The translations under genes were made by a program, and so were the position numbers. The notes beneath the pieces were generated by a model. That model worked only from the letters and a program-made list of their open reading frames with translations, did no database searches and was not told where the DNA came from. 64,000 nucleotides of DNA from Octopus vulgaris (Eukaryota). Shown piece by piece: positions 1 through 64,000 of the stretch. The stretch lies in contig OX597816.1 of the NCBI GenBank assembly GCA_951406725.2, positions 160,146,001 through 160,210,000 on the forward strand. The letters are read 5' to 3'. Position 1 is the stretch's first letter, and each line of letters begins with the position of its first letter.

Positions 1-282
1 TGAATTAATGTGTAAGTGGCTGAGATAACCGCAGACATGTATACCTGCCTGTTCGCAGGCAGAATCAGCACAGCAAGGTGTGTAACGAGGCTGTGTCATT
101 TAAATTACGGGTACAATCTAACCGACAGTCTCCTATGCATTTCCCGTCCACCCAGTTTCACTGACAAGGAATGGGACAACCAACATCTATAGATAATGAC
201 ATTTGCGCAAGATACCAGACAACGGGGTTCGAACCTGGAACCTAGAGGGTGCGGAGCGAATTTCTTAACCGTTTCGCCATAC
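1..282 (-). mobile_element. Old, diverged SINE remnant (family-A-like head plus a body shared with family C)
   Basis: Reverse complement near 225-282 has a tRNA-like head with B box (ggttcgaacc). The aagtggctgag..cagaca segment recurs at ~52160-52200. Confidence 0.55.
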
Positions 283-295
283 TGAGCTTTCTTTC

Positions 296-358
296 ACACA
301 CACGCGCGCGCGCGCACATACACGCACACACACACACATACACACACACACACACACG

Positions 359-410
<52 letters not shown>
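296..410. repeat. (CA)n microsatellite
   Basis: Seen directly. Confidence 0.95.
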
Positions 411-414
<4 letters not shown>

Positions 415-755
415 CATTCACATAAACACACGCACGTAGTTTATTACAGTGTTGAGATTACTTTGTTGCTACTCAAAGTTCCGCGTTCCATGACGCTTCG
501 CTAAGTATGCGAGAAAAAGCTCTCTCTGTTTCTGTCTTTCCCCTCTCTCTCTTTTACTCTATCTGCCATTAATTAGCAAAGCCTCAGATAACTAACCTCT
601 GTACAAGAACAATAATAAATTCGATGCGCGAGTGCATGTGTGTGTATGACTAAGTATAAGATTAGGGGAACTATATTCGGTTCACTACCAAGAGGATCCA
701 GGTTCGAGTATCGTTAGGGTCAAGCGAAATCATAATTATATATATGTATATACAT

Positions 756-800
<45 letters not shown>

Positions 801-802
801 CA

Positions 803-981
803 TAGGCGTGGCCATGTAGCTTGCTTCCAAACCATATGGTCCCGGGTTCAGTCCCAATGCGTGACACCTTGGGCAAGTGTCTTCTATTATAGCCTCGGTC
901 CGACCAAAACCTTGTGAGTAGATCTGGTAACCTGTTCCACGTCCTCGTGTTGTTGTGTTTTCTCTTTGTTCATGTTTGAAT

Positions 982-1031
<50 letters not shown>

Positions 1032-1247
1032 CGTGTGTGTTTGTGTGTCTCTGTTTGCCTTCCCACTATCGCTTGACAACTGTTGTTGGTGGGTTTACGT
1101 CCGCGTAACCTAGCGGTTCGGCTTAAGAGAGCAATAGAATAAGTACTAGGCTTACAAAGAATATGACCTGGAGTAGATTTGTTTGACTAAAGGCGGTGCT
1201 CCAGCATGGCCGCAGTCAAATGACTGAAACAAGTAAAAGATAAAAGA
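803..1247 (+). mobile_element. SINE family A copy with a Penelope-like fragment (931-986) at its internal microsatellite
   Basis: Head ggttcagtccc..ccttgggcaagtgtcttct and tail gcttgacaac..ggtgctccagcatggccgcagtcaaatgactgaaacaag match the copy at 4758-5217. Confidence 0.85.
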
Positions 1248-1460
1248 ATGTAGCTACATGTACATTGTTGGCGATTTTTTCCCTCCGTCTTTCTTTTCTT
1301 TTGGACTCTCCGCTGCCTCCTGTTTCTGAAGAAGAGTTTTGCTCGAAACATAAAACTAACTTTCTTTCCTTTCCTGAGCGTCTGTTAGTACTTTGCGTGT
1401 ACCACGTCCTCACGTTGTTGTTTTTTCTTATCTTTTTCCTTTGTATTTTTGGGGGTGGGG
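1248..1460 (+). mobile_element. Penelope-like LTR fragment with minimal hammerhead motif (1322-1356), abutting (TA)n
   Basis: gtttCTGAAGAagagttttgctcGAAAcataaaac; homologous to 4211-4380(-), 40833-41013(+) and 931-986. Penelope LTRs are known to carry minimal hammerheads. Confidence 0.6.
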
Positions 1461-1461
1461 G

Positions 1462-1528
<67 letters not shown>

Positions 1529-1794
1529 CGAAATACAAGACAAGAAAAACAACGAACAACTGATGAAAGGTCGTTCTTTATGTTGCTTGTTTTGTTTTCC
1601 ATTTGTGTCTTTCGTTGTTGGAAAGAATAGTTCATGTTCCATGTACTCGTGCTTCGTACTTTTTTGTTGTACACATTTCGGGACGTCCTGTGCTTACATT
1701 GATATATACATATATATACGCATAAGCATAGATATATACGTATAGATGTTGTTATACATACATACATACATACATACATACATACATACATACA

Positions 1795-1828
<34 letters not shown>

Positions 1829-2815
1829 CATACATACATACATACAAGCATATGTAATGATAATAATGGGTGGATGTAAACACATGAACAAAATAAGAAT
1901 AAACAAAAACAACAAAAACAAAAAATAAAATACAAAATACAAATTACATGAACATATAAAATTACAAATTACATGAACATATATAAACAGAAGATACAAA
2001 TATTACAGGCATCCCCCACATACACACACTAAATAAACATAAACGCACATAGAGATATAAGCATGCGCAAATGAAGACATACAATAGAAATACAAAATGG
2101 CTGACGGTTAGTAAGGAGAGACACAAATAAGTAAGAAGAAAACAAAGGACCACTGATGCGGTCACAGGAGTGTGACGAAAGAACTCTGGCCGAAATAAGA
2201 TTAAGATTAATGTAAAAAATAAATAACACTGAAGCAAAGTAACACCAAATATATAGTGCGTGTGTTTTTATTAGCTAAACTGGCAAAATGACCATTCCTA
2301 AATACAACAATATATATAATTCATATTATATATATACATATATATACATACATATATCTACACACACACACACACACATATACATATATATATATATATA
2401 TATATATGTATCATCACCATCATCATTTAACGTCCATTTTCCATACTGACATATTTATTAATAACTCGAAGTGTCGTTTGCTCATCGGGAATAGGCGAAA
2501 GTGTTTCGTTTTTTTGTTCACTCACTCGCGCGCGCGCATGTTTATATTCCCTTCCATATCGGCTACTTCTGATGACCGTAGAGCTATATAATTGGATTGT
2601 TACCTAATACTCTGTTGTATTCTTTACGCGAAACCGATTGGTAAGACCAGCCGTGATGGATACTTAACAATAAAATTCGTATAATATATATATATATATA
2701 GGTTTGATAAGTGTTAACGCACGGTACTCTCTGCCCTTGAGTCGCTCTGTTGCTTCTACTAAATATATATTGTAACCATACTGGAGCAACGCTGTTTTTT
2801 TTTGCTATACTGTTA

Positions 2816-3426
2816 TTACTGAGAGCCTCCTCTAATATGTGGCACTTGATGAAGAATGGAGTTTGATGGAGCTACCCTCATTTGCACCTCTTGCCGTGAG
2901 GTAGGTTCATCTGGGACTCTCGACAGGAAGATGTCCAGCCTTGATTTAAAAACGCTTACATCTACTTTGTGCAGGTTCCTCAGGCTCTTCGGGAGAATAT
3001 TAAAAAGCTGTGGGTCCCCGAAACACAGGCTGTTGCAGTAACTGGTCCTGAAGCGCGATGGCATTGCTTGGATCTTTGGCACTGTGCAGTGTCGACCCAT
3101 TCTGGCATTGTTGTAACTTTCACTGCCAAAATTTGGCACAATTCCTTCCAGGATCTTCCAGATATATATTACTGCATACCTCTCCCACCTTCGCTCCAGG
3201 GAGTAGAGTCTTAGCTGTTTCAGCCTTTACCAATAAATAGCTGAGCTGTTGCAAAGAGACGATCTTCTTCGTGAAGTTTCACTAGATTGCTTCAAGGTCC
3301 GCTGTTAATTTTACACTGTTGGGTAACCATAGATGGGGGCAGTAATCCAGGCGGCTGAGGATGAGTGTCCTCCAGAGGGTAATCATGGTTTCCTTATCTC
3401 TGGTTCTGAATGTTCTCAGGATCCAT
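2816..3426 (-). mobile_element. 5'-truncated CR1-group (CR1/L2/Crack-like) LINE, ORF2 C-terminal fragment
   Basis: Translations WILRTFRTRDKETMITLWRTLILSRLDYCPHLW and QLFNILPKSLRN..VFKSRLDIFLSRVPDEP are typical of the post-RT C-terminus of CR1-group LINEs; stops and frameshifts present. Confidence 0.85.
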
Positions 3427-3431
3427 ATATA

Positions 3432-3893
3432 GGCGCAGGAGTGGTTGAGTGGTAAGAAGCTTGCTTCCCAATGACATGGTTCCGGATTCAGTCCCACTGA
3501 GTGGCATCTTGGGCAAGTGTCTTCTCCTATAGCTTCGGGCTGACCAAAGCCTTGTGAGTGGATTTGGTAGACGGAAACTGAAAGAAGCCTGTCGTATATA
3601 TATATACATGTATGTATATATATATATATGTGTGTGTGTGTGAGTGTGTGTGTGTGTGTGTGTATGTATGTACATATGCATGTATTTGTTATATGTGTCT
3701 GTGTTAGTTCCCCTCCACCATCACTTGACAACCGATGTTGGTGTGTTTATGTCCCAATAACAAAGCGGTTCGGCAAAAAGAGACCAATAGAATAAGTACT
3801 AGGCTTACAAAGAATAAGTCCTAGGGTCGATTTGTTCGACAAAAGGTGGTACTCCAGCATCGCCGCAGTCAAATGACTGAAAGAAGCAAAAGA
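3432..3893 (+). mobile_element. SINE family A, full length
   Basis: tRNA-like head, CORE-like ccttgggcaagt segment, internal (TA)n(TG)n, conserved tail. Confidence 0.9.
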
Positions 3894-4156
3894 ATATATA
3901 TATATTCTACTAAATATATATATATATAATGATTTTTGCCCATATGTCTTAAGGATTGTGTGTATTGTTCTATCTTCGGAAGGCATATAAGCCTGTAAAT
4001 GTAGGCATGTTGCCGAGTGAAAATTTCCTCACCGCCGAATATACTCATTGGTGTTACGTGATTGTCCTTCGTAAGGATTCTAATTCTGGCAAGGGCAATA
4101 CTTCTATAAGAGTTCCTAGGACATGGATATATTTTTGTTGCACATACGCACGTAAT

Positions 4157-4194
<38 letters not shown>

Positions 4195-4210
4195 CTCTCT
4201 ATATACATAA

Positions 4211-4380
4211 AGTTAATCCAAACATGAAAACACAAAGACAAAACACAACAACGCGAGGACGTGGAATAAGTATAGTATTATAGGACGCTCAGGAAAGGAA
4301 AGAAAGGAGGATTTAACGTTTCGAGCGTAGCTCTTCGTCAGAAACATAGGAAAAGGAAAGGTCCAAGGAAGGGAAGACGC
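4211..4380 (-). mobile_element. Penelope-like LTR fragment with the best-preserved minimal hammerhead motif (4311-4345)
   Basis: Reverse complement gtttCTGACGAagagctacgctcGAAACGTtaaat has an intact CUGANGA/GAAA core, a GAGC/GCUC stem II and a palindromic ACGU stem III. Confidence 0.65.
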
Positions 4381-4745
4381 GTGACTTGCTTCCCAACCAC
4401 ATGGTTCCGGGTTCAGCCCCACTGCGTGGTACCTTAGGCGTATATCTTCTGCCATAGCTTCGGGTGAATTAAAGCCTTCTGAGTGGATATGGTAGACAGT
4501 AACTGAAAGAAGTCTGTAATGTACACACACACACACACATGTATGTGTGTGTTCCCCTCACCGCTTGACAAACAGTGCTGGTGTGTTTACAGCCCCCGTA
4601 ACTTAGCAATTCAGCAAATAGACCGACAGAATAAGCATCATGCTTTAAAAAATATTAAGTACTGTGGTCGATTCATATGCCTAAATTCTTCAAGGCGATG
4701 CCCAAACATGCCTGCAGTGTTTGGAGTGAAACAAATAAAAGATAA
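4380..4745 (+). mobile_element. SINE family A, older diverged copy
   Basis: Recognisable head and tail with many substitutions. Confidence 0.8.
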
Positions 4746-4757
4746 TATATATATATA

Positions 4758-4922
4758 GGCGCAGGAGTGGCTGTGTGGTAAGTAGCTTGCTAACCAACCA
4801 CATGGTTCCGGGTTCAGTCCCACTGCGTGGCACCTTGGGCAAGTGTCTTCTGCTATAGCCCCGAGCCGACCAATGCCTTGTGAGTGGATTTGGTAGACGG
4901 AAACTGAAAGTAGCCTGTCGTA

Positions 4923-4984
<62 letters not shown>

Positions 4985-5215
4985 TATATATGTGTGTGTG
5001 TGTGTTTGTGTGTCTGTGTTTGTCCCCTAGCATTACTTGACAACCGATGCTGGTGTGTTTATGTCCCCGTTACTTAGCGGTTCGGCAGAAGAGACCGATA
5101 TAATAAGTACTGGGCTTACAAAAGAATAAGTCCTGGGGTCGAGTTGCTCGATTAAAGGCGGTGCTCCAGCATGGCCGCAGTCAAATGACTGAAACAAGTA
5201 AACGAGAGTAAAAGA

Positions 5216-5217
<2 letters not shown>
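4758..5217 (+). mobile_element. SINE family A, near-consensus full-length copy (tRNA head, CORE-like domain, microsatellite, tail)
   Basis: ggcgcaggagtggctgtgtggtaag (A box), gggttcagtccc (B box), caccttgggcaagtgtctt, (TA)n(TG)n, tail ending in gagtaaaagagta repeats; about 20 homologous pieces in the window. Confidence 0.92.
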
Positions 5218-5263
<46 letters not shown>

Positions 5264-5324
5264 ATATTCTCTTATATGTTTCAGTCCAATGACTGTGGCC
5301 ATGCTGGAGCACCACCATTAAATA

Positions 5325-5563
5325 AATGCGCCCTTTTAAAGCCTAGACAGGCTCATGGGCCCGGTTTCCCGGTTTCTATGGCGTATGTGTTCCCCAGCTG
5401 GACGGGACTCCAGTCCATCGCAGCGTTACTCATTTTTGCCAGCTGAGTGGACTGGAGCAACGTGAAATGAAGTTTTTTGCTCAAGAACACAACGCGTCGC
5501 CCGGTCCAGGAATCGAAACCACAATCTTACGATCATGATGCTGACATCTTAACCACTAAGCCA
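5325..5563 (-). mobile_element. SINE family D (tRNA head, CORE domain, V-like tail; resembles octopus OR-type CORE-SINEs), nested in a minus-strand family-A tail
   Basis: Reverse complement tggcttagtggttaag..ggtttcgattcc..gttgtgttcttgagcaa..ctgcgatggactggagtcccgtccag..gaaaccgggaaaccgggcccatgagcc; family-A tail pieces at 5265-5320 and 5565-5690. Confidence 0.8.
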
Positions 5564-5883
5564 TATATGCGGCCATGCTAGACACAACCTTAAAATTTTT
5601 TAGTCAAACAAATCGACGCCAAGCCTGGTAACTTTCGAACTGTTAATTTACGGAGACGTAAACAAACCAACACTGGTTGTCAAGTGGGACACGCGCGCGC
5701 ACGATTAAACATCGCAGTAGCAATGATTTTGCGTGTGGGCTTTTTGTTTTTGTTCAGCAGACGAGCTGGATTCGTTAAATTTGACAGGAAACCGAAAATG
5801 TTTTTATTTTTGTTTTAAATCCTTTGGCTTTTACCGCTGAACACGAGAGGAGATAGAGGGAAACTTCAAAAAGTGTTGTGATT

Positions 5884-5887
<4 letters not shown>

Positions 5888-5972
<85 letters not shown>

Positions 5973-6650
5973 AGAGAGGGAAGAATGAGAGAAAGTAGAT
6001 GAGATAGTAGGAAAGTAGAGAGAGGGAGAAAGAGAGAGGGAGAGAGAGAAAAAGAATGAGAGAAAGTAGATGAGACAGTAGAAAGTAGAGAAAGAGAGAG
6101 GGAGAGAGAGAAAAAGAATGAGAGAAAGTAGATGAGACAGTAGGAAAGTAGAGAGAGAGAGAAAGGGAGTGAAGAATGAGAGAAAGTAGATGAGACAGTA
6201 GGAAAGTAGAGAGAGAGAGAAAGAGAGAAGAATGAGAGAAAGTAGATGAGACAGTAGGAAAGTAGAGAGAGAGAGAAAGAGAGAGAAGAATGAGAGAAAG
6301 TAGATGAGACAGTAGGAAAGTAGAGAGAGAGAGAAAGAGAGAGAAGAATGAGAGAAAGTAGATGAGACAGTAGGAAAGTAGAGAGAGAGAGAAAGAGAGA
6401 GAAGAATGAGAGAAAGTAGATGAGACAGTAGGAAAGTAGAGAGAGAGAAAAAGAGAGAGGGAGGGAAAGAGAGAAGAATGAGAGAAAGTAGATGAGACAG
6501 TAGGAAAGTAGAGAGAGAGAAAAAGAGAGAGGGAGGGAAAGAGAAGAATGAGAGAAAGTAGATGAGACAGTAGGAAAGTAGAGAGAGAGAGAAAGAGAGA
6601 GAAGAATGAGAGAAAGTAGATGAGACAGTAGGAAAGTAAGGAGAGAGTGG
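5888..6650. repeat. (GA)n run followed by a ~56-72 bp purine-rich minisatellite (~11 units)
   Basis: Core gaatgagagaaagtagatgagacagtaggaaagtag recurs ~11 times with variable (GA) spacers. Confidence 0.95.
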
Positions 6651-7954
6651 GAGACAGAGAGAAAGAGAGAGAGTGTGTGTATGTGTGTGCGCGCACGCGT
6701 CCGCATGCGGTTGTGTTTTTGTGTGTGTATGCTTTAGCAAAAGTTGTCACCCTTTACTTAGTAAATTTAGTCTTGGAGGAAATATACTACTACTACTACT
6801 GCTGTTGTCAGCCACCATCACCACCGCCGCCGCCACTGCAATATTCCCACTACAACTATTACTAAGACGACTACCACTATCTCCAATTATCTTATTCTTC
6901 ACTGATTTACAATTACAACATATGCAATATAGAAAGAGGCCTGCTGAGTTTACACATACAAAGTAACAGATTCACAGTAAAATGTTAGGCTAGCCTCGAG
7001 TTGCGAACCCCTAATTCAACTAAAACCCCCTTCTTCCCTGTCATCCCGTCCAGCCACTATCGTAGAGTCGTGTGTTAACAAATCAGGAAGGGCACCTGTT
7101 TATAGGATTCCCTTCTTCATTTATCAACTCTTTTACTTCTGACCTGTCTCAGTTGACTTTTTCTCGTAGTCCTTCCATTCATTCGCGCTTTGTTGCTTCT
7201 CCCGTCTGTTTCTCTACCCCTTCCCTGCTCTGTCTATCATCGTCCTTCCTATCATATTTGTTGAAAGAAAATGAGTAAAAGAGAGAGAGAGAGAGAGAGT
7301 GTGTGCGAAAAAGTGTGTGTGTGATGAGATAATATGCAACAAAATACGAAGAATTTAGTAGAAATACTACACTGTCGTAATACAGACACTCTTTGCTGAA
7401 TTTTCTATTCATTAATGACAATTAATGTGTGTCACACTGGAATATACCGTTTCTTCAGCTTTGGGAATTATAAATATATAAAACTATTAAAAAAGAGGTA
7501 AGTGTAATGTTTATATTTTAAAATTCTGTTTGTTTCACATTTTACGTTCGTACACTTATCGTATTGTCTCTTCGGTCGTTATTTTGAAATCAATCACAAA
7601 ATATAGCAAATAATAGATATTCATTCGTCGTCTGTCGTGTCTCTATATTTGTAAAGGAAAGGTATGAACTTCTTCAACGCAATATTTCCTTTTTTCTTTT
7701 ATAACTTCGGCAGCTTTGGGGCTTACGTGAAGAACGTTGCTTCAGAGAAGCATGAACCCTTTAAACTCTCAAATTTATTTTCTTATAGATAAAATTGGTA
7801 AATTTTCCCGGTTTCATTTATATAATCTTTAATAACAATGACATAATTACAACTCCGTCACACGCTACTAAACTTAAGCGGGAAGTGATATTAATTGGAT
7901 ATAATTAACGTTTAAAGATTACAATTATCTTGTCGTCTTTTTATTTTATTAGTT

Positions 7955-8880
7955 TAATTCCTGCCGAAGTCGACTTCGGCTTTCATCCTTGTTGGGTCGA
8001 TAAAGTAAGTACCAACTTAAATTAGAACCGATATCATTAATTGTACATTCTGAGTTCAAATTCTGCTGAGGTCAACTTTGCCTTTCATCCTTTCGGGGTC
8101 GATTAAATAAGTACCAGTTAATCACTAGGGTTTGATGTAATCGACTTTAATCCCCTTGTCTGTCCTTGTTTGTCCCCTCTATGTTTAGCCCCCTGTGGGC
8201 AGTAAAGAAATAGATATTAATTGTACCCCGCTCTGATAAGTTGTAGATAGTGGTCAACTTTACTTTTTAACCTTCCGAAATCGATAAAATAGAAACCAGC
8301 ATGATCTCTTGCTGTCAATATTTTCTTTTTACCCAAATTTGTAGCCTTGTGCTTGAGCATTAAAAAAAATGCTATTTAATATTTTGTTCCAGTTCTTAAA
8401 GTTCTGAGTTCAAATTCCTCCGAAGTCAACTTTGTCTCTCATCCTAGGACCGGTTAAGTATCGGAGTCGATGGTATTGACTAATCCTACTCCCTAAAACT
8501 TCAGGCTTTCTGTCTATATTAGAAATGGTTATTATCGTTGTTGTTGTTGTTATTATTAGGCGTGCTGGTAGAATTGTTAGCCCGCGGGACAAAATGCTTA
8601 TAAGCATTTCGTCTGTCTTTACGTTCTGAGTTCAAATTCCGCCGAGGTCGACTTTACCTTCCATCCTTTCAGGATGGAACATTAAGGTCGATGTAATGGA
8701 CTTACTCCCTCCCCTAGAATTGCTGGCCCTGTGCATAAATTTGAAACATTATTTCGCCGGAGGCATCCACCGTGCCTTTCATCTTTCCGTAGAATAAAGT
8801 ATGTGGCTACTTACTAGTTTTAGCTGCTCATAGCCCCTCACCCCCAACCAAATTGTAGCCTTATACCTAGTTGAGAAATC
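7955..8880 (+). mobile_element. Cluster of SINE family B copies and fragments (tRNA-like head, Meta-domain-like body)
   Basis: Repeated gagttcaaattc..gaggtcgactttgcctttcatcctttcggggtcga..aagtaccag; clearest copies 8047-8212 and 8558-8750. The body resembles the MetaSINE domain (recalled, not aligned). Confidence 0.85.
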
Positions 8881-11445
8881 ATCACCATCATCATTAGTCG
8901 CTCTGCAAATATAAAAGAAAACATTACCATTATCATTACTGTTTCTAATCATTTCTCCCTGCCTTGCCCTCATCTTTTTATACAAACCTCCCACACAAAT
9001 TGTAAACTGTCTTTTTAATGTCCTTCTCATCTGTTGTTTCTGTGGCAAATGAAAGAAATTATCATTATTGTTATTATTATCATCCATAACGTCCCAACTT
9101 CCCGTTTCCGTTCCCCCTACTAAACACATACATGCTGTTGTTTCTGTAAAGAAAATCTCTAACACAACTACTAAACTGCTACAATCAGCTTGACTGTTTT
9201 CCATCGTCCCAAGCCAAATCATGCATTGCACAAACTACAACCAACATGTGTGCATATAGGTTAGTTCATAAGAAATACTGACTGGTGTGACCGAATAGTA
9301 GCGGTGATATGTTCCTCTAAACATGCTTTGTAAGAGCTAAGGAGATAGGACAGATAATAAGTGAAGCATGGTGAGAAGCTGGATCTTGTTATCTTTTTCT
9401 CGGTACTAATGACCTTTTTTTTTTCATCTGCTTCCTTAGTCGTCTTTTCTTATCATCAGAATGAAGGCACTGACATATTGTAGGACAAATTTCTTAAGCA
9501 CGTTTTGTTACATAGATATACACATACTACAGGCAAACGTAAACGTACACTATATATATACACATACATCTACAAGTAGATGTTTGAGCATATAAAACAT
9601 CTTTATTTACAAAAGCATAAATAAAATGCATATCCATGCGCTCATATATTTACATACATAAACACACACGCATATATGTGTGTGTATTTGAATCTATACA
9701 TATTGTAAACAGTTATTTATACAAGGAGATACTGTAAGCACTTAGCAGACACACACACACATGTATCGGGTGTGGGAGGGTAATTGTGATTTTGAAATGC
9801 TGTCTTCCTGGCAAAATCGGTATCTCCGTCGTTGAAAACAGAATTCCGGGTAAAAAAACTAACGAAAAGAGGGGTGGGGACGTATTCGACACGTCCATTA
9901 TACATACATACTTACATACACACGTGTGTGTGCGTATCTGATAAGTACCAACACACGAAACTCTTGGCCTTTAAATCACTGTAACTTCTACCGATTATTA
10001 ATTTTAAAAAAACCGTATATATACTCATATTTTGAGTTCTGTAATTCGTTTGTATCACCAAACATGTATGCGTACGCCCGAACACTGGTTGTGTGCATAT
10101 ACACTTTTCCAGATATTTATACATTACTGCATATGCTTTATACGCACTTTTGACAAGTTGTAGTGCACCTGAGCACTGTATACAATAATTTCATTATTAT
10201 TTATTACACATACGTACACGTTTAAGGTTACATGTGCTCACTTCCAGTTTGCTAAACTATAAACAAATGAAGTCAATTTATGTGAATGGGCATTTGTGAC
10301 AAACGGAACCGTGCAATGATCGAGTAGCCGTGTGAATCCCAGCTTTTATTCAAACAGTGTACCCAGGCTACATTATCCATATTTCAGACAGTAGGGGAGG
10401 GATTTTGAGGGAGATTAGTTTATTATTTTCGTAAGACGAACGACCACATAACTGACTCGGCAAAGGCTCGCGTGTACTCTGTGGAGGAGTTTACAGAAAA
10501 GACAAACGAGAAGAACTTGTTTATTTTGGTGCCACGAAAGTAATTAACAGAGCATATAGTTTACTAAACGCAGCTTCTCTAGCCGAGGTTTTTAACCAGC
10601 CGTATCGGCGATCAAGTTTCAATTCCCGGGAGAAAAACCATTTTTTAATTTCACTTCATTTCTTATTTGCTAAGCAAAGAATGAACGTAGCTATATCAGT
10701 TATTTCATGCTCTGAATTAAATACGGTGATTACATCTACTTCTTGTTTCCCGGTGCTGTTAATTGCAATTAAGTCAGGTAGAAAATTCAGGTACTTTCAT
10801 TCATTCAATATTTGTGTGTGATGATGAGTAAATCTGACACATGACTAAAGGCGGCGGTAAAGCGAGGGTGGGAACACAGGGGTAATTGCCCAGGGCACAA
10901 AATTCTTAGGGTGCAAGCTTTCTAAAGGAGAAAACATAATAAAATTTTATAAAATATCACGCTCTCCCATAAATATTTGTCTTGCCCCGGGGTCTGACAA
11001 CTCTGGCTTCGCCGCTGGTTTCCCTTCACCGACTTAGCGTTTGGATTGAAATCAATACCATAGTTTGGGTAAACGACTTCATTTAACGTGACGTCAAATA
11101 TACGCACCTCTAACAAAGCGTAAATTACCATCATAACATCTCATGCGTATGAAACTGAGAATATGTATATATGCGTTGCGTGTTTATGAATGTGTGTGTG
11201 TATCATTTAATAAACATAGTATATATTTTTATGAGCTACTAGTAGTTTTATGTGACGAAAACATATCAGACAGCATTTTTTCACGCGCCTGGTGCCTTCA
11301 CGCAATCCTCAGTCTCCAGACGTGTTACAAATGAAGTTTGAGATGCTCTCAGCACATGAAAAGCTCATAAAAATATATACTGTATTTATTAAATATTTAT
11401 CTCTTACCAGATGGAGTACTTTTTCGTTGCTCACGGAAAAGTATG

Positions 11446-11508
<63 letters not shown>

Positions 11509-11559
11509 CACACACACAAAATGGGACAAGACCGCAAAACATCCTGACAGTTAGGTGAT

Positions 11560-11862
11560 ACAAGAAAGGGACAACAAAACATTCAGATAGATGATACACA
11601 GAAAACAAGGACGGGTCATTCGAAGTTTTCTTTCCTCGGTCAAGTACCAGATTATCTTTGCAATTTCAGCTGGTTAGACTCGAGATAGGGCAAATCTGGC
11701 CAGCCCCAAGGTAAAACTAAGCTAAGAGCATTAGATCCCTTGCAAGAAAGCAGTGAATGTATACGAAAACAAGGACGGAAAAAATGGAGAAAGTTACGCA
11801 AATACAAATAACTGGTCATTACAACAGGTGTCTTTTGACTTAGGACGAATTAAATTAAGCTG
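11560..11862 (-). mobile_element. Unclassified interspersed repeat (homologous to 28095-28310 and 37165-37340)
   Basis: Shared segments gcttagtttt..ccttggggctggc..cagc.gaaattgc and cttcgaatg.cccgtcc; each copy abuts a microsatellite. Confidence 0.65.
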
Positions 11863-11929
11863 GCGTGTGTATATGTGTATCTATCTATGTATGTATGCAT
11901 GTTTGTTTCTCTGTATGTATCTGTGTGCG

Positions 11930-11969
<40 letters not shown>

Positions 11970-11975
<6 letters not shown>

Positions 11976-12440
11976 TTTATATTATATATATATTATTTAT
12001 ACTATATATATATATGCATATATATATTATTTATACTATATATATATATGCATATATATATTATTTATACTATATATATATATATGCATATATATATTAT
12101 TTATACTATATGTATATATATGCATATATATATTATTTATACTATATGTATATATATGCATATATATATTATTTATACTATATGTATATATATGCATATA
12201 TATATTATTTATACTATATGTATATATATGCATATATATATTATTTATACTATATGTATATATATGCATATATATATTATTTATACTATATGTATATATA
12301 TGCATATATATATTATTTATACTATATGTATATATATGCATATATATATTATTTATACTATATGTATATATATGCATATATATATTATTTATATTATATG
12401 TATATATAAGCATATATATATTATTTATATTATATATATA
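11970..12440. repeat. 36-bp AT-rich minisatellite (~13 units)
   Basis: Unit tgcatatatatattatttatactatatgtatatata; period 36 (e.g. 12121, 12157 ... 12301). Confidence 0.95.
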
Positions 12441-12780
12441 AATTAGAGAAAAACCACTATTATGTAATTCAAACAATGATAGATATATAGAAAAAATAAA
12501 ATATATGATAAAACATTTATCTAGATCACAATAAAGTACATAATCATAAAGTACATAATAATAAACTAATTATATACTGTTTATTATTATGTACTTTATT
12601 GTGATCTAGATAAATGTTTTATCATATATTTTATTTTTTCTATATGGAGTGATTTACATCTATCATTGTTTGAATTACAGGTTTTTTTCTAATTTATATA
12701 TATATATATTTGCATATATTGTGAAATTTGATTTAATGCTAAATTGAATTTTTGGATTTATACTCCCTAATATTATTAGT
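12441..12780. mobile_element. ~254-bp palindrome (arms 12441-12566 and 12579-12694) plus adjacent piece; probable inverted Penelope-like LTRs
   Basis: Arms are reverse complements with small indels; 12720-12780 resembles the reverse complement of 27430-27515; embedded in (TA)n. Confidence 0.6.
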
Positions 12781-12879
12781 ATTATATATGTATATATATA
12801 TATTTATATTATACATATATATGCATATATATATATATATATATTATTTATATTATATTATATATATATATATATATAT

Positions 12880-13200
12880 CGTGAGGTCGTGAGTTCAATT
12901 CCCAGACCGGGCTGTGTGTTGTGTTCTTGGGCAAGACACTTTATTTCATGTTGCTCTAGTTCACTTGGCTGTAGAGATGAGTTGCAATATCACTATTGCC
13001 AAGCTGTATCAGTCTTTGCCTTTCCCTAGGATAACATAGGTGATGTGGAGAGGGGAGGCTGGTATGCATGGGTGATTGCTGGTCTTCCATTAAAGGAACC
13101 TTAGGTTGTGCGTTCGCCGGTGAGATGACTTTCCAACCAGACTTGTATCCCGGAGGGGAACCTCTTAGGTGCGCCCATTTGTGACTGATGGAGTCACATT
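12880..13200 (+). mobile_element. CORE-type SINE (family-D-like head, 5'-truncated) with a tail shared with 47465-47660
   Basis: gagttcaattccc B box, gttgtgttcttgggcaagacac CORE, tail ggagaggggaggctggtatgcatggg. Confidence 0.75.
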
Positions 13201-14169
13201 CCTATTATGTTTCTGTGTGGTCCCTGATGAATTTTCTATAAATGCAACAGAACTATTTCAGTAAAAAATTTATTATTTGAATCAAATGCATAACTACTAT
13301 TGAACAGATAAATGCATGATCAAAAACCTCAATAAATGAAACACAAAATGCCTATCATCCAACTGAAAACTAACACTAATAATAACATACTACAAGCATA
13401 GAAACCTGAGAACAAACTACTAATGACCAATGTAATCTGCAGATTTTATTGTAAAACTGAAAGATGTAAACATCATGACTCCAGTTGTATGTATACAAAA
13501 AAAAAATTGAAAAAAAGGCATTGGAGAGGCAATGTATATAGCCTGCACGCTGATAAATTTTTTCACAGATTATTTTCATGAAAATGTTAAAATACAAGTT
13601 GGCAAAGAAATTTGAATGTTATTTTAAGGAGTTTGGAATTATAATTATGAAAAAAATAACATGAAATGAAGATTCTTCAATTTTTCACTGAAGAATCGTG
13701 TGTTCAAAAACAAAAAAAACTTTCTATTTCAATAGTTTTACAGTGAAATGCTAAAATATGAGTTAACCAAGAAAATTAAAGGTTGTTTTGGAAAGTTCAA
13801 CAGACAATTTTCATATGAATAAAATTTGCATATGACTAAAATAAATGATTATTCAAATAATAATCATGATTATGAATAGTCCATGGTTATGAAAAAAAGT
13901 GAACAAAATGAAATACTTATAGAAAATGATGGCAGATGAATCAAACATACTATAGTTCATTGTAGGATATAAATAACATGACTACTTACTTATCGAGAAA
14001 TTTGTAAGTTTGATCTAAAGAAAAATTTGTTTAAAGTATGACCATTATAAGTATTTATACTCTGGTGAAATTAAGAAATCAGCTTGTAATAAACAAAACC
14101 CTGAAATCCATCACTGTATACACACACACACACACAGAGTTGCATATCTACATATGTATTTATGTATGT

Positions 14170-14331
14170 TTGAAGATAATCAAACCAAATTTTCATCATT
14201 TCGAGCCCAAAGAATATTTCTGTCAAATTTGGTGAAAATCTGTTTAGCTGTTTTCCAGTAATTTTGCAAACACACAGACAAACATGAGTGATTACAATAC
14301 CCTGTTTTTGCTTATATGCACAGGGTAAAAA
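14170..14331 (+). mobile_element. 3' end of a Helentron/HINE-like non-autonomous element
   Basis: aaatttggtgaaaatc..., a short acagaca tract, then terminal hairpin accctg..cagggt followed by an A-run; typical HINE/DINE-1 layout. Confidence 0.5.
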
Positions 14332-14559
14332 TCAAGTTTGGTGGGGGTATATTAAGAAATGTTATTGATACAGTATATTATACATTTATACATAATATAC
14401 TGCATAGTGATACAGTATATTATTGAAACCATCTTTTCATGTGTTTCAGTGACCATTGTAAGGCAGATTATGTATTATGTATGCATTTCCTTAGATAGTC
14501 ATCAGTATTTACATTATCAGAAGTTATGTGAAACACAATCTAAATAATAATTTCATAAT

Positions 14560-14960
14560 AAGTGCAGGAGTGGCTGTGTGGTAAGTAGCTTGTTTACCAA
14601 CCACATGGTCCTGGGTTCAGTCCCACTGCGTGGCACCTTGGGCAAGTGTTTTCTACTATAGCCTTGGGCCAACCAAAGCCTTGTGGGTGGATTTGGTAGA
14701 CGGAAACTGAAAAGAAGCCTGTTGTATATATGTATATATGTGTGTGTGTTTGTGTGTCTGTGTTTGTTCCACCAACGTTGCTTGACAACCGATGCTGGTG
14801 TGTTTATGTCCCCGTAACTTAGTGGTTCGGCAAAAGAAATTGATAGAATAAGTACTAGGCTTACGAAGAATAATTCCTGGGGGTTAATTTGCTTGACTAA
14901 AAGCAGTGCTCCAGCATGGCCACAAGCAAATGACTGAAACAAGTAAAAGAGTAAAGAGTA
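14560..14960 (+). mobile_element. SINE family A, full length, CpG-decayed
   Basis: Head, microsatellite and tail all present. Confidence 0.9.
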
Positions 14961-14961
14961 T

Positions 14962-15110
14962 AGTTGGCATTAAGAAGAGCATCCAACCACAGAAACTATA
15001 CTAAAGCAGATATTTGAGCTCAATGCATTCCTCTGGTTTGTTAGATCCTGTCAGGTTGTTTAATCCATACCAATATAGAAGACAAACATTAAATGACGAT
15101 AGTGATTATC
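14962..15110 (+). mobile_element. RTE-derived 3' tail module (also ~18369-18785(-), 29680-29905, 44130-44850, 49440-49770, 54076-54310(-))
   Basis: Shared gttggc.ttaggaagggcatccagc.gtagaaac...ccatgccagcatggaa..gacgttaaatgatgatga pattern with a (GAT)n end, like the RTE fragment at 50056. Confidence 0.6.
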
Positions 15111-16464
15111 CAGACTTCAGTTTTGTTACTCTTTGATCCAAGAAGACCTATAACAAGAAGCTATGCCAAAACAGTTTGAATTCTCTTCACAGGTTCCTCC
15201 ATAATGTTATAAAGGAATGCATGGAATTCAAAAATACCAGTTATGTGTCAAGCACCTTGCATACACATTTCACTGATGTAATGTGTGTGTGTATTTAGAG
15301 AGAGAGTTTTAATAATACAAACAGGAAAAATAGTACTCAAAATATGAGTATATATCATCATCATCATCATCATTTATATATATATATGTATGTATGTATG
15401 TAATAATATTATTCCCAGTTGCATGGTAATTTTAATGTCGCACACACAACATAGACCCAAAAATTTCTTCTTTAGAAAAATATGTATTTAAATAAATTTT
15501 AATGTCATGAATAGCGAAACCGATTGACAAACGCAATACAAGATGTATTAAAAATTATATTAAAACTATGTAAAGTGTGTGCATTTTTCTTCTTTAATTT
15601 CTCATAGATTTGAAAAGCCCACTTGATTGGGAGAAAGCGCTAATCCGAATGATATGATCTGAATGATATGATATATATGTAAAAAATGTAATATATAAAT
15701 AAATATCTATAAATATGAACCATCCGATCTGATTACCTCATTTTTTCTAATATATATATATACACACACACACACTCTGTAGACACTCAGTCCTTTAGTC
15801 ATTTTGTATCTTATGTCTGTTAAAAGAAAATGCATTCACACATTTGGATGAATTGATATATATTTGTGTACACACACACACACACACATATGTTTATAAA
15901 TCTGAATATTAGTCATCTGTTGGACACTCTCCCTAAACAAGGCAAGTTTGATATTTAACTATATTACATAATTATTTTAAAACTAAATCTATGAATCATT
16001 TTCTCTGAATAATATTATTCCCAGTCACATGGTAATGCCTGTGACAAGCGAATCAAACCTACAGCAATTCCGGATATATCAAATTTTTTGTCTAGATGCA
16101 TGTTTAGTAGCCACCTACATATTCTGCTTCACTGAGTTTTCACTTTTGCTCATGTTATTTTCTCTCAATGCTTACTCAACTTCTGTAAAAATCCCAATTT
16201 ATGTAATTACATTACTGAATTAAATTGCTGATTAATTTACTAAGTGTTACTAATTTGGCTTCATTTTGGTTCTTCTTACATGTAAGAAGCCAATAGATAC
16301 TTTTGATTTGTGTCATAACTTTACAATAGCTTCCTTTTTCTTTAATTTTAGTCTATTTTTTTCCTTCTGTCTGCAGACAGAATTCTAGAGTGTTGCAGTC
16401 TGGGTATTAAACTGCTGATGTTAATAACAATAATAATGATATATACTGTGACAGTTATAATAAT

Positions 16465-17245
16465 AATGGTTTTAAATTTTGGCACAAAGCCAGAAATTTT
16501 AGGGGAAGGGTCTGGTTTTTATTACATCAACACCAGTATTCAGTTGGTACTTGTTTCGTTGACCCTCAAAATGATATAAAGTAAAAGTGACCTTGGTGGA
16601 ATTTGAACTCAGACATAAAGAGCTCTGAAGCATTTTGTCTGATGTGCTAAGGATTCTGTCAGCTTTCTGCCTTAATAACAATCCTTTCTACTAGATGCAC
16701 AAGGCCAGAAACCTAGGCGAGGAGACTAGTTGATCACATCGACCCCACTATTTGACTGGTACTTAATTTATCAACCCTGAAAGGATGAAAGGCAAAGTCG
16801 ACCTTGGCAGAATTTGAACTCAGAATGTGAAGACAAATGAAGTACCACTAAGCATTTTGCCTGACATGCTAATGATTCTTCCAGCTCACCACTTTAATAT
16901 AATAATCCTTTCTACTATAGGCACGAAGCCTGAAATTTGGCGGGAAGGGGTGGGGGGCAGTCAATTATATCGACCCCAGTAACCAACTGCTACTTAATTT
17001 ATCGACCCTGAAAGGGTGAAAGCCAAAGTCAACCCTGGCAGAAATAATAATAAAATAATCGCTTCAACTATAGGCACAAGGCCTGAAATTTTTAGGGAGT
17101 TGATTACATTGACCCTAGTGCTTAATTAGTACTTATTTTATGAACCCTGCAAAAGGATGAAGAGCGAAGTCAGCCTTTGCCTGAAGAAATACAACTAAGC
17201 ATTTTGTTCAACATGCTGACAATTCTGTCAACTCACTGTCTTGAT
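16465..17245 (-). mobile_element. Head-to-tail chain of four SINE family B copies separated by (AAT)n
   Basis: Units ~16465-16675, 16680-16895, 16905-17045, 17060-17245. Confidence 0.85.
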
Positions 17246-17987
17246 GGTTCGAATTACAATTTATTGATAATCTGTGAAGGCATTTGGCCTAGTGGTTTGG
17301 GCTGTTCGACTCCTCATTGTAAGGCTGTGGGGTTTCTAACATGATAGTCTTGACATATTTATAAGATTTTCTTACATTTTATATATGTTTGTATGTTCAC
17401 ATGAGTGTGTGTGCAACCTAGGTATCTCTTATGAGATCTATACACTTCTATGAACTGTCTTCAATACGAACAAATTGAGTTCCATTAGGTAAATTATCTT
17501 TGATCCATTCTATTATTTGTATGTTAAAAATATAAGATTGCAGTATTTGTAGCAGTTTGTTCTTACATAATCAAATGCTTTTACTGTATCTTTGTAGAAA
17601 TAAAAAATTACTATAGTGTTATTATCCATTTCCATTGTCTAAGTGTCTAGACAAAAGAGTACTTGAATAATTGTAGAGTGATTTGGTAGAAAGCCAAGTC
17701 ATGTGGTTTAATTGATAAAAGTTGTTTTTTGAGTTTAAATGATTTAGAATATTTTGTTTTACAATGGTTTCAAAATGTTTACTAATAAAGTAATTGTTCT
17801 GTAATTACTGACATCATATGCTAAGTTCTTGTTGATGTAAAAAATGTACCTTGGCAACTTTCCAAATTGATGGAAATGTTATGAAATACAAGGTAAAAGA
17901 AGAAATATAGGATATAAGTTCATCATCAGAATCATTGTCATCGTCATCACTATCATTTAAGGTCTTTGTTCCATGCTTTTTTCTAGC

Positions 17988-18368
17988 GGTGTCATATGAA
18001 ATTGTCACCCATAATTATAACCCTAGTATTGATCTATTGCATTTCAATCTGTTTTAGGGTTAGGGGTGAGAGAATGGTATCTTTTTTTTCTTCACAAATG
18101 TAAATAAACCCAATCTGTTTCTTAAATGAGGGACATATTCATACGGCACAGAATGTTTTTTTTACCTCAATGGACGATATTGATTGGTTGAAATTGCAGA
18201 AATTGAAGTAAAAAAACAACAACAAATATCTTACAAACTATAGAATTTTATCAATAAAGCCAAGAGAAAAAGATGTTTTATAAACACATTCTACCAGTAT
18301 ACGAGGTTTAAAATTTTTTAGTTACCTAGAAATTATGTTAAAAACTGCTGTTCAAACCGAAAAGATCC
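17988..18368 (+). mobile_element. Non-autonomous DNA element (GG...CC ends) inserted in an RTE-tail element; same family as 22697-23621
   Basis: Shares cccataattat..gatctattgcatttcaatctgttttagggttagggg and ..ttctaccagtatacg..gaaaagatcc with the 22.7-23.6 kb element. Confidence 0.7.
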
Positions 18369-19469
18369 GAGTTTGACAATTTGACAGCATCTGACAAGCC
18401 AGAAGATTGCTTTGAACTCCAGTGTCTGCTTTAGCATGGTTTTTATGGCTGGACATGCTTTCTGATACGACCACTTTACAAAGTGTACTGGGTCCATTCT
18501 TTTGTGGCACTGGCACAGTGAGATCTCTAAGTAATTCACAAGACATAACCCCTCAACTGAGTGGGTGTGTAGTATTGAGGGAGGTGACTTTGGGCCAGGT
18601 GTTGAGAGGCTAAATTATGATGAAGGAAAAGTAACAGGTGTCTTCGTGTAGAAGGGATACATGGACTACCATAGATGGAAAAGGAAAAAAGATTGTTGGA
18701 GATGAGGTGTGAGGGCATGGCCCTTAGGTACAAGAAGGTGGATATAAAACAGAATAGGGACAAAGGAAGGAGGAGGATTCATTCAAATGTAAATTTTTTT
18801 ATAAAATTTGTAGAATACTAATAAAGCTGAACCAAAATTTCAGGGAAAGAGGTTTTAAACCCTATCTGAAGTTTGAATGAGGATAATTTAGTTCTTACAG
18901 AGTAAATTTTTTTCTTTAAATTTTTATCCATTTCGTTATTTTGCTATCTCTCTTTAGGAGCCATGCCTACAGGTATCAGTAATATGGACCTCTATGTTAA
19001 AGTGTGAACATTCATGATTTTTCCCAAGAAAGAATGGATTTCTTTCTTGGGAAAGATACAGCAGTAGTTTATAAGGCCCGGTGTTGAAGCTTGATAGTAG
19101 CGGCCAGCAAAACTTGTGTTCACTTTATTCTATCTAATTCTTGTAAGCAGTGCAAATATTTACCCGTGTACGGTTACATAGGAATATAGACAGTATACTC
19201 ATTCCAAAAAAAAAAAAAAAATAATAATAATAAATAAATAAATTCCGATGAGTCAAGAGGGAACCTCTACATGGTCGATCGTCCTGCTAGAAATAGAAAC
19301 GTTATATCCACTAAATCGTACCTTGTCATCTTAAATAATGAAAGAATGCATTGGATTGATATCCTTAATACTACCTAAAAGACGGGATGATCGTAGCTGA
19401 AATGTCTTTCATTATAGGCCACTCATTCGAAGTTGTTTTGAGGTTAAACAACTATTGCACAAAGCTAAT

Positions 19470-20070
19470 ATTCTTTTCTACTCTAGACACAAGGCCCGAA
19501 ATTTTGAGAGAGGGGGCCAGTCAATTAGATCGATCCCAGTACGCAATTGGTACTTATTTTATCGACCGCGAAAGGATGAAAGGCAAAGTCGACTTCGGCG
19601 GAATTTGAACTCAGAACGTCAAGACACGTTTCTACCAGCTCGCCGCCTTAAAGCTAATATGATCAATACCATTAAGGCAACGAACTGATAAAATCGTTAA
19701 CACGCCTGGCGAAATGCTTAGCGGTATTTCGGCTGCCTTTACGTTGTGAGTTCAAATTCCGCCGAGGTCGACTTTGCCTTTCATCCTTTCGAGGTCGATA
19801 AATTAAGTACCAGTTACGCACTGGGGTCGATGTAATCGACTTAATACCTATGTCTGTCCTTGTTTTTCCCCTCTACGGCCCCTTGTGGGTAGTAAAGAAA
19901 TAGGCATTTCGCTGTCTTTTATGTTCTGAGTTCAAATTCCGCCGATGTCAACTTTGCCTTTCATCCTTTCGGGATCGACAAACTAAGTACCAGTTGGGTA
20001 CTGTGTCGATATAATCCATTAGCTCTTTTCCTAAAATTCCTGGGCTTGTATCAAAATTTGAAATCATTAT
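19470..20070. mobile_element. Divergent pair of SINE B elements: 19470-19650(-) and a dimeric copy 19673-20070(+)
   Basis: The plus copy restarts at ggcatttcg after the aaagaaata tail (~19902). Confidence 0.85.
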
Positions 20071-21029
20071 TATCTATACCATCCACATAACAGTCAAATC
20101 TCTCTCAAATGACACCCACCTGTCTATATATAAAAGAAAAGACACATTGGATAGCTTTAGGATAACTAAAATAAAAAAATAAAATTAAAAAAATGAGACT
20201 ATGATCACGGTTGGAACACCTACGTTCATTGGGCTACTGAATCGGAACTTACTTGCGGTTAAACAACAGTAGTATCAATATCCTTCAAAGTTGCAACGAT
20301 GACAAAGATAAATTTAAAAAACAAAATTTAAAGAATCTCAGTAAAACTGCTCACACCAGGGAAATATTTGCTGGGTTTATCGGACGAAAACAAATTTGGA
20401 AAAACAAACTAAAAACTATTGTACTTATTTCACTGGTTAACATTCCCGTTACTCTTGACAGTTTGGTGTGCGTCCCCTATCTTCGTGTATGGGTCCTTTT
20501 GTTTTGTTTTTACTATTTCACTCCTTCACCGACATCCATATTTATACACCTCTGCTCTGATAAATCTGTCAAACGGGAGATGTTTATCACTCACACACAC
20601 ATATGTACATATGCATAAAATACACACACACACTCTATACCTTTGAATTATTTTCTTCTGTTGGCACAGCCCATGTTTCTCTCGTACAAGCTGTATCTAT
20701 CATGTTTCATTTGGGATGTGGGATAAAAAACGTTACTGCTTAATAACAGTTTCTACGTTAGGTACAAGGTCACCAAGTTTTTAGGGATGTAGCTGATTCG
20801 ATACCATCGGCCCTAGTACTTCACCTGTACTTAATTTTATCGAATCCGGCGAGATATATATTATTAATAATAGTTTCAAATCTTGACACGCGGCAAACAA
20901 TTTTAGGAGAACGGGTAAGTCGAATAACATCGACCCCAGTGCTCGACTGGTAAGGCAAAGGTCGACTTCAGCGGAATTTGAACTCGGTTGCCTAAGTTTC
21001 TCCCGTACAGTGTATTTGTCATATTTCAT

Positions 21030-21660
21030 ATGGGGTGTAGGATAATAGGTATACGTACCTATGTATGCCCTTCCCTGAATTTGTTTTCACAAAACTTTCA
21101 GAAAATGGATATTTTTTATAATGAAATTTTCTACGAATACACTTCAGATGGTATAGATTTCGATTATATCGGAATTTTTTTTTGAGAGATTTTTTCCGAG
21201 GGTGGGGCGAAGAGTTTCGGAAAATTCGAGTCCGCTTTGTTTCCTCATAGCATTCAGAAAAATGGTTATTTTTTCATGAAAGTTTCTACAGATGCTTTTC
21301 AGAGGGTGTAGATTACGATTATATTAGAATTTTATTTGAAAAATAGAACGATTGGCCACGTACACGTACATACATCACAATTTTATTTAGAAATTGCAAG
21401 TTTCAGTTTGTAGATTATGTAATGTGTGTCTATGTATGTGTGTGAGCTTACAAATTTTTTATTTTACATATTTAATATCTATACCATCTGAAAGGCACTT
21501 GTAGAAAATTTAAAAAAAAATTATTTTTCTGAATATTATGAGAAAACAAAAAGTTTCGTGTGAATTTCCCGAAACTCCTCTCCTCACCCTCAGAAAAAGA
21601 TTAATTCACAACAAATTCCGAGGGATAAAAAGCCATGGTAGGGCATATTTGCGTAGGTAA
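21030..21660. mobile_element. Degenerate MITE-like element with internal direct and inverted repeats
   Basis: ~21195-21315 is an imperfect reverse complement of ~21477-21597; ttcagaaaa.tgg..tttctac..cagatggtatagat occurs twice in direct orientation. Confidence 0.55.
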
Positions 21661-22696
21661 ATCAGATAATAAATACTATCATTTAATAGCTGTTTTAATG
21701 CACTGAAAACTTTTTTTTTTAGCTGAATATATGTTACTGAAATTGGGGTACGTTTAACATACCCGTGCGTCTTTATGTCATCAAATACGGTATAAACTGA
21801 AATTATATTTAGATTTTATTATTCGTGCGCACATAAGAAAAATGAAACAAAGGACATTACAGTTTAAATTTTAAATAAAATAACGTTAGTTTTATTACAG
21901 GGGTTAACAAATCCGACGTAAACGTTATACTGGCGTACCTCAACTTAACTTTACGTCAGTCTCAGCGAACACATTCAAAACCATAAAATCTTTAAAAAAG
22001 TACACCTAAAACCATTACTAGAGTGGGAAACCAAATGCATGTGAAAATACAAATCATTTATTAAGATAAATATAAGCTAATAAATATTTTAAAATGTTTT
22101 CGTATTATGTGGGGTACCTAAATCACGCCCATTGTACGTAATATCCTAGATTATCGCTAAAAAGACGGTTAGCTGAAGGCTGGAATGTCTTTGATGATAG
22201 GTTAGCTGTATCAGGGTAGATTCGAGGCTAAATAACAACAAAATTATTACTGTTACAGAGACAGACCAATGACGGAGCCTGTATTTGGTTGCACGACCTG
22301 CTAGAAAAAGTAGCCAAACTTTTTTATGTACAGAATAGAAAACCTCTGACATGTTCAACCAGTATCCGAAATTTCAAACTGTTAAAACAAATTAATCAAC
22401 TACTCTCGTAGTCAAAGGAACCCCAATATTTGGAATATGGATACTTGCAATCTTTTATTCTTTCAACTTTTCTTCAACTTTAGCTGCTTCATCATTCAGT
22501 GAAGAATATTGTTTTAACAACAGAATAGCTTTGATTGTAATGGATCTGTGAGAAAAGACGTTCAAGCCATAACCATTTTGTCTTATTCTTTTCTAGAAGT
22601 AATGAATTCCTAAGCGAACATTATAAAATAATATAAACTTGAATTTTTTTTTCTTGAAAACGGAAATTTCATTTTTCTTTTTGTCAAGAAAATTTG

Positions 22697-23621
22697 GGGA
22701 TCTTTTCACTATGACCGGCAGATTTTTAAAATAATTTCTTTGTAACTAAACACTTTTAAACTTCGTATACTGGTAGAATGTGTTACATAAAACATCTTTT
22801 TTCTCTTGTTTTTTTTTGAGAAAATTCTGTAGTTTGTAAGCTATTTGTTGTTAAATTTCTTGCATTTCGGCAATTTCAACCTATCAATGACGTCTATTGA
22901 GGTGAATACAATTTCTACGGTTGTTTGTCACTGTCATTTATGACATATTTCATATCAGTTACGTTCGTATGAATAATAGATTATCGTTATTAAACTTTTA
23001 TTAATAAATACATATTCTAAGTTCACAACATATGCAGTTTTAATTTCCCTCTCTGTTGCACAGATACACACATTACATATTGTATATTCGTTTAAGAAAC
23101 AGATTGGGTTTATTTACATTTCTGAAGAAAAAAGATACCCTTCCCCCACCCCTAAGCCTAAAACAGATTGAAATGCAATAGATCGATACTAGGGTCATAA
23201 TTATGGGTGGACACTAAAGAGGGAACGGTTTTGTTATCCAGCTCTGTTTACGAGTGACCCCACAGTTTATGGCCAAACACGTATATTTGTTTACATTTGA
23301 AGATCGTTACTTTCCGTAAAATTTTTATTTTTTTATATATGTGGGGTTAGGGGTGGGGGGAAGGGTATCTTTTTTCTCATAAATAACATTGACAAACAAC
23401 CGCAGAAATTGTATTCACCTCAATAGACGTCATTGATTGGTTGAAATTGCCGAAATGCAAGAGATTTAACAACAAATAGCTTACAAACTACAGAATTTTC
23501 TCAAGAAAGCCAAGAGAAAAAGATGTTTTATGTAACACATTCTACCAGTATACGAAGTTTAAAAGTGTTTAGTTACAAAGAAATTATTTTAAAAATCTGC
23601 CGGTCAAAGCGAAAAGATCCC
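22697..23621. mobile_element. 925-bp foldback DNA element with ~233-bp inverted arms (22697-22930 and 23390-23621)
   Basis: Termini GGGATCTTTTC / GAAAAGATCCC; arms highly similar by eye; no clear TSD. Confidence 0.85.
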
Positions 23622-25833
23622 TTAATTCATTAACTCCGAAAGCATAAAAGGCTAAGTTGACTTCTGAAGATTTTGAATACAGAACGTATACGACTGTATA
23701 TTGCATGCCAACCTAGGTTTGTTCAATCAAGGCGGACCTTGACTAAACAAACGAAAAAGAGGGAAACCAACGCTTTTATGCTACTTATAATCCAAAACAT
23801 GGAAACTTAGATGGCAAATGAAGTACCAGTGTTTGATTTATAATTCTAAGATAACTTTTCATATTCCCCAGGATCGATGATATAAACGGTTGCGATTTAT
23901 GGAGGATATAGAAGATTGGAATAATACTGAGATTAGTGTATCGGTTCTGGAGTTTGACTCCATTCAAAGTTGATGTTGCCCTTAATCTTTTCAGGCATGA
24001 TTAAATAAATCCCAGTCAATTCTCCAGTCCGGTTCAAGCGATTATGTTTTACGCCATTTTAAAATAAAACAAAAATGGCGACGGTGATAATAATATTAAT
24101 AATGGTATTGGTGATGATGACGCTGTTGTTGATGCGGGTGGTGATGATGATGAAGGTGATGGTATGGAAATTAAGATAAAAAGCAAGAGAACCGTGGATT
24201 TGACTTGACGGCTTCAAGGCTGAAGATGATGAGTGATGAAAATGCGATCAATCATAAAACTGAAAACGTTTTAATTTCCTGTGACGTGAATGTTAAGATT
24301 TTTGTTTTATACTTTGATAATTTTTCGGTCCTATACGTGCTGCTATATGAAAACTACGTGTTTGATGTCATAGCAGTATTATTTATTATACAATGACGAG
24401 AGAAGAGTGAATGAGTGTGTTTGAAAGCGGCACGTGACGATGGGAAAGAAAGAATCGGATACACTGGAGGAAAGCAAGACGGTAAGGGATGCACGTGTTG
24501 GAGGGGGTGGGAAAGAGTGAAGTGAGTATGGGAAGGACAGGGAGAGGGAGACATAGAGAGTGAGAGAGAGTAAAGGTGTTAGTGTATGAAACTGTGAAGT
24601 GTGTTTGAAATGTATGTGTGAAAGAAAGAGTTAGCCGGGTCTATGGGAGAAAAGACAAGGTACGCGAAAGCTTGAGCTGTGTAAGCGGTTGGTGGTGGTG
24701 GGGAAATGTTGAGAGGGGTCTGTTGGAAAAACGGAGAAAGAAAGTGTGTGTGTGTGCGTGTGAGAAAGGTGTAAAAATAAAAAGTGAGACACGATTTTGA
24801 GGCATGTAGATCTATAAAAATAAAAATAAGTAGTTCAATTGCGCGATATGCAAATAAACGGGGGCGAGAGAGGGAGAGATAGGAAGGGGTACGGGAACTA
24901 AAATATCAAGACTGTTAGTATAGGAGCGAAAATAAAGGTAAATTTTCCATTGACCATGGTGTTAATACAGGTGTTATAGTTGTTAATGAAAAACGATATT
25001 TCTAGTGTGTATGAAAGAGTTTACGCGTGTTTATATGTGAGTATTTATATGTATGTGTGTGTGTGTGTGTGTATGAGTGAGAAAGAGAATTCGTGTGTAT
25101 GTATGTATATGTTATAAGCACATATTTGAATGTGTGTTCGGGGATCCATCCGTGTGTACGCGTGTACGAAAAGCAAGAAGATACGCATGCGTAAGCACAC
25201 ACAAACACACGCTCACGTTTTGAGAAACTAAATAAATAAATAAATAAAAACTTTTGATCTCGCTTTGTGTCTGTTGAACAAGTAACGGTTCAATTGTGGC
25301 CTACAGACCCAACACTAATCTGTTTTAACAAACTTGGTTCCTTTCTCACTGCCTGAAGTCGCCTTTTATAACAGAATGTCGGTCCCATTATCTCTGCATG
25401 TTTTGGGGGCGGAACGCAGGTTGTATTATACATAACACACACATACATACACACAAGATCAAAGACTAGTGAAGAACCTTGCTGTACTCAGTTGGAGAAC
25501 CGCAGCTCTACGATTGAGTACAACCATCTTCTTCACTAATCCTTTGATCTAACATGTACGATATATATACTAATTTTCAAAAAAGGAACGACAGGTTTAT
25601 AAGTTAACCAACATATATATCAACGGTAGCCTCCTGTCCTCTTTGAAAAAATGTCTGTCTGGCTCTCTGCTGCTCTTCTTTTTCTTCTCGACTTGGTTTT
25701 GTCAACAGTCCGTCACTCCTCTTCATTCAACTGTAACTATTTCACTGTTGTTCATGCTTCTAATGTAATATCCGCTCATTTTTGTATTATCTAAAAAAGA
25801 AGCATGAAAATTACACAATATCACATGTCCACT

Positions 25834-26580
25834 AGGGCGGCGAGCTGGCAGAAACGTTAGCACGCCAGGCGAAATGTTTTAGCAGTATTTCATCTGCCCT
25901 TACGTTCTGAATTCAAATTTCGCCGAGGTCGACCTTGCCTTTCATCTTTTCGGGGTCGATTAATTAAGTACGAGTTTCGTACTGGGGTCGATCTAATCGA
26001 TTGCCCCCCCCCCTCAGAACTTCGGGGTCGATTAAATAAATAGCAGTTACGCACTGCGGTCGATATAATCGACTTAATCCGTTTGTCTGTCCTTGTTTGT
26101 CCCCTCTATGTTTAGCCCATTGTGGGTAATAAAGAAATAATAATTTTAAGGCGGCGAGCTGGCAGAAACCTTAGCACGCCGGGCGAAATGCTTAGCGGTA
26201 TTTCGTCTGCCACTGCGTTCTGAGTTCAAATTCTGCCGAGGTCAACTTTGCCTTTCATCCTTTCGGGGTCGATAAATTAAGTACCAGTTACGCACTGGGG
26301 TCGATATAATCGACTTAATCCGTTTGTTTGTCCCCTCTGTGTGTAGCCCCTTGTGGGCAGTAAAGAAATAGGTATTTCGTCTGTCTTTACTCTCTGAATT
26401 CAAATATCGCCGAGGTCGACTGTGCCTTTCATCCTTTCGGGGTCGATAAATTAAGTACTAGTTGCCTACTGGGATCGATCTAACCGACTGGCCCTTCCCC
26501 CCAAATTTCGGTCCTTGTGCCTAGAGTAGAAAAGAATATTCAAGTTTTGGTGCTTTACGCTCTGAGTTTGAATTCCGCTT
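25834..26580 (+). mobile_element. Tandem chain of young, CpG-intact SINE family B copies
   Basis: Full heads at 25834 and 26148 (ggcggcgagctggcagaaac); restarts near 26020, 26371 and 26550. Confidence 0.9.
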
Positions 26581-26721
26581 CGGATCACAACAAAAATATA
26601 GAGAAGTAGATTCATTTGATATTCTTTCCAGTTAATAAGACTGTAACAGATAATTTAAAGACATATTCAAACCTGGCATGAAAAACAGAACTCCCGACTT
26701 CAAATCAATGTGTATGTCTGT

Positions 26722-27250
26722 GTTGGGTCGGGTAGAGGACGGACGTTTTTGAAAAATTCACAAAATCATTAATTATAGCTGCAAACAAATTTTATTGACA
26801 TCAATGTGTTCGTATCGAATTAGCATTTGTGTAAAACAACATCCATCATATGGTGTCTGTTTTCATTGATGCATTTCTGAAGGTGTTCTTGGAAGTTGAC
26901 TTCCACTCTCTGCAGCACGGCTCTGTGCATAGTCCGATGGTTTCAACTGTTACCCAATGACCAATTTGTACGGGTGGAAATGCAGGTCTTCATGCAAAAC
27001 ACGCCTTACCGATCGATTACCGATGCTATGTTCAGTGGAATGCCTCCGAGCAGAGCGATTTGGACATCTATCAAAGGTTATCTGACGCGCTTCACATTTT
27101 CTGGGGTTCGCACCGTTCGTGGCGTCCCCACTGGTTTCCTATTCATTAGTGCACCTTGTGTACGAAGTGCATTCACCCAACATAAAATTATGTTATGGGT
27201 GGGAACAACCTGATTTCGATGAATATTGAAGTGACGCCAATATTCAGGTA
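26722..27250 (-). pseudogene. Internally deleted Tc1/mariner transposase (HTH DUF4817-like N-terminus joined to the C-terminus; catalytic domain missing)
   Basis: [53 protein letters not shown], then RCPNRSARRHS..RSVRRVLHEDLHFHPYKL, then directly LQRVEVNFQEHLQKCINENRHHMMDVVLHK; decayed TIR near 26722-26770. Confidence 0.85.
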
Positions 27251-27259
27251 GTATGTATG

Positions 27260-27312
<53 letters not shown>

Positions 27313-27364
27313 TGTTTGTTTCCCACCTGCCTTCGTCTTTTGTCTATTTTCATAAAGCTTCCCG

Positions 27365-27423
<59 letters not shown>

Positions 27424-27429
27424 CATAAT

Positions 27430-27842
27430 AATAATAATATGAAGGAATATTGTTCCAAACTTTCAAGGAAAAATTCAATTTAGAAATACTAAATCAAATT
27501 TCACCAAATATAATATATATATATATATATATTTGTATAAATTAGAAAAAAAGCCACCTTGAAAATTTAAATTATGCCATTTACAAAGATTAAATATAAG
27601 ATAAAAAATATAATATTATTAATAAGTTTTAAAATATATTCCTTTCTAGATGAATTCCAAAAAAGTGGTTCTATTTTACCTGTAAGTTTCATAACCGACG
27701 AAAGTGAGAGTAAATACACTCAGAAACGTTAGTTATAAATATAATAATATAATAATAATAATAATAATAATAATATGAGAGAAAATGGTATAATTTAATT
27801 TTTCATTATTGAATTGATAAAAAGGTGGGGGTTTTTTCATAT
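27430..27842. mobile_element. Penelope-like LTR fragments between (TA)n/(TAA)n tracts, with a hammerhead-like motif at 27691-27736
   Basis: ataacCGACGAaagtgagagtaaatacactcaGAAACGTtagttat; ends resemble those of the 12441 palindrome (aattag.aaaaa.ccac). Confidence 0.5.
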
Positions 27843-27844
27843 AT

Positions 27845-28310
27845 ATTCGTTCCAGCAGTCGTCGAAGCAACACGTATTTGTTCGTCTCCCTGCGGCCATT
27901 AGGCACTACTTCATAAGCCAGCCCCAAACTCAACTCGTCCTGTCGAAAGACCCTTGTCCTACGTCCTGGTTTTGTTTTGTTTTTTATCTTTACCGTTATT
28001 GTTTTTACGTTTCTGTATTCTTATTGGTGTCACGTATTCTGTATTTTTGTTCGTGTAGTCCGTTCGTTTTCCGTCCTCGTGTTGTATACATTCGTAGCTT
28101 TCTTCCAAGGGATCTAATGCTCTTGGCTTAGATTTTCCTTTGGGGGGCTGCCCAGATCGGAGCAATCTCAAGATTAATCAGCCGAAATTGCGAAGATGAT
28201 CTGGTTCTTGACTGATGACTGAGGGCTTCGAATGTCCCGTCCTGTGGTTCTTGTGTCGTCTCTTTGGTGTTTCATGTTCTTGTCCATGTCTGTATTTATT
28301 TATTTTTTAC

Positions 28311-28312
<2 letters not shown>
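27845..28312 (+). mobile_element. Unclassified interspersed repeat (longest copy of the 11560/37165 family)
   Basis: Homology to 11560-11862(-) and 37165-37340(+); flanked by TA repeats. Confidence 0.65.
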
Positions 28313-28358
<46 letters not shown>

Positions 28359-28364
28359 CACACA

Positions 28365-28602
28365 CAGAGGTGTGTGCAAAAGTAGGTACACAGTAAGTGT
28401 CACATCAATGCTATAATTCATTAAAATTACTACCATATTAAATACCCTTACTTTTGATATTTTCAGAGTTATTAATCATAATAATACATTTATCATAACT
28501 ATAATAATACTATTATCGTAACTTTTTATTTTTTTTAATAAAAATGAGTATTGTACGTGTTTTCTTTTATCATAGCTCTATATCTACTTTTGCGCCACCC
28601 TG
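28365..28602. mobile_element. Tc1/mariner-type MITE
   Basis: Imperfect TIRs cagaggtgtgtgcaaaagtaggtacacag / ctatatctacttttgcgccaccctg inside a microsatellite. Confidence 0.65.
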
Positions 28603-29188
28603 TGTGTGTGTGTGTGTGGATATATATATATATATTTATACATACATACATATACACATACATATATATACATCATACATACATATAAATAAACAAACTA
28701 TCGTACGTATGGATGGAGGGCAGTGTTCAACTCTGTGACCGTTCTAAGATGAAATCTGTTCCCGAATCCAGTTGCTTTGGTTCAAATGTGTTTTAACATT
28801 TCCCAGAGGCATTAAGGTAAATAAATCAATCCCGGGTACCCTCCAAGCACCTCTTTTTTTAAAAAATTCTTTTTGCATGAATGGAAATTCAGTGATAAGA
28901 TTACACACACACACACACACGTATATATATGTTGGTGGGCATTGAGATGGCATTAAGTATACCGCACTCCAGTGCTTTTGTTGTGGATATCTTAGGCGTA
29001 GCAATGTGGTTTAAAGCTTTCTTCCCAACCACATAGCTTCGGGTTCAGCCCCAATGCGTGGCTGGCGCGTTGGACAAGTGTCTCCTATTAAAGCCCTAGT
29101 TCTTGTGACCCGGAGCGGATTTGGTAGGCAGAAACACACATACGTATATATATAATGTATGTATACACGCTCGCACACACACTCACAC

Positions 29189-29223
<35 letters not shown>

Positions 29224-29237
29224 TGAGAATAAATAAG

Positions 29238-29520
29238 TGGAGGCACATGGCCTAGTGGTTAGAGCAGCGGTCGAGGGATCGCGAGATCGAATCTCAGACC
29301 GGGCGATGTGTGTGTTTATGAGCGAAACACCTAAGCTCCACGCGGCTCCGGCAGAAGGTAATGACGAACTTCTGCTGACTCTTTCGCCACAACTTTCTCT
29401 CACTCTTTCCTCCTGCATCTTGCAGCTCACCTGCGACGGACCGGCGTCCCGTCCGGGTGGGGAACCTATACGCCAAGGAAACCGGCCCTTATGAGCCAGG
29501 CGTGGCTCGAGAAGGAACAG
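29238..29520 (+). mobile_element. SINE family C with V-like tail, flanked by a 15-bp TSD
   Basis: tRNA-like head tggcctagtggttagag; TSD acaaatgagaataaa at 29219-29233 and 29521-29535; sits downstream of a family-A head (28995-29140). Confidence 0.85.
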
Positions 29521-30528
29521 ACAAATGAGAATAAAGAAGGAAATAGAGAAATTGACGTATAGACATCAGTTTATTCAAAGATATTCCAATTAATATAAAA
29601 TGAAATTGTTATCCCTACAGCTGTTTCCATACCAGTTAGTTTAAATATACATATACATACAGACACGTGTGTGTGTTGACATCGTGTGATGATTGTAACC
29701 GAGCGCCACCATCATACAAGTCATATCGTTAGTTTTTTACCTTTCGTGATAAAAAAAAATATCTGGCCATGGGGCAATATTACCTTGTTTGGAAACAGAT
29801 GAAGGTTGACCAGTAGGATGGGGATCTGACAGTAGAAAATGCCTCAACGAATTCCGCCCGGCCCATGCAAGCACGGAAAAGCGGACGTTAAAACGATGAT
29901 GATGGTTCTTCAGTGCACTGTTAGAAATATAAGAAGTAAAATAGATTTGTGTAAGATTTCAGTGTAAATGATATTAGGCAGGAGCAGATGTAATCTCATT
30001 CGTTTCATGCTTTAAAACCGAAGATTAAAGCGTTGGTACTTAAAAGCAATTTGATTGGTCGAGTGATTGATTGATTGTGAGTGTTTCATTGACTGACTTG
30101 AAAAGCTATAAACCGATCAGGTAACAGAAATGATCGGTAACTCACCGCAGACATACGGTGAGTATTGTTAATCTATTGAGTTAACGAAGCATGAAGTTGA
30201 AAATAACGGCGTGCAAAATGGATGAAATGAAAGTAATAATGATTTATGCATGGTGAATCATGCAGTGACTGACTGGGAAGACGCTTATCGGCGGGCGAAT
30301 AAACCAGAATAAATTATATACCGTAAATCTTCGAGTATAGTCCGCCCTTGATCACTTGACCCTCTAGAAATAGCAGCCAAATCTCCCTCGACTCACATGC
30401 TCTATCTCTAAGAAAATGGAAAGCTATATTGAATAATGCAGAGAGGAAAAGGTGGTATGGCTATGGATGGAATGCTTATAATGATAGGATTCCTACATCT
30501 AGGTGTTGGTTAAACATCAACAAATGTA

Positions 30529-31460
30529 CCGTAAATCCTCGAGTATAATCCGCACTTTTTTTTCCCAAATTTAATGGTCAAAATCCCTAGTGCGTACTAT
30601 ATACGAGGTTAAAAATGAAAAATATTTTCTAAGCAATGTCCGAGTCTCTATTTGCTGTCCGGCAATGTTTATTCAGACGCATTTAGTGATGTCGGGCGCG
30701 AAAATACCTTAAGCTGAAAGCAATGAAGTCATAAAAGAATCATCTATAACTTGCAGTAAGCAACATTTATTAAAATACGCAGGGGAATTTTAGGGGGCTG
30801 TACCTCTGAAAAACCTAAACCTTGTGTATAATACGCACCACTTATCTCTAACCTGAGTTGTGCGTAATTAAGCCAGCAGCACCTAGTCGAACAAACATTT
30901 CCGCGCATGCGTAATACAATAATGGGAATGTAAATATGTTTGCAAAATGTTTTTGTTACATGTTATTCTGTGTTCTGAATACTTTTATTTTAATAAATGT
31001 TGCTTACTGCAAGTTATAGATGATTCTTTTATGACTTCATTGCTTTCAGTCTTCGCTTAAGGTATTTTCGCGCCCGACATCACAAAATGCATCTGAAAGC
31101 AATGAAGTCATAAAAGAATCATCCATAACTTGCTGTAAGCAACATTTATTAAACGTTATTACTGTTATTTCTTTATTTTCTGCAAACAAAATGCACAAAA
31201 AGGCTACACGTTTGCATTATGTTATATATACAATAATAATAAAGGACGTTACCATATACATTTTTGCAAACTAAGGACGTTATATAGACCTCGACTCAAG
31301 TTAGAGAAGGGGTATCTACACAAGGTTTAAGTTTTTCAGAGGTACAGACCCCTAAAAAGAAGGGGTATCATACACAAGGTTTAAGTTTTTCAGAGGTACA
31401 GACCCCTAAAAATCCCTTGCGTATTATACTCAAGGGCGGACTATACTCGAGGATTTACGG
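30529..31460. mobile_element. Tc1/mariner (pogo/Tigger-like) MITE with TA TSD and internal rearrangements
   Basis: TA|CCGTAAATCCTCGAGTATA...TATACTCGAGGATTTACGG|TA; internal inverted arms ~30672-30777 and ~30986-31097. Confidence 0.85.
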
Positions 31461-31462
31461 TA

Positions 31463-31842
31463 TATATTTCGTTTTTGGATTTGGTTTGCAAGATTCTTTG
31501 TGCGAGTTCGTGTGTTGAAGCATATTCTGTTGTGTCTGGGGAGAGTCATTCTCTTTTAGTGCCTTATTTAACACACTATCCAGTAAACTTTTCACTCATT
31601 TACTTATTTTTCTAAAAATTTTCATTGCGTTTTGCAACCTTTTCAATAGTTAACTGTTCGTTATACAAGCTAAAAGAACGTAGCTCGGATATCGCACGGA
31701 GTCAACAACAGTTGAAAAGGTTGCAAGACGCAACGGAAACTTTCGAAAAATAAGTAAATGAGTTGAAATTTTACCGGTGAGCGTGTTAAACTATAAAGGC
31801 AATAAAAGAGGATGGTTCTCCCCAAACACAACAGAATATATA
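31463..31842. mobile_element. Palindromic element (arms ~31521-31650 and ~31711-31840), probable inverted Penelope-like LTRs; second copy at 37373-37575
   Basis: Both copies start ttttggatttggtttgcaagatt..atattctgttgtgtctgggga; degenerate hammerhead-like tgaaaaggttgcaagacgcaacggaaac at ~31713-31740. Confidence 0.55.
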
Positions 31843-31849
31843 TCTTGTA

Positions 31850-32058
31850 AATAATGGTATTCTTATATAAGCTTAAAGCTTATGGCGATCACCGTGCAAT
31901 GGCCAAGGAAAATAGTCTAATAAAGGGGCATATAAGCCCTTACAGAGAAAAAAAAGCTTTCCTATCGGTATGGGAGTCGAACCCTTTTTTCTGTCGGGGG
32001 CTTAGTCATTGCACAGTGATCGCCATAAGCTTTATGCTTATATGAAAATACCATTATT
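31850..32058. mobile_element. Small MITE-like palindrome with ~57-bp arms and a Pol III B-box-like motif in the loop
   Basis: aataatggtat..tatggcgatcac.gtgcaatg.c.aag and its reverse complement; loop contains gggagtcgaaccc (GGGTTCGACTCCC on the minus strand). Confidence 0.7.
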
Positions 32059-32115
32059 ATTTTTTACAGGGTTGTAAATCACGGTGCCGTAATATAAAAA
32101 CCATTCGCACCGAAA

Positions 32116-32168
<53 letters not shown>

Positions 32169-32907
32169 ATTTCTATGTAGAATAAAATAAGAATCAAAGC
32201 AGTCAATAAGCAAAAAATGGTTGAGAACCACTGGTATTTAAGAAACAGAAATCTGGGGGAAAATTTGTACGTTTTTCAAGTCTAATTAGTGAGTTAGGAT
32301 TAATCTTTGTCTAAGTTGATTTATATTATTTGTTATAAACATTAGAAGTGACTACGATCTGGACACGATTTTCTTACATTGCTATGATTACTTGGAAAAG
32401 GAACGGATTTCACAACTCCTATTCTCCTTACCGCTGGAATTAATAAGGCTGATCAAATAGTTTGCTCTGTCACATTATGAGGATGGTGGATTGGCAGAAC
32501 GGTTAGAGTGTCGAACAAACTGCTTGACGGCATTTGCTCTGCATCTTTATGTTCTAAGTTCAAATCGAGTCGAGGTTACCAATCCATATCAACATGCGAT
32601 AGGCTTGTGCAGTACCCCTGAAACAGAGTTGCTTCTGTTCGACCATCGGAAGTAAACTAAGATCCAACCGCAACTTCAGTGATCAAAAGGTAACTGCGCT
32701 ACTAATTCTAATGGTCCCAACCAGTATATGTATCAATATTTGCATATATCCAAGATAAACTGAAACCATAACAAGAGTTGAGATCAGGCGTAGTAGTGTA
32801 GTCTCAGATTGTGCGCCGCCATTAAGTTTCCTCCCACCAGGGCGTCACATCCCTGTTTTAAACACTTTTATTTCAATACATGCTTTTACAGCACACCCAA
32901 AAATGCC

Positions 32908-33314
32908 TATTTCTTTACTACCCACAAGGGGCTAAACACAGTGAGGACAGACAAACGGATTAAGTCGATTATATCGACCCCAGTGCGTAACTGGTATTTA
33001 TTTAATCGACCCCGAAAGGATGAAAGGCAAAGTCGACCTCGGCGGAATTTGAACTCAGAACGTAGCGGCAGACGAAATACCTGTTTCTTTACTACCCACA
33101 AGGGGCCAAACACAGAGAGGACAAACCAAGGCAGACAAACGGATTAAGTCGATTATATCGACCCCAGTGCGTAACTGGTACTTATTCAATCGACCCCGAA
33201 AGGATGAAAGGCAAAGTCGGCCTCGGCGGAATTTGAACTCAGAACGTAACGTCAGACGAAATACTGCTAAGCATTTCGCCCGGCATGCTAACGATTCTGC
33301 CAGCTCGCCGACTT
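32908..33314 (-). mobile_element. Dimeric SINE family B flanked by one 15-bp TSD
   Basis: acacccaaaaatgcc at 32893-32907 and 33315-33329; two body-plus-tail units and one head; lies inside an older DNA-element remnant (~32786-33397). Confidence 0.92.
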
Positions 33315-33935
33315 ACACCCAAAAATGCCGCTTCCATAAAAACATTGTCCGGGGCAGACAGCTCCCTCACCCCACCCCCACCTAATGCTACCGATTAGAA
33401 GCACAAGTTCGAAAGTTGTGGAGAGAAATGGTTGATTTAACTTCGATTCTTCGATGAAAGCACATCTATTTTTTTGTTTGCAATTCATTCATATTCCAAA
33501 CAGTTTTTTAGGATGGTGAAGTAACAGAGATTCGTTTGAACGTTGGATATGTCTTGCAATATATAATAACGATCGTTTGTGTTCTGATTAATCAAATTAG
33601 TAAGTGTATGGGAAAACATTTATTCTTATAAATTATTAATAAATCCTTAGCGTATTGGTACAGGACTCGAAAATATGATAAAAGTTGATTGATAATTGAA
33701 TTGAACTAGTGTAGTACTAATATTTATCGAACTCACAAAATAGTAGTAACATAAAAAGAGATGAGTGAGGGCAATAGCTTTGCTAATAGGGGATCAAGGG
33801 AAGAAACTGCTTTTCTCGAGCAATTTTTCAAAATTGGTGCCATTTCAACAATTTTTTAAAACTCTTTAGCTACTTATATCAATAGTTGTACATTTTGTAT
33901 TTAATAATATTGTTACTGAAACATGAAATTAATGA

Positions 33936-34319
33936 CTGTAGAATACGGCGATCTTTCGTCTCTAGTAGACTTTTCCGTCGATTTCCGTAAAAAAATTTTT
34001 TTTTTTTACATATGGGCTTGCGGGAACTTTTGAAGTAATGAGAGCGAAAGAGACTAAGAGAAAGCGATTGTATGACGAGGGAAGTTCTTTTGAAGTTACC
34101 GTGCATGGGAAGCATTGATGTACATGTGTGTGTGTTTGATGGGGTGTGCACGGTAACTTGAAAAGAACTTCCCTCGTCATGCAATCGCTTTCTCTTAGTC
34201 TCTTTCGCTCTCTTTACTTCAAAAGTTCCCGCAAGCCTATATGTGAAAAAAAAAAAAAATTTTTTTACGGAAATCGACGGAAAGGTCTACTAGAGACGAA
34301 AGATCGTCGTAGAATACAG
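33936..34319. mobile_element. 384-bp foldback MITE (arms ~33936-34106 and ~34147-34319, ~40-nt loop)
   Basis: Arms are near-perfect reverse complements; ends CTGTA...TACAG; flanks ttaatga / ctaatga (possible 7-bp TSD, one mismatch). Confidence 0.88.
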
Positions 34320-35139
34320 CTAATGAAATATTTCGCGTAATAGAAGAGAAATTGGTTAAAAATTGTTTGGTATGGGTCACGGCGCTTTTCTAATGTGTTC
34401 GCTGTCCCGAACTTTCGAATCCGGCTACGTCTCTGGGTGAGGGTGTGGCGCAAGTAATTTACTTTACTGCAAAAATCTCGTTCACTTTTTTTTGAGTATC
34501 ACTCGAAGCAAACTGTTAAAGTGTAGAATGAAGCCTCGCACTCAAGTAAATGTTTGGAAATGTAGACGAGAGAGTTGATGAGTGCACACTGAGTAAATGC
34601 TGTGAAGACGATAGTAAAGCTCCTACAACATATGTTCGAATCCACGTCGGTCAGTTTTCCGTCATTCACTCCTCGTAAGTTCCAGATGTACTCAATAATT
34701 TGGAGAAAAGTATGAGCTCTATCATACCATCTTGATCTTTTAATCTGTAACATCAATATGAAGCTTTTCTCGGTTGATCCAACGGCGCATTAAAGATTAA
34801 GGAGCGTTATATTTCCATGTCACCTCCTTCAACTGATAGCGTTATCCGAGTGATTAAGATTTAAAAATAAATATACCTATAATCTAGATGAAGTGGGAGG
34901 ACAGAAACTGCTCCTTCGCCTCGAATTATTTCCCAAACGATTACATTTAAGCCATCTTTTTTATCTTTTCGCTGTCTTCCTCTCTAAGATTTGCTTTGGG
35001 CTGTGATTGTGAATGAGGCGTGTATAGGGGGAAGAAAGAGTTAGTCATATACTTTTGTCGTTTAAAGCATCGCTCGGAGCGAAAACCAACTTCTTTTGCC
35101 TTGCTTTTGTGTTTTCTTAATTTTTTTTCATATCGTTAT

Positions 35140-36300
35140 CTTCATCACCACCGCCATCATCATTGTCGTCATCATCATCGTCATTGTCGTCTTGGGTCAT
35201 CAACATCATCATTATCATCACTATCATCGTCATTGCCGTCATCACCGCCGTCGTCGTATTGTCGTTATTATTGTCCCCATCTCCACCACCATAACGAATC
35301 TTAATATTGTCTCTTGATCCATCTCTCTTCCTTAAGTGCACATCGCTTAGAAATAATTTCCTTCAAACGTCCGTCGGATTTTTGCCAGATGTTCTTACTT
35401 TCTCTGTCGTTGATGGTAGTTGTCTTTAATTTCTGCAGATCTTTTTTGATTATTTAAAATCAGGACTTAAACATTTCGCCACTTCTCCAACCTGCCGCTC
35501 CAAATACATTTATTTTTTGTGTCCCTCGAGAATGGAGACGTTTTAAGGAAGCTTTGTATGTATGTCAAACATCGAATGATCTATTTGTTTCTCAAAGGAC
35601 CGTCCATACCAGTGCATGGGCTGTTTCTGAATTAATTTCTGAAATGACTTCAGGGATTCTGCGTTTAGAATTTACAGAATTATTGCTTGAAATTGGAAAA
35701 AAAAAAAACAACCAAAAAATAACCCAAAATATTTTTCACGATCGACATCATCGTCGTCATCATCAGTATTATCATCGTCGCCGCGTCACCAGCATCACTA
35801 TTCAGACATCTTTACTATCAATAATATCATTGTCATCAACACCGCTGCAATTATGTCTTTCAATCCGACCACCCCCTCCTTATCACCACCACCACCACCA
35901 CTATTACTACAAGCATAGCCCCCGCCGCCGCCGCCACCATATGCTGTCACCGCAATCTGTCAAAGCGGGAGCATTACATTGTCGCTCGAAATAGCAGTCA
36001 AATATCTCTCAAATCACACGCTGTTTTAAAAAGAGAAAAGAAGATCAGAAAAAGAGGGGATGGGCATAGTTGGAATGCTTTTAAAGATAAGTCTGCTCGA
36101 TCAGGCTCGACACATGAGACCCACCACTACCACCCCCGTCACCACAGTAATTATCTTCCTTACCACATCAGCAGCAGCATCACGACGATGACGTCCTCCA
36201 CCACCACCACCATCACAGTAATTACTATTTTCTCCACCTCCACCTTCATCACCATTATCATCACCCCCCCACCATCACCATCAACATTACCAATCCATAT
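35140..36300. repeat. Degenerate (CAT)n/(CAC)n trinucleotide low-complexity tracts
   Basis: Tracts near 35140-35292, 35745-35940 and 36120-36295; similar tracts at 37780-37925 and 38300-38820. Confidence 0.85.
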
Positions 36301-37936
36301 GCTACCTGTCTCTGTCACTACTTCACTCACCTCCCTTCCTCCCTCTTGTCTCTTGTTAGTTCTGGTCTTCCTTATGTGCTTGCATATCATATCATATTGT
36401 AGTGAAACACAATAACTAAAGAGGCCCTGGGTGGCTCGTGGTGGGGGCGGGGTAAACTAATGTATGTGTATGTGACTCCTCCCCCCACTTCTACGTCACA
36501 CTTTGCCTCTAACTTTTATTTTTGTTGTTGTCACTGCTATTGTTAGCAATGTTTAATTTCCTTGTCTAACCTCTCTGGCTACCGCTTCGCTTCGTCTTCG
36601 CCACCCCCTCGTCACTCCTCTTAGCCCCGATCTCACCCCACCCTCTTTCTTCTGGGGGTCCAACACTGTCACTATAGATATCATACTCCTTCACCCCATC
36701 ACACCCACGTTACATACAAATGCGAGGGGGGAGGGAGGGGGAGAAAAGAGGATTACTTTTATCCTCATTTTCTTATTTCAAGGGAGCATCTTATTTTTCA
36801 AGAGCATCCCTCCCTCCTGTATACACCCCCCCACACACACACACATCCTTTTCTACTGTAGGCTTAAGGCCAGAAATTTTTGGGGAGCGACCTAGTACGC
36901 AACTGGTACTTAATTTATCGACCATGAAACGATGAAAGGCACAGTCGACCTCCGTGGAATTTGAACTCAGAATGTAAAGACAGACGAAATACCGCTATCC
37001 ATCCACCAAATCCACCCACAAGTCATTGTTCATTCCGGTGACTTAAGTAGAAGACACTTACCCAAGGTGGCACACTGAGAGACTGAACTTGAAACTATGT
37101 GGTTGAGAAGCAAACTTCTTAACCACTCAGCCATGGTTGTACTACACACACACACACACACTCATAGCTTAGTTTTTCCTTGGGGCTGGCTGGATCGGAG
37201 CAATCTCAAGATTAATCAGCCGAAATTGCTAGGATGATCCGGTTCTTGACTGAAGATTGAAGGCTTCGAATGTCCCGTCCGTGTTTTTTGTATCGTCTTC
37301 TAAATGTTTTACGTTCTTGTCCCAGTTTGTATTTTTCTACATATAATATATATATATATAATGAATAATATATATATTTTGTTTTTGGATTTGGTTTGCA
37401 AGATTGATTATGTGAGTTCGTGTGTCAAAGCATATTCTGTTGTGTCTGGGGAAAGTCATTGTCTTTTAGTGCCTAGAAAAATAAAGAAGGAAATGAGTGG
37501 AAATTTTACCAGTGTGTGTGTTAATTTATCAGGCACTAAAAGAGAATGACTCTCCCCAGACACAATAAAATATAATACACACACACACACACACACACAG
37601 GTCTACATCAAATGCCTGGAGGAGGTAGTGCTGCCCTGAGTCAAGAGGGTGGCTCCTGGCAACAGGACTCAGCACTGTACCACACAAGCAGCACTATGCC
37701 ACACAAGTCTTGCCAAAACCAGTGACCCAACACCATTGCTAGTGACATTACTTATTATGTTACCATTTCACAGAACCAACACTGCCATAACCGTTACTAT
37801 AACCACCTTTATCCACCTCATCATGTTTTCGCCGAACCCCCAGTTCTCCAGTACCATCATCATCATCATCACAGTCTCCTACACCATCAGGTCAATATCA
37901 CTATCACCACCAAATCCACCACCATCACAGTACTAT

Positions 37937-38280
37937 TCTCTTCTACTCTAGGCACATGGCCCGAAATTTTTAGGGAGGAGGCCAGTTGATTAGATCGACC
38001 CTAGTATGCAACTGGTACATAATTTATCGACCCCTAAAGGATGAAAGGCAAAGTCGACCTCAGCGGAAAAATTTTCTTTTCTACTCTAGGCACAAGGCTC
38101 GAAATTTTTGGGGAGGGGGTCCAGTCGATTAGATTGACCCTAATGCAACTGGTACTTAATTTATTGACCCCAAAAGGATGAAAAGCAAAGTCAACCATGG
38201 CAGAATTTGAACTCACATATGAAATATTGCTTAGCATTTCGCCTGGCGTGCTAACGTTTCTGCCAGTTTGCCGCTTTACC
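37937..38280 (-). mobile_element. Two tandem SINE family B copies
   Basis: Body and short tail repeated; head near 38280. Confidence 0.85.
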
Positions 38281-39359
38281 ATCTCAGCATTATTAGAATA
38301 TGACAACGATAATGATGATGACAACCACCACCACCACAACTACCATGTCTTCAGTGTTACGAGGTACCGACATCACCAAGCACAACTGATTCTTTACCAT
38401 CACCGCCACTACCACTGCCACCACTATCACCAGCACAGTATGGTAATGAGGTTGCATGTTATCCGTGTTTGTCTTTCCTGAAGGAGAATACTTACTACAC
38501 ACAAACACACACATGCACATATGCACACACACACACACATACTCACGTACATGTAAATGAAGTGAAGTGAAGTGAAATAGCAAGGACCACAGTATGGTGG
38601 TGGTGGTGGTGATGGGTAGAGATGAGTGTGTCTCTGGTAGGGTGAGGGTGGTGGTGGTGGTATTGAAACCAGGTCATGAACTTGGTTTACAGGAACTTAC
38701 ATATTTCTGCTCCTGACAATGCCTAGCATTACTGCATCACCACCTCCATCACCACCACCACAACCATCACCACCGCCGCCACCACCACCTCATTCTACTA
38801 CTACTACTGCTGCTACTGCTGTGCCAACAACACAGGCAGGACATATATGAGTGACACAAGAGAGAACAAACTACATGAAATTCTACAAACAAGATACATC
38901 AAGGACTTTGTTGTTTTATTTGACATGGGCAAGGACCCGGTAGCTGGCATCATCATCATCATCATCAAAGCTATTATGTCCGAAGTTCTAGGACTCATTG
39001 GGCCAGTCCCCCAGTTTCCACGACCTATAAATGACTGAAATCACGGTACCCCCGCTCTCCTCAAACTGGACACCAGTGCATTGCAAGGTTACTCGTTTAC
39101 AGCTGCAGAGACTGGAGCAACACAAAATGAAGTGTTTTGCTTAAAAATATGCATCACCTGCTCTGGGAATTGAAACAATAATCTTGCAATTATGAGTGCA
39201 GTATCCTAACCATCAGACCACAGGCCTTCACCCCTTTCCTTAAAATTGCCGGTTTTGTACCTAATTCAGAAAGCATTTTTTTTATAAGGCAGGTTCTTAG
39301 TTTATTCCTATTTTCTTAAAACTGGTTTTACTTACACACACATGCAACTACATTACACA

Positions 39360-39915
39360 GATGTGTGTGTGTGTATGTATTTGTATGTGTGTGTGTTGTG
39401 TGTGTTTGTATGTGTGTGGCTTCTGTGTGTGTGTATTTATATATGTTTGTATGTGCGTGTGTGTGTGTATTTATATATGTTTGTATGTGTATGTGTGTGT
39501 GTATTTATATATGTTTGTGTGTGTGTGTGTATTTATATATATGTTTGTGTGTGTGTGTGTGTGTGTATTTATGTTTGTGTGTGTGTGTATTTATATATGT
39601 TTGTGTGTGTGTGTGTGTATTTATATATGTTTGTATGTGTGTGTGTGTGTATTTATATATGTTTGTATGTGTGTGTGTGTGTATTTATATATGTTTGTAT
39701 GTGTGTGTGTTTGTGTATTTATATATGTTTGTATGTGTGTGTGTTTGTGTATTTATATATGTTTGTATGTGTGTGTGTTTATATGTTTGTATGTGTGTGT
39801 GTGTGTGTATTTATGTATGTGTGTGTGTGTATTTATATATGTTTATGTGTGTGTTTATATATGTTTGTATGTGTGTGTGTGTGTATTTATATATGTTTGT
39901 ATGTGTGTGTGTTTG
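39360..39915. repeat. ~28-34 bp minisatellite derived from (TG)n
   Basis: Unit gtatttatatatgtttgtat(gt)n repeated. Confidence 0.93.
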
Positions 39916-40569
39916 TAGAATAAAGGCACACATTATTAAGGTATTAGAAGATGGAGCTATTGACATTTAAGTAGACCCTGTCCCCTGCCTTTTCAATCCT
40001 TTATCTCCCTATATTTGCATTACTGTGGTCTTATTATTGTATAGCTTGTTCTAATTATTTGTTCCTCTTTATGTTACTCTCTTCAGCTTTAAGTGTGATA
40101 CAATAAACTTCATATTATTGTTGTGTGATTGAAAAGGGGGATTAATATAGAAATACTGACACAGTACTAGTTGCAGAATTGATAGAGTACCAAGGTTAAC
40201 AGGTTTACAGGCCTGACCTGGAGTAGATTAAATTATTGGCAACATTTGCTGTTCATAAATTGCAAGTTCAAATTTATTGTAGTCTTTCATTGTTTTGTAG
40301 TAAAACATTGTGTTCATTGCCTACAGCCAAGCCAACAATACTTAGGCACTTCTCTCTTCTTAACTGAAAGACAAGGCATCTGACCTCTTCATTCATTGCC
40401 CATACCTAGGGCAACAATACTTTCATCCCTTTTTTTTTTACTCTGTTTAAAAACAAGATGCCTTCTCACAGGTAGATCAACAACACTTTACACCTTTTTC
40501 TATTTTCATTGAAATCTAAGAATCTGAAATGTTATGGACTTTCTATTCCTCATGACATTCCAACTTATA

Positions 40570-41013
40570 TTAACCCTTTAACCATATCCAGCCCAAATAT
40601 TCTACCTTTTTTGTGTTCAAACCAGCCAGATCCAGCCTCTTACACCTACCCTACAATGATAGGAGTGGCTGTGTGGTATGTAGTTTGCTTATGAACCACA
40701 TGGTTCCGGGTTCAGTCCCACTGCGTGACACCTTGGGCAAGTGTCTTCTACTATAGCCTCGGGCCCACCAAAGCCTTGTGAGTGGATTTGGTAGACAGAA
40801 ACTGAAAGAAGCCCGTCGTATATATGTATAGATCGGTAGCCACTACACACATTTTTTTCTCTCCTTGTTTTTTTTTTCTGTGTCCCTTTCTGTAGAAGAG
40901 CGTATGCTTGAAACATAAAAGACTTTTTCAATTCCTGAACGTTATACTAATACATCTGTTTGTTTTGTACACCACCTGTCTTTGTCTTTTGTTTCTTTCG
41001 GGAACTATCCCCC

Positions 41014-41049
<36 letters not shown>

Positions 41050-41125
41050 TGTATGTATGTATGTATGTATGTATGTATGTATGTATGTATGTATGTATGT
41101 ATGTATGTATGTATGTATGTGTGTA

Positions 41126-41215
<90 letters not shown>

Positions 41216-41506
41216 CCCAACATCGCTTGACAACCGATGCTGGTGTGTTTATGTCCCTGTAACTTAGCGGTTCGGCAAAAGAGACCGATAGAATAAGTAC
41301 TAGGCTTACAAAGAATAAGTCCTGGGGTCGATTTGCTCGACTAAAAGGCAGTGCTCCAGCATGACCACAGTCAAATGACTGAATCAAGTTAAAGAGTAAA
41401 AGAGTCACATCATCAAAATTCCAAAGCTAGGAGATGATGTATGATTAATACAATGTGAATGATTAAGCATTATGTTTGACAGTCTAATCTGAATAATGAT
41501 GGGTCA
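40570..41506. mobile_element. Three-level nest: piggyBac-type MITE (40570-40660 plus 41407-41506) split by SINE A (40660-41406), which contains a Penelope-like fragment (40833-41013)
   Basis: ttaaccctt..atatccagcccaaatattct resembles the reverse complement of the 50473/60680 MITE and resumes after the SINE tail; hammerhead-like ctttCTGTAGAagagcgtatgcttGAAAcataaaag at 40886-40921. Confidence 0.75.
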
Positions 41507-42206
41507 AACATTCAACAAACTTTTCTTTGAAATAGTTTCTTATTGATGCACTTTCTATTTGACCATTATTCTTATGTATAGTTAACCATCAGACTTCTGG
41601 GAGAAGGTTTGGTCATGAAAGTTCCAGCAATTATTTTAGTTTTGTTACCGTCTCTATGCTATTGATGGTGTGGTGTTCCTGTGGTCATTCTACCCTCTAT
41701 GATGCTGCTCATCGTTTCAAGACATCTTGGAAACAGTAAACAGAAAATAATTTTTCTTGCTGCAGTCAACAAAATAATGAAACACCCAATAGTTATGTAG
41801 TATGTTTTTGGTTTGTAGTAATAAACTGTACCTACCAAACCATGCTACCATTGTAGTATGTTCTGCAGTGTGACAACATGATGAGGTTTGTCAAGGCAGT
41901 GAACTGGCAGAATCGTTAGCACATCAGGCAAAGTGCTTAGTGGCATTTCATCTGTGGTTATGCTCTGAGTTCAAATCCTACCAAGGTCAATTATGCCTTT
42001 CATCCCTTCTGAGGTCAATAAAGCAGATACCAGTTGAGCCCTGGAGTCAATGCAGTCGACTTAGCCCTCCCATGAAATTGCTGGCCTTGTGCCAAAATAC
42101 GAGACCAATATGATGAGATTTGTCTTCCCCACAAGTTATAACCACAGAACTCATTATACCAAACCAACACAACACTTGTCAGCTTTTCTACATTTCTTGT
42201 CTTTAA

Positions 42207-42680
42207 CCCTTTCATTACTGTATTTATTTTGAGATGCTCTCTGTTTCGTTCAATTAATTTTAAATGTAACAAAGAATTTAGTAAAATAACTTAGTTATCA
42301 TTAAGCTAGTATTAGGAACATAAATTTTGACTAAGGTTTGGTGGAAGATTTTAATTCAAAACTTACGAAAACAAGACATTTGTACCACAGAACCAGAAGT
42401 GGTTTCAGCCAGGTTGGGATCAAAAGGGTTAAGAATCGTTTCTCTGTTATATATTTTAACACTTTTGTTACCATATTTCTGTTGAGGTCTTCTGTGTTTC
42501 TTTCAATTAATTTTAAATAGAACAAAGAATTTAGTAAAATAACTTAGTTATCATTAAGCTAGTATTAGGAACATAAATTGTGACTAAGGTTTTGTGGAAG
42601 ATTTTAATTCAAAACTTATGAAAACAAAACATTTGTACTCAGAGCCAGAGCTGGTTTCAGCTGGGTTTGTAATGAGAGGG
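42207..42680 (+). mobile_element. Two tandem ~222-bp piggyBac-type MITEs (42207-42428 and 42460-42680)
   Basis: TTAA|CCCTTT...AAAGGG|TTAA for the first; TTAA|CACTTT...GAGGG|TTAA for the second; interiors nearly identical. Confidence 0.88.
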
Positions 42681-43738
42681 TTAAGGCTGCATATTATTCC
42701 CATATTGCAGTACCTATTTACTTTGGTTGGCAACTCACACCCTGTCAACTTCACCAAATGTATACCTCTTGCTGATATTTTCTGAAAATCCGTAAGCACA
42801 TATATATAGTCTTTACTTTATAAATATATATGTATATACTGTATAGCCTAAAGCTTATCAATGAGTGTATATATAATATGATCTTGTCTATTTATCTTAG
42901 TTCTAACTATGTACTGTATAATTGACGTTATCTAATGTAGCAATGATCATGCCAATCATAGGGGAAGTACACATTTCTGTAACTGAACGAGCCTAAATGT
43001 GCTGCCACAACACCCAAATATACTCTTAGAGCTGGGAAAGGCTGTGACAAACTGTTAAAAGTTTATACTGAATTGTAAACATCCTCAACTTTGAAACTGA
43101 ACAATTTGAAGCAAAATTTTTAGAGTTTTTAAATACACACACATACATGTGTGCATTCTTACATATACCCATGTTACAAAATAAGAGAGGAAATTAGGAA
43201 AAATATAGAAGATGATTTTCTTGGTTGCTTTTTATTTAAGTTTAAAAAACAAAATTCTTCCTGGTTATTGTAAAAAAATTGTTTATATGGTAACATACAT
43301 GTAAGTCTGGCTATTCAAGTGCAATTACTGAAAGATCAGTTACATAACCATCTTAAGGAACTGTCTCACAATAATAGCTGTAGTACTTTCATTTCTTTCA
43401 CCCACTGACATCAGTGCAAGCTGTCATGGTGTGTTGGGACTTATCTTGATTCTCACGTTAACCAGTTGAGTGTCCTTACCGAAAAAATATGTACCCAATG
43501 AAGGATAAGAACATATTAGTGATCTGGTGCTGAATGGTGACTTCCATAACCAGTTGGATTATATAAAAGGGTATCATAGAAAACTTTATCTTCCTGTAAT
43601 GTACTTAGGGGGAGTCACCTTTGTTGATGACTTATTTCTTTGAACTTTTATACCCAAAGGAAAAGTTGAACAGTACAGAGTAAAATAGCAAAACACAAAG
43701 AAATTTTACAGTGTGTTGTTTCCCCTTGATACCCTGTG

Positions 43739-43772
<34 letters not shown>

Positions 43773-45371
43773 GAGTTTTGAGATTGGGGAAAGATTAGAA
43801 TCAGATTAATATACATCATTCATTTTCCTTATTTTTGCATGGATTAAATGGATGCATTTTATTGAGGCATTGTTTTACAACCATTTGTTTTTTTTTTGTC
43901 ACTAACCTTCGGCTGTTTTTCAAGTAAGAGCTCACTTATTTCACACTGCTTCAAAGGCATGAAATGCCCAGACAATTTGGTGACAAGAGACTCTGATAAC
44001 ACTTCATATTGCACTTTTGTACAAATGACAACACCACACTATTTTTGTACAAGTGACTAAAAATGTAAACACTTAACATAGACATGTGCACACCTACACA
44101 CACATATATACGAAAGTCCTCACTATTTTTGTTTGTTACTGTTTCCATCCCTAAGTACCTCTGACCTCCATCTCTGCCATTGCACTTCTCTCAGCCCTCC
44201 CCCACTTCACATCATCTCTGTATTTCTCATCTATCTATGGTTTTATTATATTGGTACTCTCTCCACCTTCTCTGTACTGTCCCTTATCACCTACAGCTCT
44301 CTGACCCACTCCCTATTTCTTTCACTCCCCACAAAACTGAGATTCACCATTGAGCAATCATCACCTGTGTTCACAATTCACCCTAATTCACCTTTCTCTT
44401 TATTTCCAATCACCTGTGTCACTCTCACACTCTCGAGAACTGACATAACCACTCCACATTTCTGATCCTCTCTCATCCCTGACACCTTATCACCACCATC
44501 TTTTCTCCAGTTCCAGGTAGGGAAGGGCATGAATCTCCTCTGCAGCAATACACCTGTAACTACCCCTCTGTCATCTTTTTAGCTTCTTAACAACCAGCAC
44601 AAAGGGTCCCTTAATATTGCACCCTCACTCAGTCAAGAGGTCTTGGATTATGAGTTACTCGGTCATTTCATAAGTGTAGTGTCCCAAAAACGCATCTAGT
44701 GCACTATGTAAAATGGTTGATGTTATGAAGGCTATCCAGCCATAGAAACTATGCTGAAGCTTAACACAGTCCACTAGCTCATCAGATCCTGTTGAACTGT
44801 TCGATCCATGCCATCGTGGGAGGTGGACATTAACTGATAATGATGATAATGGTGGTGGTGGTAGTGTTTGTCTTTCAGTTTCCTGTTAGCAAATCCTCTC
44901 ACTTGGTTTTGGGTGGCCCCCAGAGTTATAGTAGAAGACTCTTGCCCAAGGTGGCACTCAGTGGGGACTGAACACGAGATGACATAGTGAGGAATAGAAT
45001 AAGAGCAATGGAGAATGAGGATATGCCAAAATCTGGAAGTTGTCCAACAGAAAGAAAATGTACGAAGAAATAAGGATAGAAATTCAGTGAAAGAGTTGAA
45101 AAAAATTGTGAAGAAATGTTAATGTTTTCTTCTACGTTTGAGGTTAATGGTTAGTAGAAGCAATGAGGAGAAAAAAACCCAACTTTTTCATGTTTCTATT
45201 CTATGATTTTCAATTTAAATTGTTTCACATATATATCCTTAATGCTCTTGGGGAAGATATGAAATCCCTTACTGTCACTTTTTCCTTATTCCATGAACTT
45301 CAGTTTTCATGCCAGAGTAAATAAAAGCCATTATTTTATATTTTTTCCTGAATCCTGCATACAAAAAACAA

Positions 45372-45415
<44 letters not shown>

Positions 45416-45842
45416 TCAAACAAACAAAACTGGGTAGAAATTTTCCAGTGTTTTTTATGTTCTCTGAAAAAAAAAAATAGCAAAACAACTTCACTGTTGC
45501 TGTTTTTTAATTCCTCGCCAACTTTGAGATAAATTGTGTTATTCTTTTCCTATAAATATCCATCCTTAAATAACCAACTATTCATACATTTAATAATCAA
45601 TTTTCTCTATCAAAGCTAGATAAACATGTGGTAGAATGATTGTGATCCTGTTGGCCCTTTCATGAATATAAGTACCATTTTTTTTCATAGTATTCTTCTA
45701 GACACACATATATCTGTTTACACACACATCTCTCTCTCTCTCTCTCACCTTTCTTTCTCTCTCTCTTACATCTAAATGCATTTGTATGTATGAGTATATT
45801 AATTTCTGTATATGTGTATATATATGTGTATGTTTGTGTCTG

Positions 45843-46755
45843 TAGGCGCAGCCATGGCTGTATAGAAAGAAGCTTGCTTTCCAACCACATGGTTCCAGGT
45901 TCAACTCCAGTATATATATATATATAGGTGCAGGAGTGGCTGTGTGGTAAGAAGCTTGCCTTCCAAACACATGGCTCTGGGTTCAGTCCCACTGCATGAC
46001 ACCTTGGGCAAGTGTCTTCTACTATAGCCTCAAGCCAACCAAAGCCTCGTGAGTGGATTTGGTAGATGGAAACTGAGAGAAGCCCATCATTTATATATAT
46101 GGCTTGAAGGTTTGGTAACTATTTAGTTACATATTTAGGAGTTGATTGTAATTTACTTATTGGATTTATTTATTGATACAGTTGTACACAGGATAAATGT
46201 GTTTGAAAGTTGTGGTTTCTTTGTTTTTCTCAAACAACACTTATTTTAGTGCTGTTGATACTACCAGATTGAATGGTACTAACCAGGTGTCAAAACCATA
46301 ATGATATTTGTGAGGCAGCTAATGATGTATGTATGTTGGATTGTTGGTATGGCTGTGGAATAGTATTATAACACATCCCTTTGATATATTATATATATAT
46401 ATGTATGTATATTTATGTATGCATGTTTCTGTCAGTTTCTTCCATGCACATCACCATCACTGCTTGACAACTGGTGTTGGTGTACTTGCATCCCTGAAAC
46501 TTAGTGGTTCAGCAAAAGAGACTGGCAAAATAAATACGAGGCTTAAGATATAAGTACTGGGGTTGATTCATCTAACTAAAAATTCTTCAAGGTGGGCTTC
46601 TTTCAGTTTTCGCCTACCAAATCCTCTCACAAGGGTTTGGTTCGCTCGAGGCTATAATAGATGACACTTACCCAAAGTGCCATGCAGTGGGACTGAACTC
46701 GGATCCATGTGTTTGGTAAGCAGCCTACTTACCACACAGCCACTGCTGTGCCTAT
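45843..46755. mobile_element. SINE family A fragments (heads 45843-45912 and 45926-46090, tail ~46450-46594, inverted head ~46595-46755)
   Basis: Match to the family A consensus. Confidence 0.8.
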
Positions 46756-46779
46756 TATTAAATTTTTGTGTTATTTTTT

Positions 46780-46882
46780 TATTTTATACACAATTTTTTG
46801 CGCTGAGCCCCACTTGCCCCTTCTGTTGTAATGTCTTCTTTTGTTTTGTGTTTGGCCCTTGTGGCCGTTAAAGAAAAGATTG
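46780..46882 (+). mobile_element. 3' end of an L1/Tx1-like LINE followed by (ATT)n
   Basis: ..gtttggcccttgtggccgttaaagaaaagatt then (ATT)n; resembles the 3' end of the LINE at 63290. Confidence 0.55.
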
Positions 46883-46883
46883 C

Positions 46884-46932
<49 letters not shown>

Positions 46933-46934
46933 TA

Positions 46935-47150
46935 ATGTGGTCAGCTGGCTGAATCGTTGGCACACTGGGCAAAATGCTTAGCAGGATTTCGTCTGTCCTT
47001 ACATTCTGAGTTCAAATTCCGCTGAGTTCGACTTTGCTTTCATCCTTTGAAAGTCAATGAAATAAGTACCACTCATGCACTGGAGTCAATGTAATCAACT
47101 AGCCCCTTCCCCCAAAAATTTCATGCCTTGTGCCTATAGCAGAAAGGATT
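46935..47150 (+). mobile_element. SINE family B
   Basis: Head, body and short tail, between (ATT)n tracts. Confidence 0.88.
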
Positions 47151-47179
47151 ATTGTTATTATTATCATTATTACTATTGT

Positions 47180-47665
47180 GAAGGCGTAATGGCCCAGTGG
47201 TTAGGGCAGCGGACTCGCGGTTGTAGGATCGCGGTTTCGATTCCCAGACCGGACATTGTGAGTGTTTATTGAGCAAAAACATCTAAAGCTCCACAAGGCT
47301 CCGGTGGGGGGTGGCAAACCCTGCTGTACTCTCTCACCACAACTTTCTCTCTCTCTTTATTTCAAAGGGCCAGCTTTGTCACACTCTGTGTCACACTGAA
47401 TCTCCCCGAGAACTACATTAAGGGTACCCGTGTCTGTGAAAGGCTCGGTCACTTGCACATTATTAAATGAGCTGTGATGTCACTGGTGCCAAGCTGTATA
47501 GGCCTTTGCCTTTCCCTTGGATAACATCAGTGGTGTGGAGAGGGGGAGGCTGGTATGCATGGGTGACTGCTGGTCTTCGATAAACAACCTTGCTCAGACT
47601 TGTGCCTTGGAGGGTAACTTTCTAGGTACAATCCCATGGTCATTCATGACCAAAGGGGGTCACAA
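47180..47665 (+). mobile_element. SINE family C head and body joined to the tail seen at 12975-13190
   Basis: tggcccagtggttagggcagcggactcgcgg..ggtttcgattccc head; body as in 52085-52460(-); final part homologous to the 12880 element. Confidence 0.8.
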
Positions 47666-47690
47666 CAACACAACAATTATTATTATTATT

Positions 47691-47897
47691 CCTTTATCAC
47701 AGGTTTTGTTGGAGCTCCTCTAAGACTTGCATGCATAGCGGGCTTGCTGCCTGCAGCCTATGATACCATGCTATCTGTTCTTTTCAACTATCAAATGCTT
47801 TCCTGATTATTCTAGCTGTGCCAATGAGGCAAACCCTTTGTAACAGTTCTACTGGGTACTCTATTCTGATTTCCTTTATATTCCTCTTGATGCCTTG
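47691..47897 (-). mobile_element. 3' fragment of an R4/Dong-like (restriction-like endonuclease) LINE inserted in (TAA)n
   Basis: Translation QGIKRNIKEIRIEYPVELLQRVCLIGTARIIRKAFDS* (47784-47897) matches the R4/Dong C-terminal motif; short 3' UTR; (AAT)n on both sides. Confidence 0.8.
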
Positions 47898-48026
47898 TTA
47901 TTATACCTTATTATTATTATTATTATCATTATTATGTGAGGTTGTTGATTGAAGACATTGTGTCTACCAGGGTGTGTGTGTACTGTTTGACCAGTCACAA
48001 GACAGTACTTTACACAATATGCATGC

Positions 48027-48060
<34 letters not shown>

Positions 48061-48651
48061 TGTAGTAGTAGTAGTGGTGGTGGTGTTAATAAAGTGGTGG
48101 ATTGGAACAATCATAAGAGCATTAGAAAAATTACTTGGTGTTATTTGTACTTATACACAACAAGCTTCTTTCAGTTTCCATCAGTCAAATCCACTCAAGT
48201 GACTTTGGTTAGCTTGGGGCAATAGCAGAAAGACACTTGTCAAAGGTGTCATGCAGTGGAATTGAACCCAAAACCACATGGCTGCAAAGCAAACTTCTTA
48301 ATATAAAAGTGTTATTTTCTCTGGTTATGCTCTACTAAGTTTACTGCGATTTCACTCTGCCTTGTCGAGTAACCCTTCATTAGCCATTCTATGGGACCCA
48401 TTCTGTATATGAACCCACTGCACTTGATGATTTCTTCATTTCAAAGGGTTTACTCTCTCCGGGAATGTGGAAAGGTTTTTTTTCTTCTTTTTTTTAGTGG
48501 TTAGGAAGATTTTATCTCTGGCTGTCTACCTTTAGGGAACAACAAGATACTTGTATTTACTGAGATATAGACTCAAGGGATTGCTCGAGAGATCTTTCTG
48601 GAAAGATTTTCTGCTTTATGATTTCTTACTTTAACATCCCTGCATTTACAA

Positions 48652-48696
<45 letters not shown>

Positions 48697-48817
48697 AGCA
48701 ATAAAAGACATACATGCACCCCCACACACACGTCATCATTCAGTTGTGGAGATATCCAGTTTATTAGAAAATTTGCTCAAACATTTACACTTACATGCAC
48801 ATGTACACATATACACA

Positions 48818-48870
<53 letters not shown>

Positions 48871-49174
48871 TTACTTAAGAGAAAAATCAAATGAAGGAAA
48901 GCAACAACGTTTCCATGAACCGAGGAAACTCCCAACTCCCAATGGTTAGTATCCAGGAGAGTATAGCTTATCTGTTTACATCTAACACATTAAAGGAGCC
49001 ACACACTACAAACAAACAAAACTGCGCGAAGTTAAATATTATTTTATTTATTTTTTATATTTAGTTTTTCAACTATGACAAGAGACCTTATTCCCAGCTG
49101 ATATGGTAACCAGTTCCTTGGATATATATTCCTGTTGGATTTAGTTTCACTGATGTGTATGAAAGAGAGATAAT

Positions 49175-49351
49175 CCTTTCTACTATAGGCACAAGGCCAG
49201 AACCTTTGGGGGAGGGGACTAGTCGATCGACCCCAAAAGGACGAAAGGCAAAATTGCCCTTGGCAGAATTTGAACTCAGAATGGAGCGACAGGTGAAATA
49301 CTGCTAAGCATTTCATCCAACGTGCTAATGACTCTGCCATCTCACTGCCTT
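49175..49351 (-). mobile_element. SINE family B (internally deleted) with a 17-bp TSD
   Basis: tatgaaagagagataat at 49158-49174 and 49352-49368. Confidence 0.85.
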
Positions 49352-50055
49352 TATGAAAGAGAGATAATGAGAATGTGGTGACATAGAATATCTCAAGTCA
49401 AACTGTAATTCAATCAAAGGCCAATCTCAAAATGCTGAACTTAATGAAATGAAATGAAATGATAAAGGACTGAGAAATGTGGTGAGTTATTGTATTCAAG
49501 AAGACCCACCCACCACGACAAAATTGATATCCTAAACCCAATGTGACACTTAAAAAGGGTGGGTGTGGGTGCTGGTGCCACGTAAAAAGTGCTGGTACTG
49601 GTGTCATGTAAAAAGCACCCAGTACACTCTGTAAAGTGGTTGGTGTTAAGGGCAACCAGCTGTAGAAACCAAGCCAAAACAGATTATGGGACCTGGTGTG
49701 GCCCTCTAGCCTTGCTAGTTCATGACAAGCTGTCCAACCCATGCCAGCATGGAAAATAGATATTAAGGATATGTGTATATGATAGGTTTAGATATATATT
49801 CCATCTATCAAATTCCACCTTATGATATTGGTGAACCTGAGGCTGTTATAGAAGACATTTATTGAAGGTGCTGTGTTGTGGTATTGAACCCAGAAACATG
49901 TGGTTGCCAAGTGGGCTTCTTAACTACATGTCCATGCCACTGCTTTGGGTTAAAGGCCTAAATATCTTACATGATTTTATTTTAGAATTGTAAAGTAAAG
50001 CTTAACCCTTTAGCATTCAGATTACTGTCAATTGTAATGTTTATTTATTCACTTT

Positions 50056-50295
50056 CATCATCATCATCCATTATTTTGAATCCGGGGTTTGTCCCCGTTA
50101 ACGGGGGTGGCTGGATTTACCTCAATACCATAGCAACCGCCCTCACACCATCTGACCATCTTGCCTGGTTTAAGGCGTCCTCTCTTCTCAAGTCGACCCT
50201 CCCAATCTCCTCCTCCACCTGTCCCCTCCACATTTTCCTTGGTCTACCTTGCTTTCGCTCTGGTAGCGTTGACTTTGAAAGGGATCTCAAGGAGT
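50056..50295 (-). mobile_element. 3' fragment of an RTE-clade LINE
   Basis: RKQGRPRKMWRGQVEEEIGRVDLRREDALNQARWSDGV is a typical RTE C-terminus; very short 3' UTR ending in (GAT)n. Confidence 0.8.
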
Positions 50296-50472
50296 AGCAT
50301 CCCTGCCTTCTTGAGCTAGTTTTCCACCACATTTCTTAAAAATCATAGTAGAGGCCTTGGTCTCGGGACCAATCATGTCTTGAAACTGAGGTTGGGGGTA
50401 AGCAAGGGCATGCTTGTGTTTGGAACATAAATAAACATGAAATTTTGATGCAAGTGGAAAGTTTTACTTTAA

Positions 50473-50694
50473 CCCTTTAGTGTTTGCATTATTCTACCAA
50501 AATTAATGCTTTTTTATCCACATTGTTTTGAACTAATCATTCATTAATCTTGTAGCTTTGAGATTTTGATGAGGTAGCTGTTCATTTTTTAATCGATAAT
50601 GTAGGGTTGGTGTGAGAGACCAAATCTGGCCAGTTTGAACATAAAACAGGCAGAATACTTTTGGCCGGATATGGCCGGTTTAAATGCTAAAGGG
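50473..50694 (+). mobile_element. 222-bp piggyBac-type MITE, nested in another piggyBac-type MITE
   Basis: TTAA|CCCTTTAG...CTAAAGGG|TTAA; near-identical to 60680-60900. Confidence 0.9.
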
Positions 50695-51283
50695 TTAAAT
50701 CATTTTATAAAAGTAACTTTTGTATTATAGAACAAAAGGCATTCTCAGATGGGTTGGAATGAAAAGGGTTTCACGTGTTCTAAATTTAAAACCTTCCATC
50801 AAAGTTACTTGCTAATTTATGTTCTAAACACCATCTTGCTCCGACAGTTATTTTACTAATTTCTTTATCATTTTCAAAATTGATTCAAATAAAAGCAGTG
50901 GTGTATTTTAACAGAAATATTGCAGTGATAGGGTTAAGCTAGTGTCATATGGTTTGAGGGGTATTTGGATGTTATTTCTAGCAGGTCAAGTGACACTATA
51001 CTGGTTCCTTTGTTCCTGTTGTTGTTGTTGTTGGCAGAGATGGTGTCTTCTTTTTGCTCATATTCATATTTTCCTTCATCTTATTCTCTCTAATTTTTCT
51101 TCCTTTTTCTTTTTTCCTTCATTTTTTCCCATTTATTTTCTCTCTTTAATCTCCTTTTTCTTCTTCCTTTTTTACTTCTCTTCTTTTCTATTAAGAACCA
51201 GAGCTAGAATTAACACAGCTGTATCACCTCCTGCAGTTTATTCACAATTCCAAAAGCATTTTTTTTCTTTATTATCATTATCA

Positions 51284-51324
<41 letters not shown>

Positions 51325-51777
51325 TATTATTTACTACTACTACTACTACTCTTCTTATTTTATTTTTTATATTCTGCATAAAGATTGAATCATTAACTCA
51401 ACTGGATAATGACATTTTGATTCCAGTTACACTTGACAGCTCCATACTGGTACTCATTGACTTTTCTGCAAACCCAAGTTCTTTATCTACCACCACCACC
51501 AACAGTAATATGTAACCCTTTCCTTCTTCCATTCACTCCCCATTCTCAAGTACACACTTATTGAAATTTAAACTATTAGAATGACACAAATTTACAGCAG
51601 ACTGTGGATTTGATGTAATTCTTTTTAACTTCCTTCCTTTTTCTTTTTTTGTCTCTCTACCCTTCTTTTTTTCTTCTCTTGCTCTCTTCTCTCTCTTTTC
51701 CTCCCCCATTTCTCTCTCTTTCTCTCTCTCTCTCTTTCTCAATTTCTTCATATGCAAGAATTTATGTGTGTGCATGT

Positions 51778-51921
51778 CAAGTGATCATCAGAGCTTCGAG
51801 GATAACACTGAATGACACTCTCAAATTCTACGGCCAAATACCAGGAACTAAAAGATACCAGAACTGCAAAAAAATTGTCCTTCTGAGTACTGCCCACATC
51901 TTAAGAAAAACATTGTCAATA
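51778..51921 (+). mobile_element. R4/Dong-like LINE ORF end; probable 3' UTR displaced to ~53145-53268 by SINE insertions
   Basis: QVIIRASRITLNDTLKFYGQIPGTKRYQNCKKIVLLSTAHILRKTLS matches the R4/Dong C-terminus; 53145-53268 ends in (AAT)n. Confidence 0.7.
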
Positions 51922-52675
51922 GGCAATGTAGTGTGTAGTAAGAAGTTTGCTTCCCAACTGCGTGGTTCTGGGTTCAGATCCAGTGTGTGGCACCTTGGGC
52001 AAGTGTCTTCTACTATAGCCCCAGGCTGACTAAAGCTTTGTGAGCGGATTTGAGGGATGGAAACTGAAAGAAGCCCATCATATTGGTGGCACTCTGTTGG
52101 TTGTGAGGACAAAGGTTCCTGTTGATCCTGTCAATGGAACAGCCTGCTCTTGAAATTAACGTTCAAGTGGCTGAGCAATCCACAGACACGTGTACCCTTA
52201 ATGTAGTTCTCGGGGAGATTCCACGTGACACAGTGTGTGGCAAGGCTGACCCTTTGAAATACAGGTACAACAGAAACAGGATGAAAGAGTGAGAGAAAAT
52301 TGTGGTGAAAGAGTACAGCAGGGTTCGCCACTCCGCCCCCTGCCGGAACCACGTCGAGCTTTAGGTGTTTTCACTCAACACTCACAACACCCGGTCTGGG
52401 AATCGAAACTGATCCTACGACCGAGTCCACTGCCCTAACCACTGGGCCATTGCACCTCCACCCAATCATATATATATGTGTGTGTATGTCTCCTATCACT
52501 GCTTGACAACTGATGTTGGTTTGTTTATGTCCCTGTAACTTAGAAGTTCAACAAAAGAAACTGATTGAATACGGCTTAAAAAAAAAGTACTGAGGTTGAT
52601 TCATTTGACTAATATGAGGTGGTGCTCCAGAATGGTGACAGTCAAATGACTGAAACAAGTAAAAGATGAAAGATA
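51922..52675 (+). mobile_element. SINE A split by an antisense family C insertion (52085-52460) at its internal microsatellite
   Basis: A head 51922-52080, C on the minus strand, A tail 52468-52675; approximate TSD cccatcatat / ccaatcatat. Confidence 0.85.
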
Positions 52676-52759
52676 GCTGATGCTCTTAAGACTCTTTCAA
52701 AACTGAAATGTTAATAATTTAATAGAATCTTCTCAGGTTCTGGTCTCCTTTCCCTATAT

Positions 52760-53140
52760 TCTTTTATTTGTTTCAGTCATTTGATTGCAGCTATACTGGA
52801 GCACTGCCTTTAGTTGAACAAACTGACCCCAGGACTTATTCTTTGTAAGCCTAGTATTTATTCTATTGGTCCCTTTTGCCAAACTGCTATGTTACAGGCA
52901 TGTAAACACACCTACATTGGTTTTCAAGCAATGGTGGAGGACAAACACAGACACACAAACATATACATATACATACAAATATATATATATATATATATAT
53001 ATACGACAAGCTTCTTTCAGTTTCCATCTACCAAATCCACTCACAAGGCTTTGGTCGGCCTGCAGCTATAGTCAAGGACACTTGCCCATGGTTCTACGCA
53101 GTGGGACTGAACCCGAAACCATGTGGTTGGTAAGCAAGCT
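52760..53140 (-). mobile_element. SINE family A
   Basis: Tail, microsatellite and most of the head. Confidence 0.88.
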
Positions 53141-53267
53141 ATCATTGCTAAACATAAATAACTCTCACATTAAAGCATACCACTTACTGATACTTGAAGC
53201 CTCTGGGTGAGACTTCGAACAGCTCGAATAAAACAAAGCAATGAGAATGTAAATAATAATAATAATA

Positions 53268-53660
53268 ATCCTTTCTACTATAGGCACAAGGCCTGAAATT
53301 TGGGGGAGAGAGCTAGTTGATTACATCGACCCCAGTGCTTGACTAGTATTTAATTTATTGATCCCAAAAGGATGAAAGGCAAAGTCGACCTCGGGTGAAA
53401 TACTGCTAAGCATTTTGCCTGGCGTGCTAATGATTCTGCCGGCTCGCTGCCAAAGATTTCAAATTTTTTGTCACAAGGGCAGCTTGGGAGGAGGACTGAG
53501 TTGATTACATTGACCTCAATGTTCAACTGGTACTTAATTTATCGACCCCAACAGGATGAAAGGCAAAGTTGACCTTGGTGGAATTTGAATTCAGAACGTA
53601 ACAACAGGTGAAATAGTGCTAAGCATTTCATCCAGTGCGCTAATGATTCTGCCAGTGATT
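53268..53660 (-). mobile_element. Two tandem SINE family B copies
   Basis: Match to the family B consensus. Confidence 0.85.
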
Positions 53661-53681
53661 AATATAAAATCATCATCATCA

Positions 53682-54075
53682 TAGGCACAGGAGTGGTTGT
53701 GTGGTAAGTAGCTTGCTTACCAACCACATGGTTCCGGGTTCATTTCTACTATGTGGCACCTTGGGCAAGTTTCTTCTACTATAGCCTCGAGCCAATCAAG
53801 GCCTTGTGAGTGGATTTGGTAGATGGCACCTCCACCCAATCATATATATATATGTGTGTGTGTGTATGGTGTGTGTCTCCCATCACTGCTTGACAACTGA
53901 TGTTGGTTTGTTTATGTCCCTGTAACTTAGTAGTTCAGCAAAAGAAACTGATTGAATAAGGCTTAAAAAAAAAAGTACTGAGGTTGATTTGTTCGACTAA
54001 TACTTCTTCAAGGTGGTGCTGCAGAATGGTGACAGTCAAATGACTGAAACAAGTACAAGAGTAAAGAGTAAGAGT
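53682..54075 (+). mobile_element. Chimeric SINE A whose 3' half was copied from 52452-52665
   Basis: Shares the junction gcacctccacccaatcatatat and private variants with the 52.5-kb copy. Confidence 0.8.
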
Positions 54076-55024
54076 ATCATCAGCATCTTTTAATGTCCAT
54101 CTTCCTTGCTGGCATGGGTTGGACAGTTTGACAGAATCTGACAGGTTCTAACGACTGTGTCATGTTCCAGTTGTCTGTTTTGGCATGGTTTCTCTACTGC
54201 TAGCTGCCCTTTCTAATGTCAATCACTTTACAGTGTGGACAGGGTGTTTTTTTTTTTCCTGCCACCAACACTAGTGAGGCAACCATGCAACTTACAAGAC
54301 TACCAGCTGCATTGCAACCTCACATATGATGGTAGTACAAATAAATAAATACATAAAATACAAACACAAAAAAAAACTGTGACCACTGACCACTTGATCA
54401 AGGGTTCAATCTGTATCACATAAAAAAAATCATCTTATGACTGGATATCTTATCAGCTACTAACCATTCAGCTGTGAACTGGGAGTGGAACCTGTTTGTT
54501 GGTCTAAAAGACTGAAGCAATTCACTATTTTCTACTTATTTTGCCAGTATGATGTCTGGAAGTTTTTTTTTACACAGCGCATGGAGAAGAAATCATTTAA
54601 TCCTGTTTTTCGATGAATATTGATCAGTTACTGATAGAATATTGATCAGTAACTGATAGAGATATTGTTTCAGTTTTCTTTTTCTGCTTTTCATTACAAA
54701 TTCCTGATTTGTAGCGAAAGATCTCAGAATGATATGGTTTCCATTTAATTTTGTTCATATACCATTTTTAAATGGGAAAATGGATATTCTGCTGGTGTTA
54801 TTATTGTTGATGAAGAAGTGTAAAAAAAAAAATTCCATCCTCCTCTTCTCAGATCATAGAAACACACACGCATGTGTGTATGTGTGTATATACATACACA
54901 CTCACTGTCTCCTTCTCATACATAGATGTTCATGTATACCCACTACTATATATATATGTGTGTGTGGTGTATACATATATATTTCTACACACACGACGTG
55001 TGTGTGTATTATGTGTGCATTATA

Positions 55025-55089
<65 letters not shown>

Positions 55090-55471
55090 TAATATAACTA
55101 GATGGATGAAATTGCTTCCGAAATTGTAATTTTGTAAAAAAAAGAGTTGTAAAACTAAAACATTGTAAGAGAGGAAAAAAGTATGTAAGTATGAAAACAG
55201 ATCTTGAAGATAGATATGAATGAAACAGAAAGTGGAAATGAAAGCCTGAAGTAAAAAAATCAAGATATAGAGAAAGAAGAGCAGGATTAATTAGTTTGTA
55301 ATTAATGTTAATGGCAACTCCCATTTAGCTTCAGTTGATTTCATCTCTCTCTGTTCCTTTTTTTAATTTTTTTACCAGCCTTTCCATTCAACATTTTCCA
55401 TCCTCTACTCCCTCACATACTTGTACTCTTCCTGCCACTCCTATAGTGAATCATCTAGTGATTGTTTTAAT

Positions 55472-55690
55472 AATCCTTTCTAGTATAGACACAAGGCCTG
55501 AAATTTGTGGGGAGTGGCTAAGTCGATTACATCGACCCCAGTGTGTAACTGGTACTTATTTTATTGACCCCAAAAGGATGAAAGGCAAAGTCGACCTCGG
55601 TGGAATTTGAACTCAGAACGTAAAAGACAAGCACAATATCGATAAGCATTTCATCCAATGTGCTAATGATTCTGCCGGCTCACCACTTTC
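55472..55690 (-). mobile_element. SINE family B
   Basis: Complete copy just downstream (minus strand) of the tRNA-Lys copy. Confidence 0.88.
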
Positions 55691-55715
55691 AAAATAACAC
55701 AAAGAAAATGTCATT

Positions 55716-55788
55716 CGTCCAGCGTGGGGCTCGAACTCATGACCCCGAGATTAAGAGTCTTACGCTCTACTGACTGAGCTAGCAGAGT
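55716..55788 (-). tRNA. tRNA-Lys(CTT) copy, probably a pseudogene
   Basis: Reverse complement ACTCTGC TA GCTC AGTCAGTA GAGC G TAAGA CTCTTAA TCTCG GGGTC ATGAG TTCGAGC CCCAC GCTGGAC G: 73 nt, colinear with eukaryotic tRNA-Lys-CTT; acceptor, anticodon and T stems contain mismatches. Confidence 0.9.
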
Positions 55789-55798
55789 TGCTTGTGTG

Positions 55799-55916
55799 AA
55801 ATGCTTACAGCACCTAAGTTTCTCAAGCAGTCACCCATCTAAGTACTCACGAGGCTCAACATTGCTTAACTCCGATGATCGGACGGGAACTGGTATTTTC
55901 ATCATGATATGGCTGT
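55799..55916 (-). rRNA. 5S rRNA copy, probably a pseudogene (first ~4 nt altered)
   Basis: Reverse complement acagccatatcatgatgaaaataccagttcccgtccgatcatcggagttaagcaatgttgagcctcgtgagtacttagatgggtgactgcttgagaaacttaggtgctgtaagcatt is colinear with metazoan 5S, including box A (agttaagc) and box C (gatgggtgac); many CpG-type transitions. Confidence 0.9.
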
Positions 55917-56201
55917 TTTAATAATGTCAGGCAGGAAATGTACCATGCTTTCTCATTATCAATAATTTGTTATTACTAAACAACAAAATGTTAATAACTA
56001 ATTACTAAACAATTAGCGAAAGCAACTAATTGTTGTTTGTAGATGCTATACCAATGGAATTCTTCCATTCACAACTTATATTATGAATTTATTAAAATTC
56101 TTTTTTTATTATTATTAACCAAAATTTCATGATCAAATAAAATTTGCATTGTTAGTCATCCATATCTGTTATTAATATAATCATGCCAAAAATATACTCA
56201 T

Positions 56202-56643
56202 AGGTGCAGGAGTGGCTGTGTGGTAAGAAGCTTGCTTCCCAACCACATAGTCCTGGTTTCAGTCCCAGTGTGTGGCACTTTGGTCTTCTGTTATAGCCTT
56301 GGGCCAACCAAACCCTTGAGAGTGGATTTAGTAGACAGAAACTGAAAAGGGTCAATCATATATATGTATATATATAAGTAATTTTGAGAAAAGTCATCTT
56401 TTAATTTAAATTAAAAGCTGACTCTTTTAATATTTTTTTTTTATAATACTTGTTTCAGTCCGTTGACTGCGGCCATGCTGGAGCACCACCTTTAGTCGAG
56501 CAACTCGACCCCGGGACTTATTCTTTGTAAGCCCAGTACTTATTCTATTGGTCTCTTTTGCCGAACCGCTAAGTGACGGGGACATAAACACACCAGCATC
56601 GGTTGTCAAGCAATGCTAAGGGGACAAACACAGACACGCAAAC

Positions 56644-56675
<32 letters not shown>

Positions 56676-56833
56676 GTACGATGGGCTTCTTTCAGTTTCC
56701 GTTTACCAAATCCACTCACAAGGCTTTGGTCGGCCCATGGCTATAGTAGAAGACACTTGCCCAAGGTGCCACGCATTGGGACTGAACCTGGAACCATGTG
56801 GTTGGTAAGCAAGCTACTTACCACACAGCCACT
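56202..56833. mobile_element. SINE A head (+, 56202-56350) and full SINE A (-, 56446-56833)
   Basis: Match to the family A consensus. Confidence 0.88.
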
Positions 56834-58197
56834 CCATACTGAGATATAATTAAAATGTTGCTCTATCTGCTTAATGAATTGGCTAAACTCCATGAGATCC
56901 CACTGTACTCTCCTAATAAAAAGATAAGATACATTGACTTGTGCAGTCTTAGGATGTATGAAAAGATGTGGTGGTCACTACTGGAATGTCTTTCATCATA
57001 AGTCTGCTGAATCAAGACTGAAAAGTGGCTAAATACTTTGGTAAACCCTACATTTTGATTTTAATTTTTAAAGCTTGGTTATTCATGCCATTAAAGTACA
57101 ACATTTTGTTTGACTGTGGGGCCCTAAATGATGTCTTTGACAGCATTTGAACTAGGACCAAAAGGATCATATGATAAACCTTGTAGACCAGAAGACCATT
57201 CAGCTACTCATCACTGCTGAAATCTGATAAAATTGGCACCAGCTATTAATGTAGCCAGATTAAGAAAAAAGCTGAATAAGAAATAGGTTCATTTCTTTCA
57301 TTTTCAGGGTGGGGAGTTGGGGGTTGGTGTGTTTCTTGTCTTTCTTTCTTTCTTTCTTCTTGCATTTTTTTTTTGTTTGTTTTGAGAAAGCCATTATAAT
57401 GAGACTGTGTTCCTTGTAATTATTTTTGGCACTAAAGGAATGGTTTGTTTTGGTTGAGTAGCTAGGATAAGATGGTTGACTGATGGCTAATGACCTTATG
57501 ATGAACTAGTGTTGCCTGTACAGCTCTTCTGGTGGTAAAGAGATAGAGATAGAGGGAGAGAAAGAGAGAATCAGTGAGTGAAACAGAGGTGAAGCTAAGA
57601 GAAAGAAAGAGAAAACTGTTGAGTGGGGGAGTGAAAAAGTGGTAGGAAAAAATAGTTTGTTAGATAAAGGCATTTTATCCCTTTTATTTCATTAACCATT
57701 AAATTCCTTGCAAAGACTTTCTTGATTTGTTTGTCTTCTTTTCTTTTTGTTTTGATGGCTAGGAAAGCTTGCAGAAATGGCTAAATTAAATAGATTATAA
57801 TATTCTAGTTTCTAATACAATCCTCAACATCCTTTTACTAATACAACATGGAAACAATTGTAGCATTCCAATTAGTTTTTGATATTTCATTGTGTATCAT
57901 CCTCCTGATTTTCTGTGTTACATGTTGTAGATGTGATAAACCACCCTTTTACAGTTTTTTTTTTTGTTTTTCTTGCTAATTCTTCTGTCAAAAAGCAAGT
58001 TCTTAACATCTTTCAACTATTCCAAGTTGTTCTGTGTCTTAAGAAAGCATTCTAATTCATTCTTTCCTTGAACCTCTCTCACTAATCCAGTATTCTTTCT
58101 ATATTCCTCTATCACTGCCATTGATGTTTGGAATGGAATCTTCAGAGGTTAATTTGAAACAGTACTGATAAACTGCCATAAAATGCTAATTGGATAG

Positions 58198-58550
58198 GCA
58201 GGGCTGTGGGTCTCAACCATTTTTTGCCTATGGACTCCTTTGGTTCCTATTTTCTCTTCTAGACCCCCCATAACTTTTCAGTGTTTAAAAGGAGTGGCTG
58301 TGTGGTAAGTAGCTTGCATACCAACCACTTGTCTTCTACTATAGCCTCAGGCCGACCAAAGCCTTGTGAGTGGATTTGGTAGACAGAAACTGAAAGAAGC
58401 CTGGACTTTGTAAGCTTGGTGCTTATTCTATCGAATGCTTCTGCTGAACTGCAAAGTTATGGGGACGTAAAAACACCAACATTGGTTGTCAAGCAATGGT
58501 GGGTAGAACAAACACACATAAATATATACATATCTATCTTACTATTTATA

Positions 58551-58584
<34 letters not shown>

Positions 58585-58968
58585 AATATATACGACAGGC
58601 TTCTTTCAGTATATATATATATATGTTTGTGTGTGTCCCCCAACATCGCTTGACAACTGGTGCTGGTGTGTTTACATCCCGGTAACTTAGCGGTTCGGCA
58701 AAAGAGACTGATAGAATAAGTACTATGCTTTCAAAGAATAAGTCCTGGGGTCAATTCGCTCGACTAAAGGCGTTGCTCCAGCATGGCCGCAATCAAAATG
58801 ACTGAAACAAGTAAAAGTGTAAAGAGTTAAAAGAGTATTCTTATTATCAAATATTATTAGGAATTGTATTACAAAAATTGCTGAAATATTTTGTGTGTTG
58901 GAGAAGTATTACCAATATATTCCGTGTATGAATGGAATCTAATATGGACCCCAGTTGAGAATCACCAA
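58198..58968. mobile_element. hAT-type MITE split by a rearranged SINE A (58291-58837)
   Basis: Ends ..gtctcaaccattttttgcctatggac and atggaccccagttgagaatcac; same family as 60592-61204. Confidence 0.65.
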
Positions 58969-59273
58969 TGTAGAACAATGGGGGATGAAATGCCTTTCTT
59001 TACATGTTTTTAAATTGGGATTCAAATTTTGTGGAGGTCAAATCAACTTCGTCTTTTATCCTCTTGGGGTCAATAAAATAGAGTACAGTCAAGTACTGGT
59101 CTTGATATATCATACTCTTCACTTGGTTCTGGGTTCAGTCCCACTGTACTGCATGGTATCTTAGGCAAGTGTTTTCTACTGTAGCCCCAACCTTCTGTGT
59201 GGCTGTCAAGCAATGGTGTGGGGGCAAATGCAAACATATCCACACATATATGATAGACTTCCACACAGTTTCT

Positions 59274-59503
59274 TATTTCTTTATTACCCACAAGGGGCTA
59301 AACATAGAGGGGGACAAACAAGGATAGACAAAGGGATTAAGTTGATTACATTGACCCTAGTGTGTAACTGGTACTTAATTTATCAACCCTGAAAGGAGGA
59401 AAGGCAATGTCGACCTTGGCAGAATTTGAACTCAGAATGCAATGGCAGACAAAATACCACTAAGCATTTTGTTGGCATGCTAACGTTTCTGCTAGCTCGC
59501 CAC
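59274..59503 (-). mobile_element. SINE family B (long tail) with a 16-bp TSD, inserted in a minus-strand SINE A
   Basis: cttccacacagtttct at 59258-59273 and 59504-59519. Confidence 0.9.
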
Positions 59504-60094
59504 CTTCCACACAGTTTCTATGTATCAAATTCACTTACAAGGCATTAGTTGACCCAAGTCTATGGTAGGTGCTGTGCAGTGGGACTGAACCCAAAGCCAT
59601 GTGGTTGTAAAGCAAGCTTCTAAACCACACAGCCATGCTCATGCCTACCATTAGCAAACTTATTTTTGTATCTCACCAGTGTTAAGTACCAGAGGGAAAG
59701 CCAGAAACTCTACACTATCTTTAGCGAATTTGTGGTTTTGTAACAATGTGAAGAGCTCTTAATTTTATTATCATTGTAAGAGTGGTAGATTGGCAGAATT
59801 AGTTAAATGTTGGACGCTTGTGGTATTTGGTTATGCTACTTTACATTCTCTCTTCAAATTCTGATCATACTTGACTTTCCATAATTCCAAGATCAATAAA
59901 ATAAATACCACTCAAGCATTAAGACAAGCTCTACTTAACTGGTTCCTCCATCCAAAATAAACATTTGTATTAGAAAGCTTTCCTTATTGGTGTTGTTGCA
60001 GTTGTAGAGATGCAGTAATCCTCTCCTTAAGTTAACCACTGGATTTACTTGAGTATCTTTTTCTTCAGTCTCATGCCTATAGGCATCCATCACT

Positions 60095-60318
60095 CTCTCT
60101 CTTTTACTTGTTTCAGTCATTTGACTGTGGACATGCTGGAGCACCGCCTTTAGTCGAGCAAATCGACCCCAGGACTTATTCTTTGTAAGCCTAGTACTTA
60201 TTCTATCAGTTTGTTTTGCCGCACCGCTAAGTTATGGGGACATAAACACACCAGCATCAGTTGTCAAGCAATGTTGGGGGGACAAACACAGGCACACAAA
60301 CATATACACTCACACACA

Positions 60319-60369
<51 letters not shown>

Positions 60370-60500
60370 GTCTACCAAATCCACTCACAAGGCTTTGGTT
60401 GGCCTGAGGCTATAGTAGAAGACACTTGCCTAAGGTGCCACGCAGTGGGACTGAACCCAGAACCATGTGGTTGGTAAGCAAGCGACTTACCACACAGTCA
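60095..60500 (-). mobile_element. SINE family A
   Basis: Match to the family A consensus. Confidence 0.9.
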
Positions 60501-60591
60501 CAAGGATTTCTGTGCCAAAGTCTGAAGGTCCTTGATTTTTCTTGGGAAATGTACTGCCATGGTTTCCTGTTATCTTCTGCTGGTTTGTTTA

Positions 60592-61204
60592 CAGTAGTGT
60601 TTCTCAACCATATTTACCTATGGACCCCTTTAATTTCTGTTTTATTCTGGTGAACTCCCATCGCCATTCAAATGTTTAACCCTTTAGTGTTCGCATTATT
60701 CTACCAAAATTAATCCTTTTTTATCCACATTGTTTTGAACTAATCAGGCATTATCTTGTAGCTTTGAGATTTTGATGAGGTAGCTGTTAATTTTTAAAAC
60801 GACATTGTAGGGTTGGTGTGAGAGACCAGATCTGGCCAGTTTGGACATAAACCAGGCAGAATACTTTTGGCCGGATATGGCCGGTTTAAATGCTAAAGGG
60901 TTAAAGATCAGTTTTATAGATACTTCTTTCAAAATTCTTATTTTGTCTTTTACATATTCACTTGTATAGGTTTGCAATAGAACTCTTTGAGAGAACATGT
61001 GTTCCAGTGGCCAGAAACATGTTGAAGGATGTAGAATGTTAAAGAAAGAAACCTACTTGTTTCTTGCAATATCTGAAATAAAATTTTTGTATGAACACTC
61101 AAAATGCTGCTGAGGATCACCAATTTGCTATTTTGTTTCCAGGGACTCCACAAAATCTTATATGGACTCTTAGGAGTATTATGAACCCTGGTTGAAAACC
61201 ACTG
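60592..61204. mobile_element. hAT-type MITE containing a 221-bp piggyBac-type MITE (60680-60900)
   Basis: TIR-like agtgtttctcaacc / ggttgaaaaccactg; inner element bounded by TTAA|CCC...GGG|TTAA. Confidence 0.8.
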
Positions 61205-61944
61205 TCACTAATAATTAATTCTGTTTATATAGGTTTCAAACACCAGCTTAATGACAAAATTATTTTAGTAAATTCTTCATTATTATAGAAATTAATTGAA
61301 ACAAAGGCAATATATTTCAACAGAAATATAATAATAAGAAAATGTTTGAAGAATCAATCTTTGGTAACTCTGATTTTAGAAAACAGTTTATTTCAACATT
61401 TATCAGTTGATCCCTTAATATGATAACAGTATAGATTGGTGGTAGTGGAGTGTGTAACAAATATGCTTACAAGGGAAACCCAGTTAAATGAAATAATAAG
61501 GGTGGAAATTAATATTATTAAATAATACCGATTTGAAACAGTGGTCAGCATACATTAAAAAAATGCCCAAAAACTGTGAATTATATTTAAATATTAATAA
61601 GAGGAGAGACCACTAAGTGGATCCCTTGCATGCTAAAAATAGCCGTCAAACCTCCTACTGCGAAATATGTGTTCTCAAATTAGCATGACACTAGATGTTT
61701 ACGAGCTAGACAAATGAAAACAAATAAACATAACACTTAATTCCAAACCTTAAATCAATTAATTATAAATTAGTTTAGTGATAAAAGGCCAGAGGTTAGC
61801 TGATAAGTAAAGCAAAGCCAGACAAGATGCATGGTGTTTCAAATCCACTGGAGTCACATTCAATTAAACATTTGTTCACCATAAATGGAGAACCAGAAAC
61901 TTTGAATAACAGAAATGAAAATGAAACCTATTTTTCGCCTTTTA

Positions 61945-62312
61945 GTTTTTACTTGTTTTGGTCATAAGACTGCGGTCATGCTGCAGCACTGCCGTGAAGA
62001 ATTTTTTAGCTGAACAAATCGATCTCAGTACTTGCTTTATGTTTCTAAGCCTGGTACTTATTTTATCAGTCTTTTTTGCTGAACCACTAAGTTAGAGAGG
62101 TGTAAACGAAGCTATACCAGTTGTCAAGCGATGGTAGGTGACAAACATAGGCTAAAACACACACATACAGAGTTTCTTTCGGTTTCCGTCTTCTGACTCC
62201 ACTCACAAGGCTTTTGATGGCCCAAGGCTATAATAGAAGACAGTTGCCTAAGGTGCCATATTGTGGGACTGATCCTGGAACCGTGTGGTTCATAAGCAAG
62301 CTACTTACCACA
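61945..62312 (-). mobile_element. SINE family A, diverged
   Basis: Recognisable tail and head. Confidence 0.8.
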
Positions 62313-62338
62313 TGATGGTATTGGAGTTAATTTATGCA

Positions 62339-62390
<52 letters not shown>

Positions 62391-62730
62391 AGATGTGGTG
62401 AGGACATTAGTAAACAAAACATGCAAATGGTAATGTTCGTAAATTCATTAGTAGTGATGGTCATGGTGGTTGTAACGAGGCAATGATGGAAGAGTAGTGG
62501 TAATAGTAGTAAGAGGAGGAGGAGAAGGAGGGTGTGAATATAGTTAACAAATTAATAAGGAAAATATATCACCGGAAAATTAAGAAGCCTGCAGAAAATT
62601 AAAGGGCACTGAACAGTAAACCTTCCCCCCCAACACACACAATGACTCTAACACACACACATACACACACACACACACACATGCTCACAAATTTATATAT
62701 AAGGCACCAATGTAATGAAAGATGCAAAAC

Positions 62731-62768
<38 letters not shown>

Positions 62769-63067
62769 CAACAACAACATTATTATTATTATTATTATTT
62801 CTTCTGCTGACACTAGGACACATATTTATGACAAAGATTTATAAACGTCAATTTATCAACCGCAATATATGTTTAGTGCATATTAATGTTTAACCCCAGA
62901 AGCATGGAAGGGTGGAGCTGACACTGGTTGGATTTCAACCCCCGAATGTAGTTGAGATAAAAGTCTGAATATTGTAAGGGAGCAGTTATCTGACAATTCT
63001 GCCATTACATGGCCTTCATAATAATAATAAATAATAATAACAATAATAATAATAATTGTTATTATTA

Positions 63068-63268
63068 TTTCAAATTTTTGCCATATGGGCCGCTTAAAGG
63101 AGGTAGGGATGAGTTGAACTGTGTTCAACTGGTACTTATTTTATTGATCCCGAAAGGATGAAAGGTAAAGTCAACCTCGGCGGAATTTGAACTCAGAACA
63201 TAGTGACAGGTGAAATACTGCTAAGTGTTTTGTCCAGTGCGCTAACGATTCTGCCAGCTCACTGCCTT
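63068..63268 (-). mobile_element. SINE family B between (AAT)n tracts (older copy at 62885-63010)
   Basis: Match to the family B consensus. Confidence 0.85.
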
Positions 63269-63289
63269 AATAATAGTAATAATAATAAT

Positions 63290-64000
63290 ATTGATTCTTT
63301 CTCTTAAGGGCCATGAAGGCCATAAAAAATGCTTAGGACAATATACAAATAGCAGTGGGGACTTGCATAAAAACATGTAAACAATAAAAATCAATTACAA
63401 CTAACAAAACAATTTTAACCAACAAATTTCCCAAAAGGGGCAAAACACCACTTGGGGGCAATCAAAGAACCTCACAGATCCTGAGTCACTCTACTCACCA
63501 GCAGTGCTATGGAAAGTGCTCCTCTTTTCTTCTTGCTTCTCAGCCTACAGGTACCAGCTTAGAGTTGGCCCACTCACTCAGGCTATCCTTGTCACATCCA
63601 CCCACCTTTCAACAAATTTACAGGGAAGCAGCACATCCCTCTCAACCCTCACCTTTCTTTTCAAATAGAATTTTAAAAAGTCAACGAGGGCGTGGTTGAA
63701 ATGGAAAGTTTCTGTCTTGAGTCCTTTCAGTTTTGTCCACCTTGCAATCTTTTTTGCCATAGCCACTAGACAGAAGAAAACTGCCTTTTCCAATGAAAGG
63801 AAAACAGTGGAGGCAATCTTCACAATAGAGTTGGCCAATAGCGGGTTCCATCCTACATGTGCGGACGTAGTTTGTCTGTCGATGCAACGAAGACCATCTA
63901 GTCATCCTGGGGTGGGGGTGGGCTTGTTTTGTGAGTCTGCAGATGGCAAGTGAGGCCAATCTGTGCTCAAAAGAGTCTTTGACAGTGTGGATAGGGAATG
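63290..64000 (-). mobile_element. 3' part of an L1/Tx1-like LINE (ORF2 C-terminus and 3' UTR) ending in (ATT)n
   Basis: AVFFCLVAMAKKIARWTKLKGL..LVDFLKFYLKRKVRVERDVLLPCKFVERW resembles the L1/Tx1 ORF2 end (AK..IW..R and F..RW motifs); pyrimidine-rich UTR; runs off the window edge. Confidence 0.65.

What the first reader, a model, noticed from the sequence alone, without database searches (positions are those of the whole stretch)
55700..55920. 5S rRNA joined head-to-tail to tRNA-Lys(CTT): possible dicistronic Pol III unit or composite retroposon
Seen: on the minus strand a near full-length 5S copy is followed after only ~10 nt (tcacacaagca) by a 73-nt tRNA-Lys(CTT) copy. Only T3 follows the 5S; the first T4 run lies ~8 nt past the tRNA. 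Both parts show similar decay, so they probably arrived as one unit. Known: 5S genes normally end in a run of four or more T; co-transcribed tRNA-5S genes exist in the yeast Yarrowia (in the opposite order), and 5S-headed (SINE3) and 5S/tRNA composite SINEs exist. Inference: this is a decayed dispersed copy of either a functional 5S-tRNA-Lys dicistron, where RNase P cleavage would release both RNAs, or a 5S-tRNA composite mobile element.
Basis: partly seen in the sequence, partly recalled or inferred. Interest (0 to 1): 0.75.

Follow-up and report, generated by a model that had tools for sequence, protein, structure and literature searches.

The report
One-off three-part RNA retrocopy
A decayed single-copy stretch holds a 5S ribosomal RNA copy, a lysine tRNA copy and a common short repeat inside one duplicated landing site, likely stitched together by a jumping-gene enzyme in one insertion rather than being a working two-gene unit or a new repeat family.

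Summary
On the minus strand it reads: 12-bp direct repeat, 5S (nt 5-119), 9-nt 5S-type trailer, 4-nt tRNA leader, tRNA-Lys(CTT), 25-nt tRNA trailer, full-length SINE, same 12-bp repeat. The junction occurs once in the 2.8-Gb assembly. 126 of 127 array 5S genes have their own T4 and no tRNA lies in the array. All three parts are about 15-16% decayed and 6 of 21 tRNA stem pairs are broken. Both junction types are common separately: 27 of 30 dispersed 5S copies examined are fused to SINE heads or repeat tails, as are many dispersed tRNA copies. A tRNA-Gln/5S/SINE trio in the opposite order lies elsewhere. Best reading: a tripartite chimeric retrocopy, likely from two reverse-transcriptase template jumps. 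This class is known from fungi and mouse. Unexplained: it lies 84 kb from the tRNA-Lys cluster holding its best trailer match. The scan noted a 5S-SINE fusion before in another genome (e1-9964047).

The parts
55914..55925 (-). Upstream copy of the 12-bp target-site duplication (ATTATTAAAACA); its last 3 nt overlap the start of the 5S copy
55802..55916 (-). 5S rRNA copy, nt 5-119, 19 of 115 positions changed; lacks the upstream sequence shared by array genes
55793..55801 (-). Likely 3' trailer of a 5S precursor (TTTCACACA). The same 9 nt follow a 5S copy on C14, where they are joined to a repeat tail; the related trailer TCACACATTT follows 50 other dispersed copies
55789..55792 (-). Likely 4-nt 5' leader of the pre-tRNA (AGCA); found before 3 of 13 intact cluster genes and before dispersed copies L038, L050 and L146
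55716..55788 (-). tRNA-Lys(CTT) copy, 11 of 73 positions changed, G18 lost, 6 of 21 stem pairs broken
55691..55715 (-). 3' trailer of the pre-tRNA with two T4 runs; aligns at 23 of 26 columns with the trailer of the intact gene at C3:160102811
55475..55689 (-). Full-length copy of an abundant SINE (45 full-length copies in 0.73 Mb of fetched, partly overlapping DNA), 33 of 210 positions off a pooled consensus; its ATT tail merges into the duplication
55463..55474 (-). Downstream copy of the 12-bp target-site duplication

Best explanation
This is a single-copy, decayed 5S + tRNA-Lys + SINE unit inside one 12-bp target-site duplication, likely written into the genome in one insertion by a LINE reverse transcriptase that jumped template twice. 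Inferred steps: (1) the enzyme primed on the SINE RNA's ATT tail at a matching target; (2) it copied the whole SINE; (3) it jumped to the 3' end of an unprocessed pre-tRNA-Lys and copied trailer, tRNA and 4-nt leader; (4) it jumped to the 3' end of a 5S precursor and stopped 4 nt short of its 5' end; (5) repair left the duplication. Shown: the anatomy, the duplication, single-copy status, equal decay, and that both junction types recur separately across the genome. Not shown: which LINE did it, and whether the RNAs were joined by template jumping or ligated beforehand. Jumping is favoured because intact Pol III 5' ends carry a triphosphate (established knowledge), whereas RtcB needs a 5'-OH. 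The copy is predicted to be non-functional now.
For: Duplication: a 12-nt exact repeat lies before the 5S and after the SINE, and none lies at the SINE head or the tRNA leader; 42 of 200,000 random upstream windows reach 12 nt. Control: among 19 5S fusions to the same SINE head, 5 have a repeat of 9 nt or more around 5S+SINE and 0 around the SINE alone, against 9 of 342 mismatched pairs. Likeness to intact tRNA genes stops at precursor boundaries (4-nt leader, 25-nt trailer); the DNA outside the unit scores at shuffle level against the flanks of all 13 cluster genes. Equal decay: 19/115, 11/73 and 33/210, chi-square p 0.96. 27 of 30 fetched loci (of 50 pattern matches) join a 5S trailer directly to a SINE head or repeat tail, with 14 different junction forms among the 19 that use one head. 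Trailers in young fusions match trailers of array genes. Dispersed tRNA-Lys and tRNA-Gln copies show trailer + SINE or tail. L147 and L197 join a tRNA to this same SINE head, and L197 has a long repeat around the whole. L095 holds tRNA-Gln + trailer + 5S + trailer + SINE head, in the opposite order and on another contig from its best-matching gene.
Against: The locus lies 84 kb from a 13-gene tRNA-Lys(CTT) cluster that contains its best trailer match; a random landing this close is unlikely (about 1e-4 per copy, my estimate). Six of the 12 duplicated bases could be SINE tail and three could be 5S. Exact duplications are found in only 5 of 45 full-length SINE copies, so the lack of one at the SINE head is weak evidence. 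One of the five control duplications (L159) sits in a neighbouring SINE tail. The trailer runs past a first T4. SINEs do sit right after the terminators of apparently native tRNA genes (L186, L194). The SINE reference is a pooled consensus of several subfamilies, so the decay comparison is rough. No empty orthologous site was found.
Confidence: 0.75

Rival explanations
1. Two-step chimera: a tRNA-Lys gene already had the SINE right behind it, a read-through transcript of that pair was retroposed, and only one jump (to 5S) happened here.
For: The trailer extends to a second T-run. tRNA genes with a SINE directly after the terminator exist (L186). This route also gives one outer duplication.
Against: No parent locus with this trailer-SINE junction among the 40 scored hits or in the 180 kb around the locus. 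Pol III would have to pass two T4 runs.
Confidence: 0.1
2. Sequential insertions around a native gene: an outlying member of the nearby tRNA-Lys cluster later received a SINE at its 3' side and a 5S retrocopy at its start site.
For: 84 kb from the cluster, with the best trailer match there. SINE-targeted insertion is reported in this genome by earlier, unchecked notes.
Against: No flank homology beyond leader and trailer, and the cluster's upstream motif is absent at the expected distance. No duplication at either inner boundary, but one around the whole. Equal decay of the three parts.
Confidence: 0.09
3. Decayed copy of a 5S-tRNA composite SINE family.
For: 5S has been added in front of tRNA-derived SINE heads in other animals (PMC4494074 and PMC4758252, passages). 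The unit ends in a SINE tail and has a duplication.
Against: One copy only. Two T4 runs separate the 5S-tRNA part from the SINE, so the 5S promoter would not be expected to transcribe the whole unit.
Confidence: 0.03
4. Decayed copy of a functional 5S-tRNA-Lys dicistronic gene processed by RNase P.
For: No T4 between 5S and tRNA, and a natural 4-nt leader. In a related organism one single-copy-depth contig also joins a 5S end to a tRNA-Lys start (weak, 25 nt on the short side).
Against: No intact counterpart in the assembly. Array genes terminate individually and have no tRNA. Both parts decay like the neighbouring SINE, and the acceptor and T stems are broken.
Confidence: 0.03

Closest known systems
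Tripartite chimeric retroelements: WEIRD-MgSINE-MGL of Magnaporthe grisea and B2-U6-L1 of mouse (PMC2104539; abstract and section 8 read)
   Same: Three RNA copies fused in the same sense inside one short direct repeat (14-16 bp there, 12 bp here), explained by double template switching; rare single copies.
   Different: There the 3' part is a LINE; here it is a full-length SINE, and the two added parts are 5S and tRNA with precursor-type leader and trailers.
U6/L1 and other small-RNA/retroposon chimeras of mammals, including U6-L2 and U6-Mon-1 SINE chimeras of platypus and pre-tRNA retropseudogenes (PMC4476161, passages)
   Same: A small RNA is added 5' of a LINE or SINE, with target duplication; capture of nuclear pre-tRNA has precedent.
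   Different: Mostly bipartite. 5S/L1 and tRNA/L1 chimeras are reported as mostly truncated and antisense (PMC11838501, passages); here they are sense and near full length. For U6/L1, RtcB ligation was shown as an alternative route (PMC6789731, abstract and introduction).
Dicistronic tRNA-5S genes of Yarrowia lipolytica (PMC2566860; abstract and section 13 read)
   Same: 5S and a tRNA a few bases apart with no terminator between them.
   Different: Yarrowia has 48 of 108 5S copies fused, tRNA first, 4-7 nt apart, sequence-intact and expressed. This is one decayed copy in the opposite order inside a retroposon duplication.
SINE3 and 5S-plus-tRNA-headed SINEs, such as the Deu-SINE subgroup (PMC4758252, PMC4494074, PMC5786205; passages)
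   Same: A 5S-derived sequence in front of a tRNA-derived sequence and a SINE body; template switching is the proposed origin of such heads.
   Different: Those are amplified families with a shared structure; this is single-copy with internal T4 runs.

Membership tests
Chimeric (tripartite) retrocopy | Copies of distinct RNAs fused directly, in the same sense | tested here: met
Chimeric (tripartite) retrocopy | One target-site duplication around the whole, none at inner joints | tested here: met
   12 bp, partly overlapping the SINE tail and the 5S start
Chimeric (tripartite) retrocopy | 3' part is a retroposon with its own tail | tested here: met
Chimeric (tripartite) retrocopy | Parts end at transcript boundaries, with no DNA flank of the source genes | tested here: met
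   the exact source genes were not identified
Chimeric (tripartite) retrocopy | Empty orthologous site with one copy of the target | tested here: inconclusive
   in the most distant relative laid (organism E) the flanks already run into the 5S and the SINE
Chimeric (tripartite) retrocopy | Template jump rather than prior RNA ligation | not testable with these tools
   needs biochemistry or raw RNA reads
Functional Pol III dicistron (Yarrowia type) | Multiple intact copies of the fused unit | tested here: not met
Functional Pol III dicistron (Yarrowia type) | Both parts sequence-intact and foldable | tested here: not met
Functional Pol III dicistron (Yarrowia type) | No terminator between the two parts | tested here: met
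Functional Pol III dicistron (Yarrowia type) | Junction-spanning precursor RNA | tested here: inconclusive
   assembled contigs of 3 runs only
SINE3 or 5S-tRNA composite SINE family | Many dispersed copies sharing one junction | tested here: not met
   1 exact match; no other scored hit covers both parts
SINE3 or 5S-tRNA composite SINE family | Whole unit transcribable from the head promoter (no internal T4) | tested here: not met
   two T4 runs in 55715-55691 and two more inside this SINE copy

The most novel reading that the evidence does not exclude
In this genome a LINE enzyme routinely chains unprocessed Pol III transcripts end to end, so most dispersed 5S copies are chimeras. Occasionally it builds a ready-made 5S-to-tRNA unit with a natural leader and no terminator in between. 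This locus would be a fossil of the step that creates 5S-plus-tRNA SINE heads and Pol III dicistrons, with the pre-tRNA captured while still nascent near its gene cluster 84 kb away.
Probability: 0.25. Interest if true: 0.6.

Novelty: new member of a known kind. Interest (0 to 1): 0.3.

Why it matters
The locus itself is a dead single copy. Its value is as a marker. Only a handful of tripartite retrocopies with target duplications are described in the papers I read, and this genome seems to make small-RNA/SINE chimeras in bulk from precursor RNAs, in sense and near full length. That makes it a good place to count template jumps, to read Pol III start and stop sites of 5S and tRNA gene variants (including ones no longer in the array), and to test the proposed route by which SINEs gain new 5S or tRNA heads. 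It also warns that a 5S next to a tRNA in this genome is not evidence of co-transcription.

Tried and rejected
RNA evidence: contigs of three RNA or probable-RNA runs (X15, X16, X20) gave no cover over 55705-55779 and no piece across the junction. Contigs cannot show absence, so this is not used as evidence. Empty-site search: four DNA runs were laid. Repeats swamped the joint table and no empty site was seen. In organism E, contigs run from each flank into the SINE (X13, 55140-55512) and into the 5S (55844-56044), at roughly 7-9% divergence, so the insertion predates that split. Joint in X10: one contig joins the 5S end to the tRNA start and skips part of the tRNA. A pattern for that internal deletion found nothing in G000 with up to 2 mismatches. 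It could be the orthologue with deletions, a second chimera or an artefact; unresolved. One search was badly designed (gap too short to reach a B box) and its zero result means nothing. One search (tRNA B box followed by 5S) gave 1 match, L169, with no Rfam hit at gathering score; it also missed L095, so exact patterns under-count decayed pairs. One search (5S followed by an A-box-like motif) gave 18 matches; by eye 16 are SINE heads, one another repeat and one not 5S. ARAGORN found a tRNA in 1 of 91 dispersed-5S loci scanned (some overlapping), but it also misses our own copy. General local capture: by eye about 2 of 10 clear tRNA-Lys chimeras and about 1 of 13 tRNA-Gln chimeras lie on the contig of their best-matching gene, which does not establish a general bias. 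5S+SINE as an amplified family: rejected because junctions vary and a T-run of 3-8 nt lies between the parts. L038 aligns into the spacer by 8 nt but has no 5S upstream; treated as chance. The window's 46 stop-to-stop frames were listed but not scanned, so gene context is unknown.

Full report
Observation. On the minus strand Rfam finds 5S at 55920-55802 (71.6 bits) and a sub-threshold tRNA at 55788-55716 (25.4 bits). ARAGORN finds no tRNA in the window. The tRNA copy matches this genome's intact tRNA-Lys(CTT) at 62 of 73 positions, and the 5S copy matches the commonest array 5S at 96 of 115, starting at nt 5. The spacer is 13 nt, and the first T4 starts 8 nt after the tRNA.

The unit is larger. 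Directly after the tRNA's 25-nt trailer comes a full-length copy of an abundant SINE (about 55689-55475). A 12-nt exact repeat lies just before the 5S (55914-55925) and just after the SINE (55463-55474). With one uniform rule, the SINE's 3' end finds no repeat at the SINE head or at the tRNA leader, and a 12-mer at the 5S start; 42 of 200,000 random windows do as well (the pool includes this locus itself). Six of the 12 bases could be SINE tail and three could be 5S, and only 5 of 45 full-length SINE copies keep an exact duplication of 9 nt or more, so this is good but not conclusive evidence.

Not a family, not a dicistron. An exact gapped pattern for the junction matches once in 2.8 Gb, at this locus. 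In DNA searches, none of the other 39 scored hits of 1183 candidates or of 72 candidates covers both parts. The 5S array at C4:35.2-35.3 Mb has 127 full-length copies in the 200 kb fetched (10 partial or more diverged hits of 137 were left out). 126 have a T4 within 15 nt, none has a CACAC trailer, and ARAGORN finds no tRNA there. In our tRNA copy 6 of 21 stem pairs are broken and the cloverleaf energy falls from -29.6 to -6.7 kcal/mol. The three parts are equally decayed (19/115, 11/73, 33/210; p 0.96), as expected for one neutral insertion, though the SINE reference is a pooled consensus.

What the spacer is. Its first 9 nt also follow a 5S copy on C14, where they lead into a repeat tail, and the related trailer TCACACATTT follows 50 other dispersed 5S copies. 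I infer it is the 3' trailer of an older 5S gene variant. The last 4 nt, AGCA, precede 3 of 13 intact cluster genes and several dispersed tRNA-Lys copies; I infer they are the pre-tRNA leader. The 25 nt after the tRNA align at 23 of 26 columns with the trailer of the gene at C3:160102811. DNA outside the unit scores at shuffle level against the flanks of all 13 cluster genes. The likeness therefore covers a precursor transcript and stops there.

Both joints are common in this genome. Of 30 fetched loci with the TCACACATTT trailer, 19 continue into one SINE head, 1 into the head seen here, 7 into a repeat tail and 3 into something else; the 19 show 14 junction forms. Nineteen 5S copies are fused to the same SINE head as here; 5 have a duplication of 9 nt or more around 5S+SINE, none around the SINE alone, against 9 of 342 mismatched pairs (one of the five is ambiguous). 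Trailers in young fusions match present array trailers. Dispersed tRNA-Lys and tRNA-Gln copies show a trailer, often a short leader, and a SINE or tail. L197 joins tRNA-Gln to this SINE head inside a long duplication. L095 on C2 holds tRNA-Gln, trailer, 5S, trailer and a SINE head; its tRNA and trailer best match a gene on C1. That is a second 5S/tRNA pair with another tRNA, another order and another SINE, as random chaining predicts. No outer duplication was established for it.

Mechanism. I commit to one target-primed insertion with two template jumps: SINE, then pre-tRNA-Lys, then 5S precursor (0.75). The order of copying, the enzyme and the jumps are inferred. Prior ligation, shown for U6/L1 (PMC6789731, abstract and introduction), needs a 5'-OH and a cyclic phosphate; intact Pol III 5' ends are triphosphates (established knowledge), so I rank it lower.

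Against. The locus is 84 kb from the 13-gene tRNA-Lys cluster that holds the best trailer match. One other chimera (L050) is 6.8 Mb from the same cluster and shares its trailer with one cluster gene; the rest are elsewhere. SINEs also sit right behind apparently native tRNA genes (L186, L194). These points keep the two-step (0.10) and sequential (0.09) readings alive. In organism E the flanks already run into the 5S and the SINE, so no empty site was available. One contig of run X10 joins a 5S end to a tRNA-Lys start with deletions; that deletion form is not in G000 and is unresolved.

Comparison with what is known. Tripartite chimeras with direct repeats are described in Magnaporthe and mouse (PMC2104539, abstract and section 8). 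U6 chimeras with L2 and a SINE in platypus, and pre-tRNA retropseudogenes, are described in PMC4476161 (passages). 5S/L1 and tRNA/L1 chimeras are reported as mostly truncated and antisense (PMC11838501, passages). Yarrowia dicistrons are multi-copy, intact and tRNA-first (PMC2566860, abstract and section 13). 5S added in front of tRNA-derived SINE heads is covered in PMC4494074, PMC4758252 and PMC5786205 (passages). A tRNA-like sequence in a fish 5S spacer is in PMC3464664 (passages). Searches listed no paper whose title or abstract start describes such chimeras in cephalopods. The library lacks most subscription papers; I did not read the original octopus and squid SINE papers, Repbase entries or any supplements, and I have not matched this SINE to a named family.

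Verdict. Interest 0.3. The part worth following is the genome-wide habit of fusing Pol III precursors to SINEs, and the unexplained closeness to the tRNA cluster.

Noticed in passing
L095:1521-1742 (G000 C2:193.47 Mb, minus strand): A second tRNA/5S/SINE trio in the opposite order: decayed tRNA-Gln(CTG), 22-nt trailer, 5S, trailer, head of another SINE. The best-matching tRNA gene is on C1.
   Followed up: partly
G000 genome-wide; L062-L091: 50 dispersed 5S copies share a trailer found in 0 of 127 array genes, suggesting a lost or unassembled 5S gene variant; 27 of the 30 examined are fused to SINE heads or repeat tails.
   Followed up: partly
L016, L019, L022, L092, L101, L102, L109, L158, L164, L166: A second 5S sequence type with several shared substitutions, often with its own trailer, occurs among dispersed copies and is not among the four commonest array variants; its source gene was not located.
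   Followed up: no
G000 C3:160091064-160117637 (L132-L134): Cluster of 13 intact tRNA-Lys(CTT) genes in mixed orientation with a shared A/T-rich motif about 30 nt upstream, 84 kb from the finding.
   Followed up: yes
G000 C4:35.20-35.34 Mb (L110-L123): 5S array with 137 hits, part a ~500-bp tandem repeat and part larger units with genes in both orientations; several different 3' trailers.
   Followed up: partly
L197 (G000 C4:161.71 Mb): tRNA-Gln + SINE chimera flanked by an unusually long direct repeat of roughly 110 bp, ending inside the head of another SINE.
   Followed up: no
L186 (G000 C1:153.010 Mb) and L194 (C1:142.31 Mb): Apparently native tRNA-Gln genes with a SINE starting right after or just beyond the terminator T-run.
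   Followed up: partly
L004, L050, L146, L149, L175, L177: A short repeat tail of about 55 nt that starts at nearly the same base is joined to 5S and tRNA trailers, often inside microsatellites; possibly the 3' end of the mobilising LINE.
   Followed up: no
run X10 laid on window 55743-55803: One single-copy-depth contig of organism E joins the 5S end directly to the tRNA-Lys start and skips part of the tRNA; orthologue with deletions, second chimera or artefact.
   Followed up: partly
G000 C3:160122406-160122495 (L135): Another decayed 5S fragment (nt 26-115, 80% identity) about 5 kb beyond the last gene of the tRNA-Lys cluster.
   Followed up: no
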